In this document: in pieces, positions 1 through 64,000 of the stretch
How positions within the stretch are numbered: the stretch's first letter is position 1
Layout of the letters: each line of letters opens with the position of its first letter
From: the human T2T-CHM13v2.0 reference genome, Homo sapiens
Reading direction: 5' to 3' (one strand)
DNA length: 64,000 bases
NCBI RefSeq assembly: GCF_009914755.1
Contig: NC_060926.1
The notes under the pieces: model-generated
The model's input: only the letters and a program-made list of their open reading frames with translations
Told to the model about the DNA's origin: nothing
Database searches by the model: none
Translations under genes and position numbers: made by a program

Positions 1-8
1 GAGAGCGC

Positions 9-365
9 TGCCATGGTCTGAATGTTTGTGTCCCCCCAGAATTCATATGGAGAAACCTAGCCCCCAGTGAGGGCATTAGGAGGTGGGGGCTCTGGAAGGT
101 GATTAGGTCATAAAGGCAGAGCTGTCATTAATGGGATCAGTGCCCTTATAAAAGAGGCCCCAGAGAGTTTGTTTGCCTCTTCCACCGTGTAATGATACAG
201 CAAGAAGGCACCATCTATAAACCAGGAAATAGGTTCTCATTAGAAACCAAATCTGCCAGTGCCTTGGTCTTGGACTTTCCAGCCTCCAGAACTGGGAGAA
301 ATAATTTCTCTTGTTTATAAGTCACCCAGCTTATGGCATTTTGTTACAGGAGCTCAAATGTGTTA
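9..365 (+). mobile_element. MaLR solo LTR, MLT1A/MLT1A0-like
   Basis: Begins tgccatggtctgaatgtttgtgtcccccca; contains gtgcccttataaaagaggcccc and ggactttccagcctccagaact, typical of MLT1A. Confidence 0.85.
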
Positions 366-384
366 AGACGGTAGCACTTAGAAT

Positions 385-720
385 CAGAGGCTTGGGGGCA
401 TGCTCCTTGAAGTTAAACTTGGCTTGTGACTCACTTTGGCCAATGAAACGTGAGTTGCGGTAATGACGTCTCTTCTGGGAACAGACCTGCAAGCCCAAGG
501 CTTGATACACCATGTCCCCTTTCCCCTGCCACAGAGACTGATGGCACTACTTTGGGGGATTCTTCCAACCAACACTCCTAAGTAAAGGTGACAGAGAATA
601 GAACCCTGCTGAGTCAAGATGGCCATATAGCATGCACAAGAGATAAATGTGTGCTGGGCGCAGACATTGAGTTTGGGTTTATTTTTTACCAGAGCATAAC
701 CAGCCTGTCCTGGCGGATAT
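385..720 (+). mobile_element. Old MaLR LTR fragment (MLT1J/I-like)
   Basis: tgtgactcactttggccaatgaa and 3' end agcatgcacaagagataaat...agcataaccagcct resemble MLT1J-class LTRs. Confidence 0.6.
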
Positions 721-769
721 AGTTAACAGCCAACAGTATCCCCTAAATGCCACATTTTACACACGGCCA

Positions 770-880
770 GTGGAGCCTTATAAATTTGAGAGCTAGGAAT
801 CTTCCCATTTTACAGATGAGAAAACTGAGACTCTGAGCAGTAACAACTCACACTTGATGCTGAAACTGGAACCTTAACCA
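770..880. mobile_element. MIR SINE fragment
   Basis: MIR core cccattttacagatgagaaaactgag. Confidence 0.7.
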
Positions 881-1309
881 CCTACCACCACCTGCCAAGC
901 CTGATCTGTAGCAGGCAACCAGCACATTCACACTGAATCTCACAGACATTCACTCTGGGCTGAGCAGACATTGGCAGACACTGACCCCTTCGTTTGTTTC
1001 TGAGGCAAGAAGAGGCATTTCTCATGGGAAAAGGGTTGAGGACAGGAAAGAGGGCTCCTAGGAAACACACCCATCCATCTAAGTCCACAGGAGGCCAAGT
1101 CAAAGGTGTAGGGTCACTCTATACCCATTGCTTGGCCCTACTGTGCCTGAAATCCCCCAAGAAGCCACCAGAAACAAAAACTTCTGGGAAAAGAGACAGT
1201 GGGAATTTCCTCAGACAGTAATGAGTTATTCTGGATCAAATGCCCACTGGGCCAAGAAGGTGAGTCACCTAGTCAGTTTGGACTGCCATAGTGGAATACC
1301 ATTGATGGG

Positions 1310-1618
1310 ATGACTTGTAAACAACTGAAAATTACTTCTCACAGTTCTCAAAAGTCCAAGATCAGGTCCCAGCATGGCCGGATTCTGGCAGGGACCCTCT
1401 TCCAGGTTGAAGACTTTAACATCTCATTTTCTTGCATGGTGGAAAGAGAGTGAGAGAGCTCTCTGGGGTCTCTTTCATAAGGGCGCTAATCCCATTCATG
1501 AGGGCTCCACCCTCGTGACCTCATCACTTCCCAAAGGCCTCATCTCCTAATATGATCACCTTGGGGGTTAGGATTTCAACATATGAATTTGGCAGGACAC
1601 AAGCAGTCAGTCCATAAC
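1310..1618 (-). mobile_element. MaLR solo LTR, MLT1A-like
   Basis: ataagggcgctaatcccattcatgagggctccaccctcgtgacct...ttaggatttcaacatatgaattt is the reverse complement of the MLT1A 5' part. Confidence 0.85.
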
Positions 1619-2599
1619 TGTGACACACAGGAGAAAACTGCAGGCCAGCCAGGGAGAGTGGCAAGGAAGGGAACAGGTGCTTCCTCTCCACAGGGCAGCT
1701 GCCATTCTGCTGAGCATCTGCAGGTGGGAAGATGGCCAAGTGTTGCCAGAGCATCCCATTTTCCAAGACAAGTTGGAAAATATAGATTTTCTTTTTAACA
1801 TGAAAGGTCAGCTCCTGATCTTTAAATCTTGATAGGTCATTAAACAACTTAAAATGCATGTGTGCCAAGCAAAACACATTCCAGACTGTAGCCCCCAAGC
1901 CTTCAGTCTGTGACCTCTGGAAAGATCTAGCATCATTTTGCTGCTTGAAGGAATGTTACTGGGGGCAGAATCTCCTCATCTAAACAAGGAATATGTCCGG
2001 AAATGCTGTCGCCCGCCTGACATGTGGGTGGAGTTGGCTGCCATCTGGATCCGGGTGTTTCAGAACCACCACCTGCTGCGAGGTGTCTGACATTCCATAA
2101 CTAGGGACTCAGTTCTTGTTTGGGGGCACTGTCTCCTGGTTAAAAATAAATGAACCTTGACTGCCTTCTCAATAACTTTTCCCTTAGAAAAAAGCAGTAA
2201 GTATGAAGACAAGACCCTGAAGTTTGGCCAGTGGGTGAGATGGTGCAAAGAGGGTTCCCTGGGATAGGGCAGAAGAGGAAGGAAAAAGTAGCTGGGTGTG
2301 TGTACCAGGAGGACTTGCCCCAGTTCATGGTTTCCACTCATGGTACCCAATGTTGGCCTCCAACACACAATCCTGAATTCCCAGCAATGGCTGAGAAAGG
2401 TGCATGGGCCTTCAGGGAGAGAGACTTCAGCTGGGCTGAGGAAGCTGTTGAGGTAGAGCCTCTCAAACTCAGTTTTCTCAAAGGCACGCAGAATTTCCAT
2501 CTGTGGCTATTTGTACTAATGATGATGTGCCCTCCACACACGCGTCTGTTCAAACTCTCATTAATTTTAAGCAGGCTGGGAGAAGACAGCCTGTACACA

Positions 2600-3371
<772 letters not shown>

Positions 3372-6214
3372 GCTCACAGTTTAGTTGGGGGTTGGGGTCA
3401 CTCCAGGTAGGCAGCATTGGCCAACGTGGTTGATTAAAATGCACCCCCACACACTAACTCTGCAGAATGCACTTGGAGGAGGCAGGTTTGAAGGGATTGA
3501 TGTACTCATCTGTTCCAGATGGAGGGCAGAGAGGCTCAAGAGATGTTTGAAATCATTGTGTTTTGACCAGAAACTTCATTAGCCTGAAGACAATGGGGCA
3601 ATTGTCCTGGGGCAGACAAAGCAGAGTGCTGGGGACTTGGATAAGCTGCCACCTGAGCTGTCTGGGCACAGATTTCCACAGGCCGATGCCCGGCGGTGAA
3701 GAAGGCAGTTCTCTTCCTGTGAAAGGCAGCCACTGGGGGTGGTGGCCACTCAGTCCCACTGGAGGGGGCCAACATGGACAAGTGGCCCTGTCACCTCCTT
3801 GCTGGGGCAAGTCACCAATGTTTTTAGCAGGCAAGAGGCATCTCAAATTAAACCCAACTAAAAGAGATGTGCCTTGGGAAGGGAATGGCATTTTCTAGTA
3901 TAAGAACAAAATGTTGTCATGGACGGAGAGCTTTAAAGACATGATACCTTTATTTTGCAGGGAGAAGCAGTTGGAAATGAAAGAAGTTGAAATGTACAAT
4001 ACTAATTGAAAAGAATTGGGATAGCCCTGAAATGTATTCCCGGCCCCCTCTCTCACCAGTTTCTGATATTTTGAAAACTTCAGGAGATAAATTCGAGTTT
4101 TTCTCCAGACATGGCTCTACAAAGAATCACATTTAGAGGCACTGCTTGGAGCTTGGCCAGTTAGGAAGAAGGGTGAGGAAGACTCCGCACCAGAGCCCTG
4201 TTGGTCCTGGCACAGGCCCCCATAAATAGGAAGAGAAGGTGCTAAAATACCTTTGTTCTTTTTAAAGAAGGGCTGCCAATTACTTCAACCAAGGTCCTGA
4301 TTCCACTCCTGCTAATTAGGCTGACATCACAGAATTTACCAGAAGAAAAGTGGCCTGGAAAGCCACTCTCCCCGTCTCTAGGTTTCTGTGTGATCATGTG
4401 ACACAGCAGTTACTATGGCGATTATCAGTCTTGAGTGGATTGTCCACAAGTTAAACTTACATCTGACAAGTCAAATTTGTCAGTTTGGGGAAAAAGTAAA
4501 GTGGGTTACTTTTTTTATTTTTCCTTGAAGAGATTTTCTTGGCTCCTGGAGATACCTTCTCCCCCTTTCTAGCTGACAGGTTTTTTTCCACACTGTAGTT
4601 TTGAGGTTGTTTTATTCTCTCTTGTGGTCTATATTGTGCATAAGAAATAGACATAGCTGGCAGCTGTGGCCCTCCATCATGATGTGGGGATAAAATAAAA
4701 CACTTCCTGTGATTCAGTGAGGCACCAATCATAGGCTCTGCCTCTTCCGTGATGGGAATAGTATGCCAGCGACTGGGTTTTCTCTCCAACAAGTGTTTTC
4801 AATTTCCTTCATGGGCACGAACTGCACCACCACCAACATACCATGATCCTGCATGTGGGCATGTGTGCACATATGTGTGATGGGATTCCTAGGCTATAAT
4901 GTTATTTTCCCGAATGCTGCCAGACACATGTCTCTGGAAATCCAGTGCTCTATCTCTCTTATGCCTTCTTGTGCATACAAATGCAGACCAGGAGCCAGAG
5001 CCAGAAAATACATACATAAAACCAGAAACCTCTTATGCTGATGCCGCGGAAAAATAACAGATATGGACCTCATGGAGGAGCAGGCTCTCCATAAACCAGC
5101 CAGAACCCACCTACCCCAACCCCAGATGCAGACAGACTGGTGCAGGTGGCCCAGCTGGGGCTGTAGGAAGAGTGTGCAGAAGCTGCAGGAAGAGTGGGTC
5201 CTGCTCACTGCCTTCTCTTTTTTTTGTTGTTATCTTGCACTCCCCATGCCAGGGGACATGGGAGGTGGAGAATCCTCGTGAAGTGCGTGGGGACAGTTGA
5301 CCATCCTCCACTCCTCCCAGTCTACCCCCAGAGCCTCTCTCTCTACAGGTTTGCCTGGCTCTTAATTTGAGGACCTGTCTCTGCAGAGGCCCCTTGGTGA
5401 TAAACTCAGGGTCACGAGTCAGTTCTCATAGGGATGTTCACTCTCCAGACTCACACCCACTGGCTGCCCTTGCAGACCTGCTGGGTGCCACAGAACCAGG
5501 GCACACTGCAACCAGAGCTTCCAGAAACTGGGAATGCTGGAAGTATCCAGGCAAGAAGCCAATAGCTCCAGGGACCCTGTGGCTCTGGGATGCAGGTGGC
5601 CTCTGCTCACCAAGTTCATGCTGGTAGGTATGTGGATGCTGCACTCCGTCCTCTGAACAAGACGGCCACTTTCCTTACTGGCAGATAGTGAAAAAGAATC
5701 CTTTTAGCACTGTCTAAGCAAGAGGCTGGCCTGCCTACTTGCCAGAACTTTCCGTGAACTTGCCAGAACACTCCTGGCCTCAACCAAGCCTCCCGCCTCA
5801 GCCTCCCAAGTTGCACAATCTCATGGTGCAAAAGGTATCCCTCTGGCCTGCACCCTGCCAGGAGCTGACAGGCGTCCAGGGTAAGCCAAGATGGGTTTAT
5901 CGTGAAGCTCCCAGAGTGAGAGGGTAGTCCCAGCATAATGGTGCCAGGTAGGAAGGTGCCCGAGGAGTTAGGGCTAATGAGAGCCATCATTTATCATGAG
6001 GTGCCCACATAGTGGGCAGGGCCACCTGCCCTTTTCCAGTTACTCCTACAACCTGGCAGGGCCTCACATTCCCACCAGGAGATGTTTGCTTCCTCCCAGG
6101 ATCCAGACAAGGTTCTGGGTGAAGACAGACAGGAGTGGTGGAGACAATGACTAGGATCCCTGCTGGCACTGCAGGAGAGCCCTCAGCGGATTACAGGAGG
6201 GCCCATCTGCTGAG

Positions 6215-6440
6215 AATCTGCTCATGCCAGGCACCATGCTAGGAACATTCTCATTCTAACTTTATTCTCATCCTTCAGAGAAAGCCTCCAATTTAGACCC
6301 TGTGATTCCATTTTACAGAAGAGAAATCTGGGGTCCAGTACTTCAACAATGCCTGTGTGTCCCAGTGCCAGTAGGGAAAGCAGAATTTGGACCCAGAATT
6401 ACAGACAGACCCTGAATCAGTGCTGTTTCTTGCATTCCAG
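6215..6440. mobile_element. MIR fragment
   Basis: atgccaggcaccatgctaagg...ccattttacagaagagaaatctggg. Confidence 0.65.
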
Positions 6441-7001
6441 TGCTCCCCAAATTTCAGCAACTCATGTGTCACCATGCACCCCATTTACTTGATATTTTTC
6501 TTCTGATCAACTTGAAATCACTCACTTTTAAACTTCAGCTTGTCTTAAGCCATGATATTCATAAAATAATGGATTTAATGTGCAAGTAACACTTTTTCCA
6601 GATCTCATTAAAAGTTTCCTGGCCACAGAGCCCCTCTTGAGGGAGGTGAGGGAGAACTGGAAGGAGGAAATATGTAGATGGAAAGGAGAGGAGTTAGCAG
6701 AAAGCACCAGTAAAATAGAAGTAGGCTGTATATGAGTGAGTGGACAGCTCATTTGTTTCCCAGGACTGCAGTAACAAATGCCCACCAACTGAGTGGCTAA
6801 CAACAACAGCAATTTACTCTGTCTCAGCTATGGAGGCTCCAAGTGCAAGATCGAGGTGGGGGCAGGGTCATGGTCCCACTGAAACTTGCAGGGGCGGGTC
6901 CTTCCTTGCCTCCTCCTGAATCTGGTGGTTGCCTGCAATTCCTGGCACTCTTTGGAGGGGCTGAGTCACTCCAATCTCTGCCTCTGTCTCCATACCACAT
7001 T

Positions 7002-7005
<4 letters not shown>

Positions 7006-7074
<69 letters not shown>

Positions 7075-7084
7075 AGAGAGAGAC
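7006..7084. repeat. Compound (TG)n(GA)n microsatellite
   Basis: About 21 GT units directly followed by a GA run. Confidence 0.97.
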
Positions 7085-7104
7085 CCTGGCTCTCTTTTTA
7101 AAAC

Positions 7105-7406
7105 ATTTATTTATTTATTTATTTATTTATAGAGACGTGGTCTTGCTCTGTGGCCCAGGCTAGAGGGCAGCAGTGTGATCACGACTCACTGCAGCTCCAG
7201 CTGGGCTCCAGCAATCCTCCTGCCTCAGCCTCCCCAGTAGCTGGGATTATACGCATGTGCCACCAGCTAATTTTTTAATTTTTAAAATTGTTTTAGAGAT
7301 GGAGTCTTGCTATGTTTCCCAGGCTGGTCTCACATTCTTGACCTCAAGCAAGCCTCCCACCTCAGCCTCCCAAGTTGCTGGGGTTGCAGGTATGAGCTAC
7401 CTGGCC
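7105..7406 (-). mobile_element. AluJ
   Basis: (TTTA)n tail, ctcactgcagc and caatcctcctgcctcagcctcc J-type features. Confidence 0.9.
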
Positions 7407-7799
7407 CTGCTGTTTTCTCCTTTCATAAGAACAACAGGCATTGATGTACTATGACCATCCAACATGAAGAGTATGACCTCATCTTAATGAGTTACACCCG
7501 CAAAGACCCTATTTCCAAGTAGGGTCACACTCTGAGGTCCTGGATGGATGTGGATACAGGGTCACTCTTCGACCCAGCACAGATGGAGCGAGTGTGGGTG
7601 TGAGCGTGTGACACACAGCAGCCCTGGGAAGGGACGTGTGATTGAGCTGTGCAGTTAGTGAGAGGCAGCCTGTGGGGGAGAAATACCCTGGTAAGGAGGC
7701 TCAGGCCTTCTCACTGCGGGCCTGCCTGTGCCTCTCTGGAACTTTCTACCTCTATCAAGGGAGAAGCTCAGACATCGCCAGAGTGAGAGATGAAATGTA

Positions 7800-8370
7800 T
7801 CACAAATTAAAAAGAGAACTACCATATGATCCAGCAACCCCATTTCTGGGTATTTATCCAAAACAGTCAGCATCCTTATGCTCCTAGAAGCCTATTTACA
7901 ATAGCCAAGAAGTGGAAGCAACCTAAATGTCCACCGACAGATGAATGGATAAAGAAAATGTGTTGTATTCACGCAATGGAATAATGGAATATTATTCAGC
8001 CTCAAAAAAAAGGAAGGAAACTCTGACACATGCTGCAACATTGATCAATCTGGAGAACATGATGCTAAGTGAAGAAGGCAGACACAAAATACTGTTTGAT
8101 TCCACTAACATGCCGTATATAAAATAGTGAAACTCGCAGAAACAGACAGGAGCATGGTCCTGCCAGGGGCTGGGGGAGGGGACTGAAGAGCTGCTGCTCA
8201 AAGAGCCTCAAGTTTCAGTGCAGTGAGATGAATAAGCCCTGGGGACCGGCCATGAAGCATGGCACCTGCCTAGAGTTAACAAGACTGTATTGTGCCCCTA
8301 GAAACCAGCTAAGAGGGGAGATTGCATGGTAAGTGTTCTTAGCACAATAAAATCAAATTTTTTGAAAAAG
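7800..8370 (+). mobile_element. L1M (L1MB-like) 3' end
   Basis: gaactaccatatgatccagcaacccc, gtggaagcaacctaaatgtcc, gatgaatggataaagaaaatgtg; ORF 7945-8127 resembles L1 ORF2 C-terminus/3'UTR. Confidence 0.85.
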
Positions 8371-9155
8371 AATTAAGCAGAAAGAAATAAACCTTTATTT
8401 GGAAAACAAAAACAAACTTATTATATCGCTGGCCTTGAAAGTGGGTAGGGGCCGAGGGGCTCCCTGGGGACTGGGAAGAGGCCCTGGCTGTTGCTGCTTT
8501 GGTCTTTTCCTGCCTCACTCTTGTGTCTTATTTCCCCACTAGCTCAGAGGTGGATGGGAGAAGTGCCATTGATTGGGGCCTCTCATACCTGGGCCGCCAG
8601 GGCCATCTCCACTTACAGAGAAGGAGGCTGATTCTAAGGCAGGAGCACATGGTGGAGAGCCCATGGTCAACTGGGGGAGGCTGTGCCCAGCACAGTGGCT
8701 CCAAGCACACAGCCCAGTCTAGAAACTTCCCTGAAGGAGGGGCTCTGTCCACGTCACCAAGTTTCCCCAGACTGCCTTGTGCTGGCATTCAAGAGCTTAT
8801 GGGGGTGACCCCTCAGCCATGGGGTGGCTGATGGGCAGGGCCTGAGGTCCAAAGTCTCCCTTCCCACTTGCCCCCCTCATACACATGACCCCACTGGGGG
8901 TGAAGGCAAATCCTAGCATTTTCTGAGCTGGCCTTTGGGATGGCTGTCATCACATATCTGGGATGCAGGCCCTTCCCATGAGCGCTAGTCACTGGGGCTC
9001 GGGTTCCTGCAGCTAGGTGTGCTGCTCCTGGAGTGAAGTGGCCACTGTAGGCCTCTGTGGGTGTCTGCCCCACTCATGATGTTCCCTTGTCTGGGAACTG
9101 CCTCTCCCATCCACAGAGGTGAGCCTCAAGGAGTCACCTGTGTTCTGTGGGACCT

Positions 9156-9965
<810 letters not shown>

Positions 9966-10395
9966 ATCTCAAGCCAATCAGATTCTCTCTCCAGAGGAAT
10001 TTTCTACTGGGACAGAGAGACCAGCTGGTCTCTGCCTTGGTAGGACCTGGGGACCTGATGGGCAGACAACTTTGCTCCTGGCCTCCTTCTCAGGCCCTTG
10101 AGAATTGTAGGACACCACCCCTCCCTGCCCCTGTATCTTGATCAGACGCATACCTTCCACCTTAGATGAGCTTGGGCTGAGTTTCTTGCCTGCATCCCCA
10201 CCGGGACCCCTGTGAAGGCTGGCTCCCCTCAGTCAGGCTCTCCCTCCTCTGTGGGGTCTTCACCCATCCCTCCCATGTTTTCTTACGGCTGGGCTGGGTC
10301 ATACTTAGAGAACTGACTAAATACAGAGTCTCACATCCTCAGTGATTATTACAATAATTCGAGTGAACACGGAAGACTAGATTTTTATTTGTGGG

Positions 10396-10432
10396 AGTGT
10401 GTGTGTGTATGTGTGTGTGTGTGTGTGTGTGT
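10396..10432. repeat. (GT)n microsatellite
   Basis: gtgtgtgtgtgtatgtgtgt... Confidence 0.95.
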
Positions 10433-11029
10433 TTCTAACACCAGCCACTTGCTTCCAGAGACACATTTCCATCTGTGTGGTCACTAGCCTGCAAAGTTGT
10501 GGCACTTCTTGGTGCCTCCTTCAGGGCAAGTCTGAAATATTTTAATAGACGACTTAAACGTCCTTTAGGTAGAGGTTTCCAGAAAAGCCAGTGGAGTTGG
10601 ATATATGGTTTTAATAACAATTCTAGTTACTGAGGCTTCTCCTCCCATCCTTGGCTTGGGTACATACAGTATAGTTAAAACTAAACTGTCGAAGGGGAAT
10701 GATTTAAAGCAAAGTTCTGGCCGTGAGTGGGCCTTGGGAAACCTGCTTTGAGGTGCTTTGTTTTGCTTCTGGAAGAGAGCTGGGGAGGACAGCCAATGCT
10801 ATGTCGGCGTGGCTGCATTTTTGCAGCATGGAAGTCGGCGGGATTATTTTATTATCACGCTGACTGGACTATCACCCTGGTCACAGGCTGCAGCAAGGAA
10901 GACTGAATGTTTGCAACTGTAGGTGATGAAGATGCCACAGAGATGGCCTAATTAATCTTCTCATCTGTTAGCTGGGGACACAGGGAGCCCGACTTGCTCC
11001 AAGTCTCCCAGCCAGGCTGTAGGAGAGCT

Positions 11030-11270
11030 GGATTGCACCAAATCAGACACAAATTCCAGATGGCTCAAGGACCTAAGTGGAAACGTGAAACTTTCCAGTC
11101 ACGAGAGAACACCTTTATGACCTCATGGTGAGAAGGAGGGACTTCTTGGGGAAGACTCAAAAAGCACAAACCAAGCGACAAAAGGCTGACACACTTGACC
11201 ACATTACAATTAAGAATTTCTCTCTATCTTAAAACAAGAAGAAAAGCCAGTGTGTAAAGTCTAGGTTTCC
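11030..11270 (+). mobile_element. Old L1M fragment
   Basis: aaattccagatggctcaaggacctaagtggaaacgtgaaact...ttgaccacattacaattaagaatttc resembles late L1 ORF2. Confidence 0.6.
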
Positions 11271-11529
11271 CAGGTTGTGAATCATTCCCCCTGGAAGCAT
11301 AGGATGGTATGCATGGGAAGAGTGGCAGTGTTGGCTCCCTCCCAGCACCAGCCCCTTGCAATAATATATGCCCCACAACAGTGCTGTGAAGCATGCGTCC
11401 CCAAGTCACATGGAGGAAGCTGAGCCTGGGGAGGCCAGTTGCTTGCCACAGTCACTGATCTGGTGAGTGACAGGGCACCACAAGCCACCACCCCCTGCAA
11501 TCATCACCCATAGACTCACCAATGCCCCT

Positions 11530-11950
11530 CTCCTCCCCTCCCACCTTTGCAGGAACCAAGGTGTTCTTTAAAAAATGAAAATCAGACTGTGATATCCTCA
11601 CCATCAGGTCCTTCTCCTCCTCACCTCTTACCACATTTCCCTTTCCCCAGCTCCTGCAGTGCGGGCCTCCCCAGGGCCTTTGCACAAGCTGCTCCCTCAC
11701 CTGAGACCCTCTTCTCACTTCTCCACGTGGTCAATGTCACTCATCCTGAAATGCCACCACCTGGGAGAACCCTGCCCTGGCCTGGATGCCATTCCTCTTA
11801 GCACTGTACATAATTTGGCTTCTATGTATTTGTTTAACATCTGTCTGGAGTACACTGAATGCTCTTTTGTTCCTGACTGTACTCTTAGCTCCTAATGCAG
11901 TGGCGGGCACATAATACATGCTCAACCAAAATTTGTTGACTGAATGGTGA
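11530..11950. mobile_element. L2 3' fragment
   Basis: cagggcctttgcacaagctgct and ggcacataatacatgctcaaccaaaatttgttgactgaatg. Confidence 0.7.
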
Positions 11951-13054
11951 GTCCCTACTGAAATGTTTCGAGCACTGTCCCTAATGAGCCATGTGACCTT
12001 GACTATGAAAGCCCACAGTGCCTCCCAGCTCTGACCTACATTCACCCAGCTACTCAGAGACAATAACCCTACTGTGTGCCAGGCAACAGGGATGCAGTGC
12101 TCCAGGCAGCCCAGGGTCAGGCAGCATCTACCAAGAGTCTAAATTCACACAGTTCTCTTGGTCTCCAACTTGCCTGGAGATGGCTGGCCTCCCCAGATGT
12201 TGGCTTGCGTTTCCTGGGTGGCCCCCTGGCTATGGAGGTGATGCCGGGGGCGGGGGATGAGTTCCAGCCTACAGGAAGGATGCACCTGAGCCAAAAGGCC
12301 ACAGTAGTGCAGGAGCCAGGGCCAGCAGCCAGTCAGAGGAGGGCGGAGCCTTCGGGACAGCAGCACGTCTCTGATGCCAATGGGACAGCAGCAGCCCTGC
12401 CCGCCCTGAGCAGGCTCCCTTCAGGCTGTAACTCCTGTCTATTATTCAAAAAAGGGAACCTTTTTCCTCCTCTCAAGCTTTGTACAAAACCATGACGAAA
12501 TAATTAAGTTGTTGACTCTTCTTTCTTCCTGGGGCAGAAAACACAGCCCCACAGAGGATCACATTTCACCTGTGTGCTGCCCATCTGTGCTCCAAGCTCA
12601 GAAGTCTGCAGAAGGAGCCCTCCACCAGCCCTGCAGCAGGGTCCCCGTGCTTCCTCACCAGCGGGGCTCTCTCCACGGGCTTCTCTGCACAGCGCAGCAT
12701 TTTTTTAAACCAAGGTTCTAAAATTTACCTTGCTTCTTTAGAGGCACCTAGGAAGCCTTCGTTGCTTCAGTGAGCTTCTCATGGTAAACAACCAGAAACA
12801 AATCGTAATCATACGGGGAAGGGTTGCGCTGGCAGGGTCGTGTGGAGGAAAGGGCCAGCTATGTGGATTCCATCTCCGCTGGGATAGGACTTCTGAGGAC
12901 GGGGGAGTGCCCTGAGAGGCCACTGGGTGAGGGGCCAGTGGGGGTCTTGGGAATGAGGGAGACACTGGACAATTTTTGCGGCTTTCTGAGAGGTGAAGTT
13001 ACTTGACAGGGGTAAGTGGGGAGAGAAAGGCAGAGGGGAGGAGAAAGGAGCCTG

Positions 13055-13260
13055 CACCTACTGAGTGCTCACAAAGTGCCCTGTGCTCTGCCCATGGGTT
13101 ACCTCAATTTTCTCATTTAAGTCCCTTGCTGACCCTGAGAAACAGAGATTATCATCCTCATTTGATGCTTCAAGAAACTGAGGCTCAGACAGGCTGAGCA
13201 ACTTCCCCAAGATCACACAGTGATTTGCACCCAGGCCCATCTAAAGCATTCATACCGTGC
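13055..13260. mobile_element. MIR
   Basis: aagaaactgaggctcaga...gcaacttccccaagatcacacag. Confidence 0.75.
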
Positions 13261-14349
13261 TGCCTTGCATGGAGGAAGGGAATAGCGTGGCCTGAGAAAG
13301 TCTGACCAATAGCCCCTATCCTCTCCCACCTGAGCTGGGATCCTCGTGACAGATCTGCAGACATGCAGTGGAGCTATTCCAGCCACAAGGCCCTCAAGCA
13401 TTTGCCAAACCAAGCATTTGCTGCAACCAACAAATGAATCTGTGCACCCCTTCCAATAGCCCACACACAATGGTTTGGTTCAATGTGTCTATGTTTGAGA
13501 CAAGCACTTCCAAAAGGAAAGCACGTGTCTGGCCAGTGGGACCCATAGCAGGTTCAGAGTCCGAAGGGCCATGAGGCATCCTTGGCACCGACTGCCCCGG
13601 CCAGCTGTGCAAGGTTGGAGGTGGTAGGTGGGGTGTGCATTCACCAAGGCTTTTCCTCGGCATTAATCTGCTTACAAGAAGACTGCGCAGACTCTTGTGA
13701 AAAGTTCACCAAGGTTACATGCAGGGGGAAAGGCAAGGCCAAGGTAGGAACGGGGACCTCCATGGAGCGGATGACCTGAGAAAGCTGCAGATGGAAGATG
13801 GTGGAAAGATGACGTGAAGGTTAGGGCACAAGAGTAACAAGTGTCCTGGGCTCAGGGGGAAGTTAATCCTAGTCAGAGAAAGCAGGGAGGGAAGAACCAT
13901 CTATGCCACCCATGAGGGATGGAGTTGAGAAGGCCCCGGCTCTGTAACTCCAAAGCTCAGGCTCTTACTGGGCCATCACACAGCCCCCTGTGTGCTAAAG
14001 TGATAAGTGCCCTACATCAGAAAGCACTCATACCTCTCTAAACAGACTCAAGATGGAGCTGGATTCCAAACCCGGAAGCAAGGCTCTCTGCAACTCATTT
14101 TTTTTTTCACTTTCCATATTGTGCTGAACAAGTGGGGAGGGTTGAAGGCAGTGGGATGTTCAGAATGTTGGCAAGTGACAGTGACCAGAGGCAATGGAAA
14201 GCAGGACAGGATGTGACTTGAGCATGTTGTGGAGGGTAGGAGAGACAGTGCCGGGGCAGATTCAGGTCCTCCCCATGCTCCGCCGGGCTGGCTGGCCCTG
14301 GGGAAACGGCAAACGAGAGTTAGCCAAAGCAAAAGAGCTTCTTAAAAGT

Positions 14350-14660
14350 GATTTTGATTGTGAAGTATACCACTCATATTATAAAATGCATCACACATAC
14401 AGAAGACTGTATAAAATGTACCTGAACGATTTAAAGAATAATCATAAGATGAACATTTGAGTATCCACACCCAATGCTAAACAAAACAAAACAAAACAAC
14501 AAAACAAAAAAGCAGCATCTTACAAAACGGTCCTGTGTTTCTCTCACATGGTGTCTTCCTCCCTCCCTCACCAGGGCTAGCAAACCTCCTGATTTTTATG
14601 TCGGTCATCCACTTGTTTTTCTTTATAATTTACCATTTATGTGTGATCTCTAAACAATGG
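14350..14660 (-). mobile_element. Old L1M 3' end fragment
   Basis: ttgattgtgaagtata..., aacctcctgatttttatg, typical antisense L1ME 3'UTR. Confidence 0.55.
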
Positions 14661-17600
14661 ATTCTTCAGTTTAAAAAAAAATTAGTAGCAAGCACAAAGC
14701 CAGCTGTGCAAAGAAAGGGCAATGTAGCCCCAATAAACAGAGGCCCCAAGAGCACGTAACATGCCGCAGAACATCAGAGGCTGGCCTCCGCTGCCCCGAT
14801 GATGACCTAATTACTTGGTATTCCAGGAACTGGGCCAAGGGACAGCCCAGTCTGCCAGAACATCAACTCCAGCAGGGAGAATGGGGGCCATGAGGCCCAA
14901 GGGGGCAGAGCAAGGCAGCTCATGTCCTGAGAAGCCTGCCACCTCATTCCCACACTGGCCTTGTCTCCATCCTCCCCATCTCCTGGGACCAGGGGTATTA
15001 GGAGAGGGGTGATCCCGCACAGAGACCCCCCACCGCTTTTGGGGGTGGAAGCCTGAGATGCACTGAAGGCATCGACTGCTGTGGGCAGGGCTGGAAGGTC
15101 CCTGACCGGGGGATTAATGGAGGCATCATGAGAGTGGACTAGGGCCGCTCTGTGTTGCTCCCTCGGGGAGGGAGGGCAATGATGCAAGATCAAGCAGTCG
15201 GGGGAAGATCCTCAGGGACCGGGCGGGAGCTGAAGACTTCCAAGAACAAAGACTCCGGACTCTAATGCTCAGTATGAAGTCCTGTGACTAATTCCCCCCA
15301 TACTTATTCATTCAATAGCAGGCACCCCCTCACCCACCATTCATTAAAGTCTGTTCCATGCAAAAATGTCTTCTGAGACTGAGTTGTGAGGTATCAGTGA
15401 GGGGCTAGAGTTCATCTCTAGGTTTGATGTCACCCAAGATAGAGAACCCAGCTAATGCAGAGGACCATGTATCCGTGGAACTAATCCAGTGAGAGCAGAA
15501 GCTTGGAACTGGGCTGTAGAGAGCTATGGAACCCCACAGCAATTTGAGGTGATCTTAACCAGATGTGTAAGAGACTATTTAACCCATGCACTAGCATCTG
15601 CGCTCCTCTGATGTGCTCCCATCTCTCTCCTACCCGTCTCTCTAGACTAGAGGCCTTCCCTTGTGATTGCTGGCAACTCCAGTGCAGGCACTGGCTGGCA
15701 TTTCTTTGTCCCTCCAGCACCACCTCCTGCCTAGTGCAATTTATGGTCATGATGGTTCAGAAAGAACTTTTTGAAGGGATAGCCCATGCCAGATTTTATC
15801 ATGACGCAACTTTGCTTCAACTGGATGTTAGTGTAGAATCAATCTCCTTAGTTATTTAGAGGAAGCAGGATGTTCAAGAAGGTAGACAGCAAATAGTGGA
15901 CACATTTATTTTAGGGAAAAGAATCATTAGAGTGTGTATTCTTCCAGTCGTGCAGTCATTAATTTAACTATCATAATGCAAATATTTAAAAAGGAAGAAA
16001 ATTAACATTTAGTGAGTGCCTACTGCATGTTTCATATCTTTGATTCTTCCTGGGTTTACAAAAAGTATCTCTGAAGTCTTGTAGTGTGTCCACTGAGTTT
16101 CTCTAGTTTCACTAAGCCTCCGGACAGAAGAGCTCCAGGCAGCACAGCAGTCACCTTCTGCTCCCTGTCCTGGCCGCTCCTGTCGGGAGAGAAGGCTAGG
16201 GCGCTGTGGGGCACTGACTACAGGTCTGTGCCGGAGTTCCCCGATGATGCTGGCTGTAAGTAATGAGCGTGGTCTGCTGGGCCTTCCATGCAAAGTTGGC
16301 TCAGAACCAGCACCCTCTCCCTGCCCTCACCGGTGTGGCTCCTATGGGGAAACAGAGTCAGAGCTGAATGGAGGAAAAGCTCTCAGTGAGGGCAGAAAAT
16401 GAAGTTCACCTGGCCAGCCCAGACACCCAACAAACAAACCAAAAACAAAATATAAACAAATAAACAATAAATAAATGCCAAGCACCACGTGAAACATTTG
16501 CATCTGCTGCTTCACAAACCTACGAGTGCCAAGTGTGGTATATGAAGATGAGCAATTCTCACATCTCTCTTTAGACAACAGAATTTACCAAACTGCAAGA
16601 AAAACTGACCTCCAGATGTTACCGCCACCTGATGCATATTGAATGAGCTCAAAACAAGCTTCTGAATTTGGAATCATCCTTCTCAAATTGATGGAGAAAG
16701 TGACAAAAGTGGAGGCATTTCTGTGGGTGTGGAGGGTGCCGAGAGCCAGATGTGGCTTCTTGCAGGGACACAGACCTGCCTCCAAGACAAAGTATTCATT
16801 TGGTGGCCCCGGGGGCCCCTTCTCAGGAATAGTTAATAATATTAACAACTCCAACACTTCGTGAAATTATTTAGGTAATTAGCAAATAAAGATTACACCT
16901 CTAATTTCTTCTTTAAATTCTGATTTGGGGCCCTAGACTCAAAAAAAAATTGAGGCATTCGTAAGTCGAAGTTTTACCACTACGAGAGTTAGCATTTCCT
17001 AGTGTGGAGAAAAAAAATCAGATAAAGAAATTGCACTGGAAAGTGAAATTGGATTTTTTAAAAAATCAATGAAGTAACCAGGCTATTAAAATGGAAAATA
17101 AGTCTGATGTCATTCTGAAAAATAAGGGAGTGAGTCACCTGCAGAGCCACTTAATTAAGCACAGGAAGTAACAGGAGAGCTTGAGTAATTTTCCCCGTTA
17201 ATGTCAGTATTTCAAAATGAGTGAGGCGTTAGGCCACTCTCTTTTAATCTGAGAGCTAAATCAGCTCTTTTGCCCTCAGGACATCTTGAGACATTTGAAG
17301 TTGATGAAGAGCAAAAAGGAATGTATTAAAAATTATCCCAACTGCACTCAAACAAGGAGAAAACTAAGCTTTCTACTTTAGGTCCTTGGGGCGTGGAGTG
17401 ATGGAGGCCGGGGAGCAGGCGCTGGGAGCAGGCACTGGGAGCCTGGGGCTGGAACGCTCTCCGTACGGAGTGGGGGAGGCAGCCCAAGGGGGCACCGTCA
17501 CAGTGGTCATAGGGAATGTCAGCAGAGGTCTTCCCTGGCTCCTGGGGATTGCAGTAATTTTCATTTCTGGCCTGTAGCAGCTGAGAGGGGTGGCTTCTGT

Positions 17601-19949
17601 GTTTGGGTTTTCACAGAAGTGATGTGGGACATTTGAGCACCTTGAAAGAAAGTGTCCGTTCTCCTTCCTGTCAATGCGGGGTCATGCGGGGCCTGGCTGG
17701 CCTCCCCTCCTGCCTCTACCAGCCAGAGCGCCCTGGCTTCATCTGCCCCAGCCAGGACACTAGGTCTGGGGCGCTCTCCCAAACAGCAGTATAGAAATGC
17801 CCCAGGCCTGCCCCAGACCCACCCTAGGGAAGCGTGGGGACCGTCCCAAGGTGTGCTTGGGGGCTCTGAGTCTCAGTCCTCTCCACCAAAGTGAAGGGGG
17901 CTCCTGAGGTTCCTGCTGGATCCCAAACTAGAGCAGGCTCTGACAAGGAGGACCGGGGCTGTCCCCTGAGGCCTCGTGTTTAGAGCATTCCATCGTCCTC
18001 CATCCATCAGGGCCATCATCATCAAAGGCCTGTTCCTCTCCACTGCTGGGATTAGCATAGTTTGCACCTATGTCTTTTGGTGTTGGTTGGTTGTTTTGTG
18101 TCTACTATTATTATTTAACTTTGCTGAAATTCGGGAACTTTAATCCCTACATCTGGCCTGGTTTCCATAAGGGCTTGTTTGGAGAACCGAGCCCACGGGG
18201 GCGTGAGTGCCTGCGAAACACAGAAAGAAGCCGAGACCCAGGACTGAAGACTCGAGACTGCTTTGGGCGTGTGGAGTTTGCATCCCTGATGAGTAAGTCA
18301 GTCTGTTCTGAATGATCCAAGCTTAATTCGTGGTTAAAAACAAAAACTGGCCACAACCAGGCAGCTCTAGGTTTTAGACAGCACCCTAAACCCCAAGGAC
18401 CACCAGACACTTTCCCAATATTAACCACCAAGAGTGAAAAATGCATAATGCTCAGTTTGCAAAGTTAACTTCATCAGAAATGCTTCTCCCTCCCAGGTAG
18501 TTCTTTATTACTTCATCTTGAAATTGGCAATGTAGCGCTGGGTTTTTACTCTAACTTTTAAAATGTTTCTCCTTCTCCCCCATCCCACCCCAAATAGAAT
18601 CGCTTGATAAAAACAAAAGCAAATTAATATTTGGTGTTCACGTTTTTAACCAATCAGCCAACTGAGAACCAGGTGGGCTAATCCTAATCCCTTTTTGAGG
18701 ATTGTCCTGAAGGCCAGAGGCCAGGTGTGGCCTCCAGCCTCAGGCACCCACAGACTTTCAAGAGGCCTCTTCCTGAGGTCCTCTCTCCCTACTTTAACAA
18801 ATTCTCCTCCCACATGAGATGACACATCTGACAGTCACCCAGCTGCTTGATGTATGCAGGTCAAGCTGTGAACTGGCTTTGAGTTCCAATCACCATTAGA
18901 AGGTAAATTCACTGACTTGAAAGCTTACTGATGTCATGGAGTCATAATCAAAGATCTCTTTGAAGTGGAAGTTGGTCAGTCATTGCAGGAGGAGGTAAGA
19001 AGGGGTGAGATAAAAACTCAGGCAGCTGAAACCATTACCCCCTGGGGAAGCAAACCCCAGCCCTCAATTCTGAATCCCCAGTAAGGCCTCTCCCCAGTGC
19101 AAGCAAGCCCACCTTTCCTTAGCCATCCCCATTCATAGCCTCATCTGCTTCTGCCTCACCAAGGGTGACTGCTGTTCAAATCCTGGCTCAGCTGCTCACC
19201 GGCCTTATGCCCCTGCCCTGGGGAAGGCCAATGCTTGGCTGCTTGCTCACCTACTAAACAAGAACCCTCTGAGTGCTGGTGCATTTCCCTCGGTGAAGGG
19301 TTTGGCTTGGAGTCAGGGTCTTCTCTCCCTCTTCTGATTGCGAGCCTGGCCGGACCCTTGCCTGGGTAAATACACATGCTCTACCCTCACCTGCCCCCGA
19401 TATCCCACCCACCTGCCCTTCTCTGCCCCCTGGGCCTGCCCCATCCCTTGGCTTCCTGCCCTGCCTTTGACCTGGCACCAGCACAATGTGCGGGTTGCTG
19501 AGACCAGGAACAGGTTCATGCCAGGAGAGTCGTTTCCTGACCCAACGATCAGCTGCATGAGAAGGGGTGACATCATCGAACTTCCACGGTCACTCTGCCC
19601 CACAACCCCTGCATGCATCTGCCCTGGGGAAGCACGGCCCCCAACAAATGATATACCACGCCCCAGCAGTCTCCCGGCCTCAGGAGGACCTGCGGTCAAA
19701 GCCGCCAAAACTGTGAGAGTAGCACAGCAGAGCTGCCTCGATTTGTGGGAATGCAAAGGGAGCCTGGGCTGCTCTGCCAAAGCCAAAACCGCACTGATTT
19801 TCTACCAGGCACCAGCTACTCCGAATGCACAAACACACCCTCCACTTCCCGGAGAGGAGACATCTATGAAGCCTGTGTGGGCCCTGCCCGCTGATGCCCA
19901 GGGCAGTGGGATTTGGTTTTTTGTCCAGGAAAGGCATGGATATAAATCA

Positions 19950-20397
19950 TGGCTGATGGGGTCGGTGGCTGTGTGTTGGTTTTTGGGCTGCCCCACATCC
20001 ACCCCTGCCTATTGGCCCCAGTTTCCTTTTGGGGATGAGTTTTCCCCCACTGTGTTTGGTGTGGGTGGGAGAATAATCTTAGGTGCCTGGCCTCCACCGT
20101 GGAAGTCTAGGAAGTGAAATCCTGTCTCTCCCTGCCTGTGGTCACACAGGGTAGGGTAGGTGACCTAACCCTAGCTCACAGGCCCTCACCGAAGAGGTGG
20201 CATCTGCAATGAGTGAGACAGGGACAGAGGATCAGCAGGTCCAGCTGGGACCCTGGACTGATGGCCTCTGCCATAAGACAGGGTTGTGCTTCCTGCCTTC
20301 CCAGGACAAATTCCCTGAGCCCCTCATTACCTTCCAGTTTGCTCCGTTGAGCGGGCTGGAGCCTCTTTCTCATGATGATAGAATCCTAACTGATACT
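19950..20397. mobile_element. Possible old ERVL/MaLR LTR
   Basis: Ends agaatcctaactgatac, a common old-LTR terminus; family not resolved. Confidence 0.35.
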
Positions 20398-20524
20398 GCA
20401 AGGGGATACTGTCTAGCCTTCAGTAAGCCACTGTAAGCCCCCCAGGGTCCCTGACAGTGGCCTGGGTATAGTGTCATGGGGACAACAAAGAGAAGCACAG
20501 GCCTTCAAGCAGGTGAAATCGTGT

Positions 20525-20858
20525 GTTTTTTTTTTCTTTTCGTTTTCTCTTTCTTTTTTTAAAAAAGAGATGGGGTCTTGCTTTGTTGCCCCGGCTGGAG
20601 TGTAGTGGTAGGATCATAGCTCACTGCAGCCTCCATCTCCTGGGCTCAAGAGATCCTCCTGCCTAGCCTCTGGAATATCTGGGACTACAGGTGTGTGTCA
20701 CCACACTGATCTTTTGTTTGTTTGTTTGTTTGTTTCATTTTTTGTAGAGATGGAGTCTGCCATGTTGCCCAGGCTAGTCTCAAACTCCTGGTCTGAAGCC
20801 ATCCTACCGCCTGGCCTCCGAAAGTGCTGGGATTACAGGTGTGAGTGCCGTTCCTGGC
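20525..20858 (-). mobile_element. AluJ
   Basis: T-rich tail, gatcatagctcactgcagcc, tcctgggctcaag. Confidence 0.9.
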
Positions 20859-21384
20859 TGGTGTGTTTCTTCTGGAGAGGAGTCATTTGCTAATATCTGT
20901 ATCTGCTGCCTCTCTCTTTTGGCAGAGCCTCTGTCTGTGTATGCATGACAGAGTTTTTCCTCTCTTACCAGTAAATTAGCAGAATATAGTTTCCTTTGCT
21001 GTTGTCATTCCTCTAAATGGGTGAGTATTTTATGTCTGAGGGACCTTCCCCGCCTGGGAGACAACTGATTCTCCAAAGCACACTAGTGGCCAGCAGCTCT
21101 GAGTGTGCCACAAATGCACGTGCCTGTTCCATTTGTACAAGGAGGATTTGCAATCACTGCATCTGCTGGCCTGCCCAGGACAGAGCCCTGTGGAACCTGG
21201 GTGCTCACCCTCACCCTGCTCACAGGGATCCCCCGGATGCCCTGGTGGCTCAGGCAAGAGCCCTCTAGTCCAGAATCCTGTCATTCATCCTGGTGAGGAA
21301 TGAAGCTCTGGGGCAGTCGGGGCCTATAAAGGCAGTGGCTCCTCCTCCCACCATGTTCTTAGTGACCTACAATGAGAGGAAAAT

Positions 21385-22172
21385 CCATAAATGCCCCTAA
21401 CCCAGTTATTTTAAGTATACAATGCAGTGGCATTAAGTACATTCACAATGTTGTACAACCAGCACCACTATTTCCAAAACGTTTTTCATCACCTCAAACT
21501 GAAACTCCGTACCTGTTAACCAATAACTCCCCATTCTCCCCTCTCCCCAGCCCCTGGCAACCTCGATTCTAGTTTCTGTCTCAATCAGTTTGACTAATCT
21601 AGGTACCTTATATACGTGTTTTTATACAATATTCGTCCTTTTGTACCTGGCTTATTTCACTTAGCATGTTTTCAAGGTTCATCCACGTTGTAGCATATAT
21701 AAGAACTTGATTCCTTTTTATGGCTGAATAGTATTCCATTGTGTGTACATACCACATTTTGTTTATCTGCCAACAGAAACTTGGGTTGTTTACACTTTTT
21801 TTAAGCTATTGTGAATAATGCTGCAATAAATATTGGTATACTAGTCTCTATTGGAGTCCTTGCTTTCAATTCTTTGGGGTACAAACATAAAAATGGAATT
21901 GCTGGGTCATATGCTAATTCTCTATTCAACTTTTTAAGGAAACATTAAACTGTTTTCCAAAACAGCTGTATCATTTTCCATTCTCAACGGCAATGTCTGA
22001 AGTTTCCAACTTTTCCACATCCTCATCCACACTGATTACCTTCTTTTTTGTTTGTTTGTTTGTATTGTCGCCATCCTAATGGGAGTCAAGTAGAGTCTCA
22101 TTGTGGTTTTGATTTGCCTGTCCCTAATGACCAATGATGCTGAGCATCTTTTCATGTGTTTATTAGCCAGCT
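21385..22172 (-). mobile_element. L1MB-like 3' region
   Basis: gtggcattaagtacattcacaatgttgt, ttttatggctgaatagtattccattgtg, gatgctgagcatcttttcatgtg. Confidence 0.9.
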
Positions 22173-22804
22173 GTTTATCTCTAACTGCTCCTGATACTCC
22201 TGCGTGTGTATTCAAAGATAAGCTGTGCCTGAATGTCCTTTCTCACACTCAACTTCTAATTGCAACAAAGCTCAAACTCCTGCTGCTCGCAGCCCTGCTT
22301 TGAGATGCACCTGGGATGACTTAACCCTTTGGCTGCTTTCAAAGTGGGTGAAAGGTATCCTAGTAGAGCAGGGTTATGGAAAGTCCTGAGAACAGGCACT
22401 AACATTCAGTTAGTTTCTTGGCAGAGACTTCCTTTTTTGCACTATCACAAATAACGAGGGTGCTTGTGGCAGAAGGAACTTCAGACTCATGCCTGGTGCC
22501 ACGCAGCACCTGCATGGAGAAGGGTCTCCTGTGGGCAGAGGAAAGCCCCAGACAGGGCACAGGTGCTGGCCAGTGGCTCAAGAGGGTGCAGCTGCCTCGG
22601 CCTTTTCCAGACCAGCCTTGACCCCTGCCCGCCCAGAGAAACAACTGTTCCCATTTTGACCAACTTGCTTGGAGACACCTGACCAGCAGCCTACCACCAA
22701 AATCACAAAATAACCATGGCATCGTGTTTCTCGCGGACAGATGCTGAGACGCAGCCAGCCACCCTTTGGTTTTTAGTGCTCTTCCCTGATAGCATCTGTT
22801 GGCC

Positions 22805-23003
22805 TGCTGAGTCACACTGCAGGTGAAGTGCACTCATCCCTCTGTGTGAGCTCTGGCCATTTGCTGCCTGTGGTTCCCCCATGAGTCAGTGGCATTGGGC
22901 CTTACTCTGAGGAGATGTAATGGAGGGACATGGAGGTCACAGGGCATGTGCTGAGAGGAGAGTTTGCAATTCTTGAAGAGTTTATTTTGAATAAGCTGAG
23001 TCA
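22805..23003. promoter_or_regulatory. Candidate ARE/AP-1 enhancer cluster
   Basis: TGCTGAGTCAC 22805-22815, TGAGTCA 22882-22888, GCTGAGTCAT 22995-23004 in non-repeat DNA; motif evidence only. Confidence 0.45.
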
Positions 23004-26000
23004 TGATTACTTCAAGGACTAGGCTCAGCTGTAGACACCAACTGCAAAGCCAAAGCCTGGGGCATTTTGTCTGGTGAAACTCTGAAAGTTTCCATAAGAT
23101 ATTATTTTGAGTAGAACTAGATAACTTTTTTCCTGATGAAACATGCAATTTTCTATAAAACCTTTAAAAATCAAAACGTAAAAGAATTAATGCCTTACTC
23201 ATTCCAAAGTAACAAAGAGTGTCTCATATATTTAAACATTCAAATCAACTTCCAAATTCAGTCTGCTATAAATTCAGTACAGAAATGGGGAGGATGTAGA
23301 AGAATGAGGAAGACCCAGGGAGAGGGAATTCACAATTCACTCAAAATGCAATCAAGGTGGCTATTCTTTTAAACATTTACAACAGCTTTGACACTTCTTC
23401 TTTGGTTTTTGGATAGAGCGTCTTCTTGAAATCTCTGAGTCAAAGTTGATATCTTTTAAGACGCTCTTCTGTTCCCCAAAGTGTCTTTGCTTTTTCAGGG
23501 ATAGGCTGGTGGTTCCTCTTGGGTGTCCTCAGCCATGCCAAGTCCTCCTGGGACCCGGGAGGCTGGGTTGTCCTGTCCTGGTGGGAGTGAAGGACCGTGG
23601 TTGGGTGAAGTCTTGGTGGAGGCAGCTGCCTAGCTCTCCTGTGCTCTCCTCTGGTGGAGTGGGGAGACTTGCTGCTCTGTAGATATGAGCTCGGGGAGGA
23701 ATGAGGGCTGAGCTCCCTCCACAGCCACCCAGTGTCTCAGCAGGAGGGCCCCACTTGGAGATGCCAAGACCCTCCCAGTGGGTTCTCTCCTAGCACAGCA
23801 AGGGAGAGCTGCACCAGCAGGTGGAGAAGTTGGGGAACAGATAAGCAGCAGCCTCTCAGCCAGGTGGACACCTCAGCGTGGGAGCCTCAAGCAGCCTTGA
23901 GGGCAGTGGCGGAGAGGAAGGACCTCCTCCCCTCACTGTCCACAGCATGGCCCTCCACCCTCTGTCTCCCTTGGTCTGTTGATATCTCTCTTTTCTCCTC
24001 CCTGCAAGCTCTTATGACTATGTTACATGTGTGGTTGGTTTGTTGGAAGGACAAGAGAAGGAGCAGGAGTTAGAATCATCTGTGGCACCCACCAGTCTCA
24101 CCTCCACCCAGGTCTATCTTCCCAGCAAAACACTACATGGTCCCCTGTATGGAAAACTTCCCCAATACTCTCTCACCTCCCTGCACTCTGCCAATCTGTC
24201 ATCTTAACTTTGAACAGCCCTAGACGGCCATCGTCATGAAACTCAGCTCCCAAGCCTTGCCACTTGAACAGCTTTCCACATCTCCCCACAGAGTCCTCTA
24301 AGATAAAAACCAATAGCCCTGGGAGGTATCATTTTTTATTTTACAGGGCCCCATGCAATGGCATGAAGCCAGACAGCAGAATAAAAGCGGAATTCCTCCT
24401 CACAGCCTTGGCCTTGCCTCCTTTACCTTCTGCCTTGCCCTCTGTCCTCCCAGCTTTCCATGTCTTTCTTCCTCCATTTCCCTTTCCTCCTTTCCTTCCT
24501 TCCTACCTGTCCATTCTCCCTTCCCATTTTTTTTCTTTCCTCCATGCACCAGTTTTCCAGCCTTGTTCCACCCTAGGACCCTGGGCCTGAAGAGGCTGGA
24601 GCTGCAGTCCTGACGCTTCTTCCTCCCAGAGCCCCAGGGATGTGTTCCTACCTTTGGTGGACCCCTCACCACCTATGCCAAGCATTAAAATCTCCCTCCT
24701 TCAGCCAGTCTAGGCCGGAGAGCGCGCCTGAATCTTCCTGCCTCCCCTCTTCACGTGTGTCCCTAAGGATAGGCTTGTGCCCTGTCTATGAGGCGGACAT
24801 AGTTGACAATGAACTGACAGTGGTAGTCCCCAGCCTCCACTTGTAATACCTGGGGACATCTCCCCAACTCCCCCCATCATTCTCCCGTCATATCCCCCCA
24901 GAGGATGCGCAACATCCTCTGGCCAAGGATACAGCTCATTCTACCTGGAGCCCCTTGGACCAGCACAGCTGCCTGGGCCCCTCCCCTGCATCACTGGAAT
25001 GCCCGAGGCCGCCAGACGAGGTGGCCTCCTTCCCAACGCAAGGATGTTCCCCTGGGGTGTTCTGTCACATAAATTCTTCCAAGAATTTATTTCCAGAAAA
25101 AATTAAATTCCCCAAAGAATTGGTATATTTTCTTTTATTAGACAATAAGAGCTGCACACCACAGCGCTTGCCTTTTCTTTTTGCTTTTCTTTCCAGGGCT
25201 GTGTTAGTGCTGATTATGGATGTATTCATCAGCTCTCTTTTCTGTTCTTTCTCTTTCTGCTGCCATTTGTCCAGTTTATTCTTGGGTGTGTGTGCATGTG
25301 TACTTATGGAGAGCTCAGTTCAAGTAACTTTGTGGGAAGGCTGGCCGGGCCGGCTTCTGTGGTCTTGATGCACCGCCCTTGTCCTTCCTCCCACCTCTCC
25401 TGGCATTCACACCTGCTTCAGAGTCCCCTCCACACATTCAATTTGGGGTCCTCTACCCCTACTTTGGCCCATGTGATCACCAAGTGGTCCAGAGCAGTCC
25501 TTGGACCTGTCCACCCCATGAAATGGGAGCTTTCCAAAAAGAAAGAAATCACCTTACATGGTAGATCAGGCCTGAATGCCTGCAGAGCCTCCTGGCTAAA
25601 GGACCAAGTTTCTACCTCCTTCCCATCAGCTCCCATCTCTCAAGGGACTGAGTTTCTACTCTCCTTTCCCTCAGTCCCCATCTTTCCCCACTCTGTCACA
25701 AAGGAGGGAAGAGAAGAAGATGGAATTTTGGTTTCACAGGTGAAGGAAGGGGATCTTGGTAATGAGGGAGGTTGGAAATTGTCAAATCAGCATCCATGAG
25801 CACAGCCACCCCAGAGGAAGTTCTTGGTCTATCCTTGCACAGGTCTTCAGCCCAGTGGGTGGAGGTGTAGTTTGCAATGAATGATGACAGATTCCCCTTG
25901 CCAGACCCTGGAACCAAAGGTTTGGAGGGCCTTCTCAACAGGCCCTCCATAAACAAGACAGAAACTTGCAGTTAGCGGGGAATTATTTCTTTGAGTGGCA

Positions 26001-26127
26001 GCTCAGCTTTTTGCAAAGTCCCACCACAGATCGAAGGGCTCTTTTTGCCTGGGGGAGAAAAGCTGCTTTCTATAAGCTTTTAATATTCAGCAGGGCTTCA
26101 TAGAGTTACAATCGAAGCTTCATCTTA

Positions 26128-26499
<372 letters not shown>

Positions 26500-27874
26500 T
26501 TAAGGAAAATAGAGATGTATAAGTCATTTTGAAGTAAGCTTAAGTATGGTGTTGGAGTCACTAACAGAGCCAGAAAAGTGTTTCAAATAAAGTACAAAGT
26601 TTATGATGTGAGCCTGTGACCTCCACTACCTTACTCAAATACAAGAGTGGACAGATATCAAGCACGGGTCCTCCAGACCTCAAGCTGTTCTCATTGGTTT
26701 GTTGGGTAAGAGGGTCAGTTGGGTGAAGAGTCATCCTTGAATTCTAGACTTGGCACCGACTCCACTCATGGGATTAAAGCCTGCATTGTCTATAGCCCTG
26801 AGCGCCTGCCATGCACCTGCCAACTAGCCCACTGTTGGCTACGTGGAAGGACAAGGATTGGTGTCTGGTCACCAACTGGGCCAGCATTTGTAATGGCCTT
26901 ATAAACATGGGTGTGAGGTTTGTGCACACCCCCTGAGTACTGGCTACCTTTGCCAGGCTCCAGTGGTGTACCCCCTCAGTGACAGGAGAGGTTTAAAAGG
27001 TGGGGAGGGCAGTCCAATCAAGTGTGGGTCCCTGTATGACATCACCCAACCCAAGAGAGGACTTGAAGCACAAGAGGTGTGGTGAGAATTGGCTCATGCT
27101 CCTTCCTTTGTTGATCTGCCTTTCCAGGGACACTTCCACCCCAAATCAAGAACAGAGTTTAGGATGAGGCTCACCTCTTTTGGCACAGCCTCTGCCCTGA
27201 CACCCTTACCCTTTGGCCCCTGCTCTGAGGTTCTTTCAGATCTTTGCAGAGACCAGGCTCTCTCTTGCTCCAGCCCTTCGCTCAAACTGGGACTCAATGC
27301 CCTCTACCCTGGCCTGTCTGCTCCTTTCATCCTTCCAATCCCAGCCTGGGAGGCTTCTGTCATCCCTTCAAGAGTGGGTTAGGGCCTCCAAGCCTCCCCT
27401 ACCATCCATGCCATCCCTGCATTGGGTACTGGTCTTGTGGGTCTTCCCCTAGGCAGGAACCAAGTCAGCCTGAACCACTGATACATCCTGAGTGCCCCTC
27501 ACTGAACTGGGCAAATAGCAGACTCTTAAAAATGCTCAAAGCATGAAAAACCCCCTGGACTCGCTGAATGTGAGCGTCCAACTGAATAGAATCAGTAGGA
27601 GCTCACTTCGGAGCAGCTAGCAGGAAGAGAGCCACACCCGATGCATTGTGGTTCCTTCAAACCCAGCAAGCTGGTCAGTGCTAACCCTTGGGACACTTTT
27701 GGGAGCTGCGGAGAGATCTGATTCTGTGGAGCAGTTGAGGTTTCAGGTAAACTATAACCACATGAATAGAATGTGATGGGCTTGTTCATTTTTCAGGGTT
27801 AGAGTTGCCTAGGCCAGAATATCCAGGAGCCTCCTGTCTCTGCACTGTGCACAATGCAAGAACATCCGGGCAGC

Positions 27875-27995
27875 CCTACTCTGGAATCTCCACAAGGGCA
27901 GAGACCCATAGGATTTATTCCCACTGGTTCCCAGCCCCCAGCACAGTGCCTGACCTACAGGAGTTGCTCAGCAATTGTTGGTTGAATGATTGAAG
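27875..27995. mobile_element. L2 3' end
   Basis: ccagcacagtgcctgac...gctcagcaattgttggttgaatga. Confidence 0.7.
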
Positions 27996-28010
27996 GGAGA
28001 AAAAAATGAG

Positions 28011-28423
28011 TGATAGGGTTTGGATTTGCGTCCCCACCAAATCTCTTGTCAAACCGTAGTCCCTAGTGTTGGAGGTGGGGCCTGGTGGGAGGTGGTTGGA
28101 TCATGGGGGTGGATTTCTCATGAATAGTTTAGCACTACCCTCTTGGTGTTGTTCTCATGGTACTGAGTTCTCTCAAGATCTGGTCTTTAAAAGTGTGAAG
28201 CATCTCCCCTCTCACTCTCTCTTGCTCCTGCTCCTGCTATGTAAGACACCTGTTCCCCCTTGCTTTCTGCCATGATTGGAAGCTTTCTGAGGCCTCCCCA
28301 GAAGCAGAATCCACTACGCTTGCTCTACAGCCTGCAGAACCGTGAGCCAAGTAAACCTCTTTTCTTTGTAAATGACCCAGTCTCAGGTATTTCTTTATAG
28401 CAGTGCAAGAATGGACTAATACA
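28011..28423 (+). mobile_element. MST (MSTA/B) solo LTR
   Basis: tgatagggtttggatt...ggactaataca termini; 5-bp TSD atgag at 28006-28010 and 28424-28428. Confidence 0.92.
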
Positions 28424-28519
28424 ATGAGTTTATGGACAGAAAAATTCTTTCTTAGAGAAACAGATAATGTAGCTCCAGCTGAGTCTGGAGACTTTCCCAG
28501 TTAAATTGGAAAACCCTGT

Positions 28520-29035
28520 CTTTAATATATTTACAGGTGATGTTCCACTTTCAGGACTTACTCTCCCACATGAGCACATGGAAATCCTGAAGACGATCTT
28601 CACTTAAATGCTCATGATGATGAGAAAGGGACCATAAGATAGATACCACCCAGCAATGAGAACGAGTTACGTCCACAGGTAGCAACAGGATAGAGCTCAA
28701 TAACATGGAGAGAAGAAAGCAAATTGCAGAACAACTCCTTTGACATCAGCATATAAAACCCAACACATGATACCCTATATTGCAGATAAATGTATAGAAT
28801 TCTAAACACCTGGACAGGAAATTCTATACCCAACTCAGGGTGGTGAGATGAGGCTGAGGACCCACGATGGGTGGGGATGAGAGAGGACTGTGGGAATCAA
28901 GCTGCAGTCAAAACAAGATCTGAAGCCAATAGAGTAAAATGTTCTCTACTGAATGTTAAAGGTTGTCCCTATTAAGTGCATTTGTTATATTACTCTCTAG
29001 AGTTTTTTGCATATTTGAAAGTTCTATAATATTTT
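28520..29035 (+). mobile_element. Old L1ME 3' fragment
   Basis: ttccactttcaggactta, agaaagcaaattgcaga, tttttgcatatttgaaa. Confidence 0.5.
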
Positions 29036-29427
29036 CAAAGAAATAATTTTCTCAGATTATCGTAATAATTTAGAAACCAGCGGTTACTTTACTTAGCATT
29101 TGCTATAGAACCTACCAGAGTTATTTTATTTAAATAGTATAAAAATTGACCTTGCGAACAAGAATTCTTCTTTGAATTGAATTCTCCCAGTTTCCTAATT
29201 ATTCAATTCAGCCTCTTTTGCACCAGTCTGCCCATTAACCAATGCAAATCCTTAAGGGACCATCTCAGGCTCCCCTGCCGTGAATACCCCATTGCTCCCT
29301 CCCTTTTCCTCAGCTCACCTTATCCTCCTGCTCAGCCTTCCTCAGATATCTGGGGGCCGCCATGCCCCTCTCCAAAGAGGTCAAGCGAGTTTTCAATGAT
29401 AGCAAGCAAAACGTCTACGCACTAGAA

Positions 29428-29610
29428 GCAGTGGTGCTCAAACTTCCACATGCATCAGAGTCTTCTGGGGCTTGTGAAAACAGATTTCTGGACCCCACCC
29501 CCAGTGTTTCTGATTCAGTTGGTCTGGGATGGAGCCTGAGAATTTGTGTTTCTAATAAGTCTCAGGTGATGCTGATACTACCAGTCCAGGGGACACACTG
29601 ATAAACGGTG
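29428..29610. mobile_element. MER5A (hAT-Charlie) DNA transposon
   Basis: cagtggtgctcaaactt...catcagagtc...gtttctgattcagttggtctggga...gcctgagaatttg. Confidence 0.85.
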
Positions 29611-30479
29611 GGTTGGAGAAGGTTGGAATGTCATGCCTCTGCATATTGTGTGCTGCATGTGCTGTGAAAGAATGGCACGCTTCTGTGAGCCTGGTCTGTC
29701 CTTCCTGGTGCCCTCTGCCCTGACATTTCATCATCACGACAATATCTGGCATTGATCTTTGTTTTAGTCCCTCTCCGCAGAGAACAGATTTAATCACATA
29801 TATTTCCATTTGGTCTGGACCAAGTCAACTTTTGGCCAGAAGAGAACATCCAAAATTAAATAAACATTATTGTGTGAAGAATGAAGAGGGAGATGAAGAG
29901 AAAGTCAAAGGGCCCAAGAAATTAGAAATGAAAGCAGGAAGAAAGATGCAAGGCAAGAGGGAACATGGAGAAATAAGAAAGTTGATACTTTCCATTCCCA
30001 CTGACGCAAGAGGCCCCCAGGACCAGCAGACAAAGAACAGAGGGACTGTCTGTCATTCCTGTGTGGAATAATCGTCTCTAGCCAGAAAACAAACAAACAA
30101 AATCAGTGTCTGAGAAGGATAATTGACAGGCAGGAGTTCTCCATCTTGGAAACTCTTTAACACAGAGTTTTGTTGTCATCATCTCTTGTGGGGGCTTTGG
30201 ATGTCTTCAAGTCCTGTCCACACAACTCTGGAGGCACACGGTCCCTATGGGAGGGGACTTCCCTGGCAGAGTCTGTGTCCAGACACATGTGGGAGCTGGT
30301 ACAGAAGGGAAATAGACAGCTTCCCATTTTTAGGGGCTTGGGGCTTAAACACATTTGTTCTTGAGTCAGGCGAGAAATCAGCAGCAAACAAGACAAGGGT
30401 GGGAAGGAGAGGTGGTGGTGGTAAAGAGAGCGCTTCGGCTTTCATAGATGGAATTTAAGGCAGAAACCATATGCCTGAA

Positions 30480-30745
30480 TTTCCAACCCTTCCAGTGCTT
30501 GGGAATCGCCTGGGCCTCACTCCCACAGATCGTGATGTATTGGTCTGGACTGGAGCCTACTCGGCAAAACTGTTCCTGACTGATGCCACAGGGCAGGTTT
30601 GAGTCTCACTGATCTAGAATAGAGCCCAGCCATCATCCTGCAGCTACAAGAGAGGAAACTGAGTCTCAGAGGGATTAAGCAACTTGCCTAAGGTCACATA
30701 CAAGGGAAGAGCAGAAGGAAGGTGAGAACTCAGATCTCCTGACAA
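30480..30745. mobile_element. MER5-like fragment followed by MIR
   Basis: gatgtattggtctgg; gaggaaactgagtctcagagggattaagcaacttgcctaaggtcaca. Confidence 0.6.
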
Positions 30746-33049
30746 CTATCTCAAGTGGAGAGAAAATAAGTTTTGGATGAGTTTAAGGTTAAAACTAGTT
30801 GGCCATTTTCCCCACATCAGCATCCAGAGGGAGGATTTCCCCTGATGAGCATCCAGTGGAAGGAACCCCAGGACAAGACAGGAATAGACTCCAGGTCTCA
30901 TGCTTGCATTTCTCAGTGGGGTTCTGTCCACACACTGCTGAAATGAGTCTGAAATGGTCCTGTCCTGCCTGCTATCTCCTGGGAGGCCTGATGCCTGCAG
31001 GCTGTCCCTGCAGGCAGTGACACCTGTGTTTGGCCTGTGTGGTTGTCCCCATGACATGGGCTTCCTCTCTCTTGGTATCTACTCCTAGGAAAGAACTTGC
31101 CCCTTCAGAGGGTGGCACAGCAAGTTTGGAATATGGTATCCACAGATGAGGAAATGAATCAGCAACAGGAAAATATTTCAGGGCAACTGCAGCTTACTAA
31201 GTGTTCACTCTGCCAGGCATTGAGCCTCTGGCGTAGTAGGATCCCAGGACATGTCATGAAACTCCCAGGTAGGTGGCAGCCCATCTGACAGTTTTGAGAA
31301 CGAGTCAGTACCTGCACCGCGTGGGGAGGGAATGCAGCAGAGCAGGGAGACAGGAGCTAGCAGGCCAGGCCTCTCTTGCATCTGATATGTTGAGAAAATG
31401 AAGCCAGAACTGGACCAGAGCAGCCTGGGATAACATCCAAGATGTCAGGGATGAGGCAGAAATTCCAGGGCAGGAGGCCCCATGACCTCCATTTTGCAGG
31501 ATAACCTCACCCTCCAGAAAAAAGAAAAATGAGATGACCTGCTACCTTGCCAGGCTGATGCCCAGTGGCATCCTACAGCCCACTGTGAGCTGTCCCCAAC
31601 ACTGGAAAGGAAAGGAGGCTGTGACGGATGAGTGGCCAGCTGGCTCAGGCCTTAGTTTTCTCATCTATACAAGGGGCTGTGTGTTGCAAGGATTCAACGA
31701 GATAGCCCAGGTCAAGCTCTTGGCAGGGGGCACAGTCTTTTCTAAGTGCTGCAGAGACATTAGCTATTGCCATTGTTGCTAGTATTCTTATGAGAGTCTA
31801 AAAATTGCTTTTTCTTCTTAGTCTCTTAAAATAGAATCACACTAAATTCTAGAAGCAAAAGCAGAAATAGAGCTGATGTCATCCAATTATAAGCCTGAAA
31901 AGTCACTTTCATTAAAATGCAGCATTAACATCAACCCTAGAAGGGCTTCTCCTCCACAACCAGAAGGAATTGATTTGCCCAATCCTTGCCTTTCAGGTAC
32001 TTCACTGGTTCCACAAGAGGCTTCACAGAAGAGCCCTCAAGATCTCCTACTAAGAAAACCATCTACTCTGTTTTATCAGGACTAAGTGACCGACATCCAC
32101 TAACGTGTGTCCCTCCAACACTTCCTACATGTTAGTGTAGAGAGTGACAGGAGGAGCTTTCCTGCCCATTCATTTATCTGCTCATTTATTCATTGATTCA
32201 TTCATCAGTTGGCTACTGAATACCCACCCCATGGCAGGCACAGTTTCAGGTGCAACGTTGAGACAGAGCACGGAGTTGGCAGGGCAGAGACAGAGGCAGG
32301 CTATGGACCAGAAGCCATCAGAAGCACTCCTAACAAAAATTAAGCAGGGTGAAGAACAAAGAGCACCTGAGTGGTCTAGGATGATCATGACCTTTGGGAA
32401 TGTGGCAGCTGAGACCTGAGCGTCGGAGGGTCCAGGCTCTCAGGACCTCTAGTCAAACACTCCAGGCAGAGACAAATGCTCTGAGGCAGGTACCTGTGCC
32501 CCTTGCTAGTTAACTCTGGGTCTAAGTGGTTAACCAGGCTTAACCTTGGCAGCCTGAATAAGACTCCTCCCCTCCCACCTCTCCTGGTGGGCAGACCCTT
32601 CCTATAGCCACAAGGAGCCTTTGTCTTCAGTGACCCCTCCCCACCTGCGACACAAAGCAGAGGTGAGACTGGAGGTACTCGGACCAGACACCCCCATCTC
32701 CCAAGGATGACTGTTCTGCATTCTGGAACCATGGGCAGGGCATGGGCACTCTGTTTCCTCATCTGGAAAATGGGCATGATCCCTGCTTTACAGGATTGCT
32801 CAGAGGTTCACAGGAGATGGCAGAAAAGTCATTGTGCAAAATGTAAGCAAATATCCAAGCATGGCACATTTGAAATTGGAGTCCTCCAGGTGACTGAGTG
32901 ATTTCTGTAAATTGTGTTGTCATTGTAACTTCCTTTTACATCCACATCCTTAAGTTTTCTGCCTTCTTTAAAACCTGCTTGCATGCAGCTCCCAGAATTA
33001 GCAATCACTAAGCCTAATTAGTCTTCTCCTCCCAGAGGGCTCTGCCTTT

Positions 33050-33255
33050 TATTTTTCCTTTTATTTTTAGTTGACACAAAATAATTGCGCATATTTATGG
33101 TGCACAGAGTGATATTTCAGTACATGCATATAATGATCAAATCAGGATAATTAGGAAATACGTCACCTAAAGATATATCATTTTTTCATGCTGAGAATAT
33201 TCAAAATCTTCTCTTCCAGCTTTGTGAACATATGCAATATATTCTTGTTAACTAT
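33050..33255 (-). mobile_element. L1MA-like extreme 3' end
   Basis: ttttagttgacacaaaataattgcgcatatttatgg...gatcaaatcagg...attcttgttaactatag. Confidence 0.8.
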
Positions 33256-33468
33256 AGGCATACCTCTGAGATATTGCCAGTTTGGTTCCACACCACTGCA
33301 ATAAAGTGAATATTGCAATAAAGTGAGTCACATAAATTTTTTGGTTTCCTAGTGACTATAAAAGTTATGCTTATACCATACTGTAGCCCATAAGCATGTA
33401 ATAGCATTATGTCTAAAAAATATATACACCTGATTTAAAAATAGATTATTGCTAAAAAAAAAAAATGC
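33255..33468. mobile_element. Tigger1 terminal fragment
   Basis: taggcatacctctgagatattgc...ttggttccacaccactgcaataaagtgaatattgcaataaag matches a Tigger1 end at a TA site. Confidence 0.85.
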
Positions 33469-33469
33469 T

Positions 33470-34682
33470 GGTGGTTTTGGTATGTTGCAGCTCTATTTTC
33501 ACTTGTTTTGAGAACTTTTTTGACCTCCTTCTTAATTTCTTCATTCACCCATTGACCATTCAGGAGCACGTTGTTTAATTTCCATGGATTTGTACAGTTT
33601 TCAAAGTTCCTTTTGTCATCGATTTCTGGTTTTATTCGATTGTGGTCTGAGAACATATTTGATATGATTTCAATTATTAAAAATTTGTTGAGGCTTGTTT
33701 TGTGGCCTAACATATGGTCTATCTTAGAGAATGTTTCATGTACTGAAGAGGGAAGCATGTGATTCTGCAGCTACTGGATGAAATGTTCTGTAAATGTCTA
33801 TTAGCTTCATTTAGTCTCTAGTGCAGTATAAGTCTAATGTTTCCTTGTTGATTTTCTGTCTAGATGATCTCTCCAAAGCTGAAAATTGAGTTTTAAAGTC
33901 CCAAACTATGATTGTATAAGCATCTATCTCTCTTTAGCTCTAATTATATTTTCTTTTTATATCTGGGTGCTCCAGTGTTGAGTATATGTATATTTATAAT
34001 TGTTTTATCCTCTTACTCAAATGATCCCTTTATCATTATATAATTACCTCTTTTTCTCTATGTTTTATGACTTAAAATCTATTTTGTCTGCTGTAAGTAT
34101 TGCTACTCCTGCACACTTTTGGGTTTTTTTTTTTTTTGCATGCAATATCTTTTTTCATCCCTTCAGTTTCTGTCTATGTGTGTCTCCACAGGTGAAATTA
34201 GTTTCTTGTAGGTAGCATAGAGTTAGGTCACTTTTAAAATCCATTCAGCCAGTCTATATCTTTTAACTGGGAAATTTAAGCCATTTAAAAAAGTTGTTAT
34301 TGATAGGTGAGGTCTTATTCCTGTCATTTTAATTGTTTTCTGATAATTTTAAATAATCCTTTTTCTTCCTTCCTTTCTTCCTTCCTTTCTTTCTTTCTTT
34401 CCTTTGTTTATCTTTGCAGTTTGGTGGTTTTCTGTAATGATAACATGTGGTTCCATTCTCTTTCTTATTTGTGTGTCTGCTTTACCAATGAGTTTTATAC
34501 TTTTGGGTTTTCATGATGGTGAATATAGCCCTTTTGCTTCCAGATGTAGGACTCTCTTAAGCATTTATTGTAGGGTCAGTCTAGTGATGATAAATTCCAT
34601 CAGTTTTTGCTTATCTAGGAAAGACTTTATTTCTCCTTCATTTCTCAAGGATATCTGTGCTGGGTACAGTATTGTTGACTGG
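33470..34682 (-). mobile_element. L1 internal fragment (ORF1 end to ORF2 endonuclease region)
   Basis: Decayed ORFs: FSKIDHMLGHKTSLNKF...SDHNRIK (ORF2 EN) and ILYPAQISLRNEGEIKSFLDKQKLMEF (ORF1 C-terminus). Confidence 0.92.
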
Positions 34683-35278
34683 CTAACAGAGGACCAATTA
34701 ATAAGCCAAAGAAATGGCTCTTTAACAATGAACATTTCTGCCATCAACTGACAGATCCCAGGAATAAATGTTTTCCAGTGAGGAGACTTCTCTGGTTTTC
34801 AGAACACCTCTGGCTGCCCCTGCCCACCCCATAGAAGGGCTATCCCTCCAGGTCAGGTTAGCATCATCACCTAGAGCCAACAAGTCAAGGAGGTGATGGT
34901 TTGCCTTTGACATCTCTACCCAGACCAGACTCCACTGAGAAGACTCTCCCTTTTTCATCACTGCCCTACCTAGTTAGTTGGTCCTGCCCTGGGGCCAGAG
35001 TTTCACTAATAGTATACTGTTAGCTCAGGCAACAGATGAACTCTGCCTCCATGCGCAAATACAAAAAGCTATCTCTGCTTCTTTTTCACTCACTTAAGAT
35101 TTTGGAAGAATGGCTCCTAAAGCGGGTGATCCTCACGACTTACAGTGCCTCAGCATCACATGCTATTCATTTTGCACAGCAAAACCAGGAAGTGAATATG
35201 ACTGTTATCCCTACTTCACAAGTAGAGGACACTGAGGCCCTGAGAGGTTAAGAGGTGCAGGTAAGATTTGAACCTACG

Positions 35279-35587
<309 letters not shown>

Positions 35588-36809
35588 CTATGAGTTGTGC
35601 CTCCAGAACTCAAGATCTTTACTCTTTGCCACATCCTTCTGCAAGCCCAATCAAGGACTTGGGTGTTTTCAAGGTTTGCCCTTTCCACACAGCTGCCTCT
35701 CTCCTCCAGTCCATCCCAAATGAGGACTTCCTGTGGCCAATTTGCTACTGGGAGGAGGCAGAGACTGCCTCTTGCCGCCTCCTAGGGAAGTTTCTAGAAC
35801 CTGACTTTGATAGTAGGAAGTAAAGAAGAGGAACCAAGGGAACAACAAGACCTTACTTTGTTTTCAAATCCCTGTTGTGGGGTCACTGCCAGCTGTCCTG
35901 TGGGATCTGTGTTATTACTGCTCAACTTGCAAGTTCTTTTCCCCTCCCTGGCCTCAATGTCATCCAAACAAGAGGGTTACAGTGGGTATTCTAGAAGTCC
36001 CCACCTGACTTTAACATAATTTCAGCAACCTACTACTGGGACTACGCAGAGAGGTTTTGTAAAAAATGTACAGCTCATTGTTACCTCTCACTCGGTTCAT
36101 TGATAGAATTAAGGGACTGGAAAGCCCTGGACATCTCATAATGAAATAAACTAGCCCTTTGTCTTTAAGGGCTCTTTCCTTCAGTATATCTACCTTCCAT
36201 GTTAGAGCCCCTTTGCTCATTTAAAAAAATGTCAGGGTTATTTTAACAAAGTAACTCAGCAAAGGCTATTTATACGTTTTCAGAATGAGAGAGAGGAAAT
36301 CCCTAAATAATTCTGTCTTTAGTTCTCCATGTCAGGGTACATCGGCATGGAATTAAAAAAAAAAAAAAAAAAAACAACCAAGTCACCAGGTGAGTTGTAC
36401 AGTGACAAGGAAGAGCTGAATGTGGCCTAGCCTCTCTAGTCTCCAGACAGGGTCATGGCATCAGAATAGAGCAGCTGGGAGGATCAGTACAAGAGCTGAG
36501 AGGCCTAGAGTCAGGGTAACCAAGCTCTGTAAGGTCCATGAGGTAGGTGGGCAGGCAGGTGAACAGAATGCTCTGCTGAAAGGAAGACTGACCTCTCTTT
36601 CAAAAGAAGATATCAGGGTACTTAACATAGACCATCTTTAAACAAGTAGCCCACTTACTTTCTTACTAATCTGTAATCTGTAATCAGCTCAGAATGAAAG
36701 AACAGCATTTTAGCTTCTAAAGTTTTTAAACATCATGTAAAATAGTCTTTGTGAGGCAATGAAGATGTTGCGGGTGTTTTCAACTCTGCAAACCCAAGTA
36801 TGTTCTTTT

Positions 36810-39825
<3,016 letters not shown>

Positions 39826-40814
39826 CTTTCAAAATTATTTTGAATGAAATAATTCATGGAATACATCACTACAAAGTCAGCCTTGAATACAATTTATTGA
39901 CTTAAATATAGCTAAATTATTTTAAAAATTGGTAGACTCTTAGACTCCCGTCCACCCTTGGTCTCAAAAGAGATACCTTTTCATAGACATAGAATACCCT
40001 GACATATGGAGAGCCCACCACTTCCACAGTACCATGGAATCAGGGGAATTATCCAAATAGTGGTTTCCTTGTTGTACCCTAGGCAGGGACAGTCAAGAAA
40101 ACTTCATGGATCTGTAGTGTAAAGCTAGGGAGAAAGAGGAAGAGTTGCCTGTTTGAATTTCTGTAACTAGCGTATCTCCAGATAATGCATGAACAGCCAG
40201 TAAAGATGAACGCAGATTATTGATGGAAAGAACACACATGGAGAAGAGAAAAAGCAAGTCCACAGAGCTTTTTAACATACACTCCCTCACCCCTACCCCC
40301 AGCTTAGAAGGGCAGGAACCTGCTGTCCAAAACAGGAAATATAGGAAATACCAGCTGAGAAACTGTCCACTTGACGTCCATGAGCCCAGCTGCCCCTCTC
40401 ACCTCACTCCTATTTTAAGTCAGTGACACACAGTCATGCTTTCCTTTTCTGCACCTGAAGGAGTGATGTCACTCCAGACTGAGTCCTTATTAGAGGTGAT
40501 GATGGAGTTATTTTTAGACCTGGGAATGGTCTAAAACATTTTGCCTCAGCCTAATCATTGGATCCTTCAAGGAAATGGATATTCTGATGCACATCCCACC
40601 CGGTGTCCTATCAAATGGAACCTTAGCTCTCAGGCAACTTGTTAGTTTGAAGGCAGTGACAATGAGGCCAAGAATGACTCCTGGCTCCTCCACTCTGCCA
40701 TCACAGGCTGCACCCAGAGCCTCCCACATCAGATTGTACCCACCGTGCCAGTGGAAGTGATCTCTAAGTCAAGCTATTCCTGCCCTCTCTAGCCTACTTT
40801 CTCTGGGAGGCATT

Positions 40815-41680
40815 AGAACACAGTCAGATCCCGAGAGTCCAGACCTGGATTCTATTGCTTTGTAAGCTAGGTCTTTGGGCAAATTACTTCTCTAGGCTTT
40901 TGTTTCCCGGTCTACATAAATGAGACGAATTCATGGTTATGTGGACTAAGTAAAAAGTTGTAGGTACAAAGTTCCCCTGGTGCTGGCAGTGGGGAGTGCT
41001 CCATAATCTCTAGCCATTGCTATTGTTATTCTCAGCGTGCTGAAAGCACTTTCATGTATGCTGTTTCACTTGATCTTTTTTAAAAGGACTGTACATGTTT
41101 TAATTAATTTAATCTTCTGTATAGTTTTATGAAGAACACACTCTTTTGACCTCATTTAACAGCTAGCCATATAACTAATAAGTGATAGAGGTAAGATTTA
41201 AAGAGAGTCTGGTTTCAGAGAACATTCTCTTGATCACTGTATACAAATATTATTCCAACCATAGTGTAGGCTCTTCTGGTCTTACCCTTCCTATGAGAGA
41301 GGGGTTATTGTCTCCATTTCATAAATGAAAGCAGTAAGAGTCAGAGCAATTCACTGAGCTGACAAGTCATAGGATCACTGAACAAGGGCTCCAGTGGCAG
41401 TGCCTGGGAGTGGCAGAACAAATAGCACAGTATCACATACAACTGCAGCAACAGCAGCAGTACCCGCAGCAAGTACAATGACACATTTACTACACACTTG
41501 CTCTCATTTAATACTCACAAGAATTATGGCCTCTGGGTTCTATCATCAACACCATTGCAGATGAGGGGACCAAAGTTCAGCTGGATCAAGGAAGGTGTTC
41601 AGGGGCATAGAGCTAGGGAGTAATGGAGTTGGGTGTCCCCCTGGTCTACCATGCCCAAGCTGTGCCTCAGCTTCTGTGCT
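40815..41680. mobile_element. Cluster of MIR fragments
   Basis: tttgggcaaattactt, ccatttcataaatgaaa, ttgcagatgaggggaccaaag cores. Confidence 0.65.
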
Positions 41681-43424
41681 GCCATCTCCTGCAGCACTTA
41701 AACAGAACCCCTAAGAACAACTAGCAGCACTTGCCTGATCAATGTAGCCAACAGAAGGAGGACAACCTATTTTTCATAGATTTTTTGGGGGATTTTCTAT
41801 TTAAATAATCATGCTGCCTAAAAAAGGAGACAGTTTCATTTCTTATTTTCCAATGAGCATGACCTTTATTCCCTTTTCCTGCCTTATTGCAGTGGCTAGA
41901 ACTTCTAGTACTGTGTTTAATAAGACTGATGAAAGTAGAAATCTTTGCCTTGTTTTGGATTGTATAAGGCAATGTATTCTGTCTTTATCATGAAATACAA
42001 TGTCTGATGTAGTTTTTTAATAGATGTTCTTTATGAGGTTGAGGAAGTCTCCCTCTATTCCTAGTGTATTTGAGAGGATTTTCTATTTTCATCATTAATG
42101 GGTGTTGAATTTTGTTAAATAATTTTTTGTTGCCAACTGCTATGATTATATGGTTTCTCTTCTTTAGCCTGTTGCTATGATAAATTTTATTAATTTCTTT
42201 TCAAATATTGAATCAGCTTTGTCTACCTGGCATAAATTTCACTTGGTCATGGTGCTTTAGTCTTTTTATACATTGTTGGATTTTGATTAATTACATTTGA
42301 TTGGTGGTTTTTACATCCAAAGTTCATGAGAGATATTGATCTGTAGCTTTCTTTTTGCATACTTTCTTTAGCTGGTTTGGGTATCAGAGTAATGACGGCT
42401 TCATAAAGAGAATTGGGAACTTCCTAATTTTCTCTTCTCTCCTATTTTCTGGAAGATACACATAGAATTGGCATTAATTTTTATTTGAATGTTTGGTAAA
42501 ATTCTTGGATGAAACCCTCTGGACCTGGAGATTTCTTTTTGGGGAGTATTTTTATTATAAATCCAATTCTTAGAAATATCTACACAGCTATTCAGATTAT
42601 CTGTTTCACCTTGGCTAAGTTTTAGTACTTTGTGGTTTTTGAGGAATTAGCCCATTTCTTCAAACTTGTTGAATATATGAGCATAAAGTTGATTACAGTT
42701 TTTAAATTATCTTTTTATAGCTAAAGACATCTATTGTGGTGTCCCCTATTTCATTTCTGATGTTGGTGATTCATGTCTTCTCTCTTTTTATATTTGCCAT
42801 TCTTGCTAAAAGTTATTAATCTTATTAATTCTTTTAAAGAGACAACTTTCTGTTTCATTTTTTCTTTTTCCAGTTTTCAAGTTCATTAGTTTCTGCTCTT
42901 TTTTATTTCCTCCTTTCTGCTTTCTTTGAGTTTATTTTGCTCAACTTTTCTAATTTCTTGAAGTAGAAACTTAGATTAGTAATTTGAGATCATTCCTCTT
43001 TTCTAATGTAAGCATTTACTCCTATCAATTTTATTCTCAGCACTGCTTTAGCTAATCTTACAAATTTTAACATGTCATATTTTCATGTTCATTCTTTTCT
43101 TGTCTTTTTAAAATTTCCTTTGAGATTACCACTTTGACGCATGGATTATTTAAATGTTTTTTGTTTAGTTTCCAAGGGTTTGGAGATTTGCCTATTGACT
43201 TTCTGCCTTGATTTCTACTTTGATTTTATTATGGCCAGGTAACATAGTCTGTATAATTTCAATTCTCTTGAACTTTTTAATGTTTGTTTTATGATCTAGG
43301 ATATGCTCTATCTTGGTAAATGTCTCATGGGACCTTTAAAAAAATGTGTATTCTGCTGTTGTTGGACAGATTGTGCTATGAATGCCAATTAGATCCTGTC
43401 AGTTGATGGTGTGGTTGAGTTTTT

Positions 43425-44218
43425 CTATATTCTTGCTGATTTTCTTGCTAGTAGTCCTAGAAGTCCTGAGTGCAGGGAGACAGCAGGGATTGATGCCTCA
43501 ACCACAATTGTGGATTTCTTCTTTCAGCTGTCTTAGTTTTTGCTTCAGACATGTGAAAGTCTGTTGTTTGGTTCATAGGTATGTAGAGAAAATGCTCACT
43601 AACTGTGTTTTTCTTTTACTGTCACACCACAATCATCAACACAGAAGAAAGGCCCAGTGACTCATGGGAAACTACTGTATTAAAAACTTGCAGCTAATGT
43701 TTTAAATTAACCAGAAAAAACACAAAAGTCAGAACACTGCACCAACAGATAGAGCCCTGTGCCTTTATAAAAGAAAAAAAATATTGCCTTCTATACACTC
43801 TCCCTCACCATAAAGATAATCCTCTGGTTTTCTCCTAAGTAACCAGAGAGTGGATACCCCACACCGCAAAAAAATAAAATTCTATTTGTTGAATATCTTT
43901 TGTCTTAAAGATAACAGCTCAGGAAAAATAGACTGCACTTAACATGATTTATGTCATTCCTTTTTTGTGCCCTTATACGATATGAAGAAAGGCTTCTGTG
44001 TTGATGTTGTCATGGTGTGACAGCAGAAGAAAAACACAGCTAGGGAGAGTTTTCTCTACATACCTATGAACCACACAACAGACTTTCACATATCTGAAGC
44101 AAAAACTAAGACAGCTGAAAGAAGAAATCCACAATTGTGGTTGGGGCATCAATCCCCCACTGTCTCCCCACACTCAAGACTACTAGGACTACTAGGGAGA
44201 AAATCAGCTAGAATATAG
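43425..44218. repeat. Inverted repeat: arms 43425-43647 and 43993-44218
   Basis: Arms are reverse complements at ~90% identity by manual alignment; ORFs 43382+ and 43973- share GLMPQPQLWISSFSCLSFCFR. Confidence 0.97.
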
Positions 44219-44890
44219 CAGCGGACACCAGCTGGGTGTCCTCCAATGCAGTTCTGACACTATCTACCCAGAGATAGAGTCAGATCCCACAGGTTGAAGG
44301 TTCAGCCCCCAAGACTGCCCCCATACACACACCAGTTGTAAGTCTGGGCCTCCACAACTTCTGACTAGCCAGCTTCAAGGTGGGGTTCCCATGACCCCCT
44401 CTTTGGGTTTGATTAATTTGCTGGAGCAGCTCTCAGAACTCAGAGAAATGCTTACCTATGTTTACGGGTTTATAATTAAAAAATATTGCAAAGGAGACAG
44501 ATGAAGAGATGCCTAGGGTGAGGTATGGAGAAAGGGTCACGGAGCTTCCATGCCCTCCCTGGGTGCACCACGCTCCAGGAACCTCCACATGTTCAGCTAT
44601 CTGGAAGCTTAACAACCCTGTCCTCTTGGCTTTTTATGGAAGCTTCATGATGTCAGCATTCCTTCCCCCAGGATATAGGGTGGGACTGTCTCATGGGAGG
44701 GTCTTAAGATCCACAATGAGAAAGGCAGAAAGGTGGGAGAACATTAGAGTGAAAGGAAGGCAGGAGAAGGTCAGAGGCCTGTCCCTGAGGCCTAACACCC
44801 CCAACAATATAACAAAAGACTCTAACACGGGATGTGGGAGTTATGAGCCAGGACCCATGGATGAAAGCCGACATATATCATAACATCACA
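43582..44890 (-). mobile_element. MER21-family LTR carrying the complex insertion
   Basis: tgtttttcttttactgtcacaccacaatcatcaacacagaag then cagcggacaccagctgggtgtcctcc...gtcagatcccacaggttga...ataacatcaca. Confidence 0.75.
43652..43983 (+). repeat. Direct copy of 46521-46849
   Basis: gcccagtgactca...ccttata(c/t)gatat aligns end to end at roughly 88-90% identity. Confidence 0.97.
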
Positions 44891-46520
44891 ACAGGAGAGC
44901 TACATCTTCTTGGTGAATTAATTCTTTTTGTTATTATGTAATTTCCCTCTTTGCCTATAGTAACTTTCTTTGCTCTGAAGTCTGCTTTTTCTGATGTTAA
45001 CATAGCCACTTGTGCTTCCTTCTGACTAATGTTTACACGTTATATCTTTTTCCATCAATTTGCTGTCAGTCTACCTATATCATTGAATTTGAAGTGAGTT
45101 TCTTGTAAACAACACATAGCTGGGTCATGTTTTGTAATACACTCTGCCAATCTCTGCATTTTAATGGATGCATTTAGAACATTTACATTTAAGATAATTA
45201 TTGATATATTAGGACTAAGTCTGATATTTTATTATTATTTGTTCTCTGATTGATCCTTTTGTTTATTACACTTTTGTTTCTTTTTTCTTGCCTTCCTGTG
45301 GTTTACTTGGACATTTTTTGATGTTTCATTTTGATTTAATTGTGATTTTTTTTTTCGGCATATCATGTTATGTTGTTTCCTTAGTGCTTATTATGTTTGG
45401 AAACTCTGTAGATGGACAGCCTTCCATGATGGGGAGGAAGCTGCAGGGCCTGGGTCTCCTTATGCCACTGGATGGAGTCTGGGGAGACACAGGGCTTCAC
45501 AGTGGCTGCTTCTGTGGGTGAATTAGGCCATGTGCTGTGTCTAAGTTGTGGACTGGGGGCCAGGACTGTCCAGGGCTTTGCTGCTGCTACTATTGCTGCT
45601 GATGCCACTGCTGGCAGATCAATCTCTCTGCAAGGACCCTGGGTTGTACAAAACAGGGGCTAGAGCTTCCTACTGGGTCTCTGTTGGGGCTCCCCTTTCC
45701 TGAACTTTGGCCAAAGACAACAGGATATTCTTGGGGGTTTTGTTGTTGTTTTGTTGTCATTTTTTCTGTGCCTGTTGGTGATTCCAGCACAGCCCAGCGT
45801 ATATGGGAGACAAAAAGAAAACTTAGAAAACTTACCATGTTGCTGTTACTCAAGTCCTGAGGTTTCTTGCAAGTACACCTTTTCTTCTAGCTTTCAGAGC
45901 CCTTTATCATTGTCTGCTGAATAGTTTCCAAGGTACTTAGTTGTATTTAGAGGAGCAGAGCAGGGAAAAATGAGTTTAACCATCTTGTTCCAGAACTGGA
46001 AGTCGGCAGAGCCTGTTTTAAAAATAATGTTTAAAACAAATTTTATTTCGTGGGTGATTTTCCAGAAAGCAGAAAAAGTACTATCGATGGCACTTCCTAT
46101 AATAAAAACTACACCCTATGCTTTCTTGGAAGGAATCAATTGCATTATTCAACAGTCGTCTTCCTCTGAACCTGCTCTGCATTTAGTCAACAGGATATTG
46201 AATTCCTTTTAAAAATCTAAACAGATTATCACTTCTTTCCTGAACCAAAAGTTGATTAGTAATGTAAATACTTGTCTGTAACACAGAAAACTGTGTTTTC
46301 TTTGAGCTCTTCCTATTCCGTATCCCTTGTCTTGAATGAGGAGTTTTTCCTTTGGCACCAAAAGGTTACAACTACATTTATCTACAAATAAACTACCATA
46401 GAAGAACTGGAACTTTCCTAATTATCAATGTTTAGCTGCACTAATAAAGCTTTCTTATATCTGTGTTCTCCTTGTTTCTTGTCTTGGACCCTTGCCTGAC
46501 ACAGATAGGATGGGCTTTCA

Positions 46521-46849
46521 GCCCAGTGACTCACGGGAAACTACTACATTAAAAACTTGGAGCTAATGTTTTAAATTAACCAGAAAAAAACACAAAAGGC
46601 AGAACACTGCACCAATGGATAGAGCCCTGGCCCTTTATAACAGAAAAAAAAATACTGCCTTCTATACACTTTCCTTCACCACGAAGATAATCCTCTGGTT
46701 TTCTCTTAAGTAACCAGAGAGTGGACCCTCCCACAAAAAACAAGTTCAATTTGTTAAATATCTTTTGTCTTAAAGATATAGCTCAGGAAAAAGTAGACTG
46801 CACTTAACATGATTTATGTCATTCTTTTTTTGTGTGCCTTATATGATAT
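46521..46849 (+). repeat. Probable donor of the 43652-43983 copy
   Basis: Embedded in non-repeat AT-rich flanks with no visible junction. Confidence 0.9.
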
Positions 46850-47864
46850 CTCATGACTTGGAAAACTCCTATAAATATGTAAAATATTAGAATGTATAGC
46901 AAAAAATTGTCAGTTTACGTTATTTTTGGCTTATCTCAGTACAAAGATTAATGTGGTAAAATTGAATATTTATATCCTTAAGATAAAATTGAATGTTCCA
47001 ATGTGAAGTAACATATTTTCAACTACATTTTTTTTTTCTGAAATCCCTTTATCACCACAAACTCTATCTTTAAAAAAAAAAAAAAGTTCACAACATATAC
47101 CATTTTCTGGCTCTACATGAAAAGTTTATTGTTTGTGTGCAGGGTTAAAGAGAAGCCAATAAGTTAACATGTTATATTTGACATGGGAGCTGTTCACTCC
47201 AAATTTTAAGAAAAGCCAGAAAAATCACGTACAGGCAACCAACCAGAGCGTTAAAATGGCCTTTTGTTAATTGTTAAAAATCTGTATAGAAGTACATTTT
47301 TTTTTAATTTGTAAAAGTGGAAGCAATTTGAGTCACTTTAATTTACAGCATGAATGGAAGATTCTCGGAGTCATCTATAACCTCAGCAGAAAATGTGATT
47401 ATAAAAGTTTATAAAAACCCCAGTTCCCCAGAGAGCTATGAAATGAGCAGAGTGCAGAACATATTCTATCAGTCTCTTGAAATATTATTTGCCCTCTTAA
47501 CTGATAAGGCAATGGAGGAAGAAAGTAAGAATGTAATACAAATATGAAAAAGTGACTACCTTTGCCTGCCTTCAACAAACCTAACTTTAAATAAAATAAG
47601 AATAATGAACAAATCAGCTAAAAAAGAAAACAGCTTTTCCCCTAGTTTCTTTTGAAGTGAATCTCCCTTTACTTTTTTTAAATTTCTTGGAATCCTACAA
47701 ATTAAGGCTTCCTTGGAAATGAATGAATTTTTTAGAATTTCAAGACTCAAAAGATAAACAAAGAAGTCTGTTTTTCTTCTCTCACCCACCCCAACCCTGT
47801 GAATAACCCCAGGTTACAGCCTGGGTTTCCCTCTGTTCTTTATGTCTATCAGGGGTTTTAGAGC

Positions 47865-47943
47865 TGGGGAGGTCAGTGGGGGAAGGATGGGGAAGAGGGG
47901 GAGGTGGGGAAAGGAGGGAGAAGGGGAGAATAAGTGGGGTGGG
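47865..47943 (+). repeat. G/purine-rich tract with G-quadruplex potential
   Basis: At least 8 runs of three or more G separated by short purine-rich linkers. Confidence 0.6.
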
Positions 47944-50569
47944 CTCATCTCAGAGTGAACCTCGGCTGTAGCTGGGTACAGGATGTCACACGCATGCCTG
48001 CACACACAAAATGTACACAGTGAAACCGGGCAATAGAACTATTAAAAAAAAAAAAAAGAAAGAAAGAAAGAAAGAAAATGTACTGCTACATCAGCTAAAA
48101 ACAGTCGTGTTCTTTCCTGGTTTGATGTCAGCTCCCAGTACTGGCTTGGAATTGCCCACAGCGATCTTGGGCCCCTGCCCACTCAGCAGGCAGACGGCTT
48201 TCCCTGCCAGCAACAGGCTTTTAATAAAACAGGATGCTGTCCCACTACTAAGGCCCAGCCTGAGAATGGATCCCAGTCCGTGTGAACTCCCTCTCCAAGA
48301 AACAGCAGTTCTGTGTTCCTTATCAGGAAACCCCACTTTGGCGTTCCTGGCCTGGGAGAAAGGCCCCTCTCCCAGGGACTTGCTCAGCAAGTGTTTGCAG
48401 GCAGCCGCTGGCCCCTGGAGCTGTCTGCTCTGCAAGGTTCTCACCACAGTGAGCTTGCTCCCGCAGGGACTTCTCATTCTGTGCGTGTGTTTCAGCTTTT
48501 AGGAAGGCTCTGTCTGACTTTGATAGTCAAGCAGGATGGGATTTAAAATAAGGAGCTGGCTTCTACAGGCAGGATGAGGACATTTCGCCCCTATCTTCCT
48601 GCAGCAAACCCCAGTGAGTCACGCCAGGACTGCACTTGAACTGACTTCTCATCTTAAGTGTGAAGAGTTTTATCATTTTGGGGAGGCTCACCCGTCTATT
48701 TGTTTACTTCTCATTTGGAATGAAATGGAGTATGTTCCATTTGGAGCAGCAATTTCTAATTTTTTTCCAGCTGCAGTTTGACAAAAGTCCAAACTAAGGA
48801 GTAAGATTCCACGGCACCTTCCAAACCCTGGAGCTCCATGGCTGCAGAGCCCAGGACCACCTTTCCTTGGCTGTATACCACCCTCTTGTCCTAGGGTAGA
48901 AGAACTGTGATTCTGAAAGTTGTCCCAGAGTATTAGCCCCAGCCCCACAGGCACCAGCAGGATCCCTTTCGTGCCACACTGTCCTGTACAGAGGTGGCCG
49001 AGTATAGCATGACATCACAGACTGGGAGACACACATGCTGTCAGGAAGTGGACTTAGATGACATCCTATGACAGTGAATTCCAATGGGAAAGAGAAGTCA
49101 TTGTTGTTGATAGAGAAGGCTGGACAACCTGGATTCTACCCCCAAATCTGCCCTGACTTCCTGTGTGGCCTTAGACAGCTTGATAGATGTGTGACTCAGT
49201 TTCCCCATTTTGTAAAACACAGAGCAGATTGTTAAAGGACGGGCAAATAACTAGCTCATATGCTGTCACTCCCCCTTCCCTCATCCACTCAGACATTGGG
49301 AATCACTCCCAGCACTTTTCTTCCTGTGTCCAGATGTGACAACCCAGTCAGCCACAACCAAACGATCAGAGACAGCCCTGGGAGCAAAGGCTTGTGATGG
49401 TTTCTAAGGCTTCTTCCAACTCTGACCATCCATAAGTCCCAGTCTAAGCCCAATACATTTCTGTTTACTTTGAAGTTCTGGGGAGGAAATTGGAGGAATT
49501 GGTGTTACAGGTGGTGTTTTCATTCCTTCTCTCACTGGAAGGTTGTGAGTTTGGAAAAGAAAAGGAGAAAGAGGAAGTACATGGAGGGAACATCTGGGCA
49601 TGTAGATGGTGTCACAGTGGAGAATTTTGTCTCCTGGACTGCAGCCCAGATCCACCTCAGAACAGCGGGGGCCTGGCAGGAAGCAGGAAGTGCTGGCCCA
49701 AAGCTGGGAAGAGCAGAGCATGCTGCAGGAGGCCAGCCCATGAGACCAGAAAAAGTGCAATTGGTAACTTCAGAGGGAGGAGTGAAAAGAGCCCAAGTAA
49801 ATCTATAAAGCCAGGGAAGATAGAGCACAGCACAGGAATATGAGCTAGGACTCTTGAAAGCAGAAGGAACGACCCTTGCTGACTCAAGCAGGGAGGGGAA
49901 TGAATTGGAAGCTATGAAGGAGCTTGTGAGGTCAACAGGGGTGCTGGATTCTGAGCTGGAGAACCAGGTTCAACTGGGACAAGAGCGCTCCACCATCAAG
50001 CGCCTCTACAGGGAACAAACAGCCTGCTGTCCCTCCCCCTGGGACCACTCAGCTCAGCTCAGCTCAGGACCACCCTGGGGCAAGGGAGGAGACACTGTGG
50101 ACAACTTTCCACTTCCACGCAGGGGGAAAAGCACCTGGATTTACCATGAAGACGGCGCCCAGTGAGAGAGTAGTGCCACAAAAGGACATCGAATTGGGGA
50201 AAGAAGAGGCAGTGGATTCCAGGCTGCTGAAAAAGCAATGCCCGGCACTGTGTATAACACAGAGGTGTCACACACAACCACAGCAAGTGACCAGACCAGG
50301 TCAAGAGTCAGAGAAGTTAGCAAGCAAACATTAAATCCAATCCAGCAGGCCTGTGGGACAAAGTTAGGAGTAACTCCAAGGTCATTTGCCAGGTGTGGAA
50401 ACCCATCTGGGAGGCTCAGTGGGGTCAGAGGGTAAAGACAAGGCCGATTAATTACCAGCTCTCAGGAGCGAGCTGAGTGGAGCATGTGGAGGAGTGCAGA
50501 GGATGTCGCAGGCAAGAGTCAAGGTCAGGAATGTTCAGACCGAGATGAATGAGGGAATAAAAGCAGGCA

Positions 50570-51085
50570 CCTGTGCACAGGGCTCGGGGTTACCCATCTC
50601 AATTCTGGTGGGGTCTCCCTTGCTAGAAAAGAGCTGCATTGAAAGGCCCAGCTGCCCCTTAGCTACAGAGTGGAGGAAGTGTCCAGTTTGTGTCAGCAAT
50701 ATCACTCGCAGTCAGGAAGGCTCATGTGCTCTCTTCTCTGGGAAAGCAAGTCTTCCAAATTCAGTTTGGCAGAGCACCAGTTTGCTGAGATAGGAGCCAA
50801 ACCTAAGCGCTGGGGTCCTGCTCCCCACCATGGCTATGCCAAGCTGGAGGCTGCTGCTGCGCCACCTCCTCCTTCCACACAGAGCGTCAGAGGAACCAGA
50901 TGGACACAACTGAGTCCTGAGGACATTACCAGGGCTGTGAACCCAGCTGTGCCGAAAGCCAGGTCTACCTTTGGATGTTGCTTGATGGTAATTCCTAGGG
51001 GAAACTTCTCTGAGCAACAGATTCTCTTTTCGTGTTTAAGCCAGTTTGAGGTAGTTTTCTGTCACTTATAACCACAAAGTGTGTC
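50570..51085 (+). mobile_element. Old MaLR LTR (MLT1K/L-like)
   Basis: cccagctgtgccgaaagccag and tttaagccagtttgaggtagttttctgtcacttataacc 3' end. Confidence 0.65.
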
Positions 51086-51099
51086 AGGAATAGGTAGAT

Positions 51100-51270
51100 A
51101 ATAATATTAATACTAACCACAACTAAGCACTATTTCCTTCAATCCTCATAACAACTCCAGGAGGTAAATTCTGTTATCATACACAATTATATCAAATTGA
51201 AGAAACTGAGGCTAATGTCCTAGTGCCACACAATATTAACCTGGAGGGCTGGGGCTAGGGAGTCTGAACA
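51100..51270. mobile_element. MIR
   Basis: ttcaatcctcataacaactccaggaggta...gaagaaactgaggct. Confidence 0.7.
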
Positions 51271-52733
51271 CACACAGATCCCAAGTGAGAAAAGAGATTA
51301 GGAGAAAACCCCAAATTCTGCATATGTATCGTCAATAATCCTGAATAAGCCCAGTGAGGACCAAAAAGAGGAAATAGTTAGAAAAATCCAGTGTGGGCCA
51401 CACAGGGTACCACTGGTGATCTCAGACTTTCAGAAAGGCATACCCAGAAGATAAGAAGTTGACATGGAGTCAATACCGGGGTTGGGGGGGCCTGAACCTG
51501 TGAGAACCACACTGGGAAACCAAAAGCCCACACCAAGCAGAGGCTGAAAATAGGCCCGTGATCTCAGAAGGGTTTTCAAAGCTATTTGAAGAGTGGGACA
51601 AGAAAGGGATTACACAGGAAAGATGCTAAAATGTAGAAACTTGAGAAAAAAAAAAAAAAGGAGGCAGAGCCAAGTAATTTCAACTTCACGTCTCTCTCTT
51701 CTAGTTAGAAAGATGCTCTTCCAAAAGGTGGACCCCTGGCCTGGTGAGAAGACAGCAAGGTGGTGCTTGGATGCCCTACACAAGTTTAACAATGAAAACT
51801 CTTCGATGACCTGGCAGCAACACAGAAACTCAACACAGGGAAGCCCTCTCCTGGGCAAACGGTCCATTTCTAACATTTATAAAAATGGTCAATTGTCGAT
51901 GGCAATCCCTGAGGGAATATTCTAGAACTACTGACCATCTAGATTGAAAATATTTCAGAAAAAACATAGGGTACAACATGGGTTCAGTACCCCCCAAACA
52001 ACCATAAATCTTTCATGATGGGGTGATTAATGCTGACCAGGTGACTCTGGTAAGTACTGTATACCAAAAATAACCTCAGCAAGCAGCTGACAGTTTTTCA
52101 GGATAGTCTTGTTTTTGAAACGGAGGAATATGGACCAGATGAAAATAAGATAAGAGGGATTCCTAGCAAATTGTAAAATGATGCCCAAATGAAATGATGA
52201 ACTTTGAAGTCTTATGAAGGGGGACAGTGCCAGGGGTCATATTCCTTCCACTGGCCCAGCCTTAACAGTGTCCTTGAAGGTGAACTTGGAGATGTCCTTT
52301 CAGACGCTACTGATGGGGCAGGAATCAGAGCAGTGGGGGGTTGTGGTCAGGATTGAGTGAGCTGGGTGTGTGACATACATACCATTGTTAGGCTGTTGCT
52401 CTGGTACTGGCCACCTCTACGCTGCCTGGTGCCCTGTCTTTGGGGGCACAAGACTTGGATCCCCATCTCATCTCCCCATTATAGTTTTGCAATATTCGTC
52501 AAATCACTCCACCATTCTGGGATTCAGTTTCCTCATCTGTAGATTTGAAAAAAGATGCCAAAGGCACTTGTGTCTACTGTGTGGGTAACCAGAAGCTGAG
52601 AAGGACAATGAATGCAATAAATAACCAAATCATGAATGATTCAAATTCATTTCAATAGGACCGAATATGAGGTCAAACCAACAACACCCAGAAGAATTTA
52701 GTTGGAATATATGTCAAGAAAAACACAGTATTA

Positions 52734-53075
<342 letters not shown>

Positions 53076-53099
53076 ATGCAATCTTAAAGAACATGCCAG

Positions 53100-54860
53100 G
53101 CAGGGCCATGGCTATCTTGACTTGACAGCTGCCTACGTGAAAACAAGATTTGGGAATAACCCAGATGTCCAACAACAGCATGTGAAAGCGCTTAAAAACC
53201 AAAGTGACCTGGGAAGTAGCAGATAGCTCTGAAAGCTGAGAATTAGGGGTCAGTTTGAATATTTTCACACCTGGAAATATAAAAGAAAATTATGCTACAA
53301 GATGAAACAGCAGACGGTAAATACTGCCTACTCGGTAGATAAAGTTATGTAGAAGTGTTAGATGCAAATTTAGAGTGATTGGCAGTCTTAGGGAGAGATA
53401 CTTTCTCTAAAAGTTGTACCCTCACCCCCAGAATAAAAAAAAAAAACAACGAGATTTTAGTTGCCATGGGTTTAATGTCAGTCAATAATATGAGTACTAA
53501 AAGTCAATGTGGCTTTATTTTGTCTCGGTGGAAGTGTAATGTCTCTGCTGGTATGTTCCCCACAGGGCTCATGCCGGTACCAGGTGTGGCAGATCTGGTA
53601 CCTGGATAAGGATATAGGAGCTCATCCAGGTAACAGGTGTGTTAGAACAGGAAAGGAGTGTAGCCATCCCACACAAGCTTGTTCCAGTACATCTGGACTG
53701 CATTTTTTTTTTTTTTTTGAGTCAGGGTCTTGCTCTGTCACCGAGGCTGGAGTGCAGGGGTGCAATCATGGCTCACTGCAGCCTCAACTTCCTAGGCCCC
53801 AGCAATCCTCCCACTTTATCCTCCTGAGTAGCTAAGAACACAGGCATGTGCCACCACTCCCAGCTAATTTTTGTATTTTTGATAGAGACACAGTTTTGCC
53901 ATGTTGCTCAGGCTGGTTCTTGAACTCCTGGACTCAGGCCTTCCAAAGTGCTGGGATTACAGGTGTGAGTCACCACACCCAGCCTGGACTGACTTTTTCA
54001 GAAGGAAACTAATGATAACATCCAGATAGATTAATTAATTCAATGCCAAAAATGAACCCACTGCACAATTAAAATAAAATAGTAGAACTGAACATTTATC
54101 TATACTTGATAGGAATGAAAACTTTCTAAGCATAAAAATAATGGGAATAGTCACACAGTAAAATACTGATAGGCATACAAGATTTAAAACTTTCTAGTCC
54201 TAAATGACCATAACAACATTAAAAGGCAAGAAGAAAACTGGGGAATTTACCTGACAGATAGTGAACTAATAATATACATGTGTGTATACATAGGACAAGG
54301 CTAACAGAAAAATGGGCAAAAGCCATCAACAGGCATTTTGTAGGAAAACAAATGCAAATGGTCTATAAGAAATGGAAAGATGCTCAAACTCAAAAGCAAC
54401 GAAATAAATGCAAATAAAAACAGTAAGCTAACATTTCTCTTTCAAGATGAATAAGAAAATCATGTATGCAAGGGTCCAAGTATATGAGCAACAGTGCAGG
54501 GGAGCACAGATTACATGCACTGGGCTTGACTGTCCATGCTGGTCTCACTAGCTAGTTGTCTTTGGGTAGTTTATTTATCCTTCCACACCATCATGTCCCT
54601 TGTCCATTAACTGAAGATTATCATAACTCTGGTCTCACAGTGCTATTAGGAGGATTGGCTGAGATTACTCTAACCCAGTGGTGACACTTAGAAAAATTGT
54701 TTTTTCTAGTTAGAAGCAAGCAATCAGGGAATACTTAAATAAATCATGATATATTTGTTAGATGAAATATTACACAGACATCAAGCATATTGTTAAATGC
54801 ATATTGTTGAAGGCCATTTCCTAATAAAAAATGTGATAGATGTCATGGTCCCAATATTGT
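53100..54860 (+). mobile_element. Old L1ME fragments with Alu and MIR insertions
   Basis: agaaaaatgggcaaaag, atgcaaatggtctataagaaatggaaagatgctcaaactca. Confidence 0.65.
53702..53984 (-). mobile_element. AluJ
   Basis: Poly-T, caatcatggctcactgcagcc; TSD-like tggactg on both sides. Confidence 0.92.
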
Positions 54861-55452
54861 TATGAAAAATTCCACACACACTTTTTTTATATACAGAAAA
54901 ACATGGCTAAAATGTTGGTTTCTTTCTAGTGGTTTTGTCTGGTGATGGGATTATAGGTGATTTTTTTTTTTTTAAGAAAAACAAAATATGTAAGGACAAA
55001 AGAATTTGGAAAATGGTATGGATACCGTACAAAGCCAAAACAAAGCAAAAAATCCTCCAACGGGTCCTGAGAATGGCATTTGACTTGTTTTGATTGCTAG
55101 AAACTTTGTAATGTCTGACACAGTTGGAGGAAATAGCTATGTGTGGCCTAGAAGAGATAAGCTTTTTCGGGGGCTGTGACACCTATCTGTATATATTTGA
55201 TGGATGTCATATCAGGACATGTCCCAATTTTGTTTTCTGAAACAGCACATCACCTGCCTCTCAATGGCAAGACCCTCTAGGGAAAAAAAGACTAGTGAGT
55301 CCTACGGAACTTGGAGCCACAATCAGGCCTTCGGGGAGACTCTCACAGCTACTGGTGGGCATCTTCATCCACCAGGAGAGCAGCAAGAACCTATCTATTC
55401 TAGGGGTCCCATGGAAACGTCTCCTGCTCTGCACAGAGCTTGGGTTTGATAA

Positions 55453-55586
55453 CTTCCTTCCCTCTCTTCTTCCCTCCCTCTCTCGCTTTCCTTCCTTCCT
55501 TCCTTCCTTCCTTCCTTCCTTCCTTCCTTCCTTCCTCCCTCCCTCCCTCCCTTCCTTCGTTCCCTCCTTCCTTTCTCTTCCTCTTT
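55453..55586. repeat. (TTCC)n/(TCCC)n polypyrimidine tract
   Basis: ttccttccttcc...ctccctccc. Confidence 0.95.
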
Positions 55587-56064
55587 AAGATGGGAACCTG
55601 TGAAATGATGGGGCAAAGAGGAGAAGCCAGTGTAATCATCAGCAGACTCAACAGTATGGAAGGGAGTTTGACACCATCCCCAGGAATGTTCTGCTTTAAC
55701 TAAAAAAAAACCATTGGATCCACTTCTGAGATCTGCCACCTTGCCATTCCATGACACCTTGTAGCAGGACAAAATTCACCCAGAAGTTGCTTTATCACAG
55801 TTCAGTAGATTTAACACATTGCTCGAGGGACTAGCTCTGTGAACAGTCATCCCCATGGCCTCAGGCATCTTATGGAGGTGCCTCCCACCTTCTTAGTTGC
55901 TCTTCCTGCCTGTCTTTCACCTGCCATTTTTTCTGTGCTGGGTCACACCTGCAGCTACAGAGGGGGAGGTCTTTCTGTCCTGCAACACTGGGATCAGAAC
56001 CTTTTTACCTGGTTGAACAAGTAAGCGGTGAGTTGCTGAATGCAAGTGCCAGATATTCTTGTAT

Positions 56065-56240
56065 TATTACGGTTAATCCTCACAACAGCCCTGTGCAGAA
56101 GGTTCTTTCAATATCCTCGTATGAGACTCAGAGAAGTTGTCACTTGAACAGGGTTGTAGGTTCAGCAAGGGTAGCACTGCAACTTGTACCTCTGAAGGCG
56201 TAGAAGGTCCAGAGCAGAGCAGTCTTGGACCCAGGCACGT
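56065..56240. mobile_element. MIR
   Basis: ttaatcctcacaacagccctgtg...tgagactcagagaagtt. Confidence 0.65.
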
Positions 56241-58050
56241 GGAGGGGGACACCTGCGGTTCCCACCATCCAGGATCCAATCCCCTTTCTCCTGGCCCAGA
56301 ATGCTCCCATGCCTAGCCCGACACTGTGTAGATGGAGCTGCCAGATCCAGAGATGGACAAGTGGCCCAGAACCACTAACCAGCCCACTCCACATCTGAGT
56401 CACAATGACCAGCCCAGGATGAGCAGCTGGTCTCATCATTGCCACTCCCAAGACACCTGCCACCTGGGCTGCTGAGAGGACAGGCTGTGCACCAAACTGC
56501 TGGCAGCCACTTCCCAGCCCCATGTCTAATGAGTTTAATGATGCCATTAAACTCAGCTGGTCTTGAGCTTTTCAGAAGTAAACCAATATCTTTCTTTCTT
56601 AAGCTACTCTGAGGTAGGCATTTCCCCTCACAGCCCAACTGTCTGGACTTTTATACAGATAGGGCCAGCAGTGTGACCAGTCGTCATCAAACCATGCAGG
56701 TCTGCCTGCGAGGGAATGGGCAGTGTGGTGTGGAGGAAGGTTTAAGAGGTTATTTGAATGGGAAGTTGCTGGCAACTCTTAGGTATTCTGGAGGTGTTAA
56801 TTGATGGTGAAGCATTTATGACCAGGACACATTTCACAGCTCTGGGCCACCTAATGTTACTTCTCCTCAAAGCAGGTTTGAAATAAAACCCAACCATTGG
56901 CCTTTCTCACCCCACTGCAATTAAATACAAACACCCACAGACACTGGGCCCTCTCAGGCCCGGATTGCGGCTGCCAGGGACACAAGTGCACGGTGGCTGT
57001 GTGCTGTGTCACAGCACCACCACACTTGAATTTCCAGCCTCAGAGCCTGTCTTTTGGATCAGCGAGAAGTTGTGGGTGACAGCCTCGTGCCAAGCTCTTG
57101 GTGGGCTCAGCTTGGCTCTCTGCTTCTTGGCTTTTACAGCAGGACCCCAGAGTGGAGAACAGGCTCATTCTGGTTTCATGGAGCATGCTCCCTGCTGTCA
57201 CCATGAAGAAGGTGGCATCTTGGCTCTCAGGGGCCTGGCCAACTGCCCGCAGACATTACCAGTGAGTTGCCTTGTCCCTGGGCACAGGCACTGGAGGCTG
57301 CCCTGGCCACTCAGGAAGGGTTTTCATCTCCCCTCTTGGCCCTCCCTCTGGATTCTAACGTGAGGCAGGCAGTCAGGCAGTCCTAGCAGAGGGCCGGTCC
57401 TGTCCTCCCTGCGGGGGCCTGGGCTGTCACACAGGCAGTGGTGGTTATTCTTACAAACGGCTAAGCAGACTTTTTTAGAAAAGTGAGCTATTAATAGCAA
57501 AGTGCTGAGTGAGAGGCTTGGAGCTACTCCCGTGCATGAACTTGTGTGAGCATGTGTTCACGAGTGTGTGTAAGTCTGGGGGAGCGCGTGCACAGGTGTG
57601 CACATGAACACACGGACACCAGGCAGACAGACGCATCCCCTTGCAGTTGTTCACATGCACTCCTAGTCTCCTGGTCTGCCTGGAATCCCATTCTGGAACT
57701 GGCCTGCCCCTCTGACTTTTGGGACAAGAAAAGGCCGGGAGAAAGTGGCTGCCTGCCACGCAAGACCAGACATCTGGGTGCCCAGTGTAGTAAGCGCGCT
57801 GCTTCCTGGGGCAGAGATGCTGCCCAGCGAGATGTGTGTGGATCCGTTGGTAGGCATGGAGACAGTTGCTTCCTTTGCCTGTGATGCTGTGGACCCTGAG
57901 AGGCCCAGCCTGGACATTGCTTTTTGTGCTTTCTTCCCTGGCTTGGGAGGAAAGGACCCTGTTGGCTAATGCATGGCAGAAAGCACAGCTTACAGATTTT
58001 CTAGTTATGCCCAAGATGAAAGAGGACTTTCTGAAAAGAAGGAAAAAGAT

Positions 58051-58097
58051 GGAGAGAGAGAGAGAATGAAAGCGAGAGAGAGAGAGAAAGAGAGAGA
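58051..58097. repeat. (GA)n-rich microsatellite
   Basis: gagagagagagaatgaaagcgagagagagagagaaagagagaga. Confidence 0.9.
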
Positions 58098-58779
58098 TTA
58101 AGGGTTGGGGGAACTGGAAGGAGCCCTGAGTAATGTATGGAAAGTAAAAGCACAGAACACTCAGCTCAAGCAATTGTTTTTCTCCTGGAGGCTAAAATTC
58201 ATGGGCAGGTAGCCAACAGCCACATTAGGATACGAAATATAATCTGTTTATAATAAGTTTGCAAAATACCGCTCGTTGGCACAGTGAATGTGCAGGACCC
58301 CCTAAACTGCCGTGACACTAGCCTTGGCCTGCTGTCTGAGGCAAACACACCGGAGCTAGTAGGTCACTGCTGGTAAAGCCTAAGTCCCCTGGTTGCCTCC
58401 TTTCTCAATCATCTATTTCCCTCTGGGGCAGATAAGCACATTCCCAAAAATGACAGCTGGAGTGTCCAAGAGCCAGTGGAAGCCCCTTTTCCCTCCCTTG
58501 CTGGAGCTACCATCGCTACCGTTGCAGAGACTTGAAATGACCTCTCCAGGTCGGAAGGCACTCCAGAGATCACTCGACCCCACTGATGCAGGAAGTTGGG
58601 TGTCTGCAAAAATCCTCCTGCAAGGCCCTGGCCTCTGCCAGATCACTCCCACTTCTGGGCAGGGTGCCAGCCTGGGCAGCTCTGGGCTGCCTGGCCCTAA
58701 AACACATTGTTGTCTTTCCACTCTCTGCACTTTGTATGTCTGTAGTGCCTGCCATTTTTCAAAACAATAGCGAATAAAA

Positions 58780-59480
58780 ACAACAGCCAGCATTTATTAG
58801 GCATTTACTGTGAGCCTGGTATTGTCTAAGTACTTTATTTGCATCATCTCATTGTACCTACCCAGCAACCCTCTAGGGAGATACCATTATTATCCCGTTT
58901 TACAGACATGGAAATGGAAGCTTAGAGGGCTTCAACAATTTGTCCAAATGTCCTCCATTCGTGGGATTTGTGGTACAGTGTGGATTTGAACACAGGATTT
59001 TTCAATTCCAGAACCCATGCTCCTCCCATCATACCCTGCTATGCTCTCCCTCCTACATGGTGGTCCACAGAAGGCTTCCCTCCCAGCTACACATCCCAGA
59101 ACTGGCACAGGCATATCACTACCTCCATTTCTGTCCTGTAAACTAGAGAACAGCTTTATTCTAGAACCTCCCTCTGACCTCTGCAAATTCTGTCCGTCTG
59201 TTCAGAATTGAACAGATGCTAAAACATTGTGGCTAAAAGCAAGAGCATCAGAATCAAACAGATCTGGTTTAGAATTCTACTTTAGCCTCTTGCCAACCTC
59301 GGGCAAATTACTCAACCTCACTCAGTCTCCAGATTTCCATCTGTAAAAACAGAGAGAGCACTTTACTACCTAACAACTCCATGGGATTGTTATAAGAATT
59401 AAAATTAGATAAAACATAAAGAGCTCCCAGGCTGTATTTGCAGATGAAAGGCAGCTGTGCTAAATACATGGTGACAAACG
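58780..59480. mobile_element. Two MIRs in opposite orientation (~58780-59040 and ~59225-59480)
   Basis: tatcccgttttacagacatggaaat; gggcaaattactcaacctc...tttccatctgtaaaa. Confidence 0.8.
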
Positions 59481-60028
59481 TGGTAAGTCTCAAAGGACAT
59501 GTGAGCAGATGTCCTACCATCAAGATTTCACTCCTTCCCCAACTTCAGGGGTAAGAATCCTCCAACATCAGGGGAGGACTTGCTCAAAGTCACACAAACC
59601 AGAAATCCTCAAGAGGCCATACTATGGATGTGGCTTTCTAACACTATTCTACCAGTTCCCATGGGGAAGCACCTGAAGAAGTGGGGACGGAGTGGGCAGG
59701 GAATCGGGGAAGTGCAGGGCCATGACAGGACTGAAGCCGCACTTAGGAAGCAAAGGACGAGTTCTGTCCACCAATAGCTGAATGCTGAGTACAGACCTCT
59801 AATCTCGGCCTTGCCACTGAAGACTCATCATGCAACTCTAGGGCCAGTTGCTCCCTCTCTGGGCCTTGGGTCTTCACTACCATCAACAGCTGACTTGGAA
59901 GTTGCCTCTAAAGTGTGCTGAATTATCAGGAATGAAGATGATTTAAAGACATAAGCTTTTTTCTTTGTACCTTCTTCCAACCTTACCTTCTCCAAGAACT
60001 CTCCTATGACTTCCTCCTAAAAGGTCCC

Positions 60029-62454
60029 TGTATTAGTCCACTCTCACATTGCTGTAAAGAAATGCCTGAGACTGAGTAATTTGTAAAGAAAAGAGATTTA
60101 ATTGGCTCACAGTTCTACAGGCTATACAAGAAGCATGGCTAGGGAGGCCTCAGGAAACTTACTCATGACAGAAGACAAAGCCAGAGCAGGTATCTTCACA
60201 TAGCCAGAGCAGGAGGAAGAGAGAGAGGGGGAAGGTGCTACACACTTTTAAACAACCAGATCTTGTGATAACTTACTCTTACTATGGCAATACCAAGGGG
60301 GCTGGTGTTAAGCCATAAGAAACCACCCCCATGATCCAATCACCTCCCACCAGGTCCCACCTCCAACACTAGGGATTACAGTTCAACATAAGATTTGGGT
60401 GGGGACACATATCCAAACCATATCATTCTGACCCTGGCTCCTCCCCAAATCTCATGTCCTTCTCACATTGCAAAATACAATCATGCCTTCCCTACAGTCC
60501 CTCAAAGTCTTTTAACTCATTTCAGCATTAACTCAAAAGTTTAAAGTCCAAAGTCTCATCTGAGACAAAGCAAGTCCTTTCTACCTATGAGCCTGTAAAA
60601 TAAAAAAGAAGTTAGTTACTTCCAAGACACAATGGCGGTATAAGCATTGGGTAAATATACCCTTTCCAAAAGGGAGAAATCAGCCAAAAGAAAGGGGCTA
60701 CAGGCCCCATGCAAGTCCAAAACCCAGCAGGGTAGTCATTAAACCTTAAAGCTCCAAAATATTATCCTTTGGCTCCATGTCCCACATCCAGAATATGCTG
60801 GTGCAAGGGGTGGGCTCCCAAAGCCATGGGCAGCTTGGCCACTGTGACTTTGCAAGGTTCAACCCCCACAGCTGCTCTCATGGACTGGCATTGAGTGCCT
60901 ACGGCTCTTCCAGGCACAGGGTGCAAGCTGCTTGTGGCTCTACCATTCTGGGGTCTGGAGAATGGTGGCCCTCTTCTCACAGCACTACTACGTAGTGCCC
61001 TAAAGAGGACTCTGTGTGGGGGGTCCAACCCTACATTTCCCCTCTGCACTGCTCTAGTAGAGGATCTCCATGAGGGCTCCAACCCTGTAGCATGCTTCTG
61101 CCTGGACATCCAGGTTTTTCCATACATTCTCTGAAATCTAGGTGGAGGCTTCTAAGCCTCAACTTTTAAACTATGTGCACCCACAGGCTTAACACCTCGT
61201 GAAAGTCATCAAGGCTTATGGCTTGCACCCACTGGAACAGCATCCAGAGCTGTACCTTGGGCCCTCTTGGCCACAGCTGGAGCTGTAGCAGCTGGGATGC
61301 AGGAAACAGTGTCCCAAAGCTGTGCAGGGGAGTAGAGACCCTGGTTCTGGCCCCTGAAACTATTCTTCCCTCCTGGGCCTCTGGGCCTATGATGGGACGG
61401 GCTGCCATGAAGCTCTCTGAAATGACTTCAGGGCCTTTTTCCCATTGTCTTGGCTATTAGTACTTGCCTTCTTTTTAGTTATGTAAATTTCTGCAACCTG
61501 CATGAATTCCTCCCCCTGAAAATGGGTTTTTCTTTTCTACCACATGGCCAGGCTGCAAGTTTCCAAACTTCTATGCTCTGCTTCCCTTTTAAATGTAAGT
61601 TCCAATTTCAGATCATTTCTTTGTTCATGCAAATAAGCATAGGTTATTAGAAACAGCCAGGCTACATCTTGAATGCTTTGCTGCTTAGAAATTTCTTCTG
61701 CCAGATACCCTAAATCATGACTCTCAAGTTCAAAGTTCCACAGATCCCTAAAGCAGGGGCACAATGCAGCCAACCTCTTGCTAATGCGTAACAAAAGTGA
61801 CCTTGCTCCAGTTTCCAATAAGTCCCTCATTTCCAACTGAGACTTCATCAGCCTAGACTTTACTCTTCATATCACTACCAGCATTTTGGTCATAACAATT
61901 TAACAAGTCTCTAGAAAGTTCCAAATTTTCCTTCATCTTCCCTTCTTCTTCTGAGTCCTCCAAACTCCTCCAACCTCTGCCCATTACCCAGTTCTAAAGC
62001 TGCTTCCACATTTTCAGTATCATTATGGTAATACCCCACTCTTGGTACCTATTTTCTGTATTAGTTTATTCTCACATTGCTATAAGGAAATGCCTGAGAC
62101 TGGGTAATTTATAAAGAACATAGGTTTAATTGGCTCACAGTTTTACAGGCTGTACAGGAAGCATGGCTGGGGAGTCCTCAGGAAACTTTTACTCATGGCA
62201 GAATGCAAAGCCAGAGCAGGCATCTTCACATGACCAGAGCAGGAGGAAGAGAGACAGAGGGACATGCTACACGCTTTTAAACAACCAGATCTTGTGATAA
62301 CTTACTGTCACTGTGACAACACCAAGGGGGATGTTGTTAAAGCATAAGAAACTGCCCCCATGATCCAATCACCTCCCACCAGGCCCCACCTCCAGCATTG
62401 GGGATTATAATTTGGTGTGAGATTTGAGTGGGGACACAGATCCAAATCATATAA
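60029..62454 (-). mobile_element. Full-length MSTA MaLR provirus: LTR 60029-60425, internal 60426-62056, LTR 62057-62454
   Basis: Two homologous ~397-bp LTRs; MaLR-int ORF relics (RDLWNFELESHDLGYLAEEISKQQSIQ); 5-bp TSD gtccc at 60024-60028 and 62455-62459. Confidence 0.95.
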
Positions 62455-62459
62455 GTCCC

Positions 62460-62740
62460 TCCCCTGACCATCTCCCTAAGTTCCTCTCCCTACTTCCAGA
62501 GCTAAAATGACACCCTGCCTACCTCTGGACCAACTGTAATGCCCTACCCACTTACCTGGCTTCTTTTCCGTCATAACAGGTATTCACTAACTGATGTTTT
62601 TGTCTTTTCCCTCACTAGCATGTCAACTGCACCAGGCCGACTTACATTTGTTCTCTTCCCCACTGAGCCTTGAATGATTCCTGGCACAGGGAATAGGCCC
62701 ACTAAATAAGGGTTGAGTGAACAAATGAATGGATGAAGAA
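62460..62740. mobile_element. L2 3' fragment
   Basis: cctggcacagggaataggcccactaaataagggttgagtgaacaaatgaatg. Confidence 0.7.
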
Positions 62741-62889
62741 ATGACTTCTTATATCATTTACGAAAATTACAAACTCGGCACGTCAGAGCTGGAGGTGATA
62801 TTTTCAAAAATTATTACCACGGAACCCTGTGTTCAGATGAAAGTTTATTCACACCATTTTTTAAATGCCCCAGATTAAAATGGCTCTCT

Positions 62890-63315
62890 TTGGCTTTATT
62901 CATACTAGCCAAAACCTGGAAACAGCTCAGATATCCATCAATAGAAGAATGGATCAACAAGCTGTGGTATATGCACACAACGGAATACTACTCAGCAACA
63001 GAAACGAATGACTTATAAAACTTGCTAAATATGAAAAACATTAGGCTGAAACAAAGAAGCCAGACAGAAAAGAGTGCATGATATCCCTTCTATTCATACT
63101 GCATTCTAGAAAAGATGAAACTAATCTAGGAGGTGTAAAAAAACAAAACAAAACAATGTTTGTCCCCGCGAGGTGGCTGGGGAAGGGATTAGACTGTGAA
63201 GGAGGAAGAAGGAACTTGTGGGGTGATGGATGAGTTCTGTATCTTGACAGAGGGGTGGGTGGTACTCATCAAATGGTGCACGTAAGAATTGTATATTTCA
63301 ATGTACCTAGAATTT
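62890..63315 (+). mobile_element. L1MC/ME 3' fragment
   Basis: gccaaaacctggaaacagctcagatatccatcaatagaagaatggat, aaagaagccagaca. Confidence 0.8.
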
Positions 63316-63784
63316 TCTTTTTATTTTTTGAAATTTGTTTTCTTTTATTTTACTTTTAGTTCTGGGGTACATGTGTAGTATTTGTAGGTTTGTTACATAG
63401 GTAAACGTGTGCCATGGCAGTTTGCTGCACCTATCAGCCAATCACCTACTTATTAAGCCTGACATGCATTAGCTATTTTCCTGATGCTCTCCCTCCCCTG
63501 AACCCCCACCTGCAGTGGCAGGCCTCAGTGTGTGTTGTTCCTCTCCCTGGTTCCATGTGTTCTCAGTCTTCAGCTCCCACTTATGAGTGAGAACATGTGG
63601 TGTTTGCTTTTCTGTTCCTGGGTTAGTTTTCTGAGGATAATGGCTTCCAGCTCCATCCATGTCCCTGCAACGGACATGATCTCGTTTCTTTCTACGGCTG
63701 CATAGTATTCCATGGTGTATATGTACCACATTTTCTTTATCCAGTCTATCACTGATGGCCATTTTGGTTGATTCTATGTCTTTG
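63316..63784 (-). mobile_element. 5'-truncated L1PA (~470 bp)
   Basis: T-rich tail; ORF2 C-terminus DWIKKMWYIYTMEYYAA...WMELEAIIL. Confidence 0.93.
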
Positions 63785-64000
63785 AACATTTGATTTTTTA
63801 AAAAGCCTTACCACATCCATTACAATTGTAAGGTTGCTCTCTAATATGAATACTCTGATGTTTCCATTTTGATGTTCAGGTAAAAGCCTTAGCATGCACA
63901 TTACATTTCTGTGGTTCCTCTCAAAGATGTATATTCTGCTGTCTAGTGAGTTCTGATGCCTGGGCAAAGCCTGACGGCAATGTATGTATAGTTTTCATCT
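63776..64000 (-). pseudogene. Degenerate C2H2 zinc-finger (KRAB-ZNF-type) sequence, truncated by the window end
   Basis: Manual minus-strand translation: FAQASELTRQQNIHL*EEPQKCNVHAKAFT*TSKWKHQSIHIREQPYNCNGCGKAF*, then frameshifted KSNVQRH; matches the HQRIHTGEKPYKCxxCGKAF repeat. Confidence 0.8.

What the first reader, a model, noticed from the sequence alone, without database searches (positions are those of the whole stretch)
43644..43993. Palindrome tip opened by a locally templated ~330-bp insertion flanked by a 10-bp direct repeat
Seen: the spacer 43652-43983 is a direct copy of unique sequence at 46521-46849. It is bracketed by GAAGAAAGGC at 43644-43653 and 43984-43993, which covers the hairpin loop, and has a 2-bp GC microhomology at the left junction. 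It has no poly-A tail or transposon termini. Established: long palindromes extrude cruciforms and are stabilised by changes at their centre. Inference: a staggered cut at the tip was repaired by copying nearby DNA, turning an unstable palindrome into a spaced inverted repeat. The similar divergence (~10%) of the arms and of spacer versus donor suggests one multi-switch event (FoSTeS/MMBIR-like) or two events close in time.
Basis: partly seen in the sequence, partly recalled or inferred. Interest (0 to 1): 0.8.

Follow-up and report, generated by a model that had tools for sequence, protein, structure and literature searches.

The report
Fold-back palindrome opened by local patch
An old retroviral LTR in a human lncRNA intron carries the scar of two DNA-repair accidents: a fold-back copy that made a 225-bp-arm palindrome, and a 330-bp patch copied from 2.9 kb away that split its tip, which is a tidy natural example of known mechanisms and not a new kind of element.

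Summary
The spacer 43654-43983 copies 46523-46849. It is bracketed by GAAGAAAGGC at 43644-43653 and 43984-43993, the only two copies of that 10-mer in the window. It sits at the centre of an inverted repeat, 43425-43647 against 43993-44218.

New here:
- The spacer is low-copy in the genome: 4 places, 2 in the window and 2 in a 99.4% identical segmental duplicate on the same chromosome.
- The arms are the first ~70 nt of a solo LTR (43581-44892) plus ~155 nt of the old L1 that the LTR split.
- None of the 23 other LTR copies aligned has an insertion at the site. Many carry a short native inverted repeat there (CACAGAAG, short loop, CTTCTGTG).
- In the window, 29-39 native LTR bases after that motif are replaced by a ~216-nt inverted copy of upstream sequence. 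It rejoins the LTR at a 2-bp microhomology (AG).

The palindrome was therefore born by fold-back copying seeded at the mini-repeat. The patch then entered its 5-nt loop with a 10-bp duplication.

Arms and spacer/donor are equally diverged (8.1% and 8.0%). The order of events and the tip-nicking step are inferred, not shown. No outgroup genome was available.

The parts
42301..43580 (-). Old L1 fragment, 3' side of the LTR insertion point (ORF2, endonuclease to early reverse-transcriptase region).
   Evidence: The stop-as-X translation of 41400-43653 minus strand matches human L1 ORF2p residues 124-544 (8uw3_A, E 6.2e-40). For 19 of 26 L1 copies, the alignment to the window stops at 43569-43589. 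Of the other 7, 1 runs to 43615 and 6 stop earlier.
43576..43580 (.). Left flank repeat of the LTR insertion (ATAGG).
   Evidence: Read. Its partner ACAGG lies at 44893-44897, a 4 of 5 match. L1 coordinates in other copies are contiguous across the LTR.
43581..43653 (+). 5' end of a solo LTR (dispersed repeat, family name not determined). It forms the inner part of the left arm.
   Evidence: It aligns to the first ~75 nt of 23 other copies of the repeat.
43425..43647 (+). Left arm of the inverted repeat, the template. It comprises ~155 nt of L1 plus ~67 nt of LTR.
43640..43647 (+). Left half of the native mini inverted repeat (CACAGAAG).
   Evidence: It is the only complement of the 8-mer at 43993-44000 within 43000-43992.
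43644..43653 (+). Left copy of the 10-bp duplication GAAGAAAGGC: 4 nt of stem, the 5-nt loop AAAGG, and 1 nt of stem.
43654..43983 (+). Spacer: the derived copy of 46523-46849. Its start is ambiguous by 2 nt (GC).
   Evidence: It is absent from this site in 23 of 23 other LTR copies.
43984..43993 (+). Right copy of the 10-bp duplication.
43993..44000 (+). Right half of the native mini inverted repeat (CTTCTGTG). It is the last native LTR bases before the fold-back copy.
44001..44216 (+). Inverted copy of 43425-43639. It replaces 29-39 nt of native LTR.
44217..44218 (+). AG shared by the end of the inverted copy and the resuming LTR (2-bp junction microhomology).
   Evidence: LTR homology starts at 44217 in 19 of 28 copies, and at 44218-44226 in the other 9. 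Arm homology ends at 44218.
44219..44892 (+). Remainder of the solo LTR.
   Evidence: 3047 candidate places in the genome, of which the 40 scored are 77-82% identical apart from the window itself and its paralogue. 28 copies align to 44217-44895.
44893..45394 (-). The same L1 continuing on the 5' side of the LTR, beginning with the flank repeat ACAGG.
   Evidence: 23 L1 copies match from 44893-44950 to as far as 45394, at locus coordinates that follow on from the left part.
46521..46849 (+). Donor: the original copy in low-copy intronic DNA, with no flanking direct repeat.

Best explanation
The structure is the scar of two DNA-repair or replication errors in a primate ancestor. They acted on a solo LTR that had earlier inserted into an old L1.

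Step 1, the sequence path is shown and the enzymology is inferred. A 3' end terminating in CTTCTGTG (now 43993-44000) folded back onto the native complementary 8-mer CACAGAAG, 5 nt upstream. It was extended for ~216 nt along its own upstream sequence, through the LTR start into the L1. It rejoined the LTR ~33 nt further on at a 2-bp microhomology (AG). The result was a near-perfect palindrome with ~225-bp arms and a 5-nt loop. This could have happened at a resected double-strand break (snap-back synthesis) or at a replication fork (a four-point template switch).

Step 2, the product is shown and the order and the cut are inferred. The palindrome broke at its tip with ends overlapping by 10 nt (8 nt if the GC came from the donor). 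This is as expected if both extruded hairpins were nicked beside their loops. The left end primed on GC at 46521-46522, 2.87 kb downstream, and copied ~327 nt. The product was joined without microhomology to the filled-in right end. The join duplicated GAAGAAAGGC and turned the palindrome into an inverted repeat with a 340-bp gap.

The spaced form has persisted since then. It was later copied whole by a segmental duplication.
For: - The arms are LTR plus L1. L1 ORF2p matches at E 6.2e-40. For 19 of 26 L1 copies, the alignment to the window ends at 43569-43589. Downstream of that point the window scores like a shuffle against L1 (2.8 against 3.1), while L1 copies score 27.5 against each other. 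L1 resumes at 44893-44950 in 23 copies, at contiguous coordinates.
- 43581-43653 aligns to the 5' end of 23 other LTR copies, and none of the 23 has an insertion there.
- The mini inverted repeat is native to the family. The 4+4 core is present in 14 of 23 copies and the full 8+8 in 4 of 23. In the 14 copies with a recognisable site, 29-39 nt lie between it and the base aligned to 44217, and those bases are missing in the window.
- The palindrome is younger than its parts. In the L1 part of the arms there are 23 shared differences from the majority of 20 L1 copies, against 2 + 2 private and 5 unresolved. In the LTR part of the arms, 7 of 57 identical sites are shared differences. The rest of the LTR is 65 of 657 from the majority of 24 copies.
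- Arm differences that could be polarised in the LTR part, leaving out the loop, are split evenly: 4 left-derived and 4 right-derived. This fits divergence over time.
- The 10-mer occurs only at the two borders and contains the loop.
- The spacer has 4 places in the genome.
- Arms and spacer/donor have the same age: 18 of 222 against 26 of 323, p = 1.
- The paralogue has the same structure at 99.36% over 8006 columns.
- From papers, passages read: inverted repeats of 5-9 bp with 3-12 bp spacers seed snap-back duplications in yeast, and longer spacers lower fragility (PMC7999016). Cruciform transition is impaired by spacers, and a 52-bp spacer abolished fork stalling in COS-1 cells (PMC3300023). 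Rearrangements of primate X palindromes concentrate at the centre of symmetry (PMC8327919).
Against: - No orthologous locus, polymorphism data or reads could be examined, so the unspaced palindrome was never observed and the order of the two steps is not shown.
- The final sequence is equally produced if the patch came first.
- The right spacer junction has no microhomology, so it says nothing about priming.
- A ~216-nt fold-back tract is far longer than the templated inverted insertions described in yeast, 'most ~5-34 bp' (abstract of PMC11724301 as listed).
- Arm differences are uneven: 10, 2 and 9 in segments of 74, 94 and 55 nt. Chi-square gives p = 0.009 on a partition chosen after seeing the data. 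This may be a gene-conversion tract. If so, the arms are older than they look and the equal-age argument weakens.
- 'Shared differences' from the majority of copies may in part be subfamily differences and not age.
- The two key papers on centre-break revision were not held. What they report about insertions is therefore recalled only.
Confidence: 0.6

Rival explanations
1. Patch first, fold-back second. A 330-bp templated patch with a 10-bp duplication happened to land between the two halves of the native 8-bp inverted repeat of the LTR. Later, a 3' end at CTTCTGTG folded back across the 344-nt gap onto CACAGAAG and made the right arm. In this reading no unspaced palindrome ever existed.
For: It gives exactly the present sequence. 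CACAGAAG at 43640 is the only complement of the terminal 8-mer in the 1 kb upstream. It would therefore still be the pairing partner with the spacer in place. Spacer/donor divergence (26 of 323) is not lower than arm divergence (18 of 222).
Against: It needs a coincidence: an insertion into a 5-nt loop that only later becomes the centre of a fold-back. An 8-bp stem closing a 344-nt loop is a poor primer compared with the 3-12 bp spacers reported for snap-back seeds (PMC7999016). This argument is inference only.
Confidence: 0.15
2. One purely replicative multi-switch event (FoSTeS/MMBIR-like) with no break at a hairpin tip. The nascent strand left the LTR at 43653 and copied 46523-46849. It returned 10 nt back, copied to CTTCTGTG, switched to the complementary strand for ~216 nt, and then returned to the LTR at AG.
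For: Arms and spacer/donor are equally diverged. Three of the four junctions carry homology: GC, the 8-bp inverted repeat, and AG. Iterative template switches are documented for human inverted rearrangements (titles and abstracts of PMC11293582 and PMC10766183).
Against: It needs four switches. One of them, at 43983/43984, has no microhomology. It also gives no reason why the 10-nt re-copy should straddle the future centre of symmetry. This argument is inference only.
Confidence: 0.13
3. RNA-templated insertion. A piece of transcript from 46521-46849 was reverse-transcribed and inserted, either by L1 machinery (class 1 templated sequence insertion) or as a cDNA patch at a break (class 2).
For: The donor lies in an intron of a transcribed lncRNA gene (hub annotation). 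The donor's left border follows a pyrimidine-rich stretch ending in CAG, which looks like a splice acceptor on the + strand. Templated insertions from intronic sequence are described, and the donor site stays intact (PMC5110952).
Against: Class 1 needs a poly(A) tract and a TTTT/A-like nick site, and neither is present in either orientation. Class 2 is defined as lacking target-site duplication (PMC5110952), but a 10-bp duplication is present. The right donor border shows no splice-donor or poly(A) signal.
Confidence: 0.06
4. The spacer is a mobile element (a non-autonomous DNA transposon or similar) that inserted with a 10-bp target-site duplication.
For: It has a flanking direct repeat.
Against: There are only 4 places in the genome, that is 2 loci copied by one segmental duplication. 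By contrast, the same search returns 1059 and 3047 candidates for the neighbouring L1 and LTR. No terminal inverted repeats are seen. The donor copy has no flanking repeat.
Confidence: 0.02

Closest known systems
Fold-back (snap-back) priming at short inverted repeats, synthesis-dependent MMEJ, and the four-point template-switch model.
   Same: A short native inverted repeat (8 bp, 5-nt loop) sits exactly at the switch. The adjacent sequence is copied in reverse complement. The return junction has 2-bp microhomology, and a short native stretch is replaced. Passages read: PMC7999016 and PMC5453318. Abstracts read: PMC5728401, PMC2943611 and PMC10622511.
   Different: The copied tract is ~216 nt. 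That is much longer than the short events these models were built on, and much shorter than the chromosome-scale fold-back duplications. The event is fixed in the germ line and tens of millions of years old.
Centre-break or hairpin-nicking revision of long palindromes (Akgun et al. 1997; Cunningham et al. 2003).
   Same: The change lies exactly at the centre of symmetry. It converts a palindrome into a spaced inverted repeat, which then stays stable.
   Different: Only citations of these papers were seen, and the papers themselves were not held. The passages that cite them speak of deletions. Here the outcome is an insertion, with a duplication of the loop and a 330-bp patch copied from nearby.
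Templated sequence insertions (TSI/TSIP classes 1 and 2).
   Same: A few-hundred-bp copy of non-repetitive genomic sequence is inserted, the donor is left intact, and one junction has microhomology (PMC5110952).
   Different: It fits neither class. It has a duplication of at least 5 bp, as class 1 does, but no poly(A) and no TTTT/A site. It lacks those features, as class 2 does, but class 2 has no duplication. The donor is 2.87 kb away on the same strand. An RNA origin is not indicated.
L1 5' inversion by twin priming.
   Same: An L1 segment is present in both orientations next to an L1.
   Different: This was tested and rejected. The centre lies ~65 nt inside the LTR, not at an L1 end. The two arms cover the same L1 positions. 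They share 23 differences from other L1 copies.

Membership tests
Fold-back / snap-back templated inverted duplication | A short inverted repeat at the turning point, present before the event. | tested here: met
   CACAGAAG, AAAGG, CTTCTGTG in the window. In other LTR copies the 4+4 core is present in 14 of 23 and the full 8+8 in 4 of 23.
Fold-back / snap-back templated inverted duplication | The new sequence is the reverse complement of the sequence directly upstream of the turning point. | tested here: met
   44001-44216 against 43425-43639. The whole arms are 89.9% over 227 columns.
Fold-back / snap-back templated inverted duplication | Return to the original template at microhomology, with native sequence replaced. 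| tested here: met
   AG at 44217-44218. 29-39 native nt are missing.
Centre-break palindrome revision | A long unspaced palindrome existed before the change. | tested here: inconclusive
   Removing the spacer and one 10-mer gives a hairpin of -218.9 kcal/mol with a 5-nt loop. No genome carrying that state could be examined.
Centre-break palindrome revision | The rearrangement is centred on the axis of symmetry. | tested here: met
   The duplicated 10-mer contains the 5-nt loop.
Centre-break palindrome revision | Nicking of extruded hairpin tips by a structure-specific nuclease. | not testable with these tools
   This is inferred from the 10-nt overlap of the two ends only.
L1-mediated insertion (class 1 templated sequence insertion) | Target-site duplication of at least 5 bp. 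| tested here: met
   The duplication is 10 bp.
L1-mediated insertion (class 1 templated sequence insertion) | A poly(A) tract at the 3' junction. | tested here: not met
   Neither end of the spacer has an A-run or a T-run.
L1-mediated insertion (class 1 templated sequence insertion) | Insertion at a TTTT/A-like endonuclease site. | tested here: not met
   The implied nick sites read CTTC/T and AGGC/T. The definition is taken from PMC5110952.
Class 2 templated sequence insertion (patch at a break) | No target-site duplication, with end-joining features at the junctions. | tested here: not met
   A 10-bp duplication is present. Microhomology is 2 bp at one junction and 0 bp at the other.
DNA transposon / MITE | Terminal inverted repeats and many dispersed copies. 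| tested here: not met
   There are 4 places in the genome, that is 2 loci copied by one duplication. No terminal inverted repeats are seen.
L1 twin-priming inversion | The inversion junction was formed during retrotransposition, at the L1 5' end, joining different L1 segments. | tested here: not met
   The centre is in the LTR. The arms cover the same L1 segment and share 23 differences from other copies.

The most novel reading that the evidence does not exclude
The 10-bp duplication is a germ-line footprint of cruciform processing in a primate. Its borders record where the two extruded hairpins were nicked. The nicks fall 4 nt and 1 nt into the stem on the 5' side of each loop, which leaves fillable 5' overhangs. 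The locus would then be a natural, datable record of a whole palindrome life cycle. The palindrome was born at an 8-bp mini-repeat, was cut at the tip almost at once, and was stabilised by a patch copied from 2.9 kb away. If so, loop duplications flanking the spacers of other inverted repeats could be used genome-wide to map past cruciform cleavage.
Probability: 0.3. Interest if true: 0.6.

Novelty: new member of a known kind. Interest (0 to 1): 0.4.

Why it matters
Long unspaced palindromes are almost absent from mammalian genomes, and they are rearranged within a generation in transgenic mice. Natural records of how they arise and how they are defused are therefore scarce.

Here thousands of sister copies of the same LTR serve as the 'before' state. 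Both steps can be read to the base: the seed motif, the copied tract, the replaced bases, the junction microhomologies and the duplicated loop.

The patch combines a target-site duplication with no retrotransposon signs. That places it between the two published classes of templated insertion. The locus has no evident function; its value is as a worked example and as a search image.

Tried and rejected
- L1 origin of the palindrome. My first idea was that the palindrome was made when the L1 inserted, by cDNA snap-back or twin priming. I rejected it. L1 homology ends ~65 nt before the centre. The inner arm is LTR. The arms share 23 differences from other L1 copies.
- Pfam scan. A scan of three stop-as-X frames of 38500-43653 minus strand gave 0 families. 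The same kind of translation did match L1 ORF2p in the PDB.
- Direct translation.
- Genome pattern scan. I scanned for an unspaced extension of the palindrome at this LTR site, 13 + 13 specified bases with up to 2 mismatches. It found 1 place on contig 1 that looks like the native site, and the reversed control also found 1. No second case was found, but sensitivity is low for copies ~10% diverged.
- Paralogue alignment. A MAFFT alignment of the window with the paralogue misaligned the last 1.6 kb. BLAST showed the two are collinear.
- The Fisher line used a guessed count of 30 of 325. I replaced it with the computed counts.
- Two papers on centre-break revision were not held.
- I did not run structure, complex or protein-homology searches, because nothing here codes for a protein.

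Full report
**What is there**

The window reads as the finding says. A 330-bp block at 43654-43983 is a direct copy of 46523-46849, 2.87 kb downstream. BLAST gives 88.9% identity over 334 columns, and the repeat finder reports five collinear blocks. The block is bracketed by GAAGAAAGGC at 43644-43653 and 43984-43993. These are the only two occurrences of that 10-mer in the 64 kb. Shuffles give a mean of 0.22.

Outside the two 10-mers lie inverted arms, 43425-43647 and 43993-44218, 89.9% complementary over 227 columns. I removed the block and one 10-mer in a script. The strand then folds as a single hairpin with 205 arm-to-arm pairs and a 5-nt loop, AAAGG, which lies inside the 10-mer. The energy is -218.9 kcal/mol, against -43.7 for shuffles.

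The left junction shares GC with the donor, and the right junction shares nothing. The block has no A-run or T-run at its ends and no terminal inverted repeat.

**Is the block a repeat?**

The human assembly is held. A search with the block found 4 candidate places, all scored. They are the two in the window and two at G000:C2:87.617-87.621 Mb. The tool warns that its counts are lower bounds. However, the same search returned 1059 candidates for the neighbouring L1 and 3047 for the neighbouring LTR. Dispersed families are therefore seen when they are present.

The second pair belongs to a paralogous block that is collinear with window 41111-49116 at 99.36% over 8006 columns. It carries the same arms, spacer and donor, with a few paralogue-specific differences: left arm 1, spacer 4, right arm 2, donor 2. 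Two independently assembled loci with the same structure argue against an assembly artefact. They also show that the spaced form outlasted a segmental duplication.

**What the arms are made of**

The minus strand to the left of the centre is an old L1. With stops read as X, it matches human L1 ORF2p residues 124-544 (8uw3_A, E 6.2e-40).

My first idea was that the palindrome dated from the L1 insertion. It does not.
- For 19 of 26 L1 copies fetched from the genome, the alignment to the window stops at 43569-43589. One runs to 43615 and six stop earlier.
- Beyond the stop, 22 copies were compared. They go on resembling each other (mean score 27.5, shuffled 7.4). The window resembles them no better than a shuffle does (2.8 against 3.1).

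The stretch 44217-44892 turned out to be another dispersed repeat, with copies 77-82% identical. I aligned the DNA upstream of 23 of those copies. It shows that the repeat starts about 110 nt before the base that aligns to 44217. Its first ~75 nt are the inner part of the left arm, 43581-43653.

The L1 resumes directly after the repeat, from 44893 onward in 23 copies. It does so at coordinates that follow on from where the left part stopped. The flanks read ATAGG and ACAGG.

So a solo LTR-like element, 43581-44892, sits inside an old L1 with a 5-bp flank repeat. No repeat library was available, so I did not name the family. The arms consist of ~67 nt of LTR plus ~155 nt of L1.

**How the palindrome arose**

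The other LTR copies give the 'before' state.
- None of the 23 has an insertion at the site.
- Many carry a short inverted repeat there. The 4+4 core is intact in 14 of 23 and the full CACAGAAG / CTTCTGTG in 4 of 23. The loop is 1-4 nt.
- In the 14 copies with a recognisable site, 29-39 nt of LTR follow before the base aligned to 44217.

In the window those bases are missing. In their place stands the reverse complement of 43425-43639. It starts right after CTTCTGTG and ends in AG, which is also the LTR's own sequence at the point of return.

This is the product expected of a strand that ended in CTTCTGTG. It paired with the only complementary 8-mer in the kilobase upstream. It was extended ~216 nt on its own sequence and rejoined the LTR by 2-bp microhomology.

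Whether this happened at a resected break or at a fork cannot be told from the product. Both models are in print. Inverted repeats of 5-9 bp with 3-12 bp spacers seed snap-back duplications in yeast (PMC7999016, passages). The four-point template-switch model describes the same geometry for short events in human and chimpanzee (PMC5453318, passages).

**Relative ages**

- In the L1 part of the arms, both arms share 23 differences from the majority of 20 L1 copies. Only 2 + 2 differences are private and 5 are unresolved.
- In the LTR part, 7 of 57 identical sites are shared differences.
- The rest of the LTR is 65 of 657 from the majority of 24 copies.
- The arms differ from each other at 18 of 222 aligned sites plus 3 gap events.
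- Spacer and donor differ at 26 of 323 plus 8 gap events. Fisher p = 1.
- With MAFFT's gapping the figures are 21 of 223 and 39 of 324, p = 0.40.
- Differences in the LTR part that could be polarised, leaving out the loop, are split 4 left-derived and 4 right-derived. This fits divergence over time and argues against a sloppy copy.

The order is therefore L1, then LTR, then arm and spacer at about the same time, then the segmental duplication.

There are two caveats.
- Shared differences may partly be subfamily differences.
- The arm differences are uneven: 10, 2 and 9 in segments of 74, 94 and 55 nt. This gives p = 0.009 on a partition chosen after looking at the data. It may be a gene-conversion tract, and that would make the arms look younger than they are.

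**How the spacer got in**

The duplicated 10-mer is native LTR sequence. It comprises 4 nt of left stem, the loop, and 1 nt of right stem. The two ends that received the patch therefore overlapped by 10 nt across the tip, or by 8 nt if the GC came from the donor.

I think the simplest reading is the following. The freshly made palindrome extruded and was cut beside the loop on both strands. The overhangs were filled. The left end primed on GC at the donor and copied ~327 nt. The product was then joined bluntly to the right end. The cuts, the filling and the priming are inference.

What favours a break at the tip is position. The fold-back fixes the centre at the mini-repeat, and a tip cut explains why the patch is exactly there. 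Spacers are known to suppress cruciform transition and fork stalling (PMC3300023; PMC7999016). Rearrangements of primate X palindromes cluster at the centre of symmetry (PMC8327919). The papers that proposed hairpin nicking and the centre-break mechanism were seen only as citations, because they were not held.

**Rivals**

- Patch first, fold-back across it afterwards. This gives the same sequence. It needs the patch to have landed by chance in a 5-nt loop, and it needs an 8-bp stem to close a 344-nt loop.
- One four-switch replicative event. This fits the equal ages. It has one junction without homology and gives no reason for the 10-nt re-copy.
- An RNA-templated patch. The insertion fits neither published class. 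Class 1 needs poly(A) and a TTTT/A site, both absent. Class 2 has no duplication (PMC5110952). The acceptor-like CAG at the donor's left border is noted but stands alone.
- A mobile element. This is close to excluded by copy number.

**Verdict**

The origin of the palindrome itself is a new part. The mechanisms are known ones, and the locus is a clean natural example with no evident function.

Noticed in passing
window 41111-49116 and L065 (G000:C2:87615500-87623500): This part of the window has a paralogue on the same chromosome that is 99.36% identical over 8006 aligned columns. Only 8 kb was fetched, so the extent of the duplication was not mapped.
   Followed up: partly
window 43499-43592 and its partner in the right arm: The middle of the arms has 2 differences in 94 nt, against 10 in 74 nt and 9 in 55 nt on either side. 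This may be an arm-to-arm gene-conversion tract.
   Followed up: partly
window 46470-46523: The donor's left border directly follows a pyrimidine-rich stretch ending in CAG, which looks like a splice acceptor on the + strand. The right border has no matching splice or poly(A) signal.
   Followed up: no
window about 38500-39500, minus strand: The stop-as-X translations show a run of lysine codons (an A-run) followed by a coiled-coil-like stretch. From memory it resembles L1 ORF1, so it may be a second L1 fragment. It was seen only in the printed frames and was not searched.
   Followed up: no
window about 41400-41760, minus strand: The L1 ORF2-like reading frame breaks off after the reverse-transcriptase motif region and is followed by G+C-rich sequence that does not look like L1 (frames printed). 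It is probably another insertion or a truncation.
   Followed up: no
L066 (G000:C1:231346177-231346203): This is the only other genomic match to the extended-palindrome pattern, with 2 mismatches. It reads like an ordinary copy of the LTR site and not like a second fold-back.
   Followed up: partly

What the first reader, a model, noticed from the sequence alone, without database searches (positions are those of the whole stretch)
43425..44218. Fossil fold-back palindrome with ~225-bp arms nucleated at an LTR micro-hairpin
Seen: 43425-43647 and 43993-44218 are reverse complements at ~90% identity. The arm spans the L1/MER21 junction, so it postdates the LTR insertion and cannot be two independent elements. 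Removing the spacer leaves caacacagaag-aaagg-cttctgtgttg, a palindrome with a 5-nt loop. After arm 2 the LTR resumes at cagcggacacc. Recalled, not verified: the MER21 consensus has a natural cacagaag..ttctgtg quasi-palindrome here and ~60 bp of LTR is missing. Inference: a nascent or broken strand snapped back on that hairpin, copied itself for ~225 nt and then switched back to the LTR.
Basis: partly seen in the sequence, partly recalled or inferred. Interest (0 to 1): 0.8.

Follow-up and report, generated by a model that had tools for sequence, protein, structure and literature searches.

The report
Ancient snap-back duplication at LTR hairpin
An old retroviral LTR inside an L1 carries a small natural hairpin on which a DNA strand once folded back and copied about 220 bases of itself, leaving a decayed palindrome whose centre was also patched with a copy of nearby DNA; it is a clean fossil of a known kind of copying error, not a new kind of element.

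Summary
The inverted repeat is real. Arms 43425-43647 and 43993-44218 match at 89.9%, E 2e-81.

Arm 1 is the original. It is collinear with an L1 that a solo ERVL-type LTR (43580-44890) interrupts.

The pivot is a natural 8-bp hairpin of this LTR family, CACAGAAG-loop-CTTCTGTG. It is a perfect 8-bp stem in 11 of 31 other copies and occurs at 126 exact places genome-wide.

Arm 2 starts directly after the native 3' stem. It replaces 33-38 bp of LTR, not about 60. That lost piece holds a second family hairpin. The LTR resumes at 44219 with a 2-nt microhomology.

Bases 43652-43983 are a direct copy of unique DNA 2.87 kb downstream (46521-46849). A 9-bp direct repeat, GAAGAAAGG, flanks it at the hairpin loop. 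It has diverged as much as the arms (8.0% against 8.1% substitutions).

The whole structure is also present in a 99.2%-identical segmental duplication at about 87.6 Mb on the same contig (C2).

Verdict: a template-switch (snap-back) inverted duplication, type "3-2-1-4", plus a templated patch at the palindrome tip. It is a new member of a known kind and is probably neutral.

The parts
42320..43579 (.). L1 fragment, left part. It is collinear with other L1 copies and contains the outer 155 bp of arm 1.
   Evidence: 42320-43618 aligns to L042 1032-2241, 43130-43589 to L041 1699-2156, and 42820-43577 to L043. The name L1 is recalled and came from no tool.
43575..43579 (+). Left target-site duplication of the LTR insertion (ATAGG).
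   Evidence: Read. It matches ACAGG at 44891-44895 in 4 of 5 bases. The L1 is contiguous across the LTR in L041 (2156 to 2159).
43425..43647 (+). Arm 1, the original copy: 155 bp of L1 plus the first 68 bp of the LTR, up to and including the 5' stem of hairpin HP1.
   Evidence: Searches give the inverted repeat. One search shows it is collinear with the upstream L1.
43580..43652 (+). LTR 5' end, through the HP1 5' stem (CACAGAAG, 43640-43647) and the loop (AAAGG, 43648-43652).
   Evidence: Homology to the other copies starts at 43582 in 11 of 31. Read by eye, the start is 43580.
43644..43652 (+). Left copy of the 9-bp direct repeat GAAGAAAGG that flanks insert B.
   Evidence: Read. The junction motif was located at 43640.
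43653..43983 (+). Insert B, a direct copy of the unique segment 46522-46849. Base 43652 (G) could belong to either side.
   Evidence: 89.0% over 336 columns, E 1e-116; 26 substitutions in 325 aligned pairs; no other copies in the genome.
43984..43992 (+). Right copy of the 9-bp direct repeat GAAGAAAGG.
   Evidence: Read. The junction motif was located at 43979.
43993..44000 (+). Native 3' stem of LTR hairpin HP1 (CTTCTGTG). This is the primer end for the snap-back.
   Evidence: The same 8-mer follows the loop in other copies of the family.
44001..44218 (-). Newly copied part of arm 2: the reverse complement of 43425-43639. The last two bases, AG at 44217-44218, are also LTR sequence and form the microhomology at the return junction.
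   Evidence: In one search, LTR homology resumes at 44217 in 26 of 31 copies.
44219..44890 (+). Remainder of the solo LTR. The 33-38 bp of family sequence between HP1 and this point, which include hairpin HP2, are absent.
44891..44895 (+). Right target-site duplication of the LTR insertion (ACAGG).
   Evidence: Read. LTR homology ends at 44890 in 8 of 31 copies, which is the modal end.
44896..45354 (.). L1 fragment, continuing after the LTR.
   Evidence: 44899-45354 aligns to L041 2159-2638, and 44907-45316 aligns to L043.
46521..46849 (+). B0, the unique donor segment copied into the palindrome centre.
46511..46525 (+). Small hairpin TGGGCT-TTC-AGCCCA at the left edge of donor B0. The copied stretch begins one base into its 3' stem.
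   Evidence: DNA fold of 46495-46540, -6.4 kcal/mol, z -1.6, so weak on its own.

Best explanation
This is the neutral, decayed product of a template-switch copying error in the primate germ line.

Background. A solo ERVL-type LTR sits inside an L1. Near its 5' end the LTR family carries two adjacent natural hairpins. HP1 is CACAGAAG, a loop, then CTTCTGTG. HP2 is a G-run, a T-run and a C-run, a few bases further on.

Step 1, inferred. A polymerase stalled, or the DNA broke, at HP2 just after HP1 had been copied.

Step 2, shown by anatomy. The free 3' end, ending in CTTCTGTG, paired with CACAGAAG. This used an 8-bp stem and a 5-nt loop, either within the strand or on the complementary strand. 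It was then extended for 218 nt back across the LTR start and 155 bp into the flanking L1.

Step 3, shown. Synthesis returned to the LTR just past HP2 at a 2-nt microhomology (AG). The 33-38 bp holding HP2 were lost. [quoted passage not shown]

Step 4, shown as structure, with an inferred mechanism. The tip of the new palindrome holds a 331-bp direct copy of unique DNA from 2.87 kb downstream, flanked by a 9-bp duplication of stem end plus loop. I favour, slightly, that the near-perfect palindrome broke at its tip soon afterwards, and that a staggered break was patched with a templated copy, which stabilised the palindrome. My odds are about 0.45 for this, 0.45 for extra switches within the same event, and 0.1 for something else.

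Date and function. The arms and the patch are equally diverged at about 8% substitutions. By recalled primate divergence values, that places the event roughly 30-45 million years ago. No function is indicated. The only likely consequence is a long double-stranded stem in the intron RNA of MIR4435-2HG.
For: Arms: 89.9% over 227 columns, E 2e-81.

Arm 1 is the parent. It is collinear with the L1 upstream, and the L1 continues after the LTR at adjacent positions of other L1 copies.

The arms resemble each other far more than they resemble other copies. They are about 90% alike, against 64-71% to three other L1 copies and 72-93% to other LTR copies.

HP1 is a family feature. It has a perfect 8-bp stem in 11 of 31 other copies, and a stem of 7 in 3 more. 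The exact pattern occurs at 126 places against 0 for the reversed control. It folds as DNA together with HP2 in L011 at -13.8 kcal/mol, z -4.0.

All 31 copies continue with family sequence after the 3' stem. The window switches to the complement of arm 1 at exactly that base.

HP2 lies in the stretch that is missing here. In the other copies it has a perfect stem of 7 bp or more in 11 of 31.

LTR homology resumes at 44217 in 26 of 31 copies, which gives the AG microhomology.

B is a copy of B0: 89.0%, E 1e-116. B0 is unique in the genome, since 4 of 4 candidates are B0, B and their two segmental-duplication copies. The 9-bp direct repeat flanks B.

Divergences are equal: 18 of 222 (8.1%) for the arms and 26 of 325 (8.0%) for B against B0.

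The structure is older than a 99.2%-identical segmental duplication that carries all three junctions.

The mechanism class is documented. I read passages on the four-point template-switch model (PMC5453318), on snap-back SD-MMEJ (PMC2943611), and on snap-back at 5-9-bp inverted repeats with 3-12-bp spacers (review PMC7999016).
Against: No orthologous sequence from another primate was available. The pre-event state is inferred from paralogous LTR and L1 copies, not observed.

The stall or break at HP2 is inferred only from the position of the deletion.

The return microhomology is only 2 nt, which is expected often by chance.

No other copy of the family shows the same accident, so there is no sign of a hotspot. 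None of the 30 copies with 1.5-kb flanks has one. None of about 33 other loci has one. The compact-palindrome pattern gives 0 exact matches, and the 17 places found with up to 2 mismatches are ordinary copies with point changes. I judged those from the printed matches and inspected only L044. Pattern scans cannot see cases that carry a long spacer.

The 9-bp duplication fits neither simple snap-back nor simple end joining without an extra assumption, either a staggered break or a 9-nt backward re-priming.

The window's loop, AAAGG, is not one of the loop variants seen in other copies (a, g, c, t, aaga and others).

The equal divergences cannot separate one event from two events less than about 20 million years apart.
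Confidence: 0.85

Rival explanations
1. One compound replication accident of the MMBIR/FoSTeS type, with four template switches. The nascent strand leaves the LTR at the HP1 loop and copies 331 nt from 2.87 kb ahead. It re-primes 9 nt behind its point of departure and copies the loop and 3' stem. It then switches to the complementary strand for 218 nt, and returns past HP2. Under this reading B and arm 2 arose in the same cell cycle.
For: The divergences of the arms and of B against B0 are identical within error, 8.1% against 8.0%. The donor lies only 2.87 kb away, in direct orientation, and is unique. A 9-nt backward re-priming explains the direct repeat without any nuclease. The left edge of the donor also sits at a small hairpin. 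A perfect 226-bp palindrome with a 5-nt loop would never have needed to survive on its own.
Against: Microhomology at the two B junctions is 1 nt and 0 nt (read). Once B is in the strand, the 8-bp HP1 stems are 340 nt apart, and a local 4-bp mini-hairpin competes with them (43975-44015). Four switches are less parsimonious per event than two. The donor-edge hairpin is weak (z -1.6).
Confidence: 0.4
2. Repair of a double-strand break outside replication: snap-back synthesis-dependent end joining or fold-back priming. A break in or at HP2 was resected. The 3' tail snapped back on HP1, was extended 218 nt, was unwound, and was joined to the other end at the AG microhomology.
For: The anatomy matches the published snap-back scheme, with a primer repeat on one side of the break, an inverted templated insert, and a short microhomology at the final joint (PMC2943611, passages). 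The deletion is confined to the hairpin-forming HP2. Donor B0 lies on the far side of the supposed break, within plausible resection range, and in the orientation expected for synthesis templated in trans.
Against: The snap-back examples in the passages I read are short insertions. That such inserts are typically tens of nucleotides rather than 218 or 331 is recalled. The 17 nt between B and arm 2 (the repeat plus the native 3' stem) need a template that resection would have removed. Sequence alone cannot separate this reading from fork template switching, since the product is the same.
Confidence: 0.3
3. B is an ordinary mobile-element insertion with a 9-bp target-site duplication that happened to land in the hairpin loop, and B0 is merely another copy of that element.
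For: A clean 9-bp direct repeat flanks a discrete 331-bp insert.
Against: Genome-wide, the segment has only 4 matches at E up to 10: B0, B and their two segmental-duplication copies. It has no poly(A) or poly(T) end and no terminal inverted repeats (read). The donor lies 2.87 kb away in direct orientation.
Confidence: 0.03
4. The arms are two independent repeat insertions in opposite orientation, or an assembly artefact.
For: Both arms are made of repeat-family sequence.
Against: Each arm carries the same L1/LTR junction, and the arms are about 90% alike against 64-71% to three other L1 copies. The arms have diverged by 8%, and the structure is present at two paralogous loci of a telomere-to-telomere assembly.
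Confidence: 0.01

Closest known systems
Template-switch mutations under the four-point model, event type '3-2-1-4' (Loytynoja and Goldman 2017, PMC5453318, passages read; classic quasi-palindrome switching of Ripley 1982, as cited there).
   Same: The inserted fragment is the reverse complement of adjacent upstream sequence. [quoted passage not shown] The event creates a new inverted repeat. It can be intra-strand or inter-strand.
   Different: The copied fragment is 218 nt. The genome-wide scans in that work target short, local events. The size contrast is my reading, because I did not see the papers' length distributions (figures are not held). This case also starts from a perfect pre-existing 8-bp hairpin of a repeat family, and it carries a second, direct templated insert at the pivot.
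Snap-back SD-MMEJ and fold-back priming at short inverted repeats (Yu and McVey 2010, PMC2943611, passages read; Deng et al., as summarised in review PMC7999016, passages read).
   Same: A short inverted repeat (8 bp, 5-nt loop) primes synthesis on the strand's own upstream sequence. The newly made end is then joined across a small deletion at a short microhomology.
   Different: The insert is very long for SD-MMEJ. Fold-back priming at a break usually yields hairpin-capped ends and large palindromic chromosomes, not an interstitial 218-nt patch.
Large germline inverted duplications formed by fold-back (Hermetz et al. 2014, PMC3907307; abstract and search listing only).
   Same: Inverted duplication nucleated by a short inverted homology, with a spacer between the arms.
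   Different: My knowledge of those cases is recalled, apart from the abstract. They are kilobase-to-megabase duplications with terminal deletions and a native single-copy spacer. Here the arms are about 225 bp, the event is interstitial, and the spacer is imported from 2.87 kb away.
Centre-break revision of palindromes in mammalian cells (Akgun 1997 and Cunningham 2003; recalled and not read. Search one search returned only papers that cite the term).
   Same: The change sits exactly at the palindrome's centre of symmetry and turns a near-spacerless palindrome into one with a 345-bp spacer, which is expected to stabilise it.
   Different: As I recall them, the described outcomes are mostly central deletions. 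Here the outcome is a 331-bp templated insertion with a 9-bp duplication. No experiment links this locus to that pathway.

Membership tests
Template-switch mutation, four-point model type 3-2-1-4 | The fragment between switch points 2 and 3 is the reverse complement of nearby sequence on the same molecule. | tested here: met
   44001-44218 is the reverse complement of 43425-43639. With the native stems, the arms are 89.9% identical, E 2e-81.
Template-switch mutation, four-point model type 3-2-1-4 | The switch points lie in the order 3-2-1-4 along the ancestral sequence. | tested here: met
   I mapped the points against 31 other LTR copies and 3 L1 copies. Departure is after the HP1 3' stem, copying runs from 43639 back to 43425, and return is 33-38 bp downstream of the departure point. 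The ancestral state comes from paralogues, not orthologues.
Template-switch mutation, four-point model type 3-2-1-4 | The ancestral (outgroup) sequence lacks the inverted copy. | tested here: inconclusive
   31 of 31 paralogous LTR copies lack it.
   No repeat library was available. What is shown is that the segment belongs to a dispersed family. The first look found 775 candidates, of which 40 were scored, at 78-85% identity to another copy.
   The host L1 is contiguous across the element. The 5-bp flanks ATAGG and ACAGG match in 4 of 5 bases. The element starts TATG (TGTG in other copies) and ends CA (read). That 5 bp is typical of this ERV class is recalled.
Fold-back inverted duplication at a chromosome break (the large germline class) | A native single-copy spacer between the arms, with loss of the distal sequence. 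| tested here: not met
   The spacer is a copy of 46521-46849. The distal LTR, the L1 and the donor are all retained.
Transposable-element insertion (for segment B) | Membership of a dispersed multi-copy family with defined ends. | tested here: not met
   There are only 4 matches genome-wide at E up to 10, all explained by B, B0 and the segmental duplication.
Structured RNA family (microRNA or other) | A match to a curated covariance model. | tested here: not met
   There were 0 Rfam matches at E up to 1 in 42500-47500, on both strands.

The most novel reading that the evidence does not exclude
The whole structure is the record of one germline replication accident with four successive template switches. 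Every breakpoint sits at a pre-existing small hairpin: the HP1 loop, the hairpin at the donor edge, the HP1 stem, and the HP2 bypass. This would be 'hairpin-to-hairpin' polymerase hopping. It would make the twin-hairpin 5' end of this LTR family, with at least 126 intact copies, a dispersed natural substrate for testing how secondary structure steers template switching in primates.
Probability: 0.35. Interest if true: 0.5.

Novelty: new member of a known kind. Interest (0 to 1): 0.35.

Why it matters
This is an unusually legible fossil of a mutational mechanism. Both the primer (a conserved 8-bp LTR hairpin) and the probable obstacle (a second hairpin that was deleted) can be read from sister copies of the same repeat family. 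The junctions are therefore defined to the base without an outgroup.

It shows that a single template switch can make a stem of about 225 bp de novo. This is the same kind of event that has been proposed to create new RNA hairpins (PMC8794818, passages read).

It also shows what a surviving palindrome looks like: the centre carries an imported spacer.

The practical consequences are modest. The intron of MIR4435-2HG, and of its paralogue, can form a very stable long duplex (-440.8 kcal/mol, z -31). Whether such a duplex would attract RNA editing or double-stranded-RNA sensors is my inference, with no data here. Nothing suggests a selected function.

Tried and rejected
Recurrence at the same hairpin in other copies. 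I found none.
- 0 of 30 copies fetched with 1.5-kb flanks has a second, inverted hit.
- None of about 33 other loci has hits in both orientations at different coordinates.
- The compact extended-palindrome pattern has 0 exact matches.
- With up to 2 mismatches it has 13 places (1-nt loop) and 4 places (4-nt loop). The matched strings printed look like ordinary copies with point changes. I inspected only the single 1-mismatch case, L044, and it reads as an ordinary copy with no extension.
- These scans cannot find cases with a long spacer. Only 40 of the 775 first-look candidates were scored.

B as a repeat family: rejected.

B as a retrocopy: there is no poly(A) or poly(T) at either end, in either orientation. 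The end of the 9-bp repeat does not pair with the antisense intron RNA at the donor edge. Both were checked by eye.

Later flipping of the spacer by recombination between the arms: unlikely. The loop and both 9-bp copies keep the purine-rich orientation of the family loop.

Separating one event from two by divergence: not possible. The values are 8.1 +/- 1.8% and 8.0 +/- 1.5%.

Rfam: no match.

Literature on this locus or this LTR hairpin. One search on MER21 with palindrome, hairpin, inverted duplication and template switch listed no paper containing MER21 among its 10 shown rows, out of 3,024 papers holding at least 2 of the terms. That is only a weak statement about what is in print.

Polarising the arm differences to test for error-prone synthesis: not done. 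It would have needed majority states of proviral copies, for little gain.

Full report
**Observation**

Bases 43425-43647 and 43993-44218 are reverse complements, 89.9% identical over 227 columns, E 2e-81. The repeat finder reports the same pair as I1 plus I2. A global alignment gives 222 aligned pairs with 18 substitutions (11 transitions, 7 transversions) and 3 gap events. This is far beyond chance.

In the whole genome, the only better match to either arm is the same structure in a segmental duplication at C2:87.62 Mb. That copy is 99.2% identical over 3793 bp, with 26 mismatches and 1 gap, and keeps all three junction motifs. All other matches to the arms are repeat-family hits of 69-93% over at most 162 bases.

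**What the arms are made of**

Three other L1 copies align collinearly with the window on both sides of a block at about 43580-44895. In L041, for example, 43130-43589 pairs with 1699-2156 and 44899-45354 pairs with 2159-2638, which are adjacent positions. The same L1 stretch also matches arm 2 in reverse.

Thirty-one copies of a dispersed LTR family (L010-L040) align to 43582-43649 and to 44217-44890. The modal start is 43582 (11 of 31) and the modal end is 44890 (8 of 31). Read by eye, the LTR starts at 43580 and is flanked by ATAGG and ACAGG.

The block is therefore a solo LTR inserted into an L1. Arm 1 consists of the last 155 bp of L1 plus the first 68 bp of the LTR, in their native context. 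Arm 2 is an inverted copy of that junction placed inside the LTR. This rules out two independent elements and shows which arm is the parent.

No repeat library was available to check them.

**The pivot**

In other copies, the LTR reads CACAGAAG, a loop, then CTTCTGTG, and continues with its own sequence.
- The stem is a perfect 8 bp in 11 of 31 copies and 7 bp in 3 more. The remaining copies show decayed versions.
- Loops are mostly 1 nt or 4 nt.
- The exact pattern with its family flanks occurs at 126 places in the genome, against 0 for the reversed control.

In the window, the same 3' stem (43993-44000) is followed at once by the complement of the bases that precede the 5' stem. The native stem is thus extended into the long arm.

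**The deletion**

LTR homology resumes at 44217 in 26 of 31 copies. The family sequence between the 3' stem and that point is 33-38 bp, not about 60.

In the other copies this stretch holds a second hairpin, HP2: a G-run, a T-run and a C-run. Its stem is a perfect 7 bp or more in 11 of 31 copies. HP1 and HP2 fold side by side as DNA in L011 at -13.8 kcal/mol, z -4.0.

Bases 44217-44218 (AG) belong both to the end of arm 2 and to the LTR, giving a 2-nt microhomology at the return junction.

**The spacer**

It is not. Bases 43652-43983 are a direct copy of 46521-46849, 2.87 kb downstream (89.0% over 336 columns, E 1e-116).

That donor is unique in the genome. The search returned 4 of 4 candidates, namely the donor, the copy, and their two segmental-duplication counterparts, and nothing else at E up to 10.

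The insert is flanked by a 9-bp direct repeat, GAAGAAAGG, at 43644-43652 and 43984-43992. This repeat is the last 4 bases of the 5' stem plus the 5-nt loop. The insert has no poly(A) or poly(T) ends. The donor's left edge lies one base inside the 3' stem of a small hairpin, TGGGCT-TTC-AGCCCA (weak, z -1.6).

Substitution divergence is 26 of 325 (8.0%, K2P 8.5%) for the insert against its donor. It is 18 of 222 (8.1%, K2P 8.6%) for the two arms. The two duplications are the same age within error.

**Mechanism**

The anatomy matches a template-switch mutation of type "3-2-1-4" in the four-point model (PMC5453318, passages):
- leave the template at point 1, the end of the HP1 3' stem;
- copy in reverse complement from point 2 (43639) to point 3 (43425);
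- return at point 4, just past HP2.

The first switch uses the 8-bp HP1 pairing and the return uses 2 nt.

Departure is immediately before HP2, return is immediately after it, and only HP2 is lost. From this I infer that HP2 was the obstacle or the break site.

The product is the same in several scenarios. The nascent strand may have folded on itself, or it may have switched to the complementary strand. The fork may have come from the left or from the right. A resected break may have been repaired by snap-back synthesis (PMC2943611, passages; review PMC7999016, passages, which reports snap-back at 5-9-bp repeats with 3-12-bp spacers). Sequence alone cannot separate these.

**The central insert**

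Two readings are about equally likely.

(a) Two steps. A near-perfect 226-bp palindrome with a 5-nt loop should be fragile. The review states that longer, more similar arms and shorter spacers raise instability. A staggered break at its tip, patched with a templated copy of nearby DNA, would give the 9-bp duplication and a stabilising 345-bp spacer.

(b) One compound event with four switches. The strand re-primes 9 nt behind its point of departure after copying the donor.

Equal divergences fit both readings. The near absence of microhomology at the two insert junctions (1 nt and 0 nt) argues mildly against (b).

**Age and consequence**

A K2P distance of about 8.6% between copies lies between recalled human-macaque and human-marmoset neutral divergences. 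That puts the event at roughly 30-45 million years ago. This is an inference that rests on recalled values. The event predates the 99.2% segmental duplication.

The 794-nt stretch, folded as RNA on the strand transcribed for MIR4435-2HG, forms one long stem (-440.8 kcal/mol; shuffles -204 +/- 8; z -31). No Rfam family matches, and nothing indicates function.

**Recurrence**

I found no second case at this hairpin.
- 0 of 30 copies with 1.5-kb flanks has one.
- None of about 33 other loci has one.
- The compact extended palindrome has 0 exact matches.
- The 17 places found with up to 2 mismatches look, from the matched strings, like ordinary copies with point changes. I inspected only L044.

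The limits of these scans are that long-spacer cases are invisible to patterns, and that only 40 of the 775 first-look candidates were scored.

**Verdict**

It is sharpened by the second hairpin, by the true size of the deletion, and by the discovery that the spacer is a second templated copy. The event belongs to a known class of mutation. It is a tidy textbook-grade example, not a new kind of element.

Noticed in passing
L002 (G000:C2:87618897-87622690) and L004: The whole 3.8-kb block (L1, LTR, palindrome, insert B) and the donor B0 are present in a 99.2%-identical copy about 24 Mb away on the same contig, in inverted orientation. This is a recent segmental duplication of the MIR4435 host-gene region.
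   Followed up: partly
window 43589-43597 against 44045-44053: There is a cluster of 3 differences within 6 bases between the arms. Arm 1 reads aaatgctcac where arm 2 and other LTR copies read aaactctccc. So arm 1, the parent, carries a clustered multi-base change made after the duplication.
   Followed up: no
L010-L040, LTR positions just 3' of the first hairpin: The LTR family carries a second conserved hairpin (G-run, T-run, C-run) a few bases after the first. The two form a twin-hairpin motif near the LTR 5' end. Its role in the original virus is unknown.
   Followed up: partly
window 46511-46525: The left edge of the donor segment coincides with a 6-bp-stem, 3-nt-loop hairpin. The complement of its loop region (GAAAG) also occurs in the LTR loop at the acceptor junction. 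This may be coincidence.
   Followed up: partly
window 46843-46850: The right edge of the donor falls inside a short AT-rich palindromic motif (atatgatatc). The copy ends after gatat.
   Followed up: no
window 45836-46012: The annotated MIR4435-2HG exon (minus strand) lies between the palindrome and the donor segment. The duplicated pieces therefore sit in the two introns that flank this exon.
   Followed up: no

What the first reader, a model, noticed from the sequence alone, without database searches (positions are those of the whole stretch)
43425..44218. Fossil fold-back palindrome with ~225-bp arms nucleated at an LTR micro-hairpin
Seen: 43425-43647 and 43993-44218 are reverse complements at ~90% identity. 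The arm spans the L1/MER21 junction, so it postdates the LTR insertion and cannot be two independent elements. Removing the spacer leaves caacacagaag-aaagg-cttctgtgttg, a palindrome with a 5-nt loop. After arm 2 the LTR resumes at cagcggacacc. Recalled, not verified: the MER21 consensus has a natural cacagaag..ttctgtg quasi-palindrome here and ~60 bp of LTR is missing. Inference: a nascent or broken strand snapped back on that hairpin, copied itself for ~225 nt and then switched back to the LTR.
Basis: partly seen in the sequence, partly recalled or inferred. Interest (0 to 1): 0.8.

Follow-up and report, generated by a model that had tools for sequence, protein, structure and literature searches.

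The report
Ancient fold-back duplication at LTR hairpin
Tens of millions of years ago a piece of an old retroviral LTR and the L1 next to it was copied backwards onto itself at a small natural hairpin, and a copy of DNA from 3 kb away was caught in the middle; it is a clear but ordinary scar of faulty DNA repair.

Summary
Window 43425-43647 and 43993-44218 are inverted copies, with 18-21 mismatches in 214-215 aligned bases.

- **One origin.** The arm joins 155 nt of an antisense L1 ORF2 remnant to the first 68 nt of a solo LTR (43580-44890, 5-bp target duplication). Only this locus and its 99.4% segmental-duplication twin at chr2:87.62 Mb span that junction.
- **The hairpin is native.** The turn sits on an 8-bp hairpin of the LTR family: perfect in 10 of 30 copies, at least 6 bp in 15 of 30, never longer than 8 bp.
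- **The LTR resumes** after a 2-nt microhomology. About 30-36 nt are lost, not about 60.
The spacer (43653-43983) is a copy of unique DNA 2.87 kb downstream (46522-46849), flanked by a 9-nt direct repeat. It is as diverged from its source as the arms are from each other (Fisher p = 0.87).

Best reading: one break-repair or replication episode, roughly 20-60 Myr ago, combining snap-back synthesis with a templated insertion. The LTR matches a copy that print labels MER21C, but subfamily and class stay open. The mechanism is known, so this is a new member of a known kind.

The parts
43425..43579 (+). Arm 1, L1-derived part. It is the original copy, contiguous with the L1 to its left, and is the antisense of an L1 ORF2 endonuclease-region remnant.
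   Evidence: Genome hits covering only query 1 to about 160. An L1 copy (L009) aligns continuously across 43302-43577. Stop-free pieces on the - strand hit LINE-1 ORF2p residues 6-54 (45058-45228, E 1.5e-10) and 505-544 (42250-42423, E 1.7e-7).
43575..43579 (.). Left copy of the 5-bp target-site duplication of the LTR (ATAGG).
   Evidence: Register test over 11 independent insertions: k=5 gives 35 of 55 matching positions, against 21-32% for k=3, 4, 6, 7 and 8. In the window 4 of 5 positions match.
43580..43652 (+). 5' end of the solo LTR. It is the LTR part of arm 1 up to 43647, with the 5' half-stem of the native hairpin at 43640-43647 and the 5-nt loop at 43648-43652.
   Evidence: Alignments to family copies. 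The first four bases read TATG here and TGTG in 6 of 10 independent other copies.
43644..43652 (.). 9-nt direct repeat, left copy (GAAGAAAGG).
   Evidence: Read directly. It is identical to 43984-43992.
43653..43983 (+). Templated insertion of 331 nt, a direct-orientation copy of window 46522-46849.
   Evidence: Direct-repeat families D1-D5 with spacing 2865-2871. Only 4 places in the genome: this one, its source, and the two in the chr2:87.62 Mb twin. 26 mismatches in 324 aligned, or 39 in 325 with MAFFT.
43984..43992 (.). 9-nt direct repeat, right copy.
   Evidence: Read directly.
43993..44000 (+). 3' half-stem of the LTR's native hairpin. It is the turning point: family copies continue into LTR sequence here, whereas the window continues into the inverted arm.
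44001..44218 (-). Arm 2, the inverted copy of 43425-43639. The last 2 nt (AG, 44217-44218) are shared with the resuming LTR.
44217..44890 (+). Remainder of the solo LTR, ending in ...ACA.
   Evidence: 40 scored matches out of 3080 first-look candidates. The 38 that are neither the window nor its twin are 74-81% identical, and most reach query position 664-674 of 674.
44891..44895 (.). Right copy of the 5-bp target-site duplication (ACAGG). The L1 resumes here.
   Evidence: The right flank aligns to the same L1 copy, L009, just after the left flank.
46522..46849 (+). Donor of the templated insertion. It is unique sequence, still in place 2.87 kb downstream, beyond the MIR4435-2HG exon at 45836-46012.

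Best explanation
This is the scar of one faulty break-repair or replication episode, or of two steps in quick succession, in an anthropoid ancestor roughly 20-60 Myr ago. A solo LTR of the MER21 group had long before inserted into the endonuclease-coding part of an L1. This LTR copy carried, 60 nt from its start, a native hairpin with an 8-bp stem and a 5-nt loop. A 3' end of a broken or nascent top strand that ended at the hairpin's 3' half-stem folded back and paired with the 5' half-stem. It was then extended on its own strand for about 218 nt, through the LTR start and 155 nt into the L1. The extended end was rejoined to the LTR about 30-36 nt downstream of the hairpin through a 2-nt microhomology. 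That produced the inverted duplication and the small deletion. At the centre, a 331-nt copy of unique DNA from 2.87 kb downstream was synthesised and joined in with 0-1 nt of homology, and 9 nt around the loop were duplicated. The insert turned a near-perfect palindrome into an inverted repeat with a 345-nt spacer. That form is tolerated, so it drifted to fixation. It has decayed neutrally on both arms and was later copied with a recent segmental duplication. Shown: the four junctions, the family hairpin, the donor, the equal divergences and the twin copy. Inferred: polarity, enzymes, a break versus a stalled fork, and one episode versus two.
For: The turn lies exactly on the family's hairpin. 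Of 30 aligned copies, 10 have a perfect 8-bp stem and 15 have at least 6 bp, and two natural copies fold at -7.0 and -7.9 kcal/mol. Arm 1 sits in its original L1 context. The L1/LTR junction inside the arm occurs nowhere else except in the twin. Family copies have 38-47 nt between the positions aligned to 43650 and 44219 in 28 of 30 cases. Once the retained half-stem is subtracted, about 30-36 nt are missing. All 4 copies in alignment A3 read AG just before the point where the LTR resumes, and arm 1's reverse complement ends in the same two bases. The insert has one donor in the genome. The arms show 18 mismatches in 214 and the insert versus its donor 26 in 324, Fisher p = 0.87, pooled JC 0.087 +/- 0.013. 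MAFFT gives 21 in 215 and 39 in 325. Derived changes lie on both arms: 4 on arm 1, 9 on arm 2 and 5 unresolved, p = 0.27. The twin at chr2:87.615-87.625 Mb keeps the whole structure at 99.39% over 10,005 columns. Experimental precedent: fold-back inverted duplications primed on microhomology at breaks, plus templated insertions, in yeast (PMC11724301, abstract read); hairpin-mediated foldback inversions (PMC7467729, abstract); fold-back inverted duplications in human CNVs (PMC3907307, abstract); short-range template switches in great apes (PMC7954356, passages).
Against: No pre-event allele or outgroup genome was available, so the ancestral state is inferred from other family copies, not observed. 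None of the 30 sampled copies, and none of the roughly 20 LTR-5' hits, shows a second fold-back at this hairpin, so the hairpin is not a demonstrable hotspot. The snap-back tract of about 218 nt is much longer than the 5-34 bp reported in yeast. Two of the four junctions have 0-1 nt of homology, which fits end joining better than a purely microhomology-driven replicative model. The 5-nt loop matches no sampled copy exactly, so its being native is an inference from the longer-loop variants. Equal divergence shows similar age only within wide errors (+/- 0.02), so two events millions of years apart are not excluded.
Confidence: 0.75

Rival explanations
1. Two well-separated events. A fold-back first made a near-perfect palindrome with a 5-nt loop. 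Much later its centre was broken by staggered nicks 9 nt apart, as in centre-break revision of palindromes, and was repaired with capture of a copied fragment, leaving a 9-nt target-type duplication.
For: An exact 9-nt direct repeat flanks the insert. The insert junctions have 0-1 nt of homology, which is end-joining-like. The centre-break mechanism was seen only as an entry in a reference list, the paper itself was not held, and its content is recalled.
Against: Arm/arm and insert/donor divergences are indistinguishable: 8.4% against 8.0%, p = 0.87. From recalled knowledge, a 220-bp palindrome with a 5-nt loop should not persist long unrevised.
Confidence: 0.15
2. The insert came first and the fold-back came later, with the half-stems pairing across a loop of about 345 nt.
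For: Large-loop hairpins can mediate foldback inversions in yeast (PMC7467729, abstract).
Against: Once the insert is in place, the sequence beside the right half-stem offers only a 4-bp local stem at -1.8 kcal/mol. The equal ages give no sign of an earlier insertion.
Confidence: 0.05
3. The spacer is a retroposed piece of the MIR4435-2HG primary transcript, inserted by L1 machinery and leaving a 9-nt target-site duplication.
For: The 9-nt duplication is within the usual size range for L1-mediated insertions (recalled). The donor lies in an intron of a transcribed lncRNA gene (annotation given with the finding).
Against: Neither end of the insert has an A or T run, and the donor is not followed by an A-rich stretch. 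The donor is only 2.87 kb away and in the same orientation, as is typical of templated insertions.
Confidence: 0.03
4. It is not one event at all, but two independent elements in opposite orientation, a chance match, or an assembly artefact.
For: Both the L1 and the LTR family are abundant, with 3080 first-look candidates for the LTR.
Against: Both arms share the same L1/LTR junction base for base, and no third locus spans it. Fold z = -33. The structure is present in two places of a gapless assembly that differ by 0.6%, and its arms have about 9% accumulated divergence.
Confidence: 0.01

Closest known systems
Local foldback inversions and templated insertions at double-strand breaks in yeast (Yu et al. 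2024, PMC11724301; abstract read)
   Same: [quoted passage not shown] Templated insertions from other loci occur in the same setting.
   Different: The yeast tracts are mostly 5-34 bp; here the tract is about 218 nt. This is a fixed germline event in a primate, known only from its scar, and the enzymes are unknown.
Hairpin-mediated foldback inversions in yeast (Li, Putnam and Kolodner 2020, PMC7467729; abstract read) and fold-back inverted duplications in human CNVs (Hermetz et al. 2014, PMC3907307; abstract read)
   Same: Intrastrand pairing at short inverted sequences, with an inverted duplication around a short spacer.
   Different: Those events create dicentric or terminal rearrangements of kilobases to megabases. 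Here synthesis stopped after about 218 nt and rejoined locally, so the chromosome stayed intact.
Short-range template-switch mutations and quasi-palindrome correction (Walker et al. 2021, PMC7954356, passages read; Ripley 1982, seen in its reference list only)
   Same: A switch to the complementary or nascent strand at a pre-existing imperfect inverted repeat extends it into a longer inverted repeat.
   Different: Those events span tens of nucleotides and usually replace sequence. This one adds 218 nt, loses about 30-36 nt and carries a second, distant templated segment.
Replicative multi-switch models (FoSTeS/MMBIR; recalled, and named in the reviews listed)
   Same: Several template switches in one episode, nearby donors and short junction homologies.
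   Different: Two junctions here have 0-1 nt of homology, and the 9-nt duplication looks like a staggered-break fill-in, so a break-and-join component is as likely.
MER21-group solo LTRs (MER21C 938-bp consensus, 5418 human copies, Boreoeutheria; MER21B 2894 copies, Euarchontoglires; PMC12129452, passages read)
   Same: The window's LTR matches the copy under CMKLR2-AS exon 1, which that paper labels MER21C: 72% over 119 nt, E 1.6e-10, and 5 other family copies hit the same spot. The family has thousands of copies.
   Different: Copies of this family are about 757-795 nt long as measured from 43582, two bases more from the corrected start, not 938. The subfamily (A, B or C) is therefore open.

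Membership tests
Solo LTR of the MER21 group | Terminal TG...CA | tested here: met
   The 3' end reads ...ACA at 44890, as in 10 of the 11 independent insertions tabulated, the window included. The 5' end reads TATG at 43580, where 6 of 10 independent other copies read TGTG, so it differs by one substitution.
Solo LTR of the MER21 group | Target-site duplication of fixed length | tested here: met
   A 5-bp register is the only one above chance: 35 of 55 positions over 11 independent insertions, against 21-32% for k=3, 4, 6, 7 and 8. The window has ATAGG / ACAGG, 4 of 5.
Solo LTR of the MER21 group | Sequence homology to a copy named MER21 in print | tested here: met
   Window 44494-44609 matches chr2:206685431-206685546 inside CMKLR2-AS exon 1, which PMC12129452 labels MER21C: 72% over 119 nt, E 1.6e-10. 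The match is weak and covers one segment only. No labelled reference library was available.
Solo LTR of the MER21 group | Length equal to the MER21C consensus (938 bp in print) | tested here: not met
   12 full-length family copies span 757-795 nt as measured from 43582, two bases more from the corrected start. The window keeps 755 nt plus about 30-36 lost. It therefore cannot be filed as MER21C, and the subfamily is left open.
Solo LTR of the MER21 group | Solo state (no internal region beside it) | tested here: met
   The same L1 copy aligns to both flanks with a 19-nt gap. The L1 identity of the flanks comes from ORF2p hits.
ERV class of the LTR (ERV1 versus ERVL) | Relationship of the internal genes of full-length relatives | not tested
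   Print places MER21 in class I / ERV1 (PMC5753468 table; PMC1781489). I recall RepeatMasker filing it under ERVL. By a recalled rule a 5-bp duplication fits ERVL.
Fold-back (snap-back) inverted duplication | The inverted copy abuts the original and turns at a pre-existing short inverted repeat | tested here: met
   The turn is at 43993-44000, the 3' half of a stem present in family copies.
Fold-back (snap-back) inverted duplication | The far end of the copy is rejoined by little or no homology, with local loss of sequence | tested here: met
   There is a 2-nt AG overlap at 44217-44218, and about 30-36 nt of LTR are absent.
Fold-back (snap-back) inverted duplication | Pre-event allele lacking the inverted copy | not testable with these tools
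   No other primate genome or human haplotype was available. The only paralogue (chr2:87.62 Mb) postdates the event.
Templated insertion | The donor is retained elsewhere and the insert is a copy, with junction homology of at most a few nt | tested here: met
   The donor 46522-46849 is still in place. Only 4 genomic places hold the sequence, 2 of them in the twin. Junction homology is 1 nt on the left and 0 nt on the right.
L1-mediated retroposition of the spacer | Poly(A) tail at one end plus a target-site duplication | tested here: not met
   A 9-nt duplication is present, but neither end has an A or T run.

The most novel reading that the evidence does not exclude
The native 8-bp hairpin, carried by thousands of copies of this LTR family, may be a recurrent seed for fold-back rearrangements in primate germlines, with this locus merely the first one recognised. 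A linked possibility is that the roughly 220-bp stem formed in the MIR4435-2HG primary transcript (-442 kcal/mol as RNA) is a substrate for editing or small-RNA processing at both paralogous loci. The sample here found no second case in 30 copies or in about 20 further 5'-end hits. That does not exclude a low rate across several thousand copies.
Probability: 0.1. Interest if true: 0.55.

Novelty: new member of a known kind. Interest (0 to 1): 0.3.

Why it matters
All four junctions of an old, fixed germline rearrangement can still be read to the base. They are the hairpin turn, the 2-nt return junction and the two ends of a templated insert with a 9-nt duplication. The locus is therefore a clean natural example showing three things:

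- A transposon's own small hairpin can nucleate a fold-back.
- Snap-back synthesis in a mammalian germline can run for about 200 nt.
- An insert at the centre accompanies the long-term survival of such a palindrome.

It also gives a dated marker for the MIR4435-1HG / MIR4435-2HG duplication, because the structure predates it. It does not reveal a new mechanism, and no function is indicated.

Tried and rejected
**RefSeq repeat mask.** The first parse returned nothing because of my own filter. The re-parse showed no masked stretch between window 37871 and 52738 even though the region is L1 and LTR, so the mask is too light to help.

**Alignment method.** MAFFT global alignments overcounted mismatches next to small indels: 39 in 325 for insert versus donor. 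An affine-gap alignment gave 26 in 324. Both are reported, and the age range covers both.

**LTR start and target duplication.** My first attempt placed the LTR start at 43582 and found no consistent duplication. Moving the start to 43580, which most copies support, gave the 5-bp signal.

**L1 label.** Pfam on 8 separate stop-free L1 pieces gave one sub-threshold Exo_endo_phos hit (E 0.0018), one spurious Spo12 hit and 6 blanks. Named PDB hits settled the L1 label instead.

**Other blanks.**
- Rfam at gathering thresholds found no family in 42500-47500.
- Arms L1 part against LTR part showed no significant difference in divergence, p = 0.58.
- Polarising the 18 arm mismatches with outgroup copies gave 9 derived on arm 2, 4 on arm 1 and 5 unresolved, p = 0.27. 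There is therefore no evidence for error-prone synthesis.

**Literature.** Searches for 'MER21' + 'MIR4435-2HG' (1 paper, unrelated), 'MER21' + 'palindrome' (3 papers, 2 listed; listing only) and 'MIR4435-2HG' + 'inverted repeat' (2 papers, listing only) turned up no description of this structure. The centre-break paper was not held.

**Rejected readings.** These were independent insertions, chance, assembly artefact and retroposition of the spacer. The reasons are given under the rivals.

Full report
**Observation.**
- The repeat finder reports two collinear inverted pairs: 43486-43629 / 44013-44156 (144 nt, 94%) and 43425-43488 / 44155-44218 (64 nt, 86%). The five other inverted pairs in 42000-47000 are 20-28 nt at 71-85%.
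- A pairwise alignment shows the homology beginning exactly at 43425/44218 and running to the half-stems 43640-43647 and 43993-44000.
- Mismatch counts depend on gap placement: 21 in 215 with MAFFT and 18 in 214 with an affine-gap alignment.
- As a single strand the region folds at -442 kcal/mol, against -208 +/- 7 for 20 shuffles.

**What the arm is made of.** Searching the whole reference with arm 1 (39 matches scored of 55 candidates) and with arm 2 (39 of 52) gave the same picture.
- The only full-length matches are the locus itself, the other arm (90%) and two places at chr2:87.62 Mb (89-100%).
- Every other hit covers either query 1 to about 160 or query about 150 to 225, never both.
- The arm is therefore a junction of two repeat families that exists once in the genome, plus a recent duplicate.
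- The left family is L1, lying on the minus strand. Separate stop-free pieces match LINE-1 ORF2p residues 6-54 (window 45058-45228, E 1.5e-10) and 505-544 (window 42250-42423, E 1.7e-7) in the PDB.
- An L1 copy (L009) aligns to both flanks of the LTR with a 19-nt gap. The LTR therefore sits inside the endonuclease-coding remnant of an old L1, and arm 1 is the original, in context.

**The LTR.**
- With 44219-44892 as query, 3080 first-look candidates were found and 40 scored. The 38 that are neither the window nor its twin are 74-81% identical over almost the whole 674 nt, and most end at query 664-674.
- Twelve full-length copies span 757-795 nt as measured from 43582, two bases more from the corrected start.
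- The family's first bases read TGTG in 6 of 10 independent other copies. The window reads TATG at 43580 and ends in ACA at 44890.
- A register test over 11 independent insertions gives 35 of 55 matching positions for a 5-bp duplication, against 21-32% for k=3, 4, 6, 7 and 8. Two rows were dropped because they duplicate the L032 insertion. The window has ATAGG / ACAGG.
- This is a real solo LTR, 43580-44890, interrupted by the rearrangement.

**Name of the LTR family.**
- No labelled repeat library is available here, so I used print. PMC12129452 (passages read) states that exon 1 of GPR1-AS/CMKLR2-AS overlaps a MER21C LTR.
- RefSeq places that exon at chr2:206685283-206685584. The window's LTR matches inside it (72% over 119 nt, E 1.6e-10), as do five other family copies.
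- The MER21 label is thus supported, though weakly and over one segment.
- The same paper gives a 938-bp MER21C consensus, which does not fit the 757-795 nt copies measured here, so the subfamily is open.
- Print files MER21 under class I / ERV1 (PMC5753468 table; PMC1781489). I recall RepeatMasker filing it under ERVL, and by a recalled rule a 5-bp duplication fits ERVL. Settling the class needs inner genes, so I stopped there.

**The hairpin.** Thirty-two other copies were examined, and 30 had the 5' part aligned (L026 and L029 did not).
- Ten carry a perfect 8-bp stem at the homologous place (two of them are duplicates of one insertion), 3 a 7-bp stem and 2 a 6-bp stem. The rest have point changes. 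None has a stem longer than 8 bp.
- There are two loop forms: a 1-nt loop in about 20 of 30 copies and a 4-nt loop in about 10 of 30. The window's 5-nt loop is closest to the longer form, so it is probably native, but this is an inference.
- Two natural copies fold as DNA at -7.0 and -7.9 kcal/mol.

**The four junctions.**
- **(1) The turn.** After the 3' half-stem (43993-44000), family copies continue into LTR sequence. The window instead continues with the reverse complement of arm 1.
- **(2) The return.** Arm 2 ends at 44218 and the LTR resumes. The last two bases, AG, belong to both sequences.
  - Family copies have 38-47 nt between the positions aligned to 43650 and 44219 in 28 of 30 cases, with outliers at 29 and 52.
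  - After subtracting the retained half-stem, about 30-36 nt of LTR are missing, not about 60.
- **(3) and (4) The spacer.** It is not anonymous.
  - 43653-43983 is a direct-orientation copy of 46522-46849, 2.87 kb downstream. The sequence occurs at only four places in the genome: these two and their counterparts in the twin.
  - The insert is flanked by an exact 9-nt direct repeat, GAAGAAAGG, at 43644-43652 and 43984-43992. Its junctions with the donor context share 1 and 0 nt.
  - Neither end has a poly(A) or poly(T) run.

**Age.**
- Arm against arm gives JC 0.089 +/- 0.021, and insert against donor gives JC 0.085 +/- 0.017. The two are indistinguishable (Fisher p = 0.87), and pooled they give 0.087 +/- 0.013. 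MAFFT gives 0.105 and 0.131.
- At 1.0-2.2e-9 substitutions per site per year (recalled rates), this is about 20-43 Myr, or up to about 60 Myr on the MAFFT counts.
- The value lies between the human-macaque and human-New-World-monkey divergences as I recall them (about 6-7% and 11-12%). That points to the anthropoid or catarrhine stem.
- Derived changes lie on both arms: 4 on arm 1, 9 on arm 2 and 5 unresolved, p = 0.27. This is what long neutral decay predicts.
- The LTR itself is 19-24% different from its best relatives. That is about 0.11-0.145 per lineage after correction, some three times the per-arm value. This fits the Boreoeutherian or Euarchontoglires age given in print for MER21C and MER21B.
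- The twin at chr2:87615001-87625000 is inverted, collinear and 99.39% identical over 10,005 columns, and it keeps every part. The structure therefore predates that recent duplication.

**Mechanism.** The simplest account is a fold-back.
- A 3' end finishing at the hairpin's 3' half-stem paired with the 5' half-stem. It was extended on its own strand for about 218 nt and then rejoined to the LTR through 2 nt of homology, with a small loss.
- The centre carries a templated insertion from a nearby donor and a 9-nt duplication.
- Equal divergences argue that both parts belong to one episode or to two steps close in time.
- The polarity cannot be decided: the hairpin may have been the exit point or the return point. 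Nor can a broken end be told from a stalled fork. Both options give the same product.
- The pieces have experimental precedents. These are foldback priming on microhomology at breaks with polymerase extension and end-joining capture, plus templated insertions (PMC11724301, abstract); hairpin-mediated foldback inversions (PMC7467729, abstract); fold-back inverted duplications in human CNVs (PMC3907307, abstract); and short-range template switches in great apes (PMC7954356, passages).
- What differs is scale and setting. The tract is about 218 nt rather than 5-34 bp or kilobases, the event is fixed in a primate germline, and it was nucleated by a transposon's own hairpin.

**Rivals.**
- A later centre-break revision would explain the 9-nt duplication, but the equal ages disfavour it.
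- Insert-first would leave only a 4-bp local stem at -1.8 kcal/mol.
- Retroposition of the spacer lacks a tail.
- Independent elements, chance or artefact are excluded by the shared unique junction, the fold statistic and the two diverged genomic copies.

**Function.** Nothing suggests a function. Rfam finds nothing. The region lies in an intron of MIR4435-2HG, and the nearest exon, 45836-46012, lies between the palindrome and the donor. The minus-strand transcript would form a stem of about 220 bp. Whether that stem forms or is edited in cells is untested.

**Verdict.** The mechanism is a known kind, so interest is modest.

**Limits.**
- No outgroup genome was available.
- No labelled repeat library was available.
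- Only about 50 of several thousand family copies were inspected.
- Paper supplements were closed.

Noticed in passing
window 39611-49615 vs L045 (chr2:87615001-87625000): An inverted segmental-duplication twin, 99.39% identical over 10,005 columns (56 mismatches, 2 gap openings), carries the whole fold-back structure. It is presumably the MIR4435-1HG paralogue, but that name is recalled and was not checked.
   Followed up: partly
L032 (chr7:57.95 Mb), L036 (chr12:37.43 Mb), L037 (chr9:48.43 Mb): Three copies of the LTR family have identical flanks and the same exact 5-bp duplication. They are one insertion spread by pericentromeric duplications. Two of the three were dropped from the counts of independent insertions.
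   Followed up: partly
30 LTR copies, position homologous to window 43640-44000: The family hairpin comes in two forms, a 1-nt loop (about 20 of 30) and a 4-nt loop (about 10 of 30). This probably marks subfamilies.
   Followed up: no
LTR 43580-44890 and print: The family makes 5-bp target duplications, yet two papers file MER21 under class I / ERV1, where I recall 4 bp being the rule. This may be a classification inconsistency, and it was left open.
   Followed up: no
window 43415-44228, minus strand: As part of the MIR4435-2HG intron transcript, the arms would form a stem of about 220 bp (-442 kcal/mol, z = -33). That makes it a candidate long double-stranded RNA at both paralogous loci.
   Followed up: no
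window 37872-52737: The RefSeq soft-mask table lists no masked repeat across this 15 kb, although it holds an L1 remnant and an LTR. The mask supplied is too light to serve as repeat evidence.
   Followed up: yes
window 45380-45830: A stretch richer in G+C, with CTG/GCT-rich runs, lies just beside the annotated MIR4435-2HG exon (45836-46012). It was seen while reading and was not examined.
   Followed up: no
arms 43425-43639 / 44001-44218: Arm 2 has more derived substitutions than arm 1 (9 against 4, with 5 unresolved). The difference is not significant (p = 0.27). It is in the direction that error-prone snap-back synthesis would give.
   Followed up: yes

What the first reader, a model, noticed from the sequence alone, without database searches (positions are those of the whole stretch)
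63316..64000. Probable chimeric ZNF-L1 retrocopy joined at a 9-bp microhomology
Seen: on the minus strand, decayed C2H2 fingers (KHQSIHIREQPYNCNGCGKAF, KSNVQRH) run directly into the last ~470 bp of an L1PA and its A-tail in the same orientation. The junction CAAAGACAT (plus-strand 63776-63784) fits both the finger helix codons QRH and the L1 sequence. ZNF sequence does not resume beyond the L1 tail, which argues against a simple L1 insertion into a ZNF pseudogene. Established: L1 reverse transcriptase can switch templates to cellular RNAs (for example U6-L1 chimeras). Inference: a switch from L1 RNA to a KRAB-ZNF mRNA, or retrotransposition of a ZNF transcript that ends within an L1. The ORF track does not show the finger frame because of stop codons.
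Basis: partly seen in the sequence, partly recalled or inferred. Interest (0 to 1): 0.7.

Follow-up and report, generated by a model that had tools for sequence, protein, structure and literature searches.

The report
Retrocopy of ZNF tail with L1
This is an ordinary, dead 660-base copy of the tail end of a chromosome 19 zinc-finger gene whose tail already contains the same L1 fragment, likely made from an mRNA that ended at that L1; it is not a template-switch chimera.

Summary
Window 63343-63972 (-) aligns as one piece (84%, 632 columns) across both the finger part and the L1 part to chr19:55200666-55201274, about 750 bases downstream of a 21-finger ZNF reading frame (probably ZNF616). In that parent the L1 fragment has its own degenerate target-site duplication (TSD) and ZNF-type sequence resumes after it. 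The junction occurs at three places only: the parent, this window and its segmental-duplication twin. The chr2 insert (63318-63977) has an A-tail and a 19-base TSD (63299-63317 / 63978-63996) inside an old L1 3' UTR. The chr2 and parent L1s share 3-4 private substitutions. The '9-bp microhomology' is 2 bp (CA) and belongs to the older L1 insertion. Verdict: a 5'-truncated processed pseudogene of a transcript likely polyadenylated at an embedded L1, whose AATAAA the human parent now lacks. Side finding: two sister genes carry Alus of different subfamilies at the same homologous site.

The parts
63299..63317 (-). 3' copy of the chr2 target-site duplication (19 nt)
   Evidence: family D7, 15 of 19 identical to 63978-63996
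63318..63329 (-). poly(A) remnant of the retrocopy
   Evidence: sequence
63329..63343 (-). A-rich stretch between AATAAA and the A-run; may be the parent's own 3' TSD carried along (inconclusive)
   Evidence: score 8.4, reached by 1 of 400 shuffles but also by 2 of 18 other L1 tails
63344..63349 (-). AATAAA at the L1 3' end; absent at the same place in the human parent
63344..63784 (-). 5'-truncated primate L1 3' end (end of ORF2 plus 3' UTR, about 440 nt), inherited from the chr19 parent; subfamily not typed against a library
63783..63799 (-). copy of the parent's 5' TSD for the older L1 insertion (17 nt); its last two bases (63784-63783, CA) are the true ZNF/L1 microhomology
63785..63977 (-). 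decayed C2H2-finger sequence from the parent's 3' region; 5'-truncation point at about 63973-63977
   Evidence: 151 of 166 identical to chr19:55.201 Mb, 161 of 184 and 147 of 175 to the two sister genes
63978..63996 (-). 5' copy of the chr2 TSD, preceded by an AT/GAAA nick site
   Evidence: AT/GAAA is scored as an EN motif in a supplementary row of PMC13174262
62880..63317 (+). old, highly diverged L1 3' UTR that was the target; continues to the right of 63978, beyond the window end

Best explanation
The element is a 660-base, 5'-truncated copy of the 3' region of a chr19 zinc-finger gene that already carries the same L1 fragment, and it was likely reverse-transcribed by L1 machinery from an mRNA polyadenylated at that fragment's AATAAA. 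Step 1 (shown): a truncated L1 sits in sense orientation in the decayed-finger tail of the parent, with its own TSD and ZNF-type sequence on both sides. Step 2 (inferred): the L1's AATAAA served as a poly(A) signal for the gene. Step 3 (hallmarks shown, enzyme inferred): that RNA was copied by target-primed reverse transcription into an old L1 3' UTR on chr2, stopping about 190 bases past the L1, leaving an A-tail and a 19-base TSD. Step 4 (shown): the site was later duplicated in a segmental duplication (99.2% over at least 20 kb). Step 5 (shown): the human parent now lacks the AATAAA. Age about 30-50 million years (inferred from 86.5% identity and a recalled neutral rate). No function is expected.
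For: One continuous alignment over both parts to chr19:55200666-55201274. Parent L1 flanked by a degenerate TSD; the sequence after it is 300 of 360 and 141 of 181 identical to what follows the site in two sister genes. Junction pattern found at 3 places only, control 0. Private shared L1 substitutions: 3 (window) and 4 (twin) in 403 columns, at columns 81, 98, 241, 416; the window shares at most 1 with any of 28 other L1s, the parent at most 2, and 1 of 378 pairs among the 28 reaches 3 or more. Finger part closest to this parent (91.0% against 87.5% and 84.0%; 4 informative sites against 1). TSD score reached by 11 of 5000 shuffles and 111 of 5000 random window draws; both copies fall on the same columns of six old-L1 reference copies chosen with the right flank only.
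Against: No intron is spanned, so RNA origin rests on tail and TSD only. The chr2 L1 is no closer to the parent's L1 (84.7%) than to 28 other L1s (84.5-89.6%; these were picked as best matches). Identity falls from 91% (finger part) to 83% (last third of the L1), and the last third holds only one private shared site (finger versus L1 Fisher p 0.046, p 0.30 without CpG-prone and G-tract columns). The 5' TSD copy also loosely resembles the parent's upstream sequence (by eye in the alignment), so the 5' end is uncertain by about 20 bases. No other primate genome or transcript data could be examined.
Confidence: 0.92

Rival explanations
1. De novo chimera: reverse transcriptase started on a free L1 RNA and switched to a ZNF mRNA at the junction.
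For: Such mRNA/L1 chimeras exist (17 in hg38; bioRxiv 10.1101/2025.02.02.635956 section 24). The chr2 anatomy alone fits it.
Against: The identical junction is in the parent, with its own TSD and resumed ZNF sequence; shared private L1 substitutions; microhomology is 2 bp.
Confidence: 0.01
2. Mosaic: reverse transcription began on another L1 RNA and switched to the ZNF mRNA inside the shared L1 sequence, so the last part of the L1 and the tail come from a different element.
For: Identity to the parent drops to 112 of 135 in the last third; the parent lacks AATAAA and a long tail.
Against: A private shared substitution lies at column 416, near the 3' end; both lineages, not only chr2, are further from the majority state in that third (14 and 18 differences); the tail may hold the parent's 3' TSD (inconclusive).
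Confidence: 0.04
3. Same parent, but primed internally on the A-rich L1 tail of a longer mRNA or pre-mRNA, or captured as DNA, with no use of the L1 poly(A) signal.
For: No splice junction is included; the parent L1's ancestral tail length is unknown.
Against: AATAAA lies about 15 bases before a CA and an A-run, the usual cleavage geometry (geometry from established knowledge); TSD and EN-type nick argue against DNA capture.
Confidence: 0.03

Closest known systems
Processed pseudogenes (retrocopies) made by L1 in trans
   Same: Single parent transcript region, A-tail, flanking TSD (definition as in PMC5199112 introduction passage), 5' truncation.
   Different: Only the non-coding tail is copied, so there is no ORF and no exon junction; two thirds of it is an L1 fragment of the parent, so it looks like an L1 with extra 5' sequence.
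mRNA/LINE-1 chimeric insertions and 5' transductions (Law and Burns, PMC13174262 / bioRxiv 10.1101/2025.02.02.635956)
   Same: Gene-derived sequence directly 5' of an L1, same sense, inside one TSD pair.
   Different: Those mostly carry first exons, splice-site junctions and near-full-length L1s, and in the two examples described no source L1 was found in the gene. Here the piece is the gene's 3' tail, the L1 is 440 bases and the junction pre-exists in the gene.
U6/L1 chimeras (template switch or RtcB ligation; PMC4476161, PMC6789731, search listings only)
   Same: Two-part retroposed insert ending in an L1 3' end.
   Different: Two separate RNAs are joined in those; here one genomic locus holds both parts.

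Membership tests
processed pseudogene | colinear with one parent transcript region | tested here: met
processed pseudogene | 3' poly(A) tail absent from the parent | tested here: met
   A-run 63318-63329 where the parent continues with ZNF-type sequence
processed pseudogene | target-site duplication | tested here: met
   15 of 19 identical
processed pseudogene | L1 endonuclease-type nick site | tested here: met
   AT/GAAA; same site scored as EN motif in one row of PMC13174262 supplement
processed pseudogene | loss of introns | tested here: inconclusive
   insert is too short to reach an exon junction
processed pseudogene | parent transcript ends at this poly(A) site | not testable with these tools
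   no transcript data; human parent lacks the AATAAA
template-switch or ligation mRNA/L1 chimera | junction absent from the parent gene | tested here: not met
   junction present at chr19:55201088-55201119
template-switch or ligation mRNA/L1 chimera | L1 part unrelated by descent to any L1 in the parent | tested here: not met
   3-4 private shared substitutions
L1 insertion into a resident ZNF pseudogene | ZNF sequence resumes after the L1 on chr2 | tested here: not met
   flanks are an old L1 3' UTR

The most novel reading that the evidence does not exclude
The chr2 copy is a fossil of an extinct, L1-terminated isoform of the ZNF gene (cut at a CA just past the L1's TSD), and the L1 that created it sits at a nick that was hit three separate times in three sister genes (L1 fragment, AluY-type, AluS-type): an exact-site retroposition hotspot kept across paralogues in one genome.
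Probability: 0.4. Interest if true: 0.35.

Novelty: new member of a known kind. Interest (0 to 1): 0.15.

Why it matters
Little in itself: one more dead retrocopy, not listed in the supplied annotation. It is a clean false positive for screens of mRNA/L1 chimeras (check the parent for the junction first). It keeps an older state of the parent's tail (20 bases and the AATAAA that the human gene lacks), so it records a lost poly(A) option. The repeated insertions at one site in sister genes bear on retroposon site preference and on the use of such insertions as homoplasy-free markers.

Tried and rejected
Looked for more fingers or other ZNF exon sequence to the right: BLAST of 30 kb (window 61001-91000) against 70 kb of the three chr19 genes gave only the insert and repeat matches; a KRAB profile was not run. 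The best hit for the finger part alone by bit score (chr19:55.240 Mb) was rejected as parent: it has an Alu, not the L1, at the site and is less identical ungapped. Pfam scan of the full frames failed on stop codons; a 20-residue piece was scanned. nhmmer of the flanks against loci then held found only self and twin; a search with the 138-base left flank found only self and twin. Tail-equals-parent-TSD test was inconclusive, and 10 of 28 tails were dropped because the motif search missed them. Literature: 'ZNF616' gave 47 papers, 25 listed, none on a retrocopy by title or abstract start; four further searches listed nothing on this locus; the six readable supplements of PMC13174262 had no ZNF616/836/841 or MIR4435 entry and no match to '11136', my recalled-offset guess at the hg38 position ('8758'/'8759' hits were only partly shown, those shown lay elsewhere); mmc7.pdf could not be read. 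Earlier scan findings were not available.

Full report
Observation. On the minus strand the window end reads as decayed C2H2 fingers followed at once by an L1 3' end and an A-rich tail. KHQSIHIREQPYNCNGCGKAF is in one frame and KSNVQRH in another; the 20-residue piece hits Pfam zf-H2C2_2 at E 4.4e-5, below its cut-off. A genome search with the finger part gave 21 matches of 21 candidates: self, a 99% twin at chr2:87.6 Mb, 18 places on chr19 and one on chr18.

The parent already has the junction. BLAST of 30 kb around the window end against 70 kb from the three best chr19 regions gave one alignment covering both finger and L1 parts: window 63343-63972 to chr19:55200666-55201274, 531 of 632 columns. 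This lies about 750 bases downstream of the stop of a 656-codon frame with 21 C2H2 matches. The name ZNF616, with ZNF841 and ZNF836 as the neighbours, rests on my recall plus the gene order in a table row of PMC6685493 (passage seen); it was not checked against an annotation. In the parent the L1 is bounded by a degenerate duplication, and what follows it is 300 of 360 and 141 of 181 identical to what follows the same site in the two sister genes. So the L1 went into the chr19 gene first. A 32-letter junction pattern with up to 3 mismatches matches 3 places in the genome: parent, window, twin; the reversed control matches 0.

The microhomology is 2 bp. The sister genes show the host continuing TTCA then TG; most of 28 related L1 copies read AGCA then AAGAC. 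Only CA is common, and it belongs to the older insertion.

Descent of the L1 part. Overall identity does not separate the parent (360 of 425, 84.7%) from 28 other L1 copies (84.5-89.6%), which were 28 of the 38 non-self best matches and so biased upwards. Private substitutions do: outside the G-rich tract (403 columns) window and parent share 3 states seen in none of the 28, twin and parent share 4; the window shares 0 with 21 and 1 with 7 of the others; the parent shares 0, 1, 2 with 24, 2, 2; among 378 pairs of the others 330, 41, 6, 1 share 0, 1, 2, 5. The shared sites span the fragment (columns 81, 98, 241, 416). Against a simple reading, identity falls from 91.0% in the finger part to 89.4, 87.2 and 83.0% along the L1; the finger-versus-L1 difference has p 0.046, or 0.30 once CpG-prone and G-tract columns are left out. 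A switch inside the L1 is therefore unlikely but not excluded.

Hallmarks on chr2. A 19-base direct repeat, 15 of 19 identical, sits at 63299-63317 and 63978-63996; 11 of 5000 shuffles and 111 of 5000 random window draws (a few draws skipped) reach its score. Both flanks are old dispersed repeats. Six copies picked from the 12 non-self hits of the right flank gave a profile on which the left flank covers positions 142-192 and the right 184-317, and both repeat copies start in the same alignment column; two of the six carry an Alu over the upstream part and do not inform. That the target is an old L1 3' UTR is my reading of the sequence, not a library call. The insert is thus 63318-63977, 660 bases, wholly inside the window; nothing else from the three genes but repeats lies in the 27 kb to the right. 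The 5' repeat also resembles the parent's upstream bases loosely, so that end is uncertain by about 20 bases. The twin lies in a duplication 99.2% identical over the 20 kb fetched.

Mechanism. The copy ends at the L1's AATAAA (63349-63344), about 15 bases, a CA and an A-run; the human parent has no AATAAA there. The simplest account is an mRNA ending at the embedded L1, copied by L1 in trans and cut short. The 15 bases after AATAAA resemble the parent's 3' TSD (1 of 400 shuffles reach the score, but so do 2 of 18 other tails; 10 of 28 tails were not extracted): suggestive only. The chr2 copy keeps 20 bases that the parent lacks and that at least one sister gene has. Pooled identity 511 of 591 (86.5%) suggests 30-50 million years at a recalled neutral rate. 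The L1 subfamily was not typed.

Comparison. It meets the tested features of a processed pseudogene (PMC5199112, passages seen) and fails the defining one of a two-RNA chimera. In Law and Burns (preprint abstract and section 24; journal version passages and supplement searches) mRNA/L1 chimeras mostly carry first exons on near-full-length L1s; I found no entry for this locus, within the limits given under Tried and rejected. PMC4476161 and PMC6789731 were seen as search listings only.

Side finding. Both sister genes have an Alu at the same homologous site, with duplications of 16 and about 12 bases. In a tree of 49 Alus from these regions and the window they fall in different groups; at 5 columns that mark the younger group one has the young state at 4 and the other at 0, and they share 1 rare state, a common count among all pairs. 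The labels AluY-type and AluS-type are recalled. Against independence, the older Alu's best match among 48 is the younger one (87.4% against 86.0% for the next), and full Alu gene conversion is documented (PMC554112, passages seen). At least two, probably three, separate insertions hit one nick.

Verdict. Ordinary 5'-truncated retrocopy; new member of a known kind; interest 0.15.

Noticed in passing
L003:1208-1516 (chr19:55.240 Mb), L031 about 6570-6880 (chr19:55.151 Mb), L029:6660-7121 (chr19:55.201 Mb): Three adjacent paralogous ZNF genes each carry a retroposon at the same homologous A-rich site: a young-type Alu, an older-type Alu and the L1 fragment, with different TSD lengths. Parallel insertion or full Alu conversion.
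   Followed up: partly
L029:6660-6680: The parent's L1 has lost AATAAA and most of its tail; an ATTAAA lies about 370 bases further on, so the present transcript may read through the L1.
   Followed up: no
window 61643-64000 and beyond; L024-L025 (chr2:87.58-87.60 Mb): Inverted segmental duplication, 99.2% over the 20 kb fetched; in the L1 part the two copies differ at 4 columns, and the twin matches the parent at 3 of them.
   Followed up: partly
L021 about 7150-7350 (about 4 kb right of the window end): G+C- and CpG-rich stretch that looks like a promoter or CpG island (by eye).
   Followed up: no
L009:1500-1612 (chr18:9.951 Mb): Decayed finger-like sequence on chr18, 76% to the window's finger part, followed by what looks like L1 sequence at a different junction; possibly another ZNF retrocopy.
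   Followed up: no
window about 62040-62460: Dispersed repeat with matches in all three chr19 regions; looks like an old LTR of the MaLR kind (recalled, not typed).
   Followed up: no
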